Positions 1-64,000 of a stretch of DNA of 64,000 nucleotides are shown here, piece after piece. Origin of the DNA: a plasmid; sequence record NZ_CP069398.1; one strand, written 5' to 3'. Numbering within the stretch: position 1 is the stretch's first letter; every line of letters starts with the position of its first letter. A model generated the notes under the pieces. That model saw only the letters and a list, made by a program, of their open reading frames with translations, was not told the DNA's origin and did no database searches. The position numbers and the translations under genes were made by a program.

Positions 1-352
1 AGACAATTGCAGTGCAAGAAGATTGTAAGACTTCATTGCTCTTAAAAAGTAATAAAGACCAGTTACTAAATACATTTTCTATATAGAGAAGCATCCATGA
101 AACTGAAAACAAAAACTGAATCAAATACTTATATGTAGGTGTGTATTTGACATTAACGAATGACAACACAATGTTGTTAAAAAGTTCTTGCTTGTTTCGT
201 TCAATACGTTCTTTGTCTGTCTCCTTGTCTTTTTTTTGCTTAGAAGAAATTACAATGCTCATAAATAACTCTCCCTTCACGTGTTATTATATATAGAATA
301 ACATTGCCAAAAAAACATTTGTATACTTTTTCCAATAACCTTAAAGGTTTAT

Positions 353-622
353 TTGAACAGGCTTAAGCCTGTTTGTATATTTAATGGGGGTGTTGAAATA
401 AAGATTATCTTTATTGGTTTCATATGTAGTCTTTGCTTAGCATTAGCATGGGAAAGCTTTCGTAAAATGGTTTTCACCGTACATCAATTAGAATCGATAG
501 ACCTGCATACAGATAAAAAACTAGCGCGAATTTTAAAGAGAAAAATCAACATGTACCGTTTTTTTTATTCATTTATAGGTGTAATTGTAATTTTGATTTT
601 ATTTTCTGCATTCGGTCCCTAA
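353..622 (+). CDS. hypothetical small membrane protein
   Basis: 89-aa ORF with two hydrophobic segments; no recognisable motif. Confidence 0.25.
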   Translation: MNRLKPVCIFNGGVEIKIIFIGFICSLCLALAWESFRKMVFTVHQLESIDLHTDKKLARILKRKINMYRFFYSFIGVIVILILFSAFGP

Positions 623-745
623 AGAGACTTTTTAAATTGCATCGAATGAAGAGTTATACGTAAAATAAAAGTTAATTTCGTCAGAGAGCGTTTCTCAGTC
701 AAAAAAAGAAGTACCAAATTAGTTGGTCACTTCTTTTTCTACATA

Positions 746-3187
746 TTATGAATTTATGTTTTGTTTAATCTTATTCAATATATCTTTTTGAGTATTCGTT
801 ATTTTTGGTGTTTCATCTTCTACTGTTTTCTCCAAAGTTGCTACAACTTGTTGTTTTTCAGTTGCCGCAGCGACTTGTTGATTTTGAAAATGTACAATAG
901 CTTCATTAACAATTTCTCGATTTTTCTTTTGTTGCTCCATTTTCTTTTCTTCTTCTGCCTTTATACGCTGCTGCTCTTTTTCCTCTTCCAATTCCTTTTT
1001 ACGTTGTTCCATACTAGCTATTTGCAGTTCTTCGTACTGCTTCACTTTTTCATCAAACAAGGCTTTTGCGTCTGCGTCTGTAGATAGTTCATAGTCCTGC
1101 AAATCTATTTTATATTTCTCTGTTAACGCTACTTTGTTTTCATCTAGAAAGTACTTATATTGATAAGCTTTATTTAGTCGTATAGGGTTAGTATTATCTG
1201 TAACTAATAAAGCTTCATCTTTTGGTAATGATTTTACTTCTGTTGGGTCTAATAAAGGACGTTTCACTACGCTTGTAGACTCACTGCTTGAACTTCCAGT
1301 ATTGGACGTATTTTTGGATTTAGATACGGCTTCTACTGTCGTAGAACCTAGCAGGTTACTAAATAATTCTTGTGTTGCTTTATCTGATGCTTTTAATAAA
1401 AGCTTAGCAGAACAATTGGCCAGAAAACTATCCGTTTCCTTCGGATAAGTTTTTTCAATTTGAGTGATATTTTGTAGGATTGGAACTACCGATATACCGT
1501 AGCCTCGACACGTACTTAAAAATGTAGTGAAATCTGGTAGTTTAGAAATGTTTGCAAATTCATCTAAAATAAATTGTACAGGTACATATAACTCTTTCTT
1601 TTGCGTTTCCCTTGCCACCATTTTTAACTCTCGGAATAGCTGCCTAATGAATAAACTTACTAACGATGCAAATGATTTATCATCCTCATCAATAATTAGA
1701 TATAGAGCTACCTTTTTACGTCCTATATTTCCTAATAAAAAATCACTGCTGCTTGTTAATCTGCGTACTGCGTTTGATGCAAAATCTGATACAGTTGTAA
1801 GTAATGAAATGATAATCCCTGCACGTGTTTTACCAATCGATTTTTTATAACCTAATTCATATTGTTCTCGGGCAGGGTGATTAAAGCTGAGTCGCCCAAA
1901 CATGGCATCTAAAGCCGACTGTTCTTCCTCTTTGTTGAAAGTATCTTCAAACTCACGCAAGAAGTTCAAAATCCCCCCTAGATTACGGTCTTGAGGTTCA
2001 AATTCATATACTGCATAGAGAATTAAGGCTTTTAATAATGCTAATTGAGCGTTAATCCACACATTGGACTGGGACATATCATTTTTACTTGAAACTATGG
2101 CATGGGCTACAGTTGATGCATCAGTTTCTTTTCTAACATAGTCCAGAGGATTCCAACAGTTAGATGACCACATATCTAGAAAATTCATCACAATGACTTG
2201 ATAACCTTGCTTTTCTTTAATACGCGCCGTATTAACAAATACCTCACCTTTTGGATCTGTTACAACTACACTTGATTGAGTTTGGAACATAACATTCCCC
2301 ATTACAAAACCTTGAGTTTTCTTTCCACCTGAGCCCCCAACAACTATTACATTACGATTACCTAATTCTGAATCAAATGTTTGAATGACAGGTGAAGAAT
2401 CTTTTATGCCAAATATAGTTCCTGATTGGGGATATAGCTCTTTAAATTTCTTTTTTTGCAGTTCTGTATAGTAATCCATACTAAAAGGAATATAAGAAAC
2501 CATTTCTTCTTCTGATAAATCTTGAAGGTTATATGAATACGATTCGTTCCCCTTATTGACTGTTAGCATTTTTTTCTCAGAAAGCTGCAACTCATATTTT
2601 AGAAATTCATCCCGTCTTTCTGGTTTTATTCTTTCGGCTGCATCTTCTATTTTCTTTACACGAGACATTTCAAACCGTTTTAACCTTGATAAGTTGTCTT
2701 TAATTGAAGTAACAATTTCTTGGTCAACCTCGGCTTCACCGTTCAATATCTTTTTGTACTCTTCGTCAACTTCCTTTTGAATATTAAAACTTGCTTCAAT
2801 ATCAGCAACCAGTTGTTTACTTGGCATTTTTTTAGCGAAGTAACTTAAGTCAAATGCTTCTTTGATTGTTGCCCATCTTGATGTACCATGCACACCCACA
2901 TGATGGGCGGCTTTATACCCTTTTTGACTGCTTCCAGATGCACGAAGCATTACAAAAATGATTCCTAGTAGTAACAGAGGTTGAGCGATTTTAAAGGGAA
3001 CTTGCTCCCATGCGGATGGGAGCAAGTCAATAGGCGATTGAGCAAAGTTTAAAGCTACATTAATTACTTCTTGAGGTTGTTTAATAACGACGGGGACAGT
3101 AGCGAATACAACAGCTAAAACATAGTCTACTATAAGTGCTAAAACGAATAGAAAAGTAAATATTCCGGCTTTAGGCAAAACAATCAC
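746..3187 (-). CDS. type IV secretion coupling protein (VirD4/TraG/TcpA-like ATPase)
   Basis: Two N-terminal TM helices; Walker A VVGGSGGKKTQG; T4CP signature VTDPKGE; Walker B-like IIDEDD; long acidic coiled-coil C-terminal tail. Confidence 0.8.
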   Translation of the reverse strand: MIVLPKAGIFTFLFVLALIVDYVLAVVFATVPVVIKQPQEVINVALNFAQSPIDLLPSAWEQVPFKIAQPLLLLGIIFVMLRASGSSQKGYKAAHHVGVHGTSRWATIKEAFDLSYFAKKMPSKQLVADIEASFNIQKEVDEEYKKILNGEAEVDQEIVTSIKDNLSRLKRFEMSRVKKIEDAAERIKPERRDEFLKYELQLSEKKMLTVNKGNESYSYNLQDLSEEEMVSYIPFSMDYYTELQKKKFKELYPQSGTIFGIKDSSPVIQTFDSELGNRNVIVVGGSGGKKTQGFVMGNVMFQTQSSVVVTDPKGEVFVNTARIKEKQGYQVIVMNFLDMWSSNCWNPLDYVRKETDASTVAHAIVSSKNDMSQSNVWINAQLALLKALILYAVYEFEPQDRNLGGILNFLREFEDTFNKEEEQSALDAMFGRLSFNHPAREQYELGYKKSIGKTRAGIIISLLTTVSDFASNAVRRLTSSSDFLLGNIGRKKVALYLIIDEDDKSFASLVSLFIRQLFRELKMVARETQKKELYVPVQFILDEFANISKLPDFTTFLSTCRGYGISVVPILQNITQIEKTYPKETDSFLANCSAKLLLKASDKATQELFSNLLGSTTVEAVSKSKNTSNTGSSSSESTSVVKRPLLDPTEVKSLPKDEALLVTDNTNPIRLNKAYQYKYFLDENKVALTEKYKIDLQDYELSTDADAKALFDEKVKQYEELQIASMEQRKKELEEEKEQQRIKAEEEKKMEQQKKNREIVNEAIVHFQNQQVAAATEKQQVVATLEKTVEDETPKITNTQKDILNKIKQNINS

Positions 3188-3196
3188 GCTCCTTAA

Positions 3197-4513
3197 TTAT
3201 GCTTTGTTAATGTTTTCAATCTCTTTTTGAATAGACTCAATTTCTTTTTTCTTTTGGTCATCATCTTTTTCCTTATCGGATTTAATGAGATCGATTTGTT
3301 TGTTTTTCGCTTGAATCATAAGACTTTTATCGTTCAAACCTTTAGCAAGGTCAAATGCCTCTTTTGCTTTATTTGTATTAATATAAGAACTAGCAAGCAT
3401 CCCCTTTTGTCTATCGTCAGGTTTAATTTTATCTTTCAATTCAATTACTTTATTAAAATCTCTATTAATATAAGCCTGCTCAAACTGCACTAATGGCGAG
3501 TCTGATTTCCAATTCTTCAATCCTTCATCATTATGAGCAACTAAGTATTTAACAACGTCTTCTTCAGAAGACATTTTAGCTGCTTCAGCATAATTTCCAA
3601 TACCTATATAACCCTGCTGTAATAATGACTTTTCTTCGGCATTTAGCTGCTTCTTAGTACTTAACAACTTAACTAATTCATCATTTTGTCCCTTATATTG
3701 TAATCGATAAGCCTGTAATATTTCATTTGACTGTTTTAAATCGTTTTGATTAGTTGTTGCGGCTACTGTTGAAGCTTCTGAAGGGGCATAGATTGATTTC
3801 CCTAAAGCAAATGATCCTCCAGATAAACCAATCGCTAAAACAATTGCACCGCCAATCGTTAAGAGCTTATTTGGTTGTGGCATAGCTGTTTTTCTTTTAG
3901 AATCTAATTCTTTCATATAAGTTTCTTGCAGACGTTCTCTTTCCCGCACAATCGCTATTTCAATATCATCAAAGTTCCGAGCATCTGCAATATGTTTCAA
4001 GAAATCAGATAAATCTTCATAAACGCTATAAATTCCTTGCTTTCTTAATGAATCGAATGAGTGTTTTGTAAATAGATAAACAATAAGGCATTGAATATAA
4101 TAGAAGTCATTCTGGTCAATTGGATTTGTCAGCCCTTTTAAACCTCTATACAGCGCTTTTACCTCTTGCAGCTGCTTAAAATATAGGTTTTCAGGATATA
4201 GGAAAGTAGTATATTCACTCTCCCCCAGAAATCTAAAGGTTAGGAGATTTTCAGCGATAGCAAGCTTTTGCAATGGTGCTTGTTTTCTTGCTCTTGGGAG
4301 AGGAACAAAGCCTTCTTCAATTTCGTAATTTAGTATTGTATATTGCTTATCATAATGAATTTCAGTACAATCGAAGAATAGATGAGATGGGCTTTTGAGT
4401 GGCTTCAATTCGCTAACCGCATCTATTTTCGTTAAGCTGGTCGAAATGCGATATTCGCATTTCCGACCTTCTACTTTTAAAGTTCCTTCTAGAAACATAT
4501 TTGACTTAGCCAT
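3197..4513 (-). CDS. conjugation-cluster protein of unknown function with central TM segment
   Basis: 438-aa ORF in operon with T4CP; hydrophobic segment LLTIGGAIVLAIGLSGGSFALG; no catalytic motif recognised. Confidence 0.4.
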   Translation of the reverse strand: MAKSNMFLEGTLKVEGRKCEYRISTSLTKIDAVSELKPLKSPSHLFFDCTEIHYDKQYTILNYEIEEGFVPLPRARKQAPLQKLAIAENLLTFRFLGESEYTTFLYPENLYFKQLQEVKALYRGLKGLTNPIDQNDFYYIQCLIVYLFTKHSFDSLRKQGIYSVYEDLSDFLKHIADARNFDDIEIAIVRERERLQETYMKELDSKRKTAMPQPNKLLTIGGAIVLAIGLSGGSFALGKSIYAPSEASTVAATTNQNDLKQSNEILQAYRLQYKGQNDELVKLLSTKKQLNAEEKSLLQQGYIGIGNYAEAAKMSSEEDVVKYLVAHNDEGLKNWKSDSPLVQFEQAYINRDFNKVIELKDKIKPDDRQKGMLASSYINTNKAKEAFDLAKGLNDKSLMIQAKNKQIDLIKSDKEKDDDQKKKEIESIQKEIENINKA

Positions 4514-4648
4514 TATTTGAATCCCCTTCCTTTGCGATGAGTTTTGATGGAGATAAAAAACTTGTTGTTAACATTACGAAATCCCATATAAAACGACAAA
4601 TTAAAATGATAAAAGTTCCTGCTAAGATTAAAACTAAAGTTTCCATCA

Positions 4649-5623
4649 TTATCTACCACCTCTTAGAATGTATTTTCCAACTGCAACTTTACCCATTGAC
4701 CCCATTGCTCCAATTGCTGCTTTACCACTTCCTGACGAGTATAAAAACTGTCTTAAGTATGTTGGCCCAGAGATTAAAACAAGAAGTAGACCGAAGGCAA
4801 TGACTATTTGCACCCTTTCCATTGACGCGAATAGATTGACGACCATAAACAAGATAATATGCTGCAAAACCCTTGTGAAAACTACAGCAACCATTTCTCT
4901 CCACCAGACAGGAAAAGCGTTCATGTCGCTGCTCACTAAGCTTATAGCCGCAATTGGGGACGTAGCTACTAGAAATGTGAATTCACCGATTACCTTAACT
5001 GTTTGGAATGCAATGATAAGGAATATGACAACAAAAACTACGCTTGCTATAGCTACAAACAAAAGTCCACTTTCTAGGTTAAGCCCTATCACTTTAGCCA
5101 ATTCACTGCTTGGCTTTCCTGCTGTCAACCACTTCCCTATAGCGCTGTCTTCAAATACTATCCCTTTATTAATAAAAAACAGGCTCATATATTTACTAAG
5201 TTTTAATAACATGTCAATTATCCATGGTAGTATTGCTATAAGTACCATAGCCTTCATCATGGCTACAAGCTTTTCTTTCATATAGATTCGATCTCCATCC
5301 ACATTAACTCTGACCATACCTTCTAATATGTGATACAACATCAGGCAGGGTAAGAGTGCAATGGCAAACCATTTGAAAAAGCTTAATACTGTATCTACAG
5401 TTGGATTATCATAAATTCCCGGCTCTAAAATAAACCATTTCAACCATTTTAGAACTGATTCACCTGCTGACCGACTTAAATCTGTAAGTATATCAATAAG
5501 CTTCCCAGATGCTGAGCTCGAAACTGCTTCTGTAGCTGAATCGATTGGATGAGCAACAACATCCTTAGCTTTACCTGCTGCATCTTTTATGCTATCCCAT
5601 TTTTCTGCAATTGGATTAGGCAT
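4649..5623 (-). CDS. polytopic membrane protein, VirB6/TrbL-like channel component candidate
   Basis: 324 aa with at least 5 predicted TM helices; position in T4SS operon. Confidence 0.45.
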   Translation of the reverse strand: MPNPIAEKWDSIKDAAGKAKDVVAHPIDSATEAVSSSASGKLIDILTDLSRSAGESVLKWLKWFILEPGIYDNPTVDTVLSFFKWFAIALLPCLMLYHILEGMVRVNVDGDRIYMKEKLVAMMKAMVLIAILPWIIDMLLKLSKYMSLFFINKGIVFEDSAIGKWLTAGKPSSELAKVIGLNLESGLLFVAIASVVFVVIFLIIAFQTVKVIGEFTFLVATSPIAAISLVSSDMNAFPVWWREMVAVVFTRVLQHIILFMVVNLFASMERVQIVIAFGLLLVLISGPTYLRQFLYSSGSGKAAIGAMGSMGKVAVGKYILRGGR

Positions 5624-5634
5624 TTAAAACCCTC

Positions 5635-6282
5635 CTATTCAGTGTAAAACTTTGTATCTGAGTAATGTTGAATTTTGTAAATCCCCTCTTCTTGCTTTAG
5701 TGCAAAACCTGTGTACCCTTCCTTTTCAGGTGTTTTGATTTGAAGAAATACAATATACACCTTACTTTTTTTATCGTAGCTTACATCTATAACGGAATAA
5801 TCATCTACTTTAGTATTGATGATTTTATTATCGTTATCGCCTAATTCGCTGTACAAGCCGATATTTTCGTAAAATTGAATAATACCATCTGTTTTATATC
5901 TTTCTAAAGAATCCTTTGTATAATACTTCTCTATATTTCCAACAATTTGATTTTTTAAGTCATTTGCGCTTTGCCCTGTAAATTCCTTAGTTGAAAAAGG
6001 CTGAATCATTGCTAAAACGGTTTTCTTTGATTCTTCTAATGCATATTTATCTTGATTAGATAAATCAGATTTAATATTTCCTTTTTGCTCAAGAACATTA
6101 AACTGACTATCCTTTTTTTCACTAGAAGCTTGCTCTTCTTTTTGTGTTTTCTCAGTTTGTTCAATTGGTTTAGAAACTGCCTTTTCTGGGGGACTATCTG
6201 TCCTGCCAAAAATCAGTGCAACAGCTACTAAAATAACAATAAACCCTACGAAGCTTCCTATTAAAAGCGTTGTTTTTTTCAT
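5635..6282 (-). CDS. membrane-anchored conjugation-associated protein
   Basis: N-terminal TM anchor followed by a Lys/Glu-rich linker; operon context. Confidence 0.35.
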   Translation of the reverse strand: MKKTTLLIGSFVGFIVILVAVALIFGRTDSPPEKAVSKPIEQTEKTQKEEQASSEKKDSQFNVLEQKGNIKSDLSNQDKYALEESKKTVLAMIQPFSTKEFTGQSANDLKNQIVGNIEKYYTKDSLERYKTDGIIQFYENIGLYSELGDNDNKIINTKVDDYSVIDVSYDKKSKVYIVFLQIKTPEKEGYTGFALKQEEGIYKIQHYSDTKFYTE

Positions 6283-6293
6283 AAGATGCCCTC

Positions 6294-6848
6294 CTACTGT
6301 TGAGATATAATTTCCGCACTATCTACTAAATACTGATGCTTTTCTTTATTAAAGACCAATTTACATTTTAGGATTACTTGTGAAGTAGAATCAGTACCGT
6401 TCACTAACATATCATTATCAAATATGGCAATAGCCCTTGCTGTAGTTGAATTTAATGGCGTTACATAAGCTTCTAGGTTATTGACTGATGATACAATTTT
6501 GAAGTCTTTATTAAGCTTTGGAAACTTTCCGTCAGAACTTGAAGGATTCATTGATTTTAGACCGTTATTTGTTACGAATGGTTTAGCTTTTTCGTACCGA
6601 TCATCACTATCAGAAGAGTAATCAAATGAACCTTTTATAAATTCTTCAACTACTTTTCTAGCTGTTATCATGTCCTGCCAATCTTCTTTAGCATCTTGTT
6701 TATTTTGTTTAATTGAGTTTAATTGCTGAGCTTCGGTTTGCGCTTGTGAAGCTTTATGATTTGCTGTAAATGTAGTAGCAGCAAAAACAACTACTAGGAT
6801 AATTAGAAATCCGATTATAATGTTTTTTAAACTACTCATTGTTATCAC
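6294..6848 (-). CDS. membrane-anchored conjugation-associated protein
   Basis: N-terminal TM anchor; operon context. Confidence 0.35.
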   Translation of the reverse strand: MITMSSLKNIIIGFLIILVVVFAATTFTANHKASQAQTEAQQLNSIKQNKQDAKEDWQDMITARKVVEEFIKGSFDYSSDSDDRYEKAKPFVTNNGLKSMNPSSSDGKFPKLNKDFKIVSSVNNLEAYVTPLNSTTARAIAIFDNDMLVNGTDSTSQVILKCKLVFNKEKHQYLVDSAEIISQQ

Positions 6849-6857
6849 CTCACTATT

Positions 6858-7892
6858 TTAAGAAGGGCGACCGGCTGCATAGTAATGTTGACCCCAATAG
6901 CCTGTAAATACATTAGCAATATTGACACCACTACTACTTGAATTAATCATTTTGCCGTTTCCTATATACATTCCAACATGAGTTACCGTTGGTCCCGCAT
7001 ATGTTCCAGCAAAGAAAACCATGTCTCCTGGTCGCAATTCATTCTTATCAATTTTAGTAACTGCGTTATATTGCAATTGTGCTGTACGAGGGAGTTTTAT
7101 TCCGGACTGAGCGTAATTCCACTGCATCAACCCCGAGCAATCAAACCCTGTTGCTGGGCTAGCACCACCCCAAACGTACTTATCGCCTAAGTATTGAGCC
7201 ATATCACTATAGACTTTGTTTACATCAAAATTTTGACCACCTGATCCATTTGTCGATACGGGTTGAGCATTAGCAGTTGCTGTACTATTTACATTGCCGT
7301 CGTAATATCTTAGGACATGGTCTACATAGTTAATGTCTCCATATCTTCTCCATCCTTTTTTAGCTGCCATCATATTGGAGAAAGCCACTGCATTTTCTTT
7401 TGAATAACCCCCTCGTTTATTGGCATAGCTGATAAATCCCTTCCCGAAATTGTAAGATTGGAGCGATAATTTCACATCACCATTAGCCTCTTTTAACACT
7501 TCTGAAAAGTATTTAACGCCTACATCTATACTAACCATTGGGTCTTTTATCGCATTTCGTCCAAGTTGAATACTTTCGGAACTTTGCATGACATCAGGTA
7601 AGCGCCCCCCACTCTCTTGCATCATTTTGGCTAATAAAATAGGGACATAATTTTCGGATAGTCCGTATTTTTTAGCCGCAGCCGCAACAGCAGGTTCATA
7701 CCTCGTAACCAGTGGGGATACTTTAGCCTTACCTGCTCCAATGGATGATGGAGCAGGATTATCAGAGGGAGTATCTAAGACACCACTTGCGATTAGAAAA
7801 ATAACCCCGAAAAATGAAATCACAGCAATTGCAATAGGCTTTTTAAAACGATATAACGTCCCTACTGCTTTAGCCGTTGCAATAGCAGCCAT
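6858..7892 (-). CDS. bifunctional cell-wall hydrolase (lytic transglycosylase/muramidase + NlpC/P60 peptidase), CwlT-like
   Basis: N-terminal TM; SLT-type motif LAKMMQESGG; C-terminal NlpC/P60 with GFDCSGLMQW...HVGMYIG (Cys-His catalytic pair). Confidence 0.8.
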   Translation of the reverse strand: MAAIATAKAVGTLYRFKKPIAIAVISFFGVIFLIASGVLDTPSDNPAPSSIGAGKAKVSPLVTRYEPAVAAAAKKYGLSENYVPILLAKMMQESGGRLPDVMQSSESIQLGRNAIKDPMVSIDVGVKYFSEVLKEANGDVKLSLQSYNFGKGFISYANKRGGYSKENAVAFSNMMAAKKGWRRYGDINYVDHVLRYYDGNVNSTATANAQPVSTNGSGGQNFDVNKVYSDMAQYLGDKYVWGGASPATGFDCSGLMQWNYAQSGIKLPRTAQLQYNAVTKIDKNELRPGDMVFFAGTYAGPTVTHVGMYIGNGKMINSSSSGVNIANVFTGYWGQHYYAAGRPS

Positions 7893-7894
7893 CT

Positions 7895-9817
7895 TTACAA
7901 CACCTCGCGTTTAATATCGCTAATATCATAGTCTGGTACAACAGAGGCATCTTTCTTATATGTTTCTTGGTATCGTACTTTATCAAATAAGCGCATTTCT
8001 TCTTGTGATTGGATAACTTCCATGTAGACCCTCTTTGTACCAATACAATAAATGCCCTTTCCTTTCTGCTTTCTTTTTAGAATATCTATCTCGCTTTCTG
8101 ATAAGCTAACTCCTCCCCGAGATACAAGGTCATCAATTCCCTTTTCTTCTAATCCTAAGATGAATTTTGTGTAAGAATTTTCAATAATAGCAGCTCCATA
8201 ATTCCTTTTTCCGTCTGATGCAGATAGATAATCATCAATCTGTTGTGTGGTAACCGTACAACCTCCGAAATACTTTCTTATACGCTTGTATATCTGATAC
8301 ACGAATTTCATTAGCATTGGGTGGTCTGGATCGGCTAATACGTGGCATTCGTCGATGTACAAACGTTTGGGCTGTGTTTTGTCTTTTGTGATTTCATCCC
8401 AGAGAAAAGTGATTACATTGTACATGGCAGCACGTTTCAAATCCGATCCGTCTTCTAGATGTTTTAAATCAAAGGAAATCAGATCGTTTTTTAAATCTAC
8501 CTTTGTGTGACCATTGAATAGTTTTGAATTTGTACCTGAGACGTATGTTTTAAAAATAAGTTTAAATTGACGTAGTTCGTCCGCCTCTTCTTTTGGAAGT
8601 TTGTCGATTTGTTCGTATAAGTCGCTGAATGTCGGGAATGATTCTGAAGTTAATTCTCTGAAGTCTGTTTTAAATGTAATTTCTTTAGCTGCATAGGTTT
8701 TAATAAGAACTTGCTCAAGTAAAGCTTCTTCTACTTGTGATAAGTCTTTTTTTATTGCTTTGAATAAGATTTTCAATCTTTGTATTTTTTGGTCAATTAA
8801 AGAACCAACTAATTCTATATCTTGATCTTCATCTTCGACTGTATCTAAATTTTTCGAATCAGTAACGGCTGTATTCATGATTTCAAGTGGATTAATTACT
8901 GTTTTTGACATGTTCGAAACTGTAACAACAGTACCTCCGAGAGAGGTTACAATACCTGTGAATTCTCCTTCTGGATCAATGATGAAATTTCTCACGCCTT
9001 GAATCCAGTGTCTCAACATATCTGATGTCATAGTTGTTGTTTTGGCCATACCTGAAAAACCTGCACTAAATTCATTGTGGTTTGCTAAAGCAAAGTGGTC
9101 TACTAATACGATGCTGCCTGTGGTGATATTTTTACCCTTTACGACGCTGTATTTCGATTGGTTGAAGATTTCACTATCATCAAAAGGGAAAACTGAAGAT
9201 ACAGCTTCAACATCCATATTTCTAAATGTTACATCAGGAACTTGATTTGCCATCAACGGAAGTGTTGATTGAAATGCTTGCGCACTTCGATATTTAACCA
9301 GCGTTCCTTTTAACTTTACTCGCCGCAATGCGCCTAAAACTCTTTCCCGTAAACGACTTAACTCCGCCATACTCTCAGCGTGTATATTTAAGTACATATG
9401 AACACGAAACATAGCATCATTGTCACTTTCGATTAATTTGTCCATCAAGCGAGTTGCATCTTTAAAGTCTAATAGAGCATTACGTTTTTTTTCTTCATCT
9501 GCACTAACTGTTCTAGATTCCAATTCTGGAATTGCTGAACGTAAATGTTTGATCATTTCCGAGCTTGGGATTTTTTCAATGTGGAAAGAGATAGATAAAT
9601 TACCTTGAAATCGTCTTAATCTAGAAAGCCAGTTACCATATAGACGTTTTGGGTAATCATATACACAAATAGTTTGAACATAATTTCTTCCAATCTCCAT
9701 ATGCAATTCTTTTTCATCTATTGAATCAGGGGCTAAAACATCCTTAAAGGATGTTAAGTCCGATTCGTGTAGAATCGGTTCAGCTTCTTTAAACGACTTC
9801 TTGTTTCTTAATTTCAA
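7895..9817 (-). CDS. VirB4/TrsE/ConE-family conjugative transfer ATPase
   Basis: 640 aa; VirB4-type N-terminal region (DYPKRL, NWLSRL); Walker-type motifs in C-terminal half; operon position beside the cell-wall hydrolase. Confidence 0.8.
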   Translation of the reverse strand: MKLRNKKSFKEAEPILHESDLTSFKDVLAPDSIDEKELHMEIGRNYVQTICVYDYPKRLYGNWLSRLRRFQGNLSISFHIEKIPSSEMIKHLRSAIPELESRTVSADEEKKRNALLDFKDATRLMDKLIESDNDAMFRVHMYLNIHAESMAELSRLRERVLGALRRVKLKGTLVKYRSAQAFQSTLPLMANQVPDVTFRNMDVEAVSSVFPFDDSEIFNQSKYSVVKGKNITTGSIVLVDHFALANHNEFSAGFSGMAKTTTMTSDMLRHWIQGVRNFIIDPEGEFTGIVTSLGGTVVTVSNMSKTVINPLEIMNTAVTDSKNLDTVEDEDQDIELVGSLIDQKIQRLKILFKAIKKDLSQVEEALLEQVLIKTYAAKEITFKTDFRELTSESFPTFSDLYEQIDKLPKEEADELRQFKLIFKTYVSGTNSKLFNGHTKVDLKNDLISFDLKHLEDGSDLKRAAMYNVITFLWDEITKDKTQPKRLYIDECHVLADPDHPMLMKFVYQIYKRIRKYFGGCTVTTQQIDDYLSASDGKRNYGAAIIENSYTKFILGLEEKGIDDLVSRGGVSLSESEIDILKRKQKGKGIYCIGTKRVYMEVIQSQEEMRLFDKVRYQETYKKDASVVPDYDISDIKREVL

Positions 9818-10511
9818 CTATAACTCCCCCTTCTTGTTCTTTTTTTCCAGTGATGAATTGAGGTATATCAATGCTTTCAATCGGTTGATATACTGCATCT
9901 TGATAATTGTAAAATATTTGCAACAACTGTACTATTTCGTTGTTATTTAATTGTTCGCATTCTAGTGTGAAATCGTCACCTAACATCCCTGTAATTTCCT
10001 CTATTAAATCTTGTGTTCTTTGTTCCAATTCTTCGAGCGTGTCTTGATAAGCCAATTCATCTTTTCCTTTAATTTTTTCACCAATGATTACGTAGTGTTC
10101 TTTTTTAACAACAGATTTTTTAGTTTGATGTTCGTCATTATAGTGGATGTAACTCCTTAACAGCCTCTTTTTAAATGGATTAGTGGTTACTTCATGCTTT
10201 CTAATTAAATCCGCCATATGACTTCTTAAATTTACAGGTTGTGCAATAGTTTCAAATTGTATTTCACTATTGTCATCTAAACCACCTAAAAAATTCTCAA
10301 ATGATTCAAAAACATAATTCTGTTCATTTCTACTCATTAAGTCTAGATTGATCGCAGACACTCGGAGAATAGCTACAATCTTTGAATCTTTTGTAATAGC
10401 TACGTTATCGCGTATATCTTCAATGTATAAAAAATCTTGTGTAGATAGATTTTCCTTATCATTCTTATCTTTCTGACGAGCAATCAAAAAAGATTGAAGT
10501 TTTTTCAACAC
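9789..10511 (-). CDS. conjugation-associated protein (ConD/TcpD position), unknown function
   Basis: 240-aa ORF overlapping the VirB4 start by 29 nt (translational coupling). Confidence 0.4.
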   Translation of the reverse strand: MLKKLQSFLIARQKDKNDKENLSTQDFLYIEDIRDNVAITKDSKIVAILRVSAINLDLMSRNEQNYVFESFENFLGGLDDNSEIQFETIAQPVNLRSHMADLIRKHEVTTNPFKKRLLRSYIHYNDEHQTKKSVVKKEHYVIIGEKIKGKDELAYQDTLEELEQRTQDLIEEITGMLGDDFTLECEQLNNNEIVQLLQIFYNYQDAVYQPIESIDIPQFITGKKEQEGGVIVEIKKQEVV

Positions 10512-10512
10512 A

Positions 10513-10884
10513 CTATTTCACTCCTTTTTTTCTGTACAAAAACCTTTTTTGGCGCTGTTCATAATTGAACATCCAAAGGATATGTTTCCAAGCTGGTATG
10601 TCTTTTCTGAGTGGTTTTATTATAATGAGAGAAAAGGTTAAGCTGATTAAAAGAAAGTCAATCAGAATTTGTAAAATCCAATTGACTTTTGCGAAAAATA
10701 AGAGCAATGCTAGAAGTAAGTTTGGGATAAAAAACACTAGGTCTTTTAGATAAATTCCCCAAAACTGTATTTTAGCGTCTACGTTAACAGGGATATAAAA
10801 TTCTTTCCCTTTGGTTGCCTCTTCACCAAATAGTGATTTACCAAGTATCTTTTTTAGGGCGCGTAATACTTGTTCATCTGTCAT
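10513..10884 (-). CDS. small integral membrane protein (TcpE/ConC-like candidate)
   Basis: 123 aa; two TM helices; operon position. Confidence 0.35.
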   Translation of the reverse strand: MTDEQVLRALKKILGKSLFGEEATKGKEFYIPVNVDAKIQFWGIYLKDLVFFIPNLLLALLLFFAKVNWILQILIDFLLISLTFSLIIIKPLRKDIPAWKHILWMFNYEQRQKRFLYRKKGVK

Positions 10885-10889
10885 ATCAA

Positions 10890-11222
10890 TCAGTACCCAA
10901 CTAAACCTTTAACCCAGTAAATAAGTCCACCAATGATACACGCTAAAATTTCAAGAATAATCAGATATTGAACTTTACCTTTTAGTTCTGCTCGATCATG
11001 ATTCTCTTGTTTTGACATGTAACTGATAATTAAGAATATTGCGTTTGCAGCACAATATAAGGTTGCAATTCCAACTCCCACCCCTATGACTGCATTAAGA
11101 ACTTTTGAAATAGCTGCCTCTGGATCAATCGCTTTTGGTGCTGCATAAGCAAGAGTTGGAGTTAACAACATTGCTGTTGCTGCTGAGAAAACTTTTAATT
11201 TTCCGTCAATTTTTTTTAACAA
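10890..11222 (-). CDS. small secreted/membrane protein with VirB2 pilin-like topology
   Basis: Signal-peptide-like N-terminus ending AYA, then two hydrophobic helices; 110 aa. Confidence 0.3.
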   Translation of the reverse strand: MLKKIDGKLKVFSAATAMLLTPTLAYAAPKAIDPEAAISKVLNAVIGVGVGIATLYCAANAIFLIISYMSKQENHDRAELKGKVQYLIILEILACIIGGLIYWVKGLVGY

Positions 11223-11315
11223 TTTGTATCATCCTTTCTTTTTGTATCTAATTTAAGTATAAATGATACGTTAAAATTTGTAAATAAAAAAACAGTGGGT
11301 ATTAAGCACTGTTTT

Positions 11316-11954
11316 TTAGCAATTTTTCTCATTTAAAAAATCATTTACTATCAATAAGATAAGAAACCTTATTGATATAGATAACTCCCCTGCTCTTTCC
11401 TCTATAATATTTCTAATACTTTGAGAAAAAGTTGTATCCAATGTTTCCTTTTCGTTTCCAGAATGATAATTAGCTATTCTTTCTTTTCTTTTGATAACCC
11501 TTAAAGAAATGATTGTATTAATCGATAACGAATATTCATTACAGTAATTTAGAATTTTTTTTTTAGTATCTGAATCAATCCAAATTTGTGTTTTTATTCT
11601 GTGATTGCCCTCATCTTCTACACCATCAACTAAATTCATCCTGTTATTTTCTAAATATTCTGATACAATCAGTCCTAGAAAAATTCTTCTAGAAAGACCA
11701 TATTTATTATGACTATCGATATTATCCAGTAAAATATTATTTATATTTATACTTACTAATTTTGAAATTTTCATGTTATCTTTCAAATCTTGAATTTTCT
11801 CTTTTGTTAATTCTGTTTCTGTGAAAATTTCAGATATAACATAACAGACAATATTAGATAAGGATACACCTATAATTTTGGCTGTAGACCTTAAAATCTT
11901 ATCAGCTTCTTCAGTTAATAATAAAGAAGATTTAACTACAGGAGATTTTGTCAT
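11316..11954 (-). CDS. hypothetical protein, possible tandem RHH-like regulator at head of transfer operon
   Basis: 212 aa; two internally similar segments (ILRSTAKIIGVSLSNIV / ILNYCNEYSLSINTII); first gene of the minus-strand tra operon. Confidence 0.3.
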   Translation of the reverse strand: MTKSPVVKSSLLLTEEADKILRSTAKIIGVSLSNIVCYVISEIFTETELTKEKIQDLKDNMKISKLVSININNILLDNIDSHNKYGLSRRIFLGLIVSEYLENNRMNLVDGVEDEGNHRIKTQIWIDSDTKKKILNYCNEYSLSINTIISLRVIKRKERIANYHSGNEKETLDTTFSQSIRNIIEERAGELSISIRFLILLIVNDFLNEKNC

Positions 11955-12315
11955 TTCTAACGCCCTCCTTTCTAGGGATAATTTACCTTTTTTACAAGCA
12001 TAAGATATGTTATTATGTACTTATTATCAGTATAAGTGATATAATATTGTTAACACAAGGTATTTTTTGCCTTTGTATTCTTAATTAGTCAAGAAATAAA
12101 AAAATCCCTGCTTCACCACCCATTTCTCTTGGTTCTCTAGTTTGGCGACTAAACCAAAGAGAAATTGAGAATGTAGTTAACAGAGATATCTTTACATTAT
12201 TATGTGTTTTGATGATTTATATTATACCATCTAAACATATTATTGTGAAGAAATTTTGCCTCTGTTTAACTTACATCAAATTTATTGGTGTGCAGATAAA
12301 ATGGAGGTAATTTTT

Positions 12316-13434
12316 GTGCGGAAGTTAAAAAGAGTTGTCATTAAAGAAGAATTAGTCGAGTTAACAGGTGATTCAGTTAAATCACTAATTCTAAGTCAAT
12401 TCCTTTACTGGACAGATATAATGAACAATTTAGATGAGAAGAAGAAAAGAGACATTGAAGCCTTTGAAAAGATCGGTGAGACCTATGAGGCTAATAAACT
12501 TAGAAAAGAATTACGAAACGGTTGGTTTTTTAAATCGGCTGCTGAACTTGATGACGAGATTATGATTAGCAAACGCTCAACAATTGACAGGAAGTTAAAA
12601 GAATTGATTGAGCTTCCTTTTATCGAAACTAGAACACCTGATGAAATGGCGAAGACTAATCGAGAAAAAGCTAATCGTTCAACTTGGTATAGAATTGATT
12701 TAAAAATTCTACATAAAGAGTTAAAGAAAATTGGTTATCCTTTAGAAGGCTATTCATTACCAGAAGACGAAGAAAGCCTATCAGATAGCATTGCTCAAAA
12801 TGAGCAATCAGAAAAAACGTTGATAAATAGCATTGCTCATTTTGAGCAATCCACTGCTCATTTTGAGCAATCCACTGCTCAAAATGAGCAATCATACAAT
12901 GTATTACTACAGAATATTACTACAAATACATTAGTAAGTAAGTATGTAGGCGCTAACGCTCAATCTATATTTGAGCTTTATAAAAAGGACTTTAAACCAA
13001 CAACACATGCCAAGAATTCTATTGAACTATTTTGTGAAACTTATTCACCTGATTTAGTTGCAGAAGCAATTCAAAGAGCTGTTATGAATGAAGCTGATAA
13101 GCCAATAGCTTTTATTAAGAAAGTTTTATTTAATTGGCATGAAGCTGGATGCTCAACTGTAGAACAGGTATTAGATCATGAAAAGAAATTCAAAGAGGAA
13201 CGGAAAAGAAAGCTTGCTGAAAAGCGAAAAAAGCAGTCTTCAAATAAAAAAATTGTAAGAAAAGAAATGGTACCTGAGTGGCATGGTAAAAGTAATGAAG
13301 AGAATAAAGCCGATGCTAAAGCACACGAAAATATGTCTGATGAAGAGTTTGAGATTGAGAAACGCAAATTACAAGAAGAACTTAAAGCGTTAAACGCTGA
13401 ATTGAAAAACAAAGGCAAAGAACAACCTGTTTAA
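12316..13434 (+). CDS. plasmid replication initiator with DnaD-like C-terminal domain; ori (iterons) inside the ORF
   Basis: GTG at 12316 preceded by GGAGG (ORF frame open from 12256); C-terminal segment FIKKVLFNWHEAG resembles the DnaD/replisome-organiser DDBH2 motif; four palindromic iterons inside the gene. Confidence 0.55.
   Translation: MRKLKRVVIKEELVELTGDSVKSLILSQFLYWTDIMNNLDEKKKRDIEAFEKIGETYEANKLRKELRNGWFFKSAAELDDEIMISKRSTIDRKLKELIELPFIETRTPDEMAKTNREKANRSTWYRIDLKILHKELKKIGYPLEGYSLPEDEESLSDSIAQNEQSEKTLINSIAHFEQSTAHFEQSTAQNEQSYNVLLQNITTNTLVSKYVGANAQSIFELYKKDFKPTTHAKNSIELFCETYSPDLVAEAIQRAVMNEADKPIAFIKKVLFNWHEAGCSTVEQVLDHEKKFKEERKRKLAEKRKKQSSNKKIVRKEMVPEWHGKSNEENKADAKAHENMSDEEFEIEKRKLQEELKALNAELKNKGKEQPV
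12787..12894. repeat. four tandem ~21-bp palindromic iterons (TGCTCAWWWTGAGCAATCMAC) inside the rep ORF
   Basis: Copies at 12791-12810, 12833-12854, 12855-12875 and 12876-12894; each an imperfect palindrome TTGCTCA-N3-TGAGCAA. Confidence 0.7.
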
Positions 13435-14012
13435 TAGCACCTAGACTTTTCAGACTGCCCCCAAATTAATTTTTAAAAGTTTCATATATAAAGGGTTATA
13501 AAAGTCAAATGAAGCTAAAATGAAGCGTTATAAGATTTATGAAGGTTTATGAGTTTCTATTCAACACATCATGTATCCAGTGGGGAACGCCCATGCTTAA
13601 TCGAGAATGCGCTATATCACATTTTCGATACATGATGGACGATTCCGCCACTCGCTACCTCGTTAGGCTTGTTTGATGCTCACTCGGAATGTAGTAGACG
13701 GTTTGGCCACGCTAACGCTATATACGGCAAGTTTATATAGTGTTGGCTTTTTATATAGAAAAGCCGTATTAATTGCTCGAAAGAACAATCTATTTGTTTT
13801 TTAGCTGCTTAAGCAGGTTAATAATCCTTTGGTTTGTCATCTTTTAATATACAATTTCACATGTCATTTAGGATAATGCGGATTGAAAGGAAAACTGATA
13901 TCACCCAAGAGGACTTATATAAAATAGTGTATATTTATCTGTTAAAAACCATATCAAGCGTTGGTATGGTTTTTGGACTTTTTATAATAGTTATCTGAAT
14001 GTAAATTCTATT

Positions 14013-14120
14013 CAGAATATTCTGTATAACGTTGAACTTAAGTTCAACTTAAGGGGTTCTTGGTGAAAACACTTAGTGAGGGAGTTTAACTTAATTCAAC
14101 TTTAAGTTAAACTTAATAGA
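14013..14120. promoter_or_regulatory. cluster of palindromes/direct repeats (CAGAATATTCTG; TTCAACTTAAG x2; TTAACTTAATTCAACTTTAAGTTAAACTTAA) upstream of the HTH regulator
   Basis: Seen directly; located 130-240 bp upstream of the 14254 start. Confidence 0.4.
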
Positions 14121-14253
14121 TTTATTGTTAATTGGTTATTTTAATTAATTGATAAATTTATTTCTTGAAACGAGTATTATAGTTCAAAAGACGTTACAGG
14201 AATTTTTCATTTATTGTAGAATGGAGTTTGTGTGAACGCGAGGGGGAACGCTT

Positions 14254-14829
14254 ATGAATGAGAAAGGAACAACGGAAAGAGCCTATTGGACTAAGGAAAT
14301 AGCAGATGTATTGCAGATATCTAATAGTACTTTGAGGAAATGGTGCCTAGCGCTAGAGAACGCAGGATACATTTTTGATAGAGGAGCTAATAATAGCCGC
14401 GTTTTTTACGATAAGGATATGTTGCTAATAAGAAGGCTAAAAGAGCTAGTTCAATATAAAAAAATGGCGCTTGATACGTCGGCAAACCTTGTTGTATCAA
14501 CGTTAGAAGGTGCAAGGCGAACAGCAGGCGTTCGCGAAGAGAACAGCGATAATTCGAGTGCTCCTATGAAACCTATGAACGCTCAAGAACACGTTCTTAT
14601 TGGTGAAGTATTAGATAGACTTGAACGTATGGAGGAATTCAATAAGCAGCTTATATCAAGGTTAGAAGAAAGAGATAAGTATATACAAGAACAGCTTCAT
14701 AAGCGTGACGAACGCATGATAACGTCGTTACGCGAAATGATGGAAGCAAAAAAGGAAATTGCAGCAAGTGAAAAGGCGGAAAAAGAAGAAAAGAAAGGTT
14801 TTTGGCAACGGCTTTTCAACAGACCTTAA
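14254..14829 (+). CDS. MerR/excisionase-type HTH DNA-binding protein with C-terminal coiled coil
   Basis: HTH segment TKEIADVLQISNSTLRKWC; Glu/Lys/Arg-rich coiled-coil C-terminus; strong RBS GAGGGGG. Confidence 0.5.
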   Translation: MNEKGTTERAYWTKEIADVLQISNSTLRKWCLALENAGYIFDRGANNSRVFYDKDMLLIRRLKELVQYKKMALDTSANLVVSTLEGARRTAGVREENSDNSSAPMKPMNAQEHVLIGEVLDRLERMEEFNKQLISRLEERDKYIQEQLHKRDERMITSLREMMEAKKEIAASEKAEKEEKKGFWQRLFNRP

Positions 14830-14982
14830 CAGCAGAAATAATCCGCCTTTAGGCGGTCTTAATAGCCTTTAGGCTTTATGTTTTTTCTTATAAAAAAATA
14901 AAAGAAGAGTGCTTCTTATAGCTCTCTTCTAAATAAATTATCTGTTGGATTTTTGGTTATCTGATGTAATTTTAGGAGTTGA

Positions 14983-15126
14983 ATCACTTGATGCTTTCTC
15001 TGAGGGGTTCTTCATTTGATTTTGGATCTAGGGCTTCTTCTAAACAATGTGCGCACAATACATTAAATATGTTTTTAGGTTCCTTTTCACCACATTTTTT
15101 GCATTTCTCAATAAGTGTAAACTCCA
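14983..15126 (-). CDS. putative 47-aa zinc-ribbon protein
   Basis: Hand-translated minus-strand ORF MEFTLIEKCKKCGEKEPKNIFNVLCAHCLEEALD... with CxxC...CxxC; not in the supplied ORF track (below length cutoff). Confidence 0.25.
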
Positions 15127-15172
15127 TTAAAATCCCTATCCTTTGTTTTTAGTATTCTAGCTACCTTTAAGT

Positions 15173-15892
15173 CTAATTTAGTTCTACTTCATCTTCTAAA
15201 ACGGTAAATTCCACATCGAGAATTTCTTCAATTTCTTTTTCAATACGATGATCTAAAACAGTATTAAATGTATCCAATACTCCAAATGCTAATTCAGGAT
15301 TTTCTACTTCCTGGCTAAGTTGTTCAATTACAATTTTAGTATCATCTGCATGACTGTCAATTACTTGATGACCGACAAAAAATGTTCCTCTTTCAGTTTC
15401 ATAAACATTCATTTCAACTATATCTGATGTAAGTAAATAACGGTTATCAAATTCAACATTTTCAACTGATTGTTTAGCTACAATTTCACTATCAGCCACT
15501 GTGAAAACAATTCGTTCAGAATCCAAAGGAACTGGATAGAGATTCGCGGGTGCAAAAACTGGTTCTTCTAATTTGAAAAAATCTTTATGTTGCATTTCAT
15601 TTTTATTTTCGTGCTCTGGATGGATAATCATTTCTCTTTTTGGAACAATCATCGGATATTGACCTTGTGGAAAATACTCTAATCGTTTTTGGTTTTTTAA
15701 TTTATCGAGAGTGGTATTTACATATTGCTTCGCTGATTTGCTATCAAGGTCAAACTTATCTTTTATTTTTTCTTCGACTTCATTGACAGGTTGGAGTTTT
15801 CTTTTTTGAAGCATCTTCATAATAATAGCTTCTGTAATGGCTTCTATATTTCTCTTTACTTGCTCCGATATTCCAGTAGAATTATGGCGCAT
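15173..15892 (-). CDS. hypothetical acidic protein
   Basis: 239-aa ORF; no motif recognised; divergent operon with the relaxase. Confidence 0.4.
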   Translation of the reverse strand: MRHNSTGISEQVKRNIEAITEAIIMKMLQKRKLQPVNEVEEKIKDKFDLDSKSAKQYVNTTLDKLKNQKRLEYFPQGQYPMIVPKREMIIHPEHENKNEMQHKDFFKLEEPVFAPANLYPVPLDSERIVFTVADSEIVAKQSVENVEFDNRYLLTSDIVEMNVYETERGTFFVGHQVIDSHADDTKIVIEQLSQEVENPELAFGVLDTFNTVLDHRIEKEIEEILDVEFTVLEDEVELN

Positions 15893-15895
15893 CTT

Positions 15896-16186
15896 TTACA
15901 CTCCTTCTTCTTCATTATCGTTTCTTTCGCTAAGTAAAATATAATCCTTATTTATTCGTTTTTGTGCTTTCACCATATCTCCAAATTGAATAGCAACTTG
16001 TTCAGCTTCTTCTTGACCAGTAATATCAAAATACTTTTCAAAAATCGCTCCAACCTGTACAAGTCTTCTTGTTCTCTCTCTACGTTCTTTTTCTTTTGCT
16101 CTTTGTTTTAATTCTTTCTCTTGTTTTAAAAGCTTTGTTTTTTGTTCTTCAATTTTTTTAAGTTTTTCTTCAATAGTTGGCATATA
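15896..16186 (-). CDS. small basic coiled-coil protein, candidate relaxosome accessory/auxiliary protein
   Basis: Likely start at MPTIEEK (16186); the longer 191-aa ORF extends into the promoter/oriT region and is probably an artefact; Lys/Glu/Arg-rich. Confidence 0.4.
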   Translation of the reverse strand, partial: YMPTIEEKLKKIEEQKTKLLKQEKELKQRAKEKERRERTRRLVQVGAIFEKYFDITGQEEAEQVAIQFGDMVKAQKRINKDYILLSERNDNEEEGV

Positions 16187-16299
16187 AAACAGTCCTTTCA
16201 ATTCATTTTTTATTTTTTTGTTTTTGGTATTTTGAACTTTGGTTTTTATTAGACAGAAAATTAAGATAAACCAATTATACCATTTGATGGAATAAAAAT

Positions 16300-16380
16300 A
16301 TAGTGTTATAATGGTCACTATAGAAGATAGTGCGCACTTATACATTGTTTCAATGTGTGCGGTTGCTTCGCAACAAAAAC
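16300..16380. promoter_or_regulatory. putative oriT / nic region
   Basis: Minus-strand ATAAGTGCGCAC (16329-16343) resembles the MOBQ nick core TAAGTGCGC; adjacent palindromes GTGCGCAC and GTTGCTTCGCAAC; immediately upstream of the relaxase. Confidence 0.35.
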
Positions 16381-16464
16381 GAAAAAAGAAAATACAAAAG
16401 ATAAATATAGTCCTCGCTACGATGCGGTGTTGCTTGAAGAGTCTAAAAAAAGGGGGTAAGAATA

Positions 16465-18486
16465 ATGGCAATTTATCACTATAACATGCAAATGATTAAA
16501 AGGTCAGAAGGAAGAAATGCAGTTGCTTGTGCAGCTTATCGTTCTGGCGAAACGTTAGTTGATGAATCAACAGGATTTACAAAAGATTATCCAAGAGACG
16601 TTCAACCAATTGCTTTTATTCTTGCTCCTGAAAATGCTCCGAAATGGGTTTATGACCGTCAGAAATTATGGAGTGAAGTTGAGAAAGTTGAAAAGAGAAA
16701 AGACTCGCAACTTGCACGTGAGATTAATATTGCATTACCAGTTGAATTATCTAATGAACAACAAGAAAAATTAGTGCGTGAATTTGTATCTGATAATTTT
16801 GTTTCCAATGGAATGATTGCAGATGTTGCAATTCATAGAGACGATATTAATAATCCGCATTTTCATGTTATGCTTACAACTCGTCATATTGATGAGAACG
16901 GATTCGGTAAAAAAGCAAGAGAATGGAATCCTAGTTTTAAGAATGTACAGAACGGAAGAGGTTTTGTTGCTGAAACTAATACAATTATTCATGCTCGTGA
17001 AATGTGGGCTAAGTATGCTAATCAATCTTTAGCTGATGCTGGTATTGAACAACGTATTACGCATTTGAAATTAGAGGATGGGACGTTGAAATTAATTCCT
17101 ACAAAACACTTAGGACCGACTGCAAACGCGATGGAAAAACGAGGTATTAAAACAGATGTTGGTGATCTGAATCGCGAAATCAAAAAACATAATGCTGAGG
17201 TTCTATCTTTCCATGAAAGAAAGAAAGAACTTGAAAAGGAAAAAAAGCAGCAGCGTGAATTTGATTCTTTAACACCAGATGAAAAAGTAGCGATTAAAAA
17301 CGCTGCTAAAGAAATGAAAAAATATGTTGATTACGATATTTGTAATGAGCGTCTTGAACAATTAAATAACTGGGAGACTTCTGTAGAACGTAAGCTTTCA
17401 CTAAATCCTAATGACATCAATTTAAATAAGCAATTGAAAACAATCCATGAGCAACGTAAAGTTGTAAAAAATGCCATGAAGGCATTTGAAAATGAGGCTA
17501 ATAGATATTTAATTGCTAAGTTTGATGCATCTTTAGTAAATGAATTTACTCCTGATGAACAACGTTATATTTATGACTATATTCAGAAATATGGAGAAGT
17601 TGAGGAGTCAAATTTAAAACATATTGTTGCTCGTTATGATGATGAACAATCTTTAAAGTCTGTCTCTAAATTTATGAAACAAGATGTTACTTATGATTCT
17701 TTAAAGACTGAAATAGATAAATTGCATTTATGGAAAAATTCTATTGACCGGAAGCAAGCAGAATTAATTACAGCCTATGAAAATTCGAGTAACAAGGAAA
17801 TGTTTGAAAAAGATCATTCCCAAGAGTTTAAAGATGTTTTTGCTCAAGAAGAATCTTATGAAAAGAAAAAGATTATTATTGAAAAAGCATTTGAGGTTTT
17901 AGAAAGACAAATGATTATGAAATTCGCTTTGGTATACCCTGAGTATCCGTATATTTCAGATATGAAACCGGAAGCAGCTAAACACATTCTAGACTTAAAT
18001 GCATACTACGGAAAAACAATTCCTTTAAATGAAATTAGTAATATTCAGAATCAACCTAGATTTACATTTGATGAAAGAAAAGAAATTCATGAGTCTATCC
18101 AGGAGCTAAAAGAAGTGCAAAAAATGATTCGTTCCTTTAGCAAAGAAGATAGCCCAGAAGCACAAGAGAATTTACCATTATTACAGTCTTATTCTACACA
18201 ACAAAAAGAAGCGTTCTTGGCGAAATACGATATAGATATTACTGATCCTGTATTTATACGCCTGTTCATGGAAGAATGTAAACATCAAAGAGATCCGTTT
18301 ATCGAGATAGATGGCCTAACATATTTAGATAACAATACAAATAATCCTCTAATGTCAAACAACATTTTAGGTGATATTATAACAGCCCTAGAACAAGCTG
18401 AACGTGATGCAGACCAACGTGCTCAAGAAAGACAACGCATGGGTAAAGGTAGAGGGAAACGTAGAAATATTGGTTTAGACCTATAA
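16465..18486 (+). CDS. MobA/MobL-family conjugative relaxase
   Basis: N-terminus MAIYHYNMQMIKRSEGRNAVACAAYRSGE with catalytic Tyr; 3-His motif region HRDDINNPHFHVMLTTR; 673 aa. Confidence 0.85.
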   Translation: MAIYHYNMQMIKRSEGRNAVACAAYRSGETLVDESTGFTKDYPRDVQPIAFILAPENAPKWVYDRQKLWSEVEKVEKRKDSQLAREINIALPVELSNEQQEKLVREFVSDNFVSNGMIADVAIHRDDINNPHFHVMLTTRHIDENGFGKKAREWNPSFKNVQNGRGFVAETNTIIHAREMWAKYANQSLADAGIEQRITHLKLEDGTLKLIPTKHLGPTANAMEKRGIKTDVGDLNREIKKHNAEVLSFHERKKELEKEKKQQREFDSLTPDEKVAIKNAAKEMKKYVDYDICNERLEQLNNWETSVERKLSLNPNDINLNKQLKTIHEQRKVVKNAMKAFENEANRYLIAKFDASLVNEFTPDEQRYIYDYIQKYGEVEESNLKHIVARYDDEQSLKSVSKFMKQDVTYDSLKTEIDKLHLWKNSIDRKQAELITAYENSSNKEMFEKDHSQEFKDVFAQEESYEKKKIIIEKAFEVLERQMIMKFALVYPEYPYISDMKPEAAKHILDLNAYYGKTIPLNEISNIQNQPRFTFDERKEIHESIQELKEVQKMIRSFSKEDSPEAQENLPLLQSYSTQQKEAFLAKYDIDITDPVFIRLFMEECKHQRDPFIEIDGLTYLDNNTNNPLMSNNILGDIITALEQAERDADQRAQERQRMGKGRGKRRNIGLDL

Positions 18487-18506
18487 TGAAAAAGAGGTGA
18501 ACTGTA

Positions 18507-18902
18507 TTGTTTGCTATAAAAAAGATAATTGTATGCTTTTGGTTTCCACTCCTTCTGGGAGTGGTCACCTTAATTAGTGTCTATCAGCTGCTAGGTTATG
18601 ATTTTAATGGTGTACGTTTCACCCATGAAGAAAAAATGTTTTTAGGCAAAAAAGCAGCGTCTTGGGTTTTTTGTATCCCATTTGGATATCGGGTTATCAA
18701 TTATCTAATGAGTAAATTAGTAACAGGAATTTGGATTGTAAATGGATTCGTTTTAATTTTCTGGTGGTTATTCAAACTTTCAATTTCAGTAATGTTTGCT
18801 CCATTTTTCTTTGCTGTGTATCTAATAGCATTTATTTATAATAACATCTCTTTGTTTATAACTAATCACAAAAAAACTAGAGTAACACAACGGCAGTTTT
18901 AA
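18507..18902 (+). CDS. small integral membrane protein
   Basis: 131 aa; 3-4 TM helices; follows the relaxase. Confidence 0.4.
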   Translation: MFAIKKIIVCFWFPLLLGVVTLISVYQLLGYDFNGVRFTHEEKMFLGKKAASWVFCIPFGYRVINYLMSKLVTGIWIVNGFVLIFWWLFKLSISVMFAPFFFAVYLIAFIYNNISLFITNHKKTRVTQRQF

Positions 18903-19001
18903 CGATTGCTGTGTATTTACAGTTATAAATAGAATAATTAATGCACCTATTGATAGTGCTTCTGATCAGAAAAAAGGAATTATAAACGGGAGGATTTAAA
19001 A

Positions 19002-19283
19002 ATGAAATCAACAGGTATTGTACGAAAAGTAGATGAGTTAGGGCGTGTCGTGATTCCAATTGAATTAAGAAAGGTTCTTAGCATTAAGGAGAAAGACCCT
19101 GTGGAAATATTTGTTAATGAAGATCAAATTATTCTAAAGAAATATACGCCTTACAATGAATGCGTTGTAACAGGTGAAATCACTCCTCAAAATAAGCAAT
19201 ATGCAAACGGGATAGTATTAAGCCCTAGAGGTGCGGAGATTTTAAAACATGAGATAGAATTTAAGTATGGTATAAAAGCTTGA
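19002..19283 (+). CDS. abrB: AbrB-family transition-state regulator (AbrB paralog)
   Basis: N-terminus MKSTGIVRKVDELGRVVIPIELRK...IILKKY matches AbrB/Abh/SpoVT swapped-hairpin domain; 93 aa. Confidence 0.85.
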   Translation: MKSTGIVRKVDELGRVVIPIELRKVLSIKEKDPVEIFVNEDQIILKKYTPYNECVVTGEITPQNKQYANGIVLSPRGAEILKHEIEFKYGIKA

Positions 19284-19382
19284 TTTATACAGGATTTTAT
19301 ACAGTACGGGTCATTTGTAAAAGGCTTGGAACCTTGATAAATCAACGATGTATAAAATCGTGCATAAATGATAAATTTTAGT

Positions 19383-19422
19383 GTAGCGCTATCTCTTGTC
19401 GCCCAAGGGATAGCGTTTTTGT
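19383..19422 (+). terminator. rho-independent terminator after abrB-like gene
   Basis: Hairpin AGCGCTATC...GATAGCG followed by TTTTTGTTT. Confidence 0.5.
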
Positions 19423-19552
19423 TTGGTTCCGTGAAGAGTGTTTATGTAAACTAGGATTGTATATGATATACAACCCTAGTTTTATGAAAAATAAGGTGTT
19501 TAATATTCAGTTAAATGGTAAAATTGTTTTATTTTAGAAAAGAGGAAATGAT

Positions 19553-20305
19553 ATGTTAAGTTATAAAGATAGTACGAGAACTATAAAAGATAGTGGAACT
19601 GATACAGTAGTGATTCCAGTCGGTGCAACGGAACAGTTCGGTCCCTACCTCCCAATGCACTTAGATACACTAATAGCAGATCTCTATGCAGAAGCTTACG
19701 GTAATGAGTTAAATGCTTATATATTGCCAACGCTACCTTTTAATACTTCAGAGGAACATGCCGCCTTTAAAGGGACTGTTACAGTAAGTCCTAATACGTT
19801 AACTGCCATGCTTGAAGAGATTATAGTCAATTTAACACGCCAGGGCTTTACTAAGTTTGTTATTTGTACGGGACATGGTGGAGCGTATTGGGAATCGGCT
19901 TTTGTTAAACACATCAACTTTAAGTACCCAAATATTATTTTAATTGCACCTAATCATAATACTAATAAAGCTTGGAACGAAGCTATAAAGAAGGCTGAAC
20001 TTGAGGGCCTCAATGAAATTCATGGTGGACTACTGTCTGTATGTACAGCAATGTGGTTGTGCCCAGAGTTAGTTACATTAGAATCAATGGGTTCTAATAT
20101 ACCTAGTGAGAACCTTACATACGCTGATTATTTAACATGGGATAAATTAACTGAGGATGGCTGCTGGGGAAGTTTTGACCTTGGAAGTCATTCACCAGAG
20201 CAATTGAGGAAAAAAGGCGAAACTTTTTGGACTACGTTTATCTCCAAAAGAAGTCAAGGACTAAAGGAAATACTAGAAACTGCTTATCACAAAAAGCTCC
20301 TATAA
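19553..20305 (+). CDS. creatininase-family amidohydrolase
   Basis: Motifs VVIPVGATEQFGPYLPMHLD and ICTGHGG typical of creatinine amidohydrolase family. Confidence 0.65.
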   Translation: MLSYKDSTRTIKDSGTDTVVIPVGATEQFGPYLPMHLDTLIADLYAEAYGNELNAYILPTLPFNTSEEHAAFKGTVTVSPNTLTAMLEEIIVNLTRQGFTKFVICTGHGGAYWESAFVKHINFKYPNIILIAPNHNTNKAWNEAIKKAELEGLNEIHGGLLSVCTAMWLCPELVTLESMGSNIPSENLTYADYLTWDKLTEDGCWGSFDLGSHSPEQLRKKGETFWTTFISKRSQGLKEILETAYHKKLL

Positions 20306-20340
20306 CATTGAAAAAAGCCTTATTATAAGGCTTTTTTGCT
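20306..20340 (+). terminator. rho-independent terminator
   Basis: AAAAGCCTTATTATAAGGCTTTTTT hairpin + T-run. Confidence 0.6.
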
Positions 20341-20464
20341 ACCTATAATGTGGATTATGGTAACTAAAGATGTATGAAATATACAACGTTATTAAGCGCT
20401 CCTAAACATGCTTTATGGTATTATCTCTTGTATGTAATGGTTTATATATCCAGTAAAGAAAGGA

Positions 20465-20794
20465 ATGAACTTAATGAATCAGACAGAACTGAAAGGACAC
20501 CTTTATAAACTTGAAGAGAAATTATTACAACCAAGTGTTCGAAAATCTATTGAAGAGTTAGATAATCTTTTAGCAGATGAATTTATGGAATATGGAAGTT
20601 CAGGGCAGATTTTTTATAAAGAAATAACAATGAACAGGCTTCCTTATGAGACAACTGTTAAAATGACAATGATGGATTTTGAAATGAAATTATTAGCCTC
20701 TAACGTGGCTTTAACAACGTTTAAATTACTCAAACATAATAATATGCAATACTCTTTACGTAGTTCAATATGGAAATTGAAAGAAGAGAAATAG
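20465..20794 (+). CDS. hypothetical protein (DUF4440/NTF2-like candidate)
   Basis: 109-aa ORF; weak resemblance only. Confidence 0.3.
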   Translation: MNLMNQTELKGHLYKLEEKLLQPSVRKSIEELDNLLADEFMEYGSSGQIFYKEITMNRLPYETTVKMTMMDFEMKLLASNVALTTFKLLKHNNMQYSLRSSIWKLKEEK

Positions 20795-21465
20795 CAAATG
20801 ATATTTCATCAAGGAACTCCTACAACATTATCATAGAAAGACACTGCCGATAATTGGTATTATGGTGCGACAAGAAGTCGCTTTCTTACAGTGTAGCTAA
20901 CGCTACTCATCTAGACGCGAAGATGATCTCCATCCGAAACGGCATTCTTGGTAACGAGTCTGTCGGTTGCATGAGGAAATGTGGAAACAGAGGACAAATG
21001 CATGGTCCAGAATACTGCTAGGAGAAGATAGGTATGGTAAACAAAAGTGAAGGTTTGTAAGCTTCGTAAGGGTTAGCTCAAGATAATGCACAGCTTTGCT
21101 TGGGTCTTGGCAAGAGGAAAAGTAGAATCATAATGCTGCTCTGATGCGTCCCGCATCTTGCCCGGAGTAAAGAACCTACCTACCCCTATCGCATCTGTAG
21201 GAAGTGGAACTTGGTAAGCCCTATGTCATCTGCATAAGCAGTAGGATGACTGTAAAGTCAAACGATGTGGCAGAGGGTATGGGATATGAGAAAAAGCGAA
21301 AGCCGTTACCCTGAAAAGGGACAGGAAAGCAGAAACACTGTATAACTGGACGGATACTGTCGTCTCTATTGACAATGACAGGCTCGAAAGAGCGCCCACT
21401 TCTCATTGGTCTTCAACACGAAAATAAATTTGTGGCTATCTTCTAACGAAAAGGAGCGTGCTGTT

Positions 21466-22048
21466 ATGAATACCTCTCTACGAGCGTCGGCGCACGTCTC
21501 GCATAAAGATTGGTACTCTATTGATTGGAGTATTATACAAAAATATGTAGCGAAGTTACGACAAAGAATTTATCGTGCCGAACAGCAAAATCAACAAAGA
21601 AAAGTAAGGAAACTTCAACGTTTACTCCTACGGAGTAAAGCAAATCTGCTGCTTTCCATTCGCAGAGTAACACAACAAAACAACGGTAAGCGAACACCTG
21701 GTGTAGATGGCTATACGGCTTTAAAACCAAGCGAACGTATCAAACTTTATAAACAGATAGTTAAATGTAATGTCTTCCGACATCGTCCAAAGCCAGCAAA
21801 ACGAACGTTTATCCCGAAGAAAAATGGAAAAATGAGACCTCTCGGTATCCCCACGATACGAGATCGAGTGTATCAAAACATAGTAAAAAACGCACTCGAA
21901 CCACAATGGGAGGTCAAGTTTGAACCAACTTCTTACGGTTTTCGTCCTAAACGAAGCACACACGATGCTATAAGTAATCTTTTTAATAAGCTTAACACGA
22001 ATAGTAAGAAAAAGTGGGTATTTGAGGGAGATTTTTTAGGATGCTTTG
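21466..22048 (+). CDS. group II intron reverse transcriptase/maturase, 5' segment (interrupted by nested intron)
   Basis: MNTSLRAS...GCF identical in register to copy 2 IEP up to the interruption point; RBS AAGGAG. Confidence 0.8.
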
Positions 22049-22749
22049 GTGCGTGACGTTAATCTGAAATTTCAATAGAAATATTGATTGGGATGATTTA
22101 GTAATAAACTGCAATTCTGATAGAGGGAATGAAAGCCGTCATGTTGAGCTGAAACCTCTACACTGATACTCCCATGTGCAGAAAGAAAGGCTAATTTTGG
22201 ACTGTTTAGTAGCTGGGTAAAGTCGATGAAATCTAATGGAATTCAACATTAGGTCAGAGTAATCGGGTGGTGATAGTACATGGTGAGAATGTTCTTTTAG
22301 AACCGACGAACTTCCGAATGTACAGGTCCTTAACCTAGGGATTTCCTGAGATGGATTTCTTGCCTCACACTGAGGTAGTTGGTGGAGTGAAGTAAAAATC
22401 GAAGCTATGAAACACTCTGTGTTTAACAATGAAAACAATGTGCCAACGGGCTTATAGGAAGCACCTAACTACTATCTATACTAGGAACTGTGGAACGTCA
22501 GAAACTAGAAACTGAGGTCTTCTTCGGAAGGAAAACGATTAGCCTCGAACAGGTGTATTGAAAACCTCACGGTATAAGATACTTTATTCTAGTGAAAGTG
22601 GTGCCATAGTACCAATGAAACTGCTAATCATAGTTGAGGGAGGGGCACTAGTCAATCCTATTTTATTAGTAACTCATACAATAGTTGAACTTCTATCTTC
22701 GAGTATGACAGGGAAAGCATCTCCTAGGAGGTGTCCCAATAGAAGGCTT

Positions 22750-24195
22750 ATGAACAAATACAGGTATTCAGATTACTACAATATGACGCCCATATTTGAT
22801 GAACTCTATCAGAAATCGAGTGAAAACAAGAAATTCAAAAAACTGATGGATGTAATCCAATCGGATAACAACATTAAGCTCGCTTTCAGAATGATAAAAT
22901 CAAATACTGGTTCAAAAACAGCTGGAACTGATGGACTAACCATCCAAAATATTAAAGAAAATAATATTGATGAATACGTCCAGCAAGTACGTAATAAGCT
23001 TAACAACTTCAGTCCAGATGAAGTCAGAAGGGTTCATATCCCTAAGGAAAATAGCAAAGAAAAAAGACCGTTAGGTATTCCCACGATGATAGACAGACTG
23101 ATTCAACAATCGATTAAACAAGTTCTAGAGCCTATATGTGAAGCGAAATTCCATCCACATAGTTATGGGTTCAGACCTAACAGAAGTACAAATCATGCTC
23201 TGGTAAGAATGAGTTCATTGGTTAATGTAGGTCATTTTTATCATGTTGTGGACATCGATATTAAGGGGTTCTTTGATAACGTAAGCCATAACAAATTGAT
23301 TAAACAAATGTACTCGCTAGGTATCCATGATAGAAAACTTCTATCGGTTATTAAATCAATGTTGAAAGCCCCAATCGCTGGAGAAGGTATTCCAACCAAG
23401 GGAACACCGCAAGGTGGAATCCTTAGTCCCCTTCTCTCTAACATAGTTCTTAACGAACTAGATTGGTGGATTAGCTCACAGTGGGAAACGTTCAAAACCA
23501 AATCTAACTATTCAAATGACTCAAACAGATATAGAGCTATCAACAAAACAAAATTGAAAAAGATTTTCATCATTAGATATGCAGACGACTTTAAGATTAT
23601 GTGCAAAACTCATAAACAGGCTCAGAACATATATCATGCAGTCAAAGATTGGTTGAAACAAAGACTTGGTTTAGATATAAGCCCTGACAAATCCAAAGTC
23701 ATTAACTTAAAAAGAAATCCTTCGGATTTTCTCGGATTTGAAATTAGAGCAGTTAAAAAGAGTGGAAAATATGTTGCGTACTCTCATGTTAAGTCGAAAG
23801 CTAAGGTTAGAATCAGGAAACAATTAACAGAACAAGTTAAGAAAATCCAGAAGAAACCTTCGCCTGAAAACATTAAGCGATTAAACGCAATCATATTAGG
23901 ACTCCATGTTTACTATAAGTCCGCAACTCACGTCTGGAAAGACTTTGGAGAAATTGCTTACCCTGTATATAGGATGATGTTCAACCGTCTGAAAAAGTTA
24001 TCTAAATATGAAAAGGTTAAGAAAAAGAACACTATTTTTGGGAAATTCTATGGAAAATGCGATGCAAAAACATGGACGATTAGTGGAATTTCCATATTCC
24101 CTATTCACTATGTGCATTCGCAGAACATCATGTGCATTCGCAAGACACATGTGATTATACAAACAAAGGTAGACAGAAATCTACCAAGGCACTGA
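22750..24195 (+). CDS. inner-intron reverse transcriptase/maturase (RT + X domains); start uncertain (22750 or 22783)
   Basis: RT motifs AGTDG, PLGIPTMIDRLIQQ, YGFRPNRS, IIRYADDF; truncated by frameshift before the En domain. Confidence 0.75.
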   Translation: MNKYRYSDYYNMTPIFDELYQKSSENKKFKKLMDVIQSDNNIKLAFRMIKSNTGSKTAGTDGLTIQNIKENNIDEYVQQVRNKLNNFSPDEVRRVHIPKENSKEKRPLGIPTMIDRLIQQSIKQVLEPICEAKFHPHSYGFRPNRSTNHALVRMSSLVNVGHFYHVVDIDIKGFFDNVSHNKLIKQMYSLGIHDRKLLSVIKSMLKAPIAGEGIPTKGTPQGGILSPLLSNIVLNELDWWISSQWETFKTKSNYSNDSNRYRAINKTKLKKIFIIRYADDFKIMCKTHKQAQNIYHAVKDWLKQRLGLDISPDKSKVINLKRNPSDFLGFEIRAVKKSGKYVAYSHVKSKAKVRIRKQLTEQVKKIQKKPSPENIKRLNAIILGLHVYYKSATHVWKDFGEIAYPVYRMMFNRLKKLSKYEKVKKKNTIFGKFYGKCDAKTWTISGISIFPIHYVHSQNIMCIRKTHVIIQTKVDRNLPRH

Positions 24196-24578
24196 AAAAT
24201 CAAACCGATATTAAAGTCATAGAACTTGCGAAAAACTACGTCAAAGAACGAAGCATACAATACAACGATAATCGTATAGCTCGTGCGTCGATGTGCAGTT
24301 TTAAATGTGAACTAACTGGAATGGAACTTGAAGTTAAAGATGTGCACGCACATCACAAAATACCTATTAAATTAGGTGGAACGGATGAATACGATAATTT
24401 AATAATTGTTCATAAAGATATCCATAGACTTATTCATGCAACATCTGAAACAGTAATAAACAAGCACATTAACCTTATTCATAACAAGCAAAAGCTTAAA
24501 AAGCTGAATACTTTAAGGGCATATTGTAAACTAGAAGCCATTTCAATGGCTTCAGAGGATAATAATAAAATAGCTTGA
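24132..24578 (+). pseudogene. frameshifted HNH endonuclease (En) domain of the inner-intron maturase
   Basis: HNH motif HAHHKIPIKLGGTDEYDNL...HKDIH; separated from the RT ORF by a 20-nt tandem duplication at ~24109-24148. Confidence 0.65.
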
Positions 24579-24680
24579 TGGAACGCCGTATGCAGGGAAA
24601 CTTGCACGTACGGTGTGAGGTGGGGGAAAAGTAAGTATCGTCACAGGTAATGCTGTCGAGAACACTTACCTATCACGCAT

Positions 24681-25747
24681 ACCATCTTAATCATGATTGG
24701 ATAGTAGAACAAACATCTATGTTTCCAGGAAACACTCTCATCAAAAGATGGCTTAAAATGGGTTACATAGAGCAGGATATGCTTCGTACGACAACAGAAG
24801 GAACCCCTCAAGGGGGTATTGTGTCTCCCCTTCTAGCTAATATCGCCTTATGCGGTATGGAAGAAGAAATTGGTATTGTTTATAAAAAGACATACAAACC
24901 AAACGGAGGATACGCAATCGATCCAAAATGTAAGATAGGACGTGTTCTCTATGCCGATGACTTTGTCATCGTAACGGAAACGAAGGAAAAGGCTGAAAGC
25001 ATGTATGAGAAACTAACTCCTTACTTACAAAAGCGAGGAATTACACTTAGTAAAGAGAAAACTAGAGTTACACATATTGAGAACGGGTTTGATTTTCTCG
25101 GTTTCTCGCTGCGTCAATACAAGACGGAACAAGGTAATAAGCTACTAATCAAACCTAGCAGAGACAGCATTAAAAAAGCAAAAAATAAGATAAAAGATAC
25201 GTTCGCATTAATGAGAGGACGCCCAATAAAAGAACTAATACGTGTTTTAAATCCAATTATTCGTGGTTACGGACAGTATTGGAAACATGTCGTTTCTAAA
25301 AAGACGTTTGGATATATGGATAATTACTTATTCCTTAAAATAACAAAACACCTTAAACGACTACATCCAAAGAAGGCGTGGAAATGGATTATTAAACGTT
25401 ATTTTAAGAAGCCCAACCATGGAGGGAATGATAAATGGACTCTCACATGTCCACTTACTAACATTCAATTGTTAAAGATGTCTTGGATTAAAATAGAACG
25501 GCATGTCATGGTAGCCTATAAAAACAGCCCAGATGATCTGAGTCTAAGAGAGTATTGGGAAAAACGAGACCGTAAGGTCTTTAATAATGAAAATACATTG
25601 GATAGGATGAAACTCGCAAGAAAACAAGGATATCGTTGTGCATTGTGTAAGCAGACTTTACAAAATGGAGAGAAAGTTACAGTGCGAAACTTAGAGGTTT
25701 CTACAGGTGAATTTGCTAAATTAGTACATGTACCATGTATTAAATAA
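24681..25747 (+). CDS. group II intron reverse transcriptase/maturase, 3' segment of outer-intron IEP
   Basis: Collinear with copy 2 residues DHLNH...VHVPCIK; contains YADDF RT motif 5/6 and C-terminal Cys-rich (degenerate En) region. Confidence 0.8.
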
Positions 25748-25993
25748 ACAAGTTGTTCGGATAAAAAGAAGGCTTGAGCCGTATGACGGGAAATCTGTCA
25801 CGTACGGTTCTTAGGGGGGCGGGCGCTCGTGAGAGTGCCTGCCTACCCGACTTAACTAAGGATGGATGAAGTATACATGTAGTTATGCTCATCTTTTAGG
25901 GTCTGCTACTAAGTTTCATGGAAAATAAAGTATGTACTTTGCTTTCTGATAAGTTTAAAATTATTTAGAAGATTCTTTTAAGAGGTGTAACTT

Positions 25994-26407
25994 ATGAGTA
26001 TAGAAGAAGAATTGTATAATTCAGCAATTGATTTTGTTCAAAAGCGTTACCCCAAAGGATGGGGAGGAGCAGCAGCCATGAGGCTAGAAGACGGACAAGT
26101 ATTAATTAGTGTTGCTCCTGAAGTAATTAATGCTTCAACAGAGTTATGTATGGAAACAGGTGCTATCTGTGAAGCCCATAAGCTTGGTTTAAAGGTTACT
26201 CATAGTATTTGCGTTGCCAGAGATGATGAGAATTCAAATTTTAAAGTATTAACTCCTTGTGGGGTATGCCAAGAGCGTTTGTTTTATTGGGGATCAGAGG
26301 TTAAAGCAGGTATCTATTCTGCTGAAAACAATCTATTATTCAAAACTTTAAAAGAAATTCAACCATATCACTGGTATGAAGCTTACCAAGAAGAAGCTCA
26401 TCAATAA
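25994..26407 (+). CDS. cytidine-deaminase-fold zinc deaminase (blasticidin-S/cytidine deaminase-like)
   Basis: Zn-ligand/catalytic motifs CME (cf. CAE) and PCGVCQE (cf. PCxxCRQ); 137 aa typical of tetrameric CDA/BSD. Confidence 0.55.
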   Translation: MSIEEELYNSAIDFVQKRYPKGWGGAAAMRLEDGQVLISVAPEVINASTELCMETGAICEAHKLGLKVTHSICVARDDENSNFKVLTPCGVCQERLFYWGSEVKAGIYSAENNLLFKTLKEIQPYHWYEAYQEEAHQ

Positions 26408-26561
26408 GTAAGAGAGAATACTATATTTTTAGTGTTCTCTCTTTTTGTTTCCGATAAATCTTGATTATGTTAACTAAATATGTATAAAGTATACATATTT
26501 AAAACTATAAAGGTTTTTTTTGAAATGAACAGAATTATATCATTGTAATTAGTACAAGGCG

Positions 26562-27164
26562 GTGATTAAAATGAACCTTTTTCAACAATTAGTCGATTCT
26601 ATACATAGAATTTCTAAAAAACAATCTACACTTTTATTAGGAATTGATGGCTGTGGGGGTTCTGGAAAAAGTACATTAGCTGAAAAGTTAAAAGAAGAGT
26701 TTGCTAATGTGACCATTGTTCATATGGATGATTTTTATCTTCCTTCTAACCAAATTATAAATACTCATCCAACCAAAAAGCCTATTGGTGCAGACTTTGA
26801 TTGGGAACGTTTATTAAATGATGTGCTAAAGCCAATTAGTCAAGAAATAGAAGGACGATATCAGCGATATGATTGGGAAAAGGATGATTTAGCAGAATGG
26901 CATGTAGTGCCTATCGGCGGAATTGTCATCATTGAAGGCGTATATTCAACTCGTAGAGAATTAAAAAATAAATATGATTTTACTGTTTGGGTTGATTGTT
27001 CGAGGGAAATAAGGCTAGCTAGGGGAATTCAAAGAGATGGAGATGCTTCTAGGGACATATGGGAAAATAATTGGATGATTTCTGAAGATATCTATGTAAA
27101 AGAACATGAACCCAATAAAAGATCAGACTTTATTATACCTGGAACTGGAAAGGATAGAGGATAA
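26562..27164 (+). CDS. P-loop nucleoside/nucleotide kinase-like protein (uridine kinase family-like)
   Basis: Walker A LLGIDGCGGSGKSTLAEKL at N-terminus; 200 aa. Confidence 0.5.
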   Translation: MIKMNLFQQLVDSIHRISKKQSTLLLGIDGCGGSGKSTLAEKLKEEFANVTIVHMDDFYLPSNQIINTHPTKKPIGADFDWERLLNDVLKPISQEIEGRYQRYDWEKDDLAEWHVVPIGGIVIIEGVYSTRRELKNKYDFTVWVDCSREIRLARGIQRDGDASRDIWENNWMISEDIYVKEHEPNKRSDFIIPGTGKDRG

Positions 27165-27318
27165 CTTGATAGTTATCCTCTTGTTTACTGTTTGAGTGCC
27201 GATAAGGCACATTATGTTGACTAGCATACATTATGTTTCAACTGTTAAATAAAAGATTAATTTCTATATATTGTGTTATAATTCTAAGCATGTATTAAAG
27301 TTATAGAGGAGTTTTCAA

Positions 27319-27873
27319 TTGAAACGTAAAGAGATTTTTTCATGGGTTAAATCAATTATTATTGCTTGTATTTTAGCTTTTGTTGTAAGAGAGTACATAC
27401 TTGCCCCTATAGTAGTGGACGGTGAGTCAATGATGCCAACTCTAAAAAACGATGAACATATTATTCTTAATGAAGTGGGTAAAAATAAGGCAAGTAATAT
27501 AAAGAGATTTGATATTATTGTTTTCCATGCTACAAAGGAAAAAGATTATATTAAAAGGGTAATTGGTTTACCTGGTGATCATATAGAATATCGTAATGAT
27601 ACGCTATATGTAAACGGGAAAAAATATGAGGAACCTTATTTAAATCAATACAAAAAGGAAATAGTAAAAGGTCTATTAACTCAGGATTTTAAACTCGAAG
27701 AGTCTACAGGCAGTAAAACAGTTCCAGAAGGCCAATTGTTTGTCATGGGAGATAATAGAAAGTATAGCTTAGATAGTAGGTCCCCTAAGGTAGGGACAAT
27801 TTCAGTAGATAAAATTGTAGGGAAAGCTAAATTAGCTTATTGGCCTCTGAAAGAAGTTCAATGGATAAAGTAA
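27319..27873 (+). CDS. type I signal peptidase (SipS/SipP-like)
   Basis: Boxes: ESMMPTL (Ser), KRVIGLPGD (Lys), GDNRKYSLDSR; N-terminal TM anchor. Confidence 0.85.
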   Translation: MKRKEIFSWVKSIIIACILAFVVREYILAPIVVDGESMMPTLKNDEHIILNEVGKNKASNIKRFDIIVFHATKEKDYIKRVIGLPGDHIEYRNDTLYVNGKKYEEPYLNQYKKEIVKGLLTQDFKLEESTGSKTVPEGQLFVMGDNRKYSLDSRSPKVGTISVDKIVGKAKLAYWPLKEVQWIK

Positions 27874-27881
27874 AGTCTTTA

Positions 27882-27913
27882 AAAGTTCCCTGATAAGTGG
27901 GAACTTTTTTATT
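27882..27913 (+). terminator. rho-independent terminator after signal peptidase gene
   Basis: AAAGTTCCCTGATAAGTGGGAACTTTTTTATTT. Confidence 0.7.
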
Positions 27914-27935
27914 TGTTCCGGTAATTGGTTTTATG

Positions 27936-30290
27936 GTGCGACAAGAAGTCGCTTTCTTACAGTGTAGCTAACGCTACTCATCTAGACGCAGAGATGATCT
28001 CCATCCGAAACGGCATTCTTGGTAACGAGTCTGTCGGTTGCATAAGGAAATGTGGAAACAGAGGACAAATGCATGGTCCGGAATACTGCTAGGAGAAGAT
28101 AGGTATGGTAAACGAAAGTGAAGGTTTATAAGCTTCGTCACAGTTAGCTCAAGATAATGCATATTCTTGCTTGGGTCTTGGTAAGAGGAAAAGTAGAATC
28201 ATAAAGCTACTCTAATGCGTCCCGCATCTTGCCCGGAGTAAAGAACCTGCCTACCCCCGTCGAATCTGGAGGAAGTGGAACTTGGTAAGCCCTACGTCAT
28301 CTGCATAAGCAGTAGGATGACTGCAAAGTCAAACAATGTGACAGAGGGTATGGGATATGAGAAAAAGCAAAAGCCGTTACCCTGAAAAGGAACAGGAAGG
28401 CAGAATCACTGTATAACTGGACGGATACTGTCGGCTCTACAGACAATGACAGGCTCGAAAGAGCGCCTACTTCTCATAGGTCTTCAACACGAAAATAAAT
28501 TTGTGGCTATCTTCTAACGAAAAGGAGCGTGCTGTTATGAATACCTCTCTACGAGCGTCGGCGCACGTCTCGCATAAAGATTGGTACTCTATTGATTGGA
28601 GTATTATACAAAGGTATGTAGCGAAGTTACGACAAAGAATTTATCGTGCCGAACAACAAAATCAACAAAGAAGAGTAAGGAAACTTCAACGTTTACTCCT
28701 TCGGAGTAAAGCAAATCTACTGCTTTCTATTCGCAGAGTAACACAACAAAATAACGGTAAGCGAACACCTGGTGTAGATGGCTATACGGCCTCAAAACCA
28801 AATGAACGTATCAAACTTTATCAACAACTAGTTCAATGCAATGTCTTTCGACATCGTCCAAAACCAGCAAAAAGAACATTTATTCCGAAGAAAAACGGAA
28901 AGCTACGACCTTTGGGCATTCCTACGATACGAGATCGAGTCTATCAAAACGTAGTAAAAAACGCACTCGAACCCCAATGGGAGTTTAAGTTTGAGCCCAC
29001 ATCCTATGGTTTTCGTCCTAAACGAAGTACACACGATGCTATAAGTAATCTTTTTAATAAGCTTAACACCAATAGTAAGAAAAAGTGGGTGTTTGAGGGA
29101 GATTTCTCAGGATGTTTCGATCATCTTAACCATAATTGGATAATGGAACAAACATCTATGTTTCCGGGGAGCACTCTCATTAAAAGGTGGCTTAATATGG
29201 GATACATAGAGCAGGATATGCTTCATATGACAATAGAAGGAACCCCCCAAGGGGGGATTGTGTCTCCCCTTCTAGCTAATATCGCCTTATGTGGTATGGA
29301 AGAAGAGATTGGTATTGTTTATAAAAAGACTTACAAACCAAACGGAGGATACGCAATTGATCCAAAATGTAAGATAGGGCGTGTTCTATACGCAGATGAT
29401 TTCGTCATCGTAACGGAAACGAAGGAAAAAGCTGAAAGTATGTATGGGAAACTCACCCCTTACTTACGAAAACGAGGAATTACACTTAGCATGGATAAAA
29501 CTAAAGTTACACATATCGAGGGCGGGTTTGATTTTCTTGGCTTCTCGCTGCGTCAATACAATACGGGACAAGGAAAGAAGTTATTTATCAAACCTAGCAG
29601 AGACAGCATTAAAAAGGCTAAAAACAAGATAAAAGATACGTTCTCTGTGATGAGAGGACGACCAGTAAAAGAACTAATACGTGTTTTAAACCCGATTATT
29701 CGTGGCTACGGCCAGTATTGGAAACATGTCGTATCCAAAAAGACTTACAGCTATATGGACAATTATATTTTCCTAAAAGTGAGAAAACACCTTAAACAAT
29801 TGCATCCAAAGAAGTCGAGAAAATGGATTAGCAATCGTTATTTTAAGAAGCCCCACCACGGTGGAAATAATAAATGGATTCTCACGTGTCCACTTACTAA
29901 CATTCAACTGTTAAAGATGTCCTGGATTAAGATAGAACGGCATGTCATGGTAGCCTATAAAAACAGCCCAGATGATCCGAGTCTAAGAGAGTATTGGGAA
30001 AAACGAGACCGTAAGGTCTTTAATAGTGAAAATACATTGGATAGGATGAAACTCGCAAGAAAACAAGGATATCGTTGTGCATTGTGTAAGCAGACTCTAC
30101 AAAATGGAGAGACAGTTACAGTGCGAAAACTAAAGGTTTCTAGAGGTGAATTTGCTAAATTAGTACATGTACCATGTATTAAATAAATAAGTTGTTCGGA
30201 TAAAAAGAAGGCTTGAGCCGTATGACAGGAAATCTGTCACGTACGGTTCTTAGGGGGGCGGGCGCTCGTGAGAGTACCTGCCTACCCGAC
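27936..30290 (+). mobile_element. group II intron copy 2 (intact, uninterrupted)
   Basis: 5' GTGCG at 27936; domain V GAGCCGTATGACAGGAAATCTGTCACGTACGGTTC; ends ...CCCGAC at 30290; contains intact 549-aa IEP. Confidence 0.85.
28537..30186 (+). CDS. group II intron reverse transcriptase/maturase (intact)
   Basis: RT motifs PGVDG, PLGIPTIRDRVYQ, YGFRPKRS, YADDFVIV; X domain; C-terminal Cys-rich region; the ORF track gives 28501 (TTG-type upstream start), ATG with RBS at 28537. Confidence 0.85.
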   Translation: MNTSLRASAHVSHKDWYSIDWSIIQRYVAKLRQRIYRAEQQNQQRRVRKLQRLLLRSKANLLLSIRRVTQQNNGKRTPGVDGYTASKPNERIKLYQQLVQCNVFRHRPKPAKRTFIPKKNGKLRPLGIPTIRDRVYQNVVKNALEPQWEFKFEPTSYGFRPKRSTHDAISNLFNKLNTNSKKKWVFEGDFSGCFDHLNHNWIMEQTSMFPGSTLIKRWLNMGYIEQDMLHMTIEGTPQGGIVSPLLANIALCGMEEEIGIVYKKTYKPNGGYAIDPKCKIGRVLYADDFVIVTETKEKAESMYGKLTPYLRKRGITLSMDKTKVTHIEGGFDFLGFSLRQYNTGQGKKLFIKPSRDSIKKAKNKIKDTFSVMRGRPVKELIRVLNPIIRGYGQYWKHVVSKKTYSYMDNYIFLKVRKHLKQLHPKKSRKWISNRYFKKPHHGGNNKWILTCPLTNIQLLKMSWIKIERHVMVAYKNSPDDPSLREYWEKRDRKVFNSENTLDRMKLARKQGYRCALCKQTLQNGETVTVRKLKVSRGEFAKLVHVPCIK

Positions 30291-30380
30291 TAAACTGGAA
30301 TTGAATATCATATTAACAATGTTTTCCATCCTTATATTTGATAAAATGGAACAAATAAGGTGGTTATATTTAGGGGGATG

Positions 30381-30776
30381 AGGATGAAAAAGATATTTTT
30401 TATTGCTGCCATATTGTTTCTAATGTGTGGCTGCCAAAGTAAAGATAAGGAGACTTTAGTTTTTACAGGCAAAAGCGATAATTGGACAATAAAAGAGACT
30501 ATAAAGCCAATATCAGATAAAGATAAAGGCGAACCAAAGACTATTAAGTTGACTTATACAGGCAAAGATAAGAAATCGGTTGGAGAGTTCAGTTTTAAAT
30601 TAGAAGCACCAAACGGCCAATGGGGTGTTTCCATTATAGAGCTAGATAAAGAAGGGAAATTTGAAGAAAAAACAAATGCAATAGTCAACAGAGAAACATT
30701 GAAATCAGATAAACCTATAATAATTTTAAAATGGAATCATCAAAAAGAAGAGATTACATTAAAAAATAAAAACTAG
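30381..30776 (+). CDS. lipoprotein
   Basis: Lipobox LFLMCGC after N-terminal hydrophobic segment (MKKIFFIAAILF). Confidence 0.6.
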   Translation, partial: RMKKIFFIAAILFLMCGCQSKDKETLVFTGKSDNWTIKETIKPISDKDKGEPKTIKLTYTGKDKKSVGEFSFKLEAPNGQWGVSIIELDKEGKFEEKTNAIVNRETLKSDKPIIILKWNHQKEEITLKNKN

Positions 30777-30802
30777 CCATAAAGCTTATGGATGGTTTTT
30801 AT

Positions 30803-31006
30803 TTAGCTATCTATTCGTTTTAAAATTTTATGCTCTTCTTTTTCTGGAAAAGGTCTTACACCAAAGTAGTAACTAAAAACAAAAAAGATAACAACAATTA
30901 CGGCAAAAATGAGCAACTTTTTTGAATAACCTTTAGAGTCGCTTTTATTCTCAAGTTCTTCTTTATATTTTTGTTGAATTTGTTTTTTCTTGTCATCTAT
31001 TTTCAT
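30803..31006 (-). CDS. small single-pass membrane protein
   Basis: 67 aa, one TM. Confidence 0.3.
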   Translation of the reverse strand: MKIDDKKKQIQQKYKEELENKSDSKGYSKKLLIFAVIVVIFFVFSYYFGVRPFPEKEEHKILKRIDS

Positions 31007-31107
31007 ATTTACTCCTAGACATAGTTTTTATCTAATTTTACCATAAAAGCCTATATTAGGTTAACTGAAGCTGTATAGAGTATTCGTTCATTTTTTATGT
31101 TTTTGAT

Positions 31108-31308
31108 GTGATAAAATGTAATTATAAGGAAAAAGGAGATGGTGAAATGGAATTTATCATGACTTTATTTGTTTTTCTTTTTTTGCTTGCAATTAGTTCA
31201 ACATTAAATATACTTTTGAAAATGACAGATAAAAAGGATTGGATCATCTCTTTGCTATTAAGTATGGTTTTATCAATTACAATAGTTGCAGTTTTGGGGG
31301 CAACATAA
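31108..31308 (+). CDS. small two-TM membrane protein
   Basis: 66 aa; hydrophobic. Confidence 0.3.
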   Translation: MIKCNYKEKGDGEMEFIMTLFVFLFLLAISSTLNILLKMTDKKDWIISLLLSMVLSITIVAVLGAT

Positions 31309-31373
31309 AGATAAGAAGCCGTAGGAACTGCTTATTCCGACGGCTTTTTGTTTGATATTTATATATATTAGAT

Positions 31374-31685
31374 TTAACTAACTTCTACTTCCATGTAACG
31401 GATGCCAAAAAAGGTGTAATAGGTAACGCGATAATTTTCAATTGATTTTCCCTCTACGGTGTTCCACTGATGTCCATTTGATTTAGCTTGGTAACTTTGC
31501 ACCATAAATTTGTCCAATGGTCTAAGTGACCATTTTCGGAAATCTCCTTCAAGTTGTTCAACCTTTTTTTCTTCTTTTGGGGAACTTAAATCCTCTGCTT
31601 CATTACTTATTAATCGTGGTATACCCATAGCCAAAATAGTAATAATTCCAATGATAATGCTCCAATTCAACAAGTGTTTTTTCAT
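31374..31685 (-). CDS. small secreted/membrane-anchored protein
   Basis: N-terminal signal/TM; 103 aa. Confidence 0.4.
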   Translation of the reverse strand: MKKHLLNWSIIIGIITILAMGIPRLISNEAEDLSSPKEEKKVEQLEGDFRKWSLRPLDKFMVQSYQAKSNGHQWNTVEGKSIENYRVTYYTFFGIRYMEVEVS

Positions 31686-31919
31686 CTTGGATATTTCTCC
31701 CTTTTTATTTAATTATATTACATCTGTTGGTATATTACTGATGCATTATTCTAATTAAACTCGTAATCGTTGGTTGTTAAATTCCTTCCTGGAATTTCGA
31801 TTATGATAAATAGAATTGAATAACATATGCAACATTAAAATTCATTATTCAGGAGATTTATATAACATATACTGTAAAATATAGAGTGGAGAAGAATATG
31901 AAACTTCGAAAGGAGATTT

Positions 31920-32627
31920 ATGAATAATTTAAATGTGTTCTTTGCTTTTGGTGCTGGTTTTTTATCTTTTATTTCACCATGTTGTTTGCCTCTTTACCCA
32001 GCTTTTTTGTCTTATTTAACAGGCATATCAGTTGATGAACTAAAACATGAAAATAAAATGTTAAATCGTCGTGCCATCTTACATACGCTCTTTTTTATTG
32101 CAGGTTTTTCAATTATTTTTTTAGTTTTAGGCTTATCTACTACAATTATTGGTGTGCTATTCAAAGAATATGAAGTTTTAGTACGGCAATTAGGAGCAAT
32201 TTTGGTTATATTCTTTGGACTAGTAGTGACTGGAATATTCCAACCTAAATTTCTAATGAGAGACAAAAAAATTGTATTTAAAAATCGCCCAGCAGGTTAT
32301 GTAGGCTCTTTGTTCATTGGTATAGCTTATGCAGCTGGATGGACTCCTTGTGTGGGGCCTATTCTTGGTGCAGTCATGAGCTTAGGTCTTTATACAGGCG
32401 AAGGTTTTATCTATATGATTGCATACATACTTGGCTTTTCAATACCTTTTTTTATCTTATCTTTTTTTATAGGAAAATCTACTTGGATCAAAAAATATAG
32501 TCAAAAGATGATGGTGATCAGTGGATATATTATGATTCTTATGGGTTTTGTTCTGTACTTTGATTGGATGACAAAGATTACTTCTTATCTGACTACATAC
32601 GTATTTAAAGGCTTCCAAGGTTTTTAA
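31920..32627 (+). CDS. ccdA: cytochrome c-type biogenesis / thiol-disulfide transporter CcdA (DsbD family)
   Basis: Conserved Cys pair FISPCCLPL in first TM and second Cys in GWTPCVGP; 6 TM helices. Confidence 0.8.
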   Translation: MNNLNVFFAFGAGFLSFISPCCLPLYPAFLSYLTGISVDELKHENKMLNRRAILHTLFFIAGFSIIFLVLGLSTTIIGVLFKEYEVLVRQLGAILVIFFGLVVTGIFQPKFLMRDKKIVFKNRPAGYVGSLFIGIAYAAGWTPCVGPILGAVMSLGLYTGEGFIYMIAYILGFSIPFFILSFFIGKSTWIKKYSQKMMVISGYIMILMGFVLYFDWMTKITSYLTTYVFKGFQGF

Positions 32628-32983
32628 ACGATGGTATAAATACTTATAGCTATAACTGTTTGAACGACTGAAATCATACTTAATTGCATAATTGAGCTCT
32701 TTCGTTTCGTAATGTATGTATCGTATAAGATATTTACAATAAAGAAGCAGATAAGACCAAGAACCGTTTCAATTATGAACATATTTATCCCCCTCAGCTT
32801 AGCAAATAAAATTAAGATGGTTCTCTTTGATTTTACCATATTTAGGGTTTTATAGTTTGAAGAAAAAAACATTCTGTGAACTAAGGTTATATATGACATT
32901 CATGGTGAAAAAGCTCAATTATTTGATAAAATGGAAATATATTGATTTTAAAAGTAGGATAATGAATAGAGAGGAACATATCA

Positions 32984-33280
32984 ATGCTTGGGGATACTCT
33001 TACACTTTTTAGACCGGTTTATTATTTAATAACGCTTCTTTTAGTATGTAACTTCGTGTATGTAGTTTTTTTAAACAATAAAATTAAAGCAACTAGCTAT
33101 ATATTATTCAATTCTTTATTCTTTGTAATAATTGCAGTAACTTTATTGTTTCAAGAAGGGATAATTGTCGATGAAACAAACCTAGCAGGAGATCCATTAA
33201 CTTTTGATTTAACGATATTTTTTTGGGTTTTACTTATAGCTAGTTTCATTTTTAGAAATAGAAAGAAGAGAAAAGCTTAA
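32984..33280 (+). CDS. small integral membrane protein
   Basis: 98 aa, 3 TM. Confidence 0.3.
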   Translation: MLGDTLTLFRPVYYLITLLLVCNFVYVVFLNNKIKATSYILFNSLFFVIIAVTLLFQEGIIVDETNLAGDPLTFDLTIFFWVLLIASFIFRNRKKRKA

Positions 33281-33382
33281 AATTTCTTCTTCTTTCTATT
33301 GTTCCTGATAATACATTTTATATTAACTGACAGATAAATAAACGGTATAATTAACCATATATTTAGTTCTTGGAGGACCAAA

Positions 33383-33652
33383 TTGAAGAAACGTTTTAGT
33401 CAATACTCTTTGTGGTTATCGTTGCTTGGAATTGTTATTGGAGTGGGACAATATTTCACCTCAATATATAGCTCAAATATTCTTTATATAGGAGTCATTG
33501 TTTATCTTACCGGCTTTACATGTGGAGTAATAGCTTTTGGAAAAAACGAGAGAGGGCTAATGAAATACTTTGGTCTGACCTCTTTTGTCGTAATCCCACT
33601 ACTTATTATGTTAGGTCTGCTATTTTTCGCAATGAATTTTGGTGAAAGTTAA
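33383..33652 (+). CDS. small integral membrane protein
   Basis: 89 aa, 3 TM. Confidence 0.35.
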   Translation: MKKRFSQYSLWLSLLGIVIGVGQYFTSIYSSNILYIGVIVYLTGFTCGVIAFGKNERGLMKYFGLTSFVVIPLLIMLGLLFFAMNFGES

Positions 33653-33689
33653 AATAAGCGAGCATAGAATGCTCGCTTATTCGGTCTGC

Positions 33690-34202
33690 TTAATCAGCAC
33701 ATTTGTCCCAATTAAAAGGCTTCTGTTCAAGCTTATCTGCTTTTTTTTCATCCACTGTCATAACAACCCAGATGTTCCCCATTTTATTTAATACTTTCAA
33801 TACGTTACTTCCGTCAACTCTCTTATAAAGGAAATATCCTTTTGTTCCTTCTAAGCCATTCTCCAAAAATAATCTCATTGATCCAATGCTACCTCCGACA
33901 AATAAGTGTTGCAATGAGATCTGATCAGAGTGGTCATTCATGCTATCTCCTACTTTTAAATCTAATTCTCTGTTTGTAAACTCCTGAAACCCAGATAAAT
34001 TTAAGCTATAACTTTTAACGATATCTTTTAGCACCCTAGCATCAAGCTTTTTACGATACTTTTCAAACTCCTCGCTACAAGCTTTCTCAGGTCGATTTCT
34101 TTCTTCTGTTGAATTGGCAAATGCAGTTCCGTAATTTATTCCATAAGCGAAGATACCAATTATCAGCAGTAAAAGAGCTGCCCTTTTATTCATATATCTC
34201 AC
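33690..34202 (-). CDS. secreted hypothetical protein
   Basis: Signal peptide ending AFA; 170 aa. Confidence 0.45.
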   Translation of the reverse strand: MRYMNKRAALLLLIIGIFAYGINYGTAFANSTEERNRPEKACSEEFEKYRKKLDARVLKDIVKSYSLNLSGFQEFTNRELDLKVGDSMNDHSDQISLQHLFVGGSIGSMRLFLENGLEGTKGYFLYKRVDGSNVLKVLNKMGNIWVVMTVDEKKADKLEQKPFNWDKCAD

Positions 34203-34350
34203 CCTATATTCATATTTTGTTGTATTTTTGCCCAGTTAGGTTGTGACTATTCTTCAGGTTTCCTGAAGTAAATGCTGCTTTGATTCCACCATAATCATAA
34301 TAAATGTGTATTCAATAGGGGATAGTAACTAAAAAATGTGAGGAAATAAC

Positions 34351-34803
34351 ATGAAAAAACTTACTTTAGTTATAGTCTTGTCGTTTGTAGTACTTGCTTA
34401 TCCAAATCAAACCAATGCCAGTAAAATGCCTTGTAGTTTGATATTAGAACCTGTAGACAAACATTTAAAAAATGCAAAAGGAACAGCTCTAATTTACAAA
34501 GTACAATTGAACCCACCCAGTTTTGCTCGAACAAACATTAGTATTATGGCTGTTCATCTTCCTCACCCTTCAACTTATGGTGGATATGATCAATATGAAG
34601 GGTTTGCAACCATTCCAGGTTACATTAGTTGGCGTTTTAAATTATATTCTACACCTGAAGAAGATGACGTTACGTGGGCTGGGAAGTTTGATTGGATTAC
34701 AGAAGAGATGAAAAACGTCAAGATACAGGTGCGCCCTTCAAATTCTAAAACAGAAAAATTAGGATCACCAGTCCTACAAGGTACCCTTTCATCTTGTAAT
34801 TGA
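34351..34803 (+). CDS. secreted hypothetical protein
   Basis: Signal peptide ...TNAS; 150 aa. Confidence 0.45.
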   Translation: MKKLTLVIVLSFVVLAYPNQTNASKMPCSLILEPVDKHLKNAKGTALIYKVQLNPPSFARTNISIMAVHLPHPSTYGGYDQYEGFATIPGYISWRFKLYSTPEEDDVTWAGKFDWITEEMKNVKIQVRPSNSKTEKLGSPVLQGTLSSCN

Positions 34804-34876
34804 GCTAAATATCTCACTACTTGAAACTAATCGTTTAGTTTAATACATGCTCATTCAATATTTCTAAACTAGTGTT

Positions 34877-35458
34877 ATGGAGGTGATTAAAATGGAGAAA
34901 AAGATATACATTTGTTTATTTCTTGTTCTTGTAGGACTTGACTTTACATACAGTGAAAAGGCATTAGCTACCTTAGATAAGCCAGAACCGTATGAAGAAA
35001 GTTATCCGAAAATCGGTTATCAATCAGTAGATAATGCGTTATTGGCATTTGAGCGTCACTTTAAGAAAGACGTAATACTCCCCCTTAGAGTTCCATCTAT
35101 TCCCTTTACTCATTGCTTTGGGCGCTTTAGTGATTTGCAAGGTACGATTAATGACTCATTTGATTTAGAATGTGTTCATGATCAAATTCCAGAAAATCAT
35201 TATACAATTGAAGTTAGGCCTAGTAAGCATAAAATACAGTTTACGAATAAGCATATAAAAAAATCTTACATTCTTCCAGATGGACAATCTGCCCATTATA
35301 TAGAAAATTCAGGGTCCGAGATACTTGTTTTTGAAAAAGCTAATTGGCAGTATATGATTAGTATTGATAAAAGAGTCTCAAAACAAGTCTCTATCGAATC
35401 TCTTATTAAAATAGCTAATTCAATTGATTATTCAACCAAGAAGAAGAAATTACTATAG
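34877..35458 (+). CDS. secreted hypothetical protein
   Basis: N-terminal signal/TM; 193 aa. Confidence 0.45.
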   Translation: MEVIKMEKKIYICLFLVLVGLDFTYSEKALATLDKPEPYEESYPKIGYQSVDNALLAFERHFKKDVILPLRVPSIPFTHCFGRFSDLQGTINDSFDLECVHDQIPENHYTIEVRPSKHKIQFTNKHIKKSYILPDGQSAHYIENSGSEILVFEKANWQYMISIDKRVSKQVSIESLIKIANSIDYSTKKKKLL

Positions 35459-35492
35459 TGATGGGACTTTTTCGACTCAATGATTAGTAAAA

Positions 35493-35526
35493 AAGAAACC
35501 TTTGCCATATAGGCAAAGGTTTTTCA
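35493..35526 (+). terminator. rho-independent terminator
   Basis: CCTTTGCCATATAGGCAAAGG + T-run. Confidence 0.6.
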
Positions 35527-35992
35527 AATTTATTGGAATAGGGGGGAATACATTATTAGTCTGGCCAGATTTATAGATTCATATACATATATTCTTAAAA
35601 ATAAATATTTCGATTGAATCTGTTATTAGAAAATAACTTTATTTAAGTTATGTCGTTATTTAAGTAAATGCTAATTTATTTAATATATTATTAATGTTTT
35701 ACTATTTACACTTAATGACGACAAATACGCTGTTTTTCTACAAGGCGTGTAAATGGTATCACTATTTTTAATAAAGTATGTTTTGATTTACTTAACAATA
35801 TAGTGGAAAGTGAAACTAAACATAATCGACTTTGTATAAATTAGATTTTTATATCGTATTCATATGATCCTTTAAAACTTATTCAACTAAAGGCAGTTAG
35901 TCGAACAAGGATTCCTAAGTCCTCTGAAGAATATTCTTAATCTACAGTACATCAAGTGTAGAAATTTATGAAATAGCAGGAGGTAAAATAAA

Positions 35993-36352
35993 ATGAAAAC
36001 GAGACTTTTGCATGTGCGGGCAAATGTAAAGGAATTAGAAAGGGCTATAAAGTGGTATAAAGATGTTTTAGGGTTTACTGTAGGAGAAATGTGGCCTTCA
36101 GAACAGCCTAATTATGTACATTTTGAGCATGAAGGGGGAGCGATGTTTGCCATCATGGAACACGAAAATTATCCTTCATCTGGACGTTTTAACTTCTATG
36201 TTGAGGATGTGGATACACTTTGGAAGCAATTAAAAGATAAAGTAAATGTAATAGAAGAGTTGTTTTCTACACCATATGGTAGCAAAAAATTCACTATCCT
36301 TGATATAGATGGTAACGAATTAGGGTTTGTTCAAGATGAAACACTTTTATAA
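35993..36352 (+). CDS. VOC/glyoxalase-bleomycin resistance family protein
   Basis: 119 aa; N-terminal beta-alpha-beta-beta-beta module pattern (LHVRANV..LERAIKWYKDVLGF). Confidence 0.65.
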   Translation: MKTRLLHVRANVKELERAIKWYKDVLGFTVGEMWPSEQPNYVHFEHEGGAMFAIMEHENYPSSGRFNFYVEDVDTLWKQLKDKVNVIEELFSTPYGSKKFTILDIDGNELGFVQDETLL

Positions 36353-36456
36353 TTTGCTAATAGCAGCTTAAAGGGTCTCCCATTTTGAAGACCCTTTTTT
36401 AGTATCTATAATATTGATTATGTTAACTAAAGATGTTTAACGTATACACCATCAGA

Positions 36457-36828
36457 TTACTTCCATTCTAAGATTTCTAATCGGTTACCAAAAGGGTCGT
36501 CCATATAAAATCTTTCTGCCTCTGGAAGGTTATCATCTTCAATGAAATGTACGTTATTGGCTCTTAAATGTTCTTTTAATACGTTAATGTTTTCTACTTC
36601 GAATGCTGGATGTGCTTTTTTCGCTGGTGAAAATGGATTCTCTATTCCAATATGAACTTGATAGTTGGCAAATCCAAACCATACTCCTCCTCGTTTTTTA
36701 AGGTTTTCTGGTTTTTCTAATTCTTTAAATCCTAATATCTTAATAAAAAAATTTCTTGCTTCTTCTTCAGAACCTTGTGGAGCAGCTAATTGGATGTGAT
36801 CAATTGCTTTAAAAGTAAAAGACATCAA
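36457..36828 (-). CDS. VOC/glyoxalase family protein
   Basis: 123 aa; IDHIQLAAP...ARNFFIKILGF pattern. Confidence 0.65.
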   Translation of the reverse strand: MMSFTFKAIDHIQLAAPQGSEEEARNFFIKILGFKELEKPENLKKRGGVWFGFANYQVHIGIENPFSPAKKAHPAFEVENINVLKEHLRANNVHFIEDDNLPEAERFYMDDPFGNRLEILEWK

Positions 36829-36999
36829 ATTCCTCCTAAAATTAAGATGTTAGATAAGTCCTTCACCTTAATTTTATATATAATGTATATGTAAGAAAAT
36901 AACAGAAAACTTAAGGGGAATATAAGTTTATCTTATGCTTTCTGAGAAGGTTCATTATGTGAACTAACAAAAGGTTACTGTTAAAATAGGGGGCATTTA

Positions 37000-37485
37000 A
37001 TGAGAACAATTACTTTATCAAATGGAAAAACTTTTGAGGTTGAATGTCTAAGCTGTGCGATAACACAGGGTCTTATAAATCCGGATGGTGGGGTAATTAT
37101 TGAAACTGAATATTTCCATGCACATCAGGATGTGGCTTATCCAATCAAAGGACTTGTGATATTAGCTTCTAAGCGTCATGTAAAGTGCTTTGATGAATTG
37201 ACAGCAGGAGAAAAGATAGATTATATAGATGTTCTGACTAAAATAAGAAAAGCTCAGCGAGAAGTATTAGGGATAGAATATGTTTATTATTTTTACAATG
37301 AAGATACGACACATCATTTTCATACATGGATGGTTCCACGTTACGAATGGATGTACAAATTTGGGCGTTCAGTTGAGTCTGTAAGACCTGTATTGCTGCA
37401 TGCTAGAAATGAAATGAATGATGAGGAAAATGTTAAAGAAGTTATTCATGCTATTGAGCTTTTAACACAAGAATTAAATACATAA
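37000..37485 (+). CDS. HIT-family (histidine triad) hydrolase-like protein
   Basis: Histidine triad HHFHTWMVPR; 161 aa. Confidence 0.55.
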   Translation: MRTITLSNGKTFEVECLSCAITQGLINPDGGVIIETEYFHAHQDVAYPIKGLVILASKRHVKCFDELTAGEKIDYIDVLTKIRKAQREVLGIEYVYYFYNEDTTHHFHTWMVPRYEWMYKFGRSVESVRPVLLHARNEMNDEENVKEVIHAIELLTQELNT

Positions 37486-37630
37486 TTAGTGCCGATAATG
37501 TCTGTTATATTAACTAGAAAGTGACCCTTAGAATTATGTAGAATCTGACCCTACTATAGGTATTAGAAGTGCTTTAAGCTATATCTATATATATTAAAAA
37601 ATCGATTGTCGATGATTAGGGGGATAATAC

Positions 37631-38068
37631 ATGCTAGCTTCAACAGAGAGAATACTAGAGTTAACAACTCAAAATCAATTTTTAGAAGCATTTCCGGTAT
37701 TAAATCAATTACGCACAGATTTAACAGAGGGAAGTTATTTAGAACTTCTAACACAGATGAAACAAAATGGTTATAAACTCTTTGCCCTTTACAGAGAACA
37801 AAGTATTATAGCTGTGGCCGGAATAAGTCTACAAGTAAACTTTTATAACAAAAAGTATGTCTTTGTATACGATTTAATAACAGATGCTGCACATCGTTCT
37901 CAAGGTTATGGTTATAGGTTACTAAGTTATATAAATGAGTGGGCAAAGTCAAATGGAGCTAAATTCGTAGCTCTAGAGTCAGGGATTCAACGCATTGATG
38001 CCCATAGATTTTATGAGGAAAAATTAAATTATGATAAATGGTGCTATTCATTTCGTAAGCCATTATAG
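37631..38068 (+). CDS. GNAT family N-acetyltransferase
   Basis: Motif A region RSQGYGYRLLSYINEWA. Confidence 0.7.
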   Translation: MLASTERILELTTQNQFLEAFPVLNQLRTDLTEGSYLELLTQMKQNGYKLFALYREQSIIAVAGISLQVNFYNKKYVFVYDLITDAAHRSQGYGYRLLSYINEWAKSNGAKFVALESGIQRIDAHRFYEEKLNYDKWCYSFRKPL

Positions 38069-38113
38069 ATATTGAAAAAATGGAGTATAGTGAATTTATT
38101 TAGATAGGGAGGA

Positions 38114-38713
38114 TTGAATTTTATGGAGTTGATTGGTCAGAATGCAAAATTGAGATTGATGAGTACGAAAGATGTAGAAGTCCTCTATAATCTTGTGAAA
38201 AGGAACCCAGGATTATGGACATACATGGTAAGAAAAATGGATAGTGTGGAAGATATGGAGAAGTTAGTAGCAGAAGCATTAAAGAACTTAGATAAAGGTA
38301 TAGAATTACCCTTTGTAGTAATAGATAAAGTTAATAACGATATTATTGGAAGCACCCGTTTATATGATATGTCTTTCAGTCGTAAAACAGTGGAGTTAGG
38401 ATCAACCTTTTACGATAAATCTGTTCAAAGGACTAGTTTTAATACTGAGTGTAAATATTTATTGTTAAAGTATGCGTTTGAAGAATTAGGTATGATACGA
38501 GTTCAAATTAAAACGGATGCTGAAAATTTAGGGGCCCAGAGAGCGATCGAGCGTATTGGAGGAACCAAGGAAGGCATATTACGTAACGAAAGGCTGCTAT
38601 ATAATGGACGTGTTCGTGATGCAGTTCTGTATAGTATTACAAATAATGAGTGGGATACAGTGAAATCTAAACTGGAGGATCTTATAGCAAAACATTACGA
38701 TAAAGTAAAATAA
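38114..38713 (+). CDS. GNAT family N-acetyltransferase (RimL/RimJ-like)
   Basis: 199 aa; acetyl-CoA binding motif region LGAQRAIERIGGTKEG. Confidence 0.7.
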   Translation: MNFMELIGQNAKLRLMSTKDVEVLYNLVKRNPGLWTYMVRKMDSVEDMEKLVAEALKNLDKGIELPFVVIDKVNNDIIGSTRLYDMSFSRKTVELGSTFYDKSVQRTSFNTECKYLLLKYAFEELGMIRVQIKTDAENLGAQRAIERIGGTKEGILRNERLLYNGRVRDAVLYSITNNEWDTVKSKLEDLIAKHYDKVK

Positions 38714-38730
38714 GAATCATATTTAAGCTA

Positions 38731-38766
38731 AAACCCTTTTATTTTTATAAAAGGGTTTTTGTATTT
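38731..38766 (+). terminator. rho-independent terminator
   Basis: AAACCCTTTTATTTTTATAAAAGGGTTTTTG. Confidence 0.6.
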
Positions 38767-38805
38767 ATTTTGAACTATCAATATTCTGACTGATGTAAGC
38801 TAATA

Positions 38806-39396
38806 TTAGTTTGTAAGGCTAGTTTTATAATAAGGATAATCCATTTGTTTTTGAATCTTTTTAGCCGTTTCTGGCCCTTCAATTAATTCACAAATATATA
38901 ATCCAAGGTCTACTGATGTAGCAACTCCACCACCAGTAATAATATTAGAATCTTTAACAATCCGTTCTTTTTCTACTTTGTCTGTATATTGCTTTAATAA
39001 ATCAAATCCATTCGGGTGAGTAGTAGCTTTTATATTTGTTAGGAAGCCAGCTGCTCCTAATAGAAGTGATCCAGTACACACAGAAACTTTATAAGGAACA
39101 TCTTTTGCTGTTTTTAACCAATTAATGAATTCAGTATCATACTGCAAAGTTCTAGTGCCCATTCCACCTGGTATAAAGATTAAATCATATTCTGAGAGGT
39201 CTGGTGAAACCTTATTTATTTTAAATGTAATTCCTCGATCATCGTTTATTTCATTACTTAATGCGCAGAAATCCCATGTTAAATCCTCTTTAAATCCTAG
39301 TGTTTTTAATCGCGTAACTCCATCATAAAAACCAATAAAATCTAAAGCTGTTAATTGATCAAAAAGAATAAAACCAACTTTCATATTACATAACAC
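38806..39396 (-). CDS. DJ-1/PfpI family (class I glutamine amidotransferase-like) protein
   Basis: Nucleophile elbow SVCTGSLLLGAAG; 196 aa. Confidence 0.7.
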   Translation of the reverse strand: MLCNMKVGFILFDQLTALDFIGFYDGVTRLKTLGFKEDLTWDFCALSNEINDDRGITFKINKVSPDLSEYDLIFIPGGMGTRTLQYDTEFINWLKTAKDVPYKVSVCTGSLLLGAAGFLTNIKATTHPNGFDLLKQYTDKVEKERIVKDSNIITGGGVATSVDLGLYICELIEGPETAKKIQKQMDYPYYKTSLTN

Positions 39397-39502
39397 CGTC
39401 CTTAATATAGTTAACAGTGTAATTTAATTCTGTGTATTTTTCTAATGTCCTGCTATTTTCTGTAATTTGTCATATAATCAGGTCTTTTTGTATTTCATTA
39501 TT

Positions 39503-40066
39503 TTATGATAAGGACAGCCCTTGACCAAGGGGTTGTATAGATTTTAATACCGAATTTTTAACCTTTTTATTAATGAGCCTTTCTATAAACCAGCCGCACA
39601 GATCCTGTGCAGCCAGACAACCTGCAGCAGTGGCTATATTCTCATGAACTACAAAAGCTTCTTCTACTACATTGACTTTAAACTTCTCTAACGTCTTTTT
39701 TGCGGTTGGATAAGTAGTTGCTGTTTTTCCTTCCAATAAACCAAGGGCACCTAAAATAAGAGCACCCGAACACATAGAACCTATTAGTTGTCTTGATGGA
39801 TCTAGATTTATTTGTCTTAGATAATCTTCATTATGACAAAGCTTTCTTATTCCCGGACCACTTGCAAATAAAACTGCAGTTGCCTCGTTTAGCCTGTGAA
39901 CTTCTTTATGAACTGGAACTGTTAAGCCTGTCACTGAATGATGAAGGTCTTTTGTACCATAAATCTTAACAGTCCATTCTGGAAGCTTAACACGATTTAA
40001 TATATCCCAAGGTAAAAAAACATCAATATCAGTAAAATCATCAAAAGCCACAATACCTATTTCCAT
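39503..40066 (-). CDS. DJ-1/PfpI family protein
   Basis: Nucleophile elbow SMCSGALILGALG; 187 aa. Confidence 0.7.
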   Translation of the reverse strand: MEIGIVAFDDFTDIDVFLPWDILNRVKLPEWTVKIYGTKDLHHSVTGLTVPVHKEVHRLNEATAVLFASGPGIRKLCHNEDYLRQINLDPSRQLIGSMCSGALILGALGLLEGKTATTYPTAKKTLEKFKVNVVEEAFVVHENIATAAGCLAAQDLCGWFIERLINKKVKNSVLKSIQPLGQGLSLS

Positions 40067-40388
40067 TGAATAACCCCCTGTTTTCCTTATCTATAGGCTT
40101 AAAATAATAAATACATATTTACTCTATTAAATTGATAATCGTTGTAAAACAAAATTTAACATTTTCTCATTAAAAAAGTTCTTAAAGGTATAATTTTCTT
40201 TTTTTTATTTTTCACTTCCCCCCCTATAAACCCTTGATATTACTCAATTTATAGAGGGAGGGTTGTATATTCTATACACTTTTGTACTAGTGATTGATTT
40301 ATTGGAGTGATAATTATCAACATAACACTTTTTTCCTGTGATAGCATTAACTTGAGTGACTTTATAAATAAAATAAGGAGAGGTTAGA

Positions 40389-40799
40389 ATGGAAATTCGT
40401 TCAGTAGAGGGAGCAGATTATTACACAATATCTCCATTGATTAATGAGTGGTGGAACGGTAGACAAATGTCTGACATGTTGCCAAAACTATTTTTTGATC
40501 ATTTTCAAAATACAAGTTTTATTGCTGAGGAAAAAGGTGAAATTATAGGGTTTCTAATTGGTTTCTTATCTCAATCCCATATAAAGGAAGCATATATTCA
40601 TTTTGTAGGAGTTCATCCAGAATATAGAGGAAAGAAGATTGGAAAACAGTTATATAGTCATTTTTTTGATGTTATTAAACAAAATGGACGAAATACTATT
40701 CGATGTGTAACGTCTCCTGTTAATAAAACCTCAATTGCTTATCATACAAAATGTTTAATGCAAAATAAAAGTACAGAGTTCTGCGGGGAATTTATGTAG
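40389..40799 (+). CDS. GNAT family N-acetyltransferase
   Basis: FVGVHPEYRGKKIGKQLYSHF motif A. Confidence 0.6.
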   Translation: MEIRSVEGADYYTISPLINEWWNGRQMSDMLPKLFFDHFQNTSFIAEEKGEIIGFLIGFLSQSHIKEAYIHFVGVHPEYRGKKIGKQLYSHFFDVIKQNGRNTIRCVTSPVNKTSIAYHTKCLMQNKSTEFCGEFM

Positions 40800-40892
40800 A
40801 AGTCTAGGAGATAAAAAAAGGCTTGCAAGCTCTCTCACTAACCTCTACTGTTTTGATTGACGAGATCTTAACAGGTTGGGGGAAATGAAAGG

Positions 40893-41690
40893 ATGCTAGC
40901 AATGCCTGAAATAAATTATATCAAACATTTAAGGGAGAACGAAGACTTATCTCTGTCTGAGATTGCAAGAAAGACAGGTAAAGATTGGAGAACAGTAAAA
41001 AAGTATGCAGATGGAGACGTTCCCACAGGTAAAATTGGATATCGAAAAAGTGGAATGATGGTTGAGGACGGTTATGGTGAGATTATCGATGATTGGTTAG
41101 AAGAAGATCTAAAGGTAAAGAAAAAAGAAAGAAGAACCAACAAAGTTTTATTTGAACAACTACAGAAAGAACATGGGTTTCCAGGGTCTTATCGAACAGT
41201 ATGTGAATATATTCAGCATCAAAGACCGCAGGTTAAAGAGTTAAAGACTAAACGTTATGAGCGATTAGAACACCCTCCGGGTGAAGCCCAAGTGGATTTT
41301 GGAAACATGACAATCGTACAAAATGGAGCATATAAAGATATTAAGGCTCTTATTTTAAGTTTTCCGTACAGTAACGCAGCATTTGCATACCCATTACCGG
41401 CTGAAAATTCTGAGTGTTTTCTTGAAGGCCTAACCAGATTGTTTCATCAAGCTGGTGGTGTCCCAACACACCTTAGAATTGATAACTTAACTGCAGCCGT
41501 TGTGTCCATTGGAAAAAGTGGCAAAAGGATTTATACAGATGCTTTTTTAGGATTTCAATCTCATTATCGTTTCGAGATACAGGCTTGTAATCCAGCCAGT
41601 GGACACGAAAAAGGAAATGTAGAAAAGAAAGTCGGATATACAAGGGGTAGCAACAGCGTAGCTGTCATTACCCGCAATAAACTGTATTAA
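40893..41690 (+). pseudogene. IS21-family transposase IstA, N-terminal fragment truncated by Tn3-family transposon insertion
   Basis: HTH N-terminus (LSLSEIARKTGKDWRTVKKY) and IstA-like GHEKGNVEKKVGY; reading frame runs into transposon IR-L at 41644 and terminates; no istB follows. Confidence 0.6.
41644..41684. repeat. Tn3-family terminal inverted repeat (left)
   Basis: Starts GGGG; matches right end in inverted orientation. Confidence 0.8.
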
Positions 41691-51572: not shown

Positions 51573-52994
51573 ATGAAACCAACAAGTTATAAACAATCTA
51601 CAATTGTAATCCTCCTACTTGCAGGAGCTTTTATCTCTATATTAAATCAGACACTTATGATTACGGCTATCCCACCTATTATGAAAGAAATGAATATTAC
51701 GGCAAATAGCGCGCAATGGCTTACGACTGTATTTATGCTTGTGAATGGGATTATGATCCCTGTGAGTGCCTTTTTATTAGAGCGTTTTTCAACAAGACAG
51801 CTCTTTATATCAGCGATGAGTATTTTTGCCTTTGGAACAATAGTTGCAGGAATCGCTCCTAATTTTGAAATTCTATTACTGGGAAGGGTTATACAGTCAA
51901 GTGGAGCAGGCGTTATGCTTCCACTCATGCAAACGGTATTCTTAATGATCTTTCCTGTTAATAAGCGCGGTGCAGCAATGGGGTTAGTTGGTCTTGTCAT
52001 TTCCTTTGCACCAGCGATTGGTCCAGCATTATCAGGATGGGTAACCTCTCATTATTCTTGGAGGGTCCTGTTTTTCATTATTCTACCGATTGCTCTTATC
52101 GATATTATCGTTGCATTTTTTGTAATGAAAAATGTAACAGAGGTAACGAAACCAAAAGTGGATATTCTGTCGATTATCTTATCTTCATTGGGGTTCGGAG
52201 GCCTGCTCTATGGATTTACGTGCGCCGGAAATGATGGTTGGCTAGCCTTCAGCACACTTACCTCGCTAGGGGTAGGAGTACTGGCACTTGTATTATTTAT
52301 TACAAGACAATTACGTCTAGAACATCCTATGCTTGAGTTCCGAGTATTTAAGAATTCTATTTTTCCGTTAACTGTGCTCGTTGGAATGATTGTTTTTATG
52401 GGGTTGATTGGCGCAGAGACAATTATCCCACTGTTCATGCAAAACATGAGGGACTTTACAGCTTTTGAAGCAGGCTTAGCTCTTTTACCCGGAGCACTAA
52501 TTACTGGCTTTATGTCACCTATTACAGGAAGGATATTTGATAAAATAGGTGCAAGATGGCTAGCGCTTACTGGTTTAATCATTATTACGGGGTCTTCATT
52601 TGCCTTCGCAAATTTAAATCCCTCTACATCTTTTACTTATATCACGGTTTTGTATGGAGTGCGGATGTTCGGCTTATCGATGGTCATGATGCCAGTCGCA
52701 ACTGCTGGTTTAAATCAGTTACCCAAACGGTTGATTCCTCATGGAGCAGCCATGGATAATACCATGAAAATGATTGCAGCGTCGGTTGGTACGGCAATTC
52801 TTGTGACCGTAATGACTAGAACTGCTGAGACTGCTCAACAACGACCAGAAATCGCCCATCCGGATATGTATGGGGCTAATGTGGCGTTTATCGTCATTGC
52901 TATTCTCTCCTTAGTAGGCGTTATTATATCTTTCTTTATTAAAGGAAGTAAGTTGCCAGAAAAAGAACTGGAGAAAAACAAGCAGGCAATATAA
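51573..52994 (+). CDS. MFS drug:H+ antiporter (DHA2/EmrB-QacA-like, 14 TM)
   Basis: 473 aa; ~14 hydrophobic helices; motif GRVIQSSGAGVMLP (motif C-like). Confidence 0.75.
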   Translation: MKPTSYKQSTIVILLLAGAFISILNQTLMITAIPPIMKEMNITANSAQWLTTVFMLVNGIMIPVSAFLLERFSTRQLFISAMSIFAFGTIVAGIAPNFEILLLGRVIQSSGAGVMLPLMQTVFLMIFPVNKRGAAMGLVGLVISFAPAIGPALSGWVTSHYSWRVLFFIILPIALIDIIVAFFVMKNVTEVTKPKVDILSIILSSLGFGGLLYGFTCAGNDGWLAFSTLTSLGVGVLALVLFITRQLRLEHPMLEFRVFKNSIFPLTVLVGMIVFMGLIGAETIIPLFMQNMRDFTAFEAGLALLPGALITGFMSPITGRIFDKIGARWLALTGLIIITGSSFAFANLNPSTSFTYITVLYGVRMFGLSMVMMPVATAGLNQLPKRLIPHGAAMDNTMKMIAASVGTAILVTVMTRTAETAQQRPEIAHPDMYGANVAFIVIAILSLVGVIISFFIKGSKLPEKELEKNKQAI

Positions 52995-53067
52995 GTCTAA
53001 ATGAAAGAGTGATTTAACATGTAGGGATATCTTTAATAATGTATATCTCTTATTCCAAAAATGTTAA

Positions 53068-53100
53068 AAAACCTTTGCTTTAATAAGCAAAGGTTTTTTA
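53068..53100. terminator. bidirectional rho-independent terminator between MFS gene and HU gene
   Basis: AAAAAACCTTTGCTTTAATAAGCAAAGGTTTTTTATT, T/A runs on both sides. Confidence 0.65.
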
Positions 53101-53172
53101 TTGTCTACTACATTATCTAAAAATCATGTAGAATTCGTAGAGCTTTTTAACTGAACCATTATTATGAGAAGT

Positions 53173-53445
53173 TTACTTAACAGCTTCTTTTAATTCTTTT
53201 CCTGGCTTGAAGGCTGGAACTTTTGAAGCTGGAATCGTCATTTCTTCACCTGTTTGAGGATTACGGCCTGTACGCTCTGCACGTTCACGCACTTCAAATG
53301 TGCCAAATCCAATTAGTTGAATCTTTTCTTCTTTTGCAAGAGTATTAGAAATCGTTTCAAACAAAGCGTCTACAGCTTTTTTCGAATCTTGTTTTGTTAG
53401 TTCTGCTTTTGTTGCAACTGCATCGATTAATTCAGCTTTTTTCAT
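53173..53445 (-). CDS. hup: HU-family nucleoid DNA-binding protein
   Basis: [45 protein letters not shown] nearly identical to HBsu signature. Confidence 0.85.
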
Positions 53446-53750
53446 AGTTAAATACCTCGTTTCTTACTGGGTAAAGTATGTATAGGTAAAAAATATATCA
53501 TATTTTCTATATACTGGTCAAACATACGTTCCTTCTCTAAAGTGATTTGAAAAATATATGATAAAAAGTATGCTTGAGATTAGCTCTGTGGCGAAACGAA
53601 ACCTGTTTAAGTTAGACAATTATTCATCCACTGCAAAATCCATCCCTATATTGTTTTAAAAATTTTAAAATTGTCCTAAACTAGTAAAGTACTTCCAATC
53701 ACTGAGTTTTAAAAAAGCCTTTGCTCTTTTGGAGCGAAGGCTACTTTTTA

Positions 53751-53969
53751 CTATTCTTTATAAAGGCAATCATAGGCATGAGTACTAGTGGATGAGACAA
53801 CAAATGTTGGTTGTCCTCTTTGATTTTTATGAAAGACTTTTACACCACAACCCGGACAAGCAAAAAATCCTCTGGAATGCATATAGCTGAATGTTGTGAT
53901 TTCCTCGGGTTTAAAAACACCCATTTTCGTTCCACAATGAACATATACAGCTTCTTTTACACCTGACAT
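53751..53969 (-). CDS. hypothetical Cys-rich (zinc-ribbon-like) protein
   Basis: HCGTKM...ACPGCG; 72 aa. Confidence 0.3.
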   Translation of the reverse strand: MSGVKEAVYVHCGTKMGVFKPEEITTFSYMHSRGFFACPGCGVKVFHKNQRGQPTFVVSSTSTHAYDCLYKE

Positions 53970-54776
53970 CGGATCACTCCCCTATATACGTTGAGTAGCT
54001 TTCTATTTTTAGTATATAAGAAATGAGTGGATAATTTAACCTTTTAAACCAATTAAATATAAGATTCAGAAAGTTATTCCAATCTGGAGTTAAAGAGTAA
54101 AAGATAAATTTTTATTTGGGTATCTTAAGATACGCCTTTTTATATAAACAAACGTTGAAATAAAAATAGTTGATATTAAATAAATAGGAAATATCTATTT
54201 TTTAAAAAAACATTATAGAATTAATTATATATGTTTAATAATAATTAATTCTATTATATATATGAGAGTAATAGTTAACTTATTTTGTTAAAAAATAGTT
54301 TAACTATTACTCCTTATGTAGAAAAAGACCATATTTGTCGTCACCAAGAGTAAATAGTAAAACTTTATTTTTTATAATATAGTTTGTTGTTTTACCTCTT
54401 TGTATAAAGTGTGTTTATATTTTATTTTCTATTAAATTTATATTACAAAAAATATAGTAGCATTGAATGCTTTCAGATTTTCTTTTTAGTCATCATAGAT
54501 ATATCATTTTCTTAAAAGAAAAGAAGAAGATAGATTGGTACATGATAAGAAGTGAAAATCTGTATTTTTCGTTAGTAAGAGTAATAAGTTTTCACATCTG
54601 GAGCAAACTACTCATGAAGTGTTTAAATTCTAAAATGCAAGGCTCTTGTCTACGTACTATTTAACCTAAAAAAACTACTGACACACATATGCCAGTAGTT
54701 TTTTTATTTGTCTCACTCTCTAGGGGCAGTCCCCTCATCTATTAGAGAGCTCTTTTCATAAACTTTTTATTCAAAT

Positions 54777-55277
54777 TTAAAGAATTCTTCCGGATAGAGG
54801 TGGTTTTTGCTCTCTATTTTTACCAAACTGCTCTTTTTCATCAACAAGTACTAAGATATTTCCTTCTTTGACTGAGTTACCATAGTATTCAGCTTCATCT
54901 TTAGGAAGACCTATTTCAACAAGAGCTCCTGTTAAACCTCCTATTCCTGCGCCCGTTACAGCCCCAGTTAACACGGCTGCAATTGGTCCGGCAGCAACAA
55001 TCGGTCCTATTCCTGGAATAGCAAGTGCACCAGCTCCTGCCAATAAACCTGTTAGCCCGCCAAGAGCTCCACCAGTTAGTGCACCTGTTGCAATTCCATC
55101 CACCACTTCGGTATCTGTTTCTTCTGTTACTCTATCTACTTCTCTACTGTCTTGCCCAATGATGGAGATGTCACGTGTAGCGTATCCTTGGTTTTTAAGA
55201 TCCTCCACAGCTGCAATGGCTTCTTGCTCAGATTTGTATACTCCTACAACTCTCTTTGCAGTTCGTTCCATTTTCAT
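54777..55277 (-). CDS. general stress protein 17M (YflT-like) with Gly-zipper C-terminal region
   Basis: N-terminus VVGVYKSEQEAIAAVEDLKNQGYATRDISIIG; Gly/Ala-rich zipper segment. Confidence 0.55.
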   Translation of the reverse strand: MKMERTAKRVVGVYKSEQEAIAAVEDLKNQGYATRDISIIGQDSREVDRVTEETDTEVVDGIATGALTGGALGGLTGLLAGAGALAIPGIGPIVAAGPIAAVLTGAVTGAGIGGLTGALVEIGLPKDEAEYYGNSVKEGNILVLVDEKEQFGKNREQKPPLSGRIL

Positions 55278-55414
55278 CTCCTCCTATTCCTTTTCTATTA
55301 TTCATGTTCCCTAGGTATAAATATTAAAACTTCTACTTATCATAATCGCTATTATAGACAGAGAAAAACTAAAAATCTCTTTCATTGAGCAAATTATCCT
55401 TTTTTTACGTTAAT

Positions 55415-55720
55415 CTAACTATGATGTAACGCATCCTCAACGGTATTTATTTGATGCTTCATATTTGTTTTCTTATCTTTTCGATGATCAATACTTATGT
55501 TTGTGATAATTCGATTAGGACCACTTGAAATGGCCTCTTGATGTATTTCTTTTGCTACTTGCCATAATTGCTCAAGGTCTCCTTCTATTATGGTAGAAGT
55601 GGGCGTTACATCATAATGTAATTCCTTCCCCTTGAGCTTACTTACAGCGTTAATCACTTCTGAACTAAAACTTGTTGAATCTGTTCCAACAGGTATAATA
55701 CTTATTTCTAACAAAGGCAT
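55415..55720 (-). CDS. MTH1187/YkoF-family (DUF77) small ligand-binding protein
   Basis: Start at MPLLEISIIPVG with GGGGG RBS; the longer ORF-track start is probably upstream overcall. Confidence 0.45.
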   Translation of the reverse strand: MPLLEISIIPVGTDSTSFSSEVINAVSKLKGKELHYDVTPTSTIIEGDLEQLWQVAKEIHQEAISSGPNRIITNISIDHRKDKKTNMKHQINTVEDALHHS

Positions 55721-55796
55721 AACGTTTACCCCCTTCTCATATCCTTGTTTTTTAAAACTAAAAAAGAAACGATTTATAGATAAAATCTCCTGGTTT

Positions 55797-56222
55797 TTAT
55801 TTAGTAGGTTCAGCAGGGACTGAAATGTCCTCAAGAGCTTTACCTGCTTCTTTATTTGAAGTATTACTTACTGCTAAATCTCCCAAAGAAACCATTCCAA
55901 TGAGTTTTCCATCCTCTACGATAGGAAGTCTGCGTATTTGATACTGAGACATGATTTCCATAGTTTGCTCTACAGACATATGTTTTGTACCGGTAATCAC
56001 ATCCGTTGTTATCATTTCAGATATTTGCGTATTCGCATTAAAATTATTGGCCAATCCTTTGACAACTAAATCACGATCCGTTATTAATCCTATTAGCTTA
56101 TTGTCTTCACAAATGGGAATAATCCCTACATCTAGATTCTTCATCATAGTAGCAACCTCACCACAAGAACTTTTAAGGTTACACGTCTCAACATTTGAGG
56201 TCATCACTTCTGTTATGTTCAT
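55797..56222 (-). CDS. CBS-pair domain protein
   Basis: Two CBS motifs (..GIIPICEDNKLIGLITDRDL.. and ..RRLPIVEDGKLIGMVSLGDL..). Confidence 0.7.
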   Translation of the reverse strand: MNITEVMTSNVETCNLKSSCGEVATMMKNLDVGIIPICEDNKLIGLITDRDLVVKGLANNFNANTQISEMITTDVITGTKHMSVEQTMEIMSQYQIRRLPIVEDGKLIGMVSLGDLAVSNTSNKEAGKALEDISVPAEPTK

Positions 56223-56379
56223 AATAATTCCTCCTCGTATATTATATTTAAGCCTTATTTAAGAGCTAAGACCTGTTTCCATATTAATGAATAAATTAAA
56301 CAACATATTACTTGGACGTCTCAAGATATTTCTAGATAATGATCATAGGATCATTTGGGACAATTCTTCTTTCTCCTGT

Positions 56380-57900
56380 GGATTAACCACAATATAAGAC
56401 TGTTTCTCAGTGAACGCGCGGGACTCCCTACTCGCAGGCTGAGCAGCCTGTCATTTGAACCTAGAGGGTAGTAGCTCTATGGCGGCTTTCGAATGCAGGG
56501 AAGCTCTGATACACGAGGTTGTTGGTCGGCGTACACACTAGAGATATCTCGAGACGTCCAAGGAAATGCCAAGTGATTCTAAATCGAAAGGAGGTCTCTC
56601 CCGTGAGATTATTTGTTGGTTTAGATGTAAGTTCGTTTGATATGAAAGTATGCATTTTAAATGGTGAAGGAGAAAAGCTGAACGCCTTTACCGTCACCAA
56701 TGACTTACCAGGCGCGACGTTGCTTAAAGAACGTTTATTACACTGCATAGACGATCAAGAGATTGACGTCTTAAAGATTGGCTTAGAATCTACATCGGTC
56801 TATAGCTTTCACCCGTCGATGTTTCTCCATCATGATGAAGACTTAAAAGTCTTCGGTGCCAAGGTGTTTGTCATGAACCCTAAACAAATAGCTAATTTTA
56901 AGAAAAGCTATTCGGATATGAACAAAACAGATGAAATCGATGCCTTTGTCATTGCGGATTACTTACGTTTTGGACGTAACCAAATGTCAGTGGTCAAAGA
57001 AAGCCAATACGTGGCCTTACAACAACTGACTCGGTCCCGTTACCAGCTCATCCGTATGATGACGAAAGAAAAGCAGCATTTTCTTCAACACCTAAGCTAT
57101 AAGTGTAATACTTTCTCTCAAGAAGTAGACTCCTCAGTCTTCGGTAACGCAATGATGGAGCTTTTCTTAGAGAAATACAGCTTGGAAGAACTAGCCCACC
57201 TACCACTGGAGGAACTGGCAGCGTTCCTTCAAGAGAAAGGGAAAAACCGATTTGGTGACCCGAAATGTGTGGCAACCTCCATTCAGAAAGCCGTGCGATC
57301 TTCTTATCGCTTGGACAAAGTAGTGGAAGATTCTATGGATGTAATACTAGGGACCTCGATCGAGGTCATTCGCACCTTCCAAAAGCAGATAAAAGAAATT
57401 GATAAAGCGATCAAAAAACTGATGGCTGGATTGACACACACGCTTGAATCCATCCCTGGAATTGGTCCCGTATTCGCTGCAGGTATCATAGCTGAAATTG
57501 GCCAAATAGACCGGTTTGATGATGAAACTAAAGTAGCGAAATACGCAGGTCTATACTGGCGAAAGCATCAGTCTGGGCGCTTTACTGCCGAAGACACGTC
57601 CCTATCACGTAACGGTAACCACTACTTGCGATATTACTTAGTTGAAGCCGCCAACTCCGTACGAAGGCAAGTTCCGGATTACCGGGATTACTACGTGAAA
57701 AAGTACAGTGAAGTACCAAAACATCAACACAAACGTGCACTCGTTCTAACCGCAAGAAAACTCGTGCGATTGGTGGATGCGCTACTACGCAGTCACCAAC
57801 TCTTTACGCCAGAAAGGGGCGTGAAAATATGACATAAAACTTGTCATCGCTACCTTTCAATTAATTTCCAGTAAATAACATTCGTTACTGGTCTAGTTTC
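56380..57900 (+). mobile_element. IS110-family insertion sequence (boundaries approximate)
   Basis: Contains IS110-type transposase; IS110 elements lack obvious terminal IRs, so ends are not resolved. Confidence 0.5.
56603..57832 (+). CDS. IS110-family transposase (DEDD-type)
   Basis: GTG start with RBS AAAGGAGG; N-terminal LFVGLDVS (DEDD motif), C-terminal IPGIGPVFAAGIIAEIG...AKYAGLYWRKHQSG. Confidence 0.8.
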   Translation: MRLFVGLDVSSFDMKVCILNGEGEKLNAFTVTNDLPGATLLKERLLHCIDDQEIDVLKIGLESTSVYSFHPSMFLHHDEDLKVFGAKVFVMNPKQIANFKKSYSDMNKTDEIDAFVIADYLRFGRNQMSVVKESQYVALQQLTRSRYQLIRMMTKEKQHFLQHLSYKCNTFSQEVDSSVFGNAMMELFLEKYSLEELAHLPLEELAAFLQEKGKNRFGDPKCVATSIQKAVRSSYRLDKVVEDSMDVILGTSIEVIRTFQKQIKEIDKAIKKLMAGLTHTLESIPGIGPVFAAGIIAEIGQIDRFDDETKVAKYAGLYWRKHQSGRFTAEDTSLSRNGNHYLRYYLVEAANSVRRQVPDYRDYYVKKYSEVPKHQHKRALVLTARKLVRLVDALLRSHQLFTPERGVKI

Positions 57901-58188
57901 GTGATGCTTTTTTTTAGTAAATTGCCCTTTGATAACTTTACATTCTTTCATTTTTCAGTTGACATACTACCGCAGGTCTTTATTGAATAATCGTCTTATT
58001 TCACTTCATTCCCGTACATCATCTTCTAAAACGTAAGCTTGAGTTTTAGTAAACACGCTTTAGATTTTAATAGGAAGAAAATGAATTGTGGATTGGTAAA
58101 ATTCACGGCATTTTATCAGTTAGTAAAAAGATGATTTTCATTTCTTGAAAACGGGTATATATCATTTAATTACAAAGGAGGGTTTTTT

Positions 58189-58515
58189 ATGAAAAATGTA
58201 AGAGTAGTAGAAAACGGAGTCCAAGCAAAAGAGGCAATTGAACAATTTTTAAATCGAGGATATACGAAAGACGAATTATATTTATTAGCTCACGATAAAA
58301 ATCGTTCTGAAGATTTAACGGAAGCATTGGATACCAACAATATTGGGGTCTCAGAACAAGGAGCATTTGATTTAGTAGCCAATGTATTCCGATCTCGTGG
58401 AGATGAATTACGTTCTAAAATTCAATCTTTAGGATTATCGGATGCTGAAGCTCAACAATATGAAAGAGAATTAGATCAAGGGCGTGTAATAGTAGTGGCA
58501 ACCAAAGCAGGTTAA
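58189..58515 (+). CDS. general stress protein (YflT N-domain-like)
   Basis: VRVVENGVQAKEAIEQFLNRGYTKDELYLLAHD resembles the N-domain of the 54777 protein. Confidence 0.45.
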   Translation: MKNVRVVENGVQAKEAIEQFLNRGYTKDELYLLAHDKNRSEDLTEALDTNNIGVSEQGAFDLVANVFRSRGDELRSKIQSLGLSDAEAQQYERELDQGRVIVVATKAG

Positions 58516-58597
58516 CAAAAAAAGGTAATTTTTGAAAGATAGTTACAGAATGTATGTAAAAATATAAAAGAGGACCCGTTAATGGGATCCTCTTTTA

Positions 58598-59227
58598 TTA
58601 ACTGTTGACTAAATTCCCTTCAGCAGGAATTGGATGACTTTTCAACAGTCTCGCAAAATGTATTAGATTATGAGCCATCATTTCCACATGTTGCATGGTA
58701 AAATCATTTTTAGTTCCTTCAGCTTCAATAAAGGACGGTCCTGGTCCTGCTTCTCCTACCCAATAGGTATCCACATTAGGAGGAATGGTAAAACCTATAT
58801 GAGATAATGCGTAGAGGACCGAACGTGAAACGTGTTTGGCTCCATCCTCATTTCCCGTCACTACTACTCCACCTACTTTGTTGTAGTAAATGTATTGACC
58901 CTTATCATTTGTTAGACTACTTCCGCCATAAAGTCTTTCTATAATTTGAGTAGTAATACTGCTTTGTTCACCTAGCCAAATAGGAGAGCCTATTAGTACA
59001 ATATCTGCTTCCTTTACTTTTTCAAAAATAGAAGGCCATTCATCTTCTTCATTTACTGCTTTTTCTGTAATTCCGTGTCCAATCTTATAGTCTGCTATGG
59101 TTATAACTTCGTTTTTCACCTCATTCTTATCAAATATCTTCACCACTTCGCCAATTAACGCACCCGTGTTTGAGACTTCAGGACTTTTCTTTAACGTACA
59201 ATTAAGTACAAGAGCTTTAAGTGTCAT
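58598..59227 (-). CDS. flavodoxin-like fold NAD(P)H-dependent FMN reductase
   Basis: N-terminus KALVLNCTLKKSPEVSNT; ...VLIGSPIWLGEQS typical of NADPH-dependent FMN reductase family. Confidence 0.6.
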   Translation of the reverse strand: MTLKALVLNCTLKKSPEVSNTGALIGEVVKIFDKNEVKNEVITIADYKIGHGITEKAVNEEDEWPSIFEKVKEADIVLIGSPIWLGEQSSITTQIIERLYGGSSLTNDKGQYIYYNKVGGVVVTGNEDGAKHVSRSVLYALSHIGFTIPPNVDTYWVGEAGPGPSFIEAEGTKNDFTMQHVEMMAHNLIHFARLLKSHPIPAEGNLVNS

Positions 59228-59576
59228 GCTGATTTCCCAACTCCTTATAAATAAGTATTACTTTGGATATTCCCCCATTGAAGAGAAAAAAACACGCAAA
59301 TTTGGTAGTATTACAAGTCTTTAGTCGGGGGTAAGTAAAGGGTGAGTGCTAGTAATTTTGCTATATTTGCATTAGTTTTATTTTTTAATGCCCCTTTTTT
59401 AAAACTGATATAAAACCATCGTCAAAAAAATTCCATAGTTTTCTCTATTTTAGGCTTTATACTTCATATATTTCCAGTTGTCATAATGTCTTTTATTAGA
59501 AAGAACCTTTGAATAAGAAAAGAAGAAATGGAAACCCATTTCTTCTTTGTATACACATTTAGTTAGAAGAATGACA

Positions 59577-59789
59577 TTATCGGATGTTTTTGCCACCAAG
59601 TTGTTGTTCCGCCATTTGCACAAGACGTTTTGTAATCTCTCCACCTACTGATCCATTTGCACGTGCAGTTGTATCAGGACCAAGGTTAACGCCAAACTCA
59701 CTAGCGATCTCATATTTCATCTGGTCAATTGCTTGCTGAGCGCCATATACTAACAGTTCATTTGTGTTGCTATTTTTATTGTTTGCCAT
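59577..59789 (-). CDS. alpha/beta-type small acid-soluble spore protein (SASP)
   Basis: Both conserved SASP blocks: [13 protein letters not shown] and [21 protein letters not shown]. Confidence 0.85.
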
Positions 59790-60355
59790 TTTATCCAGCT
59801 CCTTTACATTTTATAAAGTTAAAATGTGTAAAAGAAGGGGTGTTTATTCATAAGATTAGAAATTACTTTTAAAAAGTCGTCTAGTTCATAAATTTTTATA
59901 GAAAGCAAAAAAACGACTATTTGCCCGTGAACTTCTCCTCAATCGTTAGACAAAAATTAATAATTGAAGTTGTGCAATTACAAGTGGCTTTTATTCTTTA
60001 TTTTTGTGTCCCTTTGTTTTATAGCATGCTCATGACGATAGTCAATACGTTCATCAATTTGATCCATTAACCTTTTGTCTTGTTGGATCTTATTTTTATT
60101 TTCATTAATGAGATTTTGAAATCGGGGTTTTTAACTTTCGCATAAAGGCACTTCTCTCTTTTATATATTTGTTTCTAAGTCAGATGTAATTATAACGAAT
60201 ATATAAAATAAAGCAACATATGAGATTTTGTGTAATGACTCTCTTCTTTCTATCTAAATATTCTTTTTACTCATGGCTTTTTCGACATTTTTTATACCTT
60301 CTCTTTTTTATAATATAAAGTACACAGAAAGCATAAGAGAAGAGGAGGAACGCAA

Positions 60356-61018
60356 ATGAACATATTAGCTGACGTAAAACCAAGAGAAGAAAAGAAAATT
60401 TTAAGTGATGAAGAGATTGTTCAAGCGTTTCAATTGGGCGACGAGGTTGCTTTCAACTTACTAGTAAAGAAATATGAATATTTAGTCGGTTCGAAGGTAA
60501 AAGTATATTTCCTATTAGGAGGAGATCGAGAGGATCTCTTACAGGAGGCAAAGTTAGGATTATATAAAGCTGTGCGAGATTTTAGAATAGAAGGGAAGAG
60601 TTCATTTAGAGGCTTTGCAGAACTATGCATTACACGTCAACTTATTACAGCTATAAAGGCAGGGAATCGTCAAAAGCATTCACCTTTAAATAATGCTTTT
60701 TCTTTAAACACATCTAGAAATTCAAAACGAGCAGAAGATGATATAACCCTTATGGAGATACTTCCTCATCCTTACGCAGTAAGCCCGGAAAAGGCGGCTA
60801 TAGAAAGCGAGAATAAAAAAGAGAGAGAATACATCTTGCAAGAAATGTTATCAGCAATCGAACAAGAAGTGTTTGCCCTATATATGAAGGGTCAAACCTA
60901 TATCCAAATCTCTAAAAACCTAGACATTCCTCACAAAGCAGTGGATAATGCACTTTGCCGAATTAAGAAAAAGATGAGGCATCAAATGAAATACCTTTAT
61001 TTACAGGAATCATCCTGA
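60356..61018 (+). CDS. SigH-like sigma-70-family sigma factor (sporulation/competence sigma-H paralog)
   Basis: Region 2 GDREDLLQEAKLGLYKAVRDF and region 2.4/3 FRGFAELCITRQLITAIK closely parallel B. subtilis SigH; region 4 HTH ...TYIQISKNLDIPHKAVDNALCRIKKK. Confidence 0.7.
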   Translation: MNILADVKPREEKKILSDEEIVQAFQLGDEVAFNLLVKKYEYLVGSKVKVYFLLGGDREDLLQEAKLGLYKAVRDFRIEGKSSFRGFAELCITRQLITAIKAGNRQKHSPLNNAFSLNTSRNSKRAEDDITLMEILPHPYAVSPEKAAIESENKKEREYILQEMLSAIEQEVFALYMKGQTYIQISKNLDIPHKAVDNALCRIKKKMRHQMKYLYLQESS

Positions 61019-61085
61019 CAAACATAGAATAAAAGCATGAAGTTACTACAAGTAATGATATCTAAAGGTGGAAAATATCTAGTAC

Positions 61086-62645
61086 GTGAATTAATTTCAT
61101 AACTCGCAGCCCTTACGTGCCAAGGGTTTTGAGAACATAAAAAGGGAGTACCTCCCCAAATTCTTGTATAATGTAGTGACCAAACAAAAAACAAGGATGG
61201 AGGTTGACTCCCTATGCCTATTATAAGACAAGAAAGTCTGTTTGACATGAAAGATTTATATGAATTAGAACCAACCAAGCGATTTGAGGCGATTTTTTCG
61301 ACGCTACATATTGAACCGTTGTTATTTGCGGTGTCTAAGAAAACGGTGTATGGTGCGCCGGCTGAACTTAATTATCCAGCCATGATTTATGCCCTTGTTG
61401 CGCGTATTGTGGAACGAATTCCAACGATTAAAGATCTTGTTAGACGGTTACGACATGATTTTATGTTCCATCTCGAGTGTGGATTTCTGTTTTCTGATCG
61501 TATCCCTTCAGAGGCTTCCTTTTCTCGGTTTACCCAGAAGCTAAGTGAGTCAAATGCATTAGAAACCGTTCAAGAAGCTTTGCTTCTTCAAGCCATTCAA
61601 GAAGATTTTATTCACGATGATGTTGTCTCGATCGATGCCACACATGTTGAGTCTCGTGATCGATCTACTCCACAAGTAAAGAAGTCAAAACCACAGCCGA
61701 AAAAGCGTGGCCGGAAACCAAAAAAGGAACAAGTAGCCTATCAAAAAGAAAAACAAAAACAAGAAGAGAAAAAAACGATCTACGAGAAAGCCATTGAACA
61801 TCAACTAGACATTGATCTTGAAACCTTACGGACAGCTATACCTTTACAGCCAACCTGGGGTATCAAGAAAAATAGTGAAGGAAAAAATACCTTTTGGTTT
61901 GGATTTAAAATCCATTTGGCAGTTGGCTCGAAGAGCCAATATATTCTTCAATCCCTCGTATCTTCAGCCAGTTTAAATGATGGAAAAGCCGCCATTCCTC
62001 TGTTAAAGGGTGTACAAGAACGGCTTACTTCATTGAACATTCAATATGGTACGCTAGATGCGGGATATGATTACGAAGCCATTTATACACAGCTGTACCG
62101 TATGGAAGCCAAAGCAATCATTGCCTATAATAAGCGAAACGAAGGAGAACTACTTGGATTTGATGAGCACTTCGCTCCTACTTGTGTACGAGAGCATTCC
62201 TATCGTTACGACAGCTTTGACGAGAGGTATAGAACGCTAAAATACACACAACCAAGCGAATGCAAAACTTGCCCATTAGTCCATGATTCTCTTTGTCAAA
62301 AAGTCTATAAAATCAAGATGGAAACAGACATTCGTAAATACAGTGCCCCTGGTCGTGGATCAGAAGCATGGAAAAAGCTTTATAATCAGAGAGGTGCCGT
62401 AGAACGAGTCAATGCTTATTTAAAAGAATTCTTTCAGTTAAAAAATGTCCGATATCGATCTGGAAAACGCGCAAAAATTCATTTCGATCTTGTGACGCTT
62501 GTTTATAATGCTTCAAAATTGGCGGTAGACCGAATCAATCGACAAATGAAAGAGAAAAACTTGGTTTCTTAACTTTTAAAAAATGTGTACGACCAAAATT
62601 CTGCCAAAGCAACTCTAGAAAAGAAACAATTATGAAATTGATTCA
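61086..62645 (+). mobile_element. IS1182/IS5-superfamily-like insertion sequence, copy 1
   Basis: Imperfect terminal IRs TGAATTAATTTCATAACTCG (left) / CAATTATGAAATTGATTCA (right, revcomp TGAATCAATTTCATAATTG); single transposase gene. Confidence 0.6.
61214..62572 (+). CDS. DDE transposase (IS1182/IS5 superfamily-like)
   Basis: 452 aa; InsH-like N-terminal domain; DDE-region VSIDATHVESRD; basic linker KKSKPQPKKRGRKPKK. Confidence 0.6.
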   Translation: MPIIRQESLFDMKDLYELEPTKRFEAIFSTLHIEPLLFAVSKKTVYGAPAELNYPAMIYALVARIVERIPTIKDLVRRLRHDFMFHLECGFLFSDRIPSEASFSRFTQKLSESNALETVQEALLLQAIQEDFIHDDVVSIDATHVESRDRSTPQVKKSKPQPKKRGRKPKKEQVAYQKEKQKQEEKKTIYEKAIEHQLDIDLETLRTAIPLQPTWGIKKNSEGKNTFWFGFKIHLAVGSKSQYILQSLVSSASLNDGKAAIPLLKGVQERLTSLNIQYGTLDAGYDYEAIYTQLYRMEAKAIIAYNKRNEGELLGFDEHFAPTCVREHSYRYDSFDERYRTLKYTQPSECKTCPLVHDSLCQKVYKIKMETDIRKYSAPGRGSEAWKKLYNQRGAVERVNAYLKEFFQLKNVRYRSGKRAKIHFDLVTLVYNASKLAVDRINRQMKEKNLVS

Positions 62646-62785
62646 CGTAGATATTTTTTTCTTTTACTTGTTCTTTTTATTTATTATAAAGATCCTATTG
62701 AGTAGGCTAACAGAAGGCTAATTTTATGCAAATAAATGAAACTTGTACATATTATAAATATCTTAAATAATAGGAGGAATGGTTA

Positions 62786-63106
62786 ATGATTATTGTTACA
62801 ACAGAAAATGTTCCAAACTATAAAACAGTAGAAGTAAAGGGTCCTGTATTTGGATTAACTGTACGAGCAAGAGGGATTGGTAATGATATTCTTGCAGGAT
62901 TAAAGGGACTCATTGGTGGCGAAATTAGTCAATATACAGAAATGCTTGAGGATGCAAGGAAGCATGCGTTAGACCGTATGGTGAAAAATGCCCAAATGAT
63001 GGGTGCCAATGCAATAATTATGATGCGCTTTGATTCCGGTGAAATCGGCAACAACATGAGTGAAATCGTGGCATATGGAACTGCAGTTATTGTAGAAGAG
63101 ATGTAA
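62786..63106 (+). CDS. YbjQ/UPF0145 (DUF74) family protein
   Basis: MIIVTTENVPNYK...GIGNDILAGLKGLIGGE...ANAIIMMRFD near-canonical YbjQ family sequence. Confidence 0.7.
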   Translation: MIIVTTENVPNYKTVEVKGPVFGLTVRARGIGNDILAGLKGLIGGEISQYTEMLEDARKHALDRMVKNAQMMGANAIIMMRFDSGEIGNNMSEIVAYGTAVIVEEM

Positions 63107-63108
63107 AA

Positions 63109-63339
63109 ATGGTGAATTTAATGATTATTTATTATGTAGTGATGAGTGTTGGTATCTTGATTTTAGCTATATTATCATGGCTTATTTGGGATAAACGCTT
63201 TCGAAATCGACATGGCCAGGATGTACCGAATGGATTTATCCGCACAGATGAAGTTACACTTGATCCAACGACAAACAAAAAATTGCGTGTATACTACAAT
63301 CATCATACGGGAGACCGGTTTTATAAGGAAGAAAAATGA
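63109..63339 (+). CDS. small membrane protein
   Basis: 76 aa; one TM. Confidence 0.3.
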   Translation: MVNLMIIYYVVMSVGILILAILSWLIWDKRFRNRHGQDVPNGFIRTDEVTLDPTTNKKLRVYYNHHTGDRFYKEEK

Positions 63340-63462
63340 ACTTTATTTCTACTTTACATAATCACCATTATCGGCACTCTTATTATGATTTTGATAAAAT
63401 TCGATCCACCTACAATGTTATAAAAAGATTCTTACAAAGATAGAAAAAATATGGATAAGTAG

Positions 63463-63708
63463 GTGGTAGCGATGGATAACAAAAGAAAATATTTCAAATA
63501 CAATGAACAAGATATTCTTGAGATACTGTCTGAGTACCTTCATACAAACTCTAATTCCGAAACTATAAGCTCAAAAGCAATATTACTTGGTGAAACTGCG
63601 AAAGATTTAAGATTAGTTGCAGTTGTAGGCGATGGTGAAGATGAAGAGCTTTATGAAACTGATTTAGAGGAAATCGATAAGAAAATAGATTTTAATGGTT
63701 CACATTAA
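63463..63708 (+). CDS. hypothetical acidic protein
   Basis: 81-aa ORF. Confidence 0.3.
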   Translation: MVAMDNKRKYFKYNEQDILEILSEYLHTNSNSETISSKAILLGETAKDLRLVAVVGDGEDEELYETDLEEIDKKIDFNGSH

Positions 63709-63827
63709 AAATACACTCTAGTTAACATAATGTCTCTTAAAGGAACCAAACAAGCAGAAGAACCCTTGGGGAAGTATACTTAATTAGAAAAATGTAGTCT
63801 TTATAAAAAAATATTTTATTATTTATT

Positions 63828-64000
63828 TGAATCAATTTCATAATTGTTTCTTTTCTAGAGTTGCTTTGGCAGAATTTTGGTCGTACACATTTTTTAAAAG
63901 TTAAGAAACCAAGTTTTTCTCTTTCATTTGTCGATTGATTCGGTCTACCGCCAATTTTGAAGCATTATAAACAAGCGTCACAAGATCGAAATGAATTTTT
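63828..64000 (-). mobile_element. second copy of the IS1182-like element (inverted orientation, truncated by window end)
   Basis: 63843-64000 is the reverse complement of 62473-62630; same terminal IR TGAATCAATTTCATAATTG at 63828. Confidence 0.75.

Follow-up and report, generated by a model that had tools for sequence, protein, structure and literature searches.

Group II introns nested within other group II introns (twintrons) are a known but rare kind of arrangement, represented by those of Thermosynechococcus and Methanosarcina. In Thermosynechococcus elongatus, TeI3 introns lie inside the intron-encoded protein (IEP) region of TeI4 introns (Mohr et al. 2010, PMC2882425). Identical inner copies in diverged outer copies were read by those authors as recent independent insertions, and the outer IEP can still be made because the inner intron sits between two start codons (PMC2882425). 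The introns M.a.I5 (Methanosarcina acetivorans), UA.I3, P.l.I2 (Photorhabdus), and B.th.I3 home into the reverse transcriptase (RT) active-site motif of other retroelements (PMC2504315, PMC4424553), and M.a.I5-type introns target the YADD codons (block 5) of intron RTs (Tourasse and Kolsto 2008, PMC2504315). In Trichodesmium erythraeum, a twintron lies within a conserved protein-coding gene, and sequential splicing has been demonstrated for it (Pfreundt and Hess 2015, PMC4649490). Among Bacillus anthracis introns, B.a.I2 is listed as class B and B.a.I1 as CL1B (PMC3552965). Recombination sites are targets of other elements, such as the IS1202-group insertion sequences at XerCD sites in Acinetobacter plasmids (bioRxiv 10.1101/2022.12.17.520857).

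A twintron was found in a 64,000-nucleotide stretch (the window) of a conjugative plasmid of Priestia megaterium (NZ_CP069398.1), with all features discussed below on the plus strand. The reading proposed here, to which a probability of about 85% is assigned, is one of stacked site-specific elements: a dif-like site, a CL1B-like intron within it, and an inner class B-like intron that is a specialist parasite of CL1B introns. The outer intron (20865 to 25851) begins with GTGCGAC at 20865 and ends with CCCGAC at 25851, and an uninterrupted copy in the same window (copy 2, 27936 to 30290; IEP at 28537 to 30186) has identical ends. Its 5' part (20865 to 22048), which shows gapless homology to copy 2, contains the GTGCGAC end, domains I to III, the start of domain IV, and codons 1 to 194 plus the first base of codon 195 of an IEP with its start codon (ATG) at 21466. 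The 3' part (24681 to 25851) carries the IEP from the AC of codon 195 to the stop codon at 25745 to 25747, followed by domains V and VI (25774 to 25851). This last region and the corresponding one of copy 2 (30213 to 30290) matched Rfam family RF00029 above the gathering score (65.7 bits apiece), and the domain V/VI fold had a z value of -6.8; the outer intron had no match to the Rfam D1-D4 families, even at an E value of 0.1. A candidate EBS1, CATAA (21233 to 21237), is complementary to the 5' exon sequence TTATG. An intron-less allele at another locus (L044) joins the sequence ending at window position 20864 directly to that starting at 25852, which confirms both outer borders, and the 3' border was also confirmed by L042, L043, L045, and L047. 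The ends (GTGCG/GAC), domains V and VI, an IEP bearing RT and maturase domains, and the precise empty site identify the outer element as a group II intron. Its 549-amino-acid (aa) IEP matched profiles for RVT_N, RVT_1, and GIIM; the usual En domain was absent or degenerate in all copies, and the C terminus ended in ...HVPCIK/Q.

Removal of positions 22049 to 24680 from the outer intron left 2355 nt, the length of copy 2, and the two aligned with 0 gaps and 2162/2355 identities (91.8%). Excision joined the G at 22048 to the AC at 24681 and 24682 in a GAC codon and restored an ORF of 549 aa without a stop codon. The protein was identical to that of copy 2 at 499/549 residues, and the codon differences between the two ORFs comprised 87 synonymous and 50 nonsynonymous changes. 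No insert was present at this codon in copy 2 or in eight plasmid copies of the outer intron (L049 to L056). One intron lies wholly within the other, and precise excision of the inner one regenerates the outer intron; the restored outer ORF was intact in 8/9 twintrons. A preliminary description of this stretch had proposed an inner intron inside the outer IEP ORF, an outer intron sharing its ends, domain V, and IEP with copy 2, and a re-created GAC codon in a colinear 549-aa ORF. Every coordinate in it proved right, and the agreement of the sequence with the proposed anatomy is far beyond chance.

The inner intron (22049 to 24680) is 2632 nt long, opens with GTGCGTGACG, and closes with CACGCAT. 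It agrees with the group II end consensus (5' GUGYG and 3' AY), with GTGCG at 22049 and CAT at 24680, and was inserted between the G and the AC of Asp codon 195, part of the outer IEP's conserved GCFD motif. A domain I segment (22104 to 22277) matched RF02004 (group-II-D1D4-5) with 71.9 bits (gathering score, 34.5), in keeping with a domain I to IV ribozyme structure, and domains V and VI with the 3' end (24581 to 24680) matched RF00029 with 56.3 bits (match, 24581 to 24678; cut-off, 40). Domain V folded into a 14-bp helix with a 2-nt bulge and a GAAA loop, and the branch-point A was placed from the Rfam alignment only. The EBS1 hexamer was deduced from two IBS1 variants, and only then was the inner intron searched for it. 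CGAAGC was located in domain I at 22400 to 22405, in a loop of the centroid fold, and its sole other occurrence in the inner intron was at 24249, within the ORF. This EBS1 forms 6 bp with each of the four IBS1 variants at invaded sites (GCUUUG, GUUUCG, GUUUUG, and GCUUCG), which are all of the synonymous versions of the Cys-Phe codons, and it is unchanged in an 88%-identical relative of the inner intron. A complementarity scan yielded a single tentative EBS2, GUCCU (22326 to 22330), and no EBS3. The tentative EBS2 pairs with AGGAU at -11 to -7 of the 5' exon and does not vary among the window, L001, and L041; it is weak as an EBS2 because it lies outside any loop in the local fold and pairs at only 4/5 positions with the L041 exon. 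The insert is thus a complete group II intron, of a lineage other than that of the outer intron.

An RT/maturase and an HNH domain had also been ascribed to the insert, and both were recovered by profile searches (RVT_1, E value of 2e-42; HNH, in another frame, E value of 9e-7). The truncated IEP frame (22753 to 24195) encodes 480 aa from MNKYRY and contains the RT domain (RVT_1 match at residues 96 to 331) and the X/thumb region (thumb motif aligned up to residue 392). A frameshift in this maturase, likewise anticipated, was traced to one lost T and a T>A change at 24135/24136, where the sequence is ATGTGCTTTTCGCAAG in intact copies and ATGTGCATTCGCAAG in the window. The frame stops 20 codons past this position, which corresponds to about codon 461/609, downstream of the RT domain and the X/thumb motif. 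The remainder of the protein, out of frame at 24136 to 24578, comprises the DNA-binding region and the HNH endonuclease (Pfam E value of 9.4e-7 in the ORF at 24132 to 24578) and is colinear with approximately residues 462 to 609 of the intact protein. The intact homologue has 609 aa and was present in more than 20 Priestia proteins, and intact copies on plasmids of P. megaterium NCT-2 shared 99.3% identity with the window's inner intron. The 1-nt deletion is private to the window copy, and the same allele occurs, 100% identical, in an independent short-read assembly (L057, SRR12978823). Maturase function is plausibly retained by the truncated protein, whose main loss would be of target-DNA cleavage, that is, of mobility.

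Two IEPs of B. anthracis pXO1 were the sole class references compared. Over its full length, the inner IEP shared 43% identity with the pXO1-23 IEP, which we take to be that of B.a.I2, and it was 26% identical to that of pXO1-07. The outer IEP was 52.5% identical to the pXO1-07 IEP (B.a.I1) and is without that protein's HNH segment; its best solved relative was the TeI4h IEP (6me0, E value of 5e-97). By protein similarity to these two references, the inner intron appears class B-like and the outer intron CL1B-like.

The outer intron splits a 28-nt dif-like site, of which the left 22 nt (20843 to 20864; ACTGCCGATAA TTGGTA TTATG) form its 5' exon and the remaining 6 nt (TTAACT) lie at 25852 to 25857. 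In L044 this site is undivided and unoccupied; it matches Bacillus subtilis dif at 21/28 positions (reference dif sequences from PMC3025954). Unexpectedly, the outer-intron insertions examined (18/18) were all at TTATG/NNAACT (the slash marks the insertion point) of dif-like sites bounding gene modules, including that of copy 2 (27914 to 27935 and 30291 to 30296). These sites share an 11-nt arm, a 6-nt spacer, and a second 11-nt arm, with inner arm ends ..ATAA and TTATG.., and the 18 of them gave the consensus TtCCgatAA-N6-TTATGtTAACT and matched B. subtilis dif at 17 to 22 of 28 positions. Homology of the window to L042 to L045 and L047 starts at 25852 and stops at 27223, both within dif-like sites, which lie at the boundaries of exchangeable modules. 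Ten further dif-like sites were observed in the window versus 0.87 expected, and their density was 2.5 per 10 kb in Priestia loci versus 0.07 elsewhere. No match to a tyrosine-recombinase family was found among the 10 large window ORFs scanned. The sites are putative Xer sites, at which XerC/XerD (CodV/RipX) would bind and exchange strands. Because the twintron is intergenic and lies in a dif-like site, no host gene depends on its splicing.

That neither intron splices and neither IEP is made here, the whole persisting as a dead relic in nonessential DNA, is doubtful but is the strongest of the alternatives. The intergenic position would suit it, as would the frameshift in the inner IEP and a nonsense mutation, relative to L044, in the neighboring DUF4440 gene, which lies upstream of the dif-like site; bacterial twintrons in general lie outside housekeeping genes (Zimmerly and Semper, PMC4424553). 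However, both ribozymes keep canonical domains V and VI and intron ends, the restored outer ORF is intact, and only 18/2633 positions differ between the inner intron and its intact copies. The frameshift spares RT and X, and copy 2 supplies a closely related IEP. 

The copy 2 IEP also bears on the claim that the outer intron requires its own maturase, available only after the inner intron has spliced. The claim stands for translation of the outer IEP, which would be possible only from RNA without the inner intron, but the requirement goes beyond what the sequence shows. The insert is confined to the domain IV ORF loop and left outer domains I to III, V, and VI untouched, so the outer ribozyme is intact. 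Copy 2 encodes a 91%-identical IEP 2 kb downstream that could act on it in trans, and the outer intron need not await inner splicing.

The inner intron was found, 99.3 to 100% identical, at the same codon in eight further Priestia twintron loci (L001, L002, L034, L035, L036, L038, L058, and L059), with different flanking genes in each. It also occupies this codon in L039, in a host intron whose IEP is only about 50% identical and retains an intact HNH domain, and in a "Bacillus cereus" assembly (L041) the codon is occupied by the 88%-identical relative. The arrangement thus recurs in Priestia, normally with an intact inner intron. Outer halves were 86 to 100% identical among twintrons, versus 99.3 to 100% for the inner copies, and the hosts were closest to uninvaded introns (for example, 96.6% identity between the window 5' half and L054 and 99.2% between that of L036 and L052). 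Since the hosts differ by up to 14% and are interleaved with uninvaded copies, the inner intron appears to home repeatedly into the GCFD motif. The halves of some twintrons are also mosaic, with the window, L002, and L036 being 98.6 to 99.6% identical in their 3' halves and about 92% identical in their 5' halves; part of the spread could therefore reflect recombination or movement of whole twintrons rather than fresh homing.

Spread mainly as a composite, in which a single original nesting was followed by reverse splicing of the outer intron, with the inner intron unspliced, into new dif-like sites, is decidedly unlikely. It is one possible route according to Mohr et al. (PMC2882425), and it would account for twintrons at nine different dif-like sites, for the 99.8%-identical 5' halves and 100%-identical inner introns of L001 and L002, and for L034 and L035, which are 100% identical throughout with different right flanks. 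Against it, the twintron hosts form no clade, with halves closest to uninvaded introns, and these halves are 8 to 14% apart, versus at most 0.7% between inner copies; the same inner intron occupies the distant L039 host, and the interrupted outer IEP cannot be made from composite RNA. An assembly artefact joining two repeated elements has a negligible probability: both introns are multicopy repeats and short-read assemblies do break at intron borders into contigs of about 2.6 to 2.9 kb (L037, L040, L046, and L057), but the excision is codon exact, the L057 contig spans both junctions at 100% identity (80 nt of outer intron, the whole inner intron, and 167 nt of outer intron), and the junctions are spanned in complete plasmids and a 5.07-Mb chromosome contig of other strains.

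In the preferred reading of stacked site-specific elements, the sequences show the anatomy, borders, recurrence, target motif, and frameshift, whereas the order of events, retrohoming as the mechanism, any splicing or maturase behavior, and the Xer nature of the site are inferred. A CL1B-like intron, whose 549-aa IEP lacks a functional HNH domain, would first have entered the dif-like site at TTATG/TTAACT. An endonuclease-encoding class B-like intron would then have retrohomed into the DNA for the GCF/D motif of the outer IEP, recognizing its target through EBS1, whose two G residues would lie opposite the third bases of the Cys and Phe codons, so that every synonymous version of GCFD could serve as a target. 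The inner intron would have invaded many already diverged CL1B copies independently, and the halves of the twintrons would have been reshuffled by homologous recombination through the nearly identical inner copies. In the window, the inner intron would later have lost one base; this copy is probably still spliceable, by its own truncated protein or not at all, and would no longer be able to home by target-primed reverse transcription. In copy 2, the inner-intron target (GGATGTTTCG/ATCATC; insertion point, 29119/29120) is unoccupied despite IBS1 and IBS2 sequences that match those of invaded sites. Its 3' exon is G/AT, versus G/AC at every invaded Priestia site, and this difference and the loss of the endonuclease fit its uninvaded state equally well.

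Compared with known systems, the twintron resembles those of T. elongatus: the inner intron occupies a single conserved position within the IEP region (domain IV) of its host intron, and the outer intron is of CL lineage. The TeI3 inner introns, however, are ORF-less derivatives of the same family as their hosts, whereas the inner intron here is unrelated, contains an ORF, encodes an endonuclease, and splits the RT domain. As with M.a.I5-type introns, the DNA that serves as the homing site encodes a conserved RT motif in the IEP of a different intron, which provides a target that perpetually renews itself, and twintrons result. Those introns are about 1.8 kb long, without endonuclease and B-like in structure, and use YADD; the inner intron here is 2.6 kb long, encodes HNH, is class B-like by its IEP, and uses the GCFD codons after the motif-3 aspartate. 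The Trichodesmium erythraeum twintron likewise consists of bacterial group II introns, measures about 5 kb, and would be expected to splice sequentially, whereas the one described here is intergenic and known from DNA sequence alone. B.a.I1 and the outer intron are identical in their first 16 nt, but B.a.I1 is not in a dif-like site, its IEP retains the HNH domain, and it and B.a.I2 are separate on pXO1, rather than nested as here. Group IIC-attC introns insert in integron attC sites, and these introns and the IS1202-group elements share with the outer intron a fixed position in a repeated recombination site bounding cassettes or modules. The outer intron differs from the IIC-attC introns in being CL1B-like and in occupying a putatively Xer/dif-like rather than attC site, and from both in having Priestia as its host.

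Two plus-strand copies of one group II intron were identified from the ORF listing and Rfam searches, at 20865-25851 and 27936-30290 (copy 2). Both start with GTGCGACAAGAAGTCG and finish with CCTACCCGAC, and each contains a domain V/VI match of 65.7 bits; no D1 to D4 family was matched in this outer intron at an E value of ≤0.1. The first copy exceeds copy 2 by 2,632 nt. Removal of positions 22049-24680 in silico left 2,355 nt that aligned to copy 2 with no gaps and 91.8% identity, and the restored ORF encodes 549 amino acids (aa) with RVT_N, RVT_1, and GIIM, 499 of 549 residues being identical to the intron-encoded protein (IEP) of copy 2. Excision also re-forms an Asp codon at a G|AC junction, within ...FEGDFLGCF|D HLNH.... 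The insert (the inner intron) has ends of its own (GTGCG...CAT), a D1 match (RF02004, 71.9 bits), and a DV/DVI match (56.3 bits), and it encodes a reverse transcriptase (RT) ORF and, in another frame, an HNH ORF. These results bear out the preliminary description of a group II twintron, in which an intron with its own domain V, RT, and HNH interrupts the maturase ORF of another, and in which the ends, domain V, and IEP of the outer intron are common to copy 2.

An assembly artifact as the source of the nesting was ruled out because an independent short-read contig (L057) spans both junctions between the inner and outer introns and carries the frameshifted inner allele, at 100% identity. The intron-less allele of the outer site was represented by a Logan contig (L044), in which window position 20864 is joined directly to 25852 and the gene content (creatininase, DUF4440, 137-aa, and kinase genes) matches that of the window. 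The GCFD codons are uninterrupted in copy 2 and in eight plasmid-borne copies of the outer intron, including that on pBM400 of strain QM B1551. Immediately 5' of the twintron, the DUF4440 gene (20465-20797) contains a nonsense codon (K-E-E-K-stop) that ends the product at 109 aa; the gene in the intron-less allele reads through to 120 aa (..KEEKWQMIFHQGTPTTLS).

The outer IEP was 52.5% identical to the pXO1-07 IEP (B.a.I1), and the inner IEP was 43% identical over the full length to the pXO1-23 IEP, which we take to be that of B.a.I2. Toro and Martinez-Abarca (PMC3552965) place B.a.I1 in CL1B and B.a.I2 in class B, and a figure legend in the same paper names one B. megaterium intron in each class (B.me.I1, class B; B.me.I2, CL1B). 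Based on protein similarity to these two reference IEPs, the inner intron is putatively class B-like and the outer intron CL1B-like. Identity between the inner and outer IEPs is only 32%, so the nested introns represent unrelated lineages. The nearest solved protein to the outer IEP was the CL-type TeI4h IEP (6me0; E value, 5e-97). All copies of the outer IEP finish with ...RCALCK...HVPCIK/Q and lack the HNH residues present in B.a.I1; the 549-aa endonuclease-less protein is the norm for this family and not a product of decay.

The inner intron of the window differs from intact copies at 18 of 2,633 positions. A T-to-A change adjoins the loss of one T at 24135/24136, confirming the frameshift reported earlier in the inner maturase, and L057 independently carries the same allele. 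The frameshift turns ATGTGCTTTTCGCA into ATGTGCATTCGCA, which is identical to a 13-mer found 20 nt upstream (24112-24124, within 24112-24144), and this suggests slippage or template switching between near-repeats rather than random deletion. The inner reading frame stops at 24195. Upstream of the frameshift lie the RT (residues 96 to 331) and the X/thumb motif (to approximately residue 392), and the frame is lost for the DNA-binding and HNH parts. Programmed frameshifting was rejected, as more than 20 close homologues, near-identical Priestia proteins, are uninterrupted 609-aa ORFs. In LtrA-type IEPs, maturase function needs RT and X but not the endonuclease (En), and target-primed reverse transcription needs En. 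With RT and X kept and En out of frame, a splicing-competent but immobile phenotype is likely for the window's inner intron by analogy with these proteins. Copy 2, located 2 kb away, has the same IBS1 and IBS2 (5'-exon pairing stretches) as the invaded sites, yet it is empty; its 3' exon is G|AT, compared to G|AC at all invaded Priestia sites. The empty state of copy 2 can be accounted for by the loss of En or by its G|AT 3' exon. The outer intron retains intact ribozyme domains and, once restored, an intact ORF, and the IEP of copy 2 is 91% identical, so that dependence of the outer intron on its own maturase, available only after inner splicing, stands as one possibility and not as the necessity that had been proposed.

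In every context with sufficient flank, the inner intron interrupts the gene for a CL1B-type IEP at the same codon. These contexts included two NCT-2 plasmids (L001 and L002), several contigs, one of them chromosomal and 5.07 Mb long (L034, L035, L036, L038, L058, and L059), and P. aryabhattai assembly GCA_036223095.1 (L039, positions 1-3990), in which the host IEP is approximately 50% identical to that of the window and the full HNH is intact. A relative with 88% identity (L041, from GCA_016757935.1, labeled Bacillus cereus) occupies the GCF|D codon of another CL1B host with 72% local DNA identity to that of the window. Relatives elsewhere, searched in one genome per species, comprised 30 loci with IEPs that were ≤67% identical, none of which lay in a CL1B-like RT gene; within this sampling, RT-motif specificity is therefore limited to Priestia and the 88% lineage. 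No match for the inner intron was found in the P. megaterium representative genome, and no match of at least 95% was found in the plasmid collection beyond the two NCT-2 plasmids. Priestia short-read assemblies break precisely at the borders of the inner and outer introns (L037, L040, L046, L057, and several contigs of 2.6 to 3.1 kb), and systematic under-reporting of twintrons in draft genomes is thus expected.

The EBS1 of the inner intron, the intron stretch that pairs with IBS1, was predicted to be CGAAGC from the first two IBS1 variants (GCTTTG and GTTTCG). CGAAGC was found in domain I (22400-22405), with one further copy in the ORF at 24249; EBS1 was placed in a loop in the centroid fold and was unchanged in the 88% relative. 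The later variants GTTTTG (L041) and GCTTCG (L059) pair with CGAAGC as well, GCTTCG fully by Watson-Crick pairing. In this pairing, each of the two G residues of EBS1 is opposite the last base of a codon, TGY (Cys) or TTY (Phe), and every synonymous form of the motif is consequently a target. GUCCU (22326-22330) was a tentative candidate for the inner EBS2. Candidates for the outer EBS2, TATCG (21187-21191) in the window and CAGTTA in copy 2, were rejected, as they are not conserved between the copies. The outer-intron target is variable over positions -6 to -11.

Inner copies were 99.3 to 100% identical, compared to 86 to 100% for the outer halves, and twintron hosts were often nearest to uninvaded introns. 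The same pattern of inner and outer divergence in T. elongatus was read as recent independent insertions (Mohr et al., PMC2882425). The 3' halves of the window twintron (24681-25851), L002, and L036 were 98.6 to 99.6% identical (window to L002, 99.6%; window to L036, 98.8%), and their 5' halves (20865-22048 in the window) were approximately 92% identical. L001 and L002 have the 5' half and inner intron in common but not the 3' half. L034 and L035 contain identical twintrons and share the left flank, with different right flanks. The mosaic halves are best explained by homologous recombination via the 2.6-kb near-identical inner copies, and composite mobility may contribute in part. Together with the flanks of L034 and L035, the mosaic hosts imply recombination between intron copies that rearranges flanking DNA.

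The window is homologous to unrelated contexts (L042, L043, L045, and L047) from exactly 25852 up to 27223, and both ends of this homology fall inside a 28-nt motif (consensus TtCCgatAA-N6-TTATGtTAACT) with the 11-6-11 layout of dif. This motif matches B. subtilis dif (ACTTCCTAGAATATATATTATGTAAACT) at 17 to 22 of 28 positions and is similar to the sites that Kono et al. (PMC3025954) quote for E. coli and Frankia; a B. megaterium dif is not listed in the supplements of that paper. Ten further dif-like sites (CCGrwAA-N6-TTATGTTAACT) were found in the window, compared to 0.87 expected from shuffles. They are located on the plus strand at 19429-19452, 20342-20365, 26452-26475, 27199-27222, 33305-33328, 36405-36428, 36942-36965, and 37492-37515 and on the minus strand at 63351-63374 and 63720-63743; intron-split sites are at 20843-20864 plus 25852-25857 and at 27914-27935 plus 30291-30296. 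Nearly all are on the plus strand and separate individual genes or small gene groups, usually lying directly after a terminator. The density of dif-like sites was 2.5 per 10 kb in Priestia loci versus 0.07 in loci of other taxa. The sequence patterns suggest that Priestia accessory DNA may contain Xer-bounded gene modules, such as that at 25852-27223. All 18 outer-intron insertions examined were at TTATG|NNAACT, including 9 twintrons and 9 empty copies (20865 and 27936 in the window; L001, L002, L034 to L036, L038, L058, and L059; and the uninvaded plasmid copies L049 to L056). A dif-like target was checked for at B.a.I1 on pXO1 (L003) and was absent. We infer from the site sequences and module boundaries that the sites may be substrates of the Xer recombinases CodV/RipX. 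The literature search produced no report of an Xer-site-targeting group II intron or of Xer-bounded modules in Priestia, and none was found on pdif modules in Bacillus or on XerC/dif cassettes in megaterium; Xer-targeting insertion sequences of the IS1202 group are known in Acinetobacter (bioRxiv 10.1101/2022.12.17.520857).

The host of the plasmid is Priestia megaterium. The window contains a conjugative-plasmid backbone (746-18486) with a T4SS coupling protein, YukC-like protein, TrbL, lysozyme/NlpC-P60 hydrolase, ATPase annotations (VirB4-like and TraG P-loop), DnaB_2 replication protein, and MobA/MobL relaxase. Approximately 1 kb separates the relaxase gene from the start of the array of dif-like sites, which lies downstream. 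A TPP riboswitch (RF00059; 45559-45669, plus strand; 79.8 bits) is located upstream of genes including a thymidylate-synthase-like ORF and an ABC transporter ATPase. In a promoter scan, sigma-70-like sites were fewer than in shuffled sequence.

Collectively, these features may represent a previously undescribed three-level site-specific parasitism, in which Xer/dif-like module arrays are targeted by a CL1B intron that is itself targeted by a class B intron, a reading to which we give slightly less than even odds (approximately 45%). Priestia plasmids and chromosomes would contain arrays of one-to-few-gene modules, each consisting of a gene, a terminator, and a directly repeated Xer/dif-like site. 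The endonuclease-less CL1B intron would be a specialist for one fixed position within these sites, in the half with the XerD arm, and its insertion would split the site, presumably inactivating it. The class B intron would be specialized on the CL1B RT-motif codons, with wobble-tolerant EBS1 G residues that allow it to keep pace with synonymous drift. Should the sites prove to be genuine Xer substrates, the outer intron would represent the first lineage of group II introns with such a target and could influence the exchange of modules; Priestia accessory DNA would then be organized in Xer-bounded modules, whose sites a group II intron would exploit and could block. To our knowledge, such modules have so far been described mainly for Acinetobacter. 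The twintron is a clean, multicopy natural case of one mobile intron that lives on another. Invaded alleles are matched by uninvaded ones, the target exists in four synonymous variants, and one copy is naturally deficient in the endonuclease; together these provide a ready system for EBS-IBS wobble tracking of a protein-coding target by a retroelement, as well as for the gating of a twintron's outer maturase by inner splicing.

Twintrons are an established but infrequent finding in bacteria (PMC4424553; PMC4649490), and approximately 4% of database introns missed by one pipeline were twintrons or multi-intron loci (PMC4028801). No description of the megaterium twintron was found in the literature search. 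Homing into the conserved RT motif (YADD) of another intron's IEP has been described for M.a.I5, UA.I3, P.l.I2, and B.th.I3 (PMC2504315). Compared to these introns and the known twintrons, the Priestia pair consists of a class B-like intron within a CL1B-like intron, the inner intron bears an endonuclease and targets GCFD rather than YADD, and the arrangement recurs widely within one genus. With RT-motif homing and twintrons already known, the more unusual element, which was not part of the preliminary description, appears to be the insertion of the outer intron in dif-like sites; these would be comparable to the targets of IIC-attC introns in integrons if the Priestia sites are Xer substrates.
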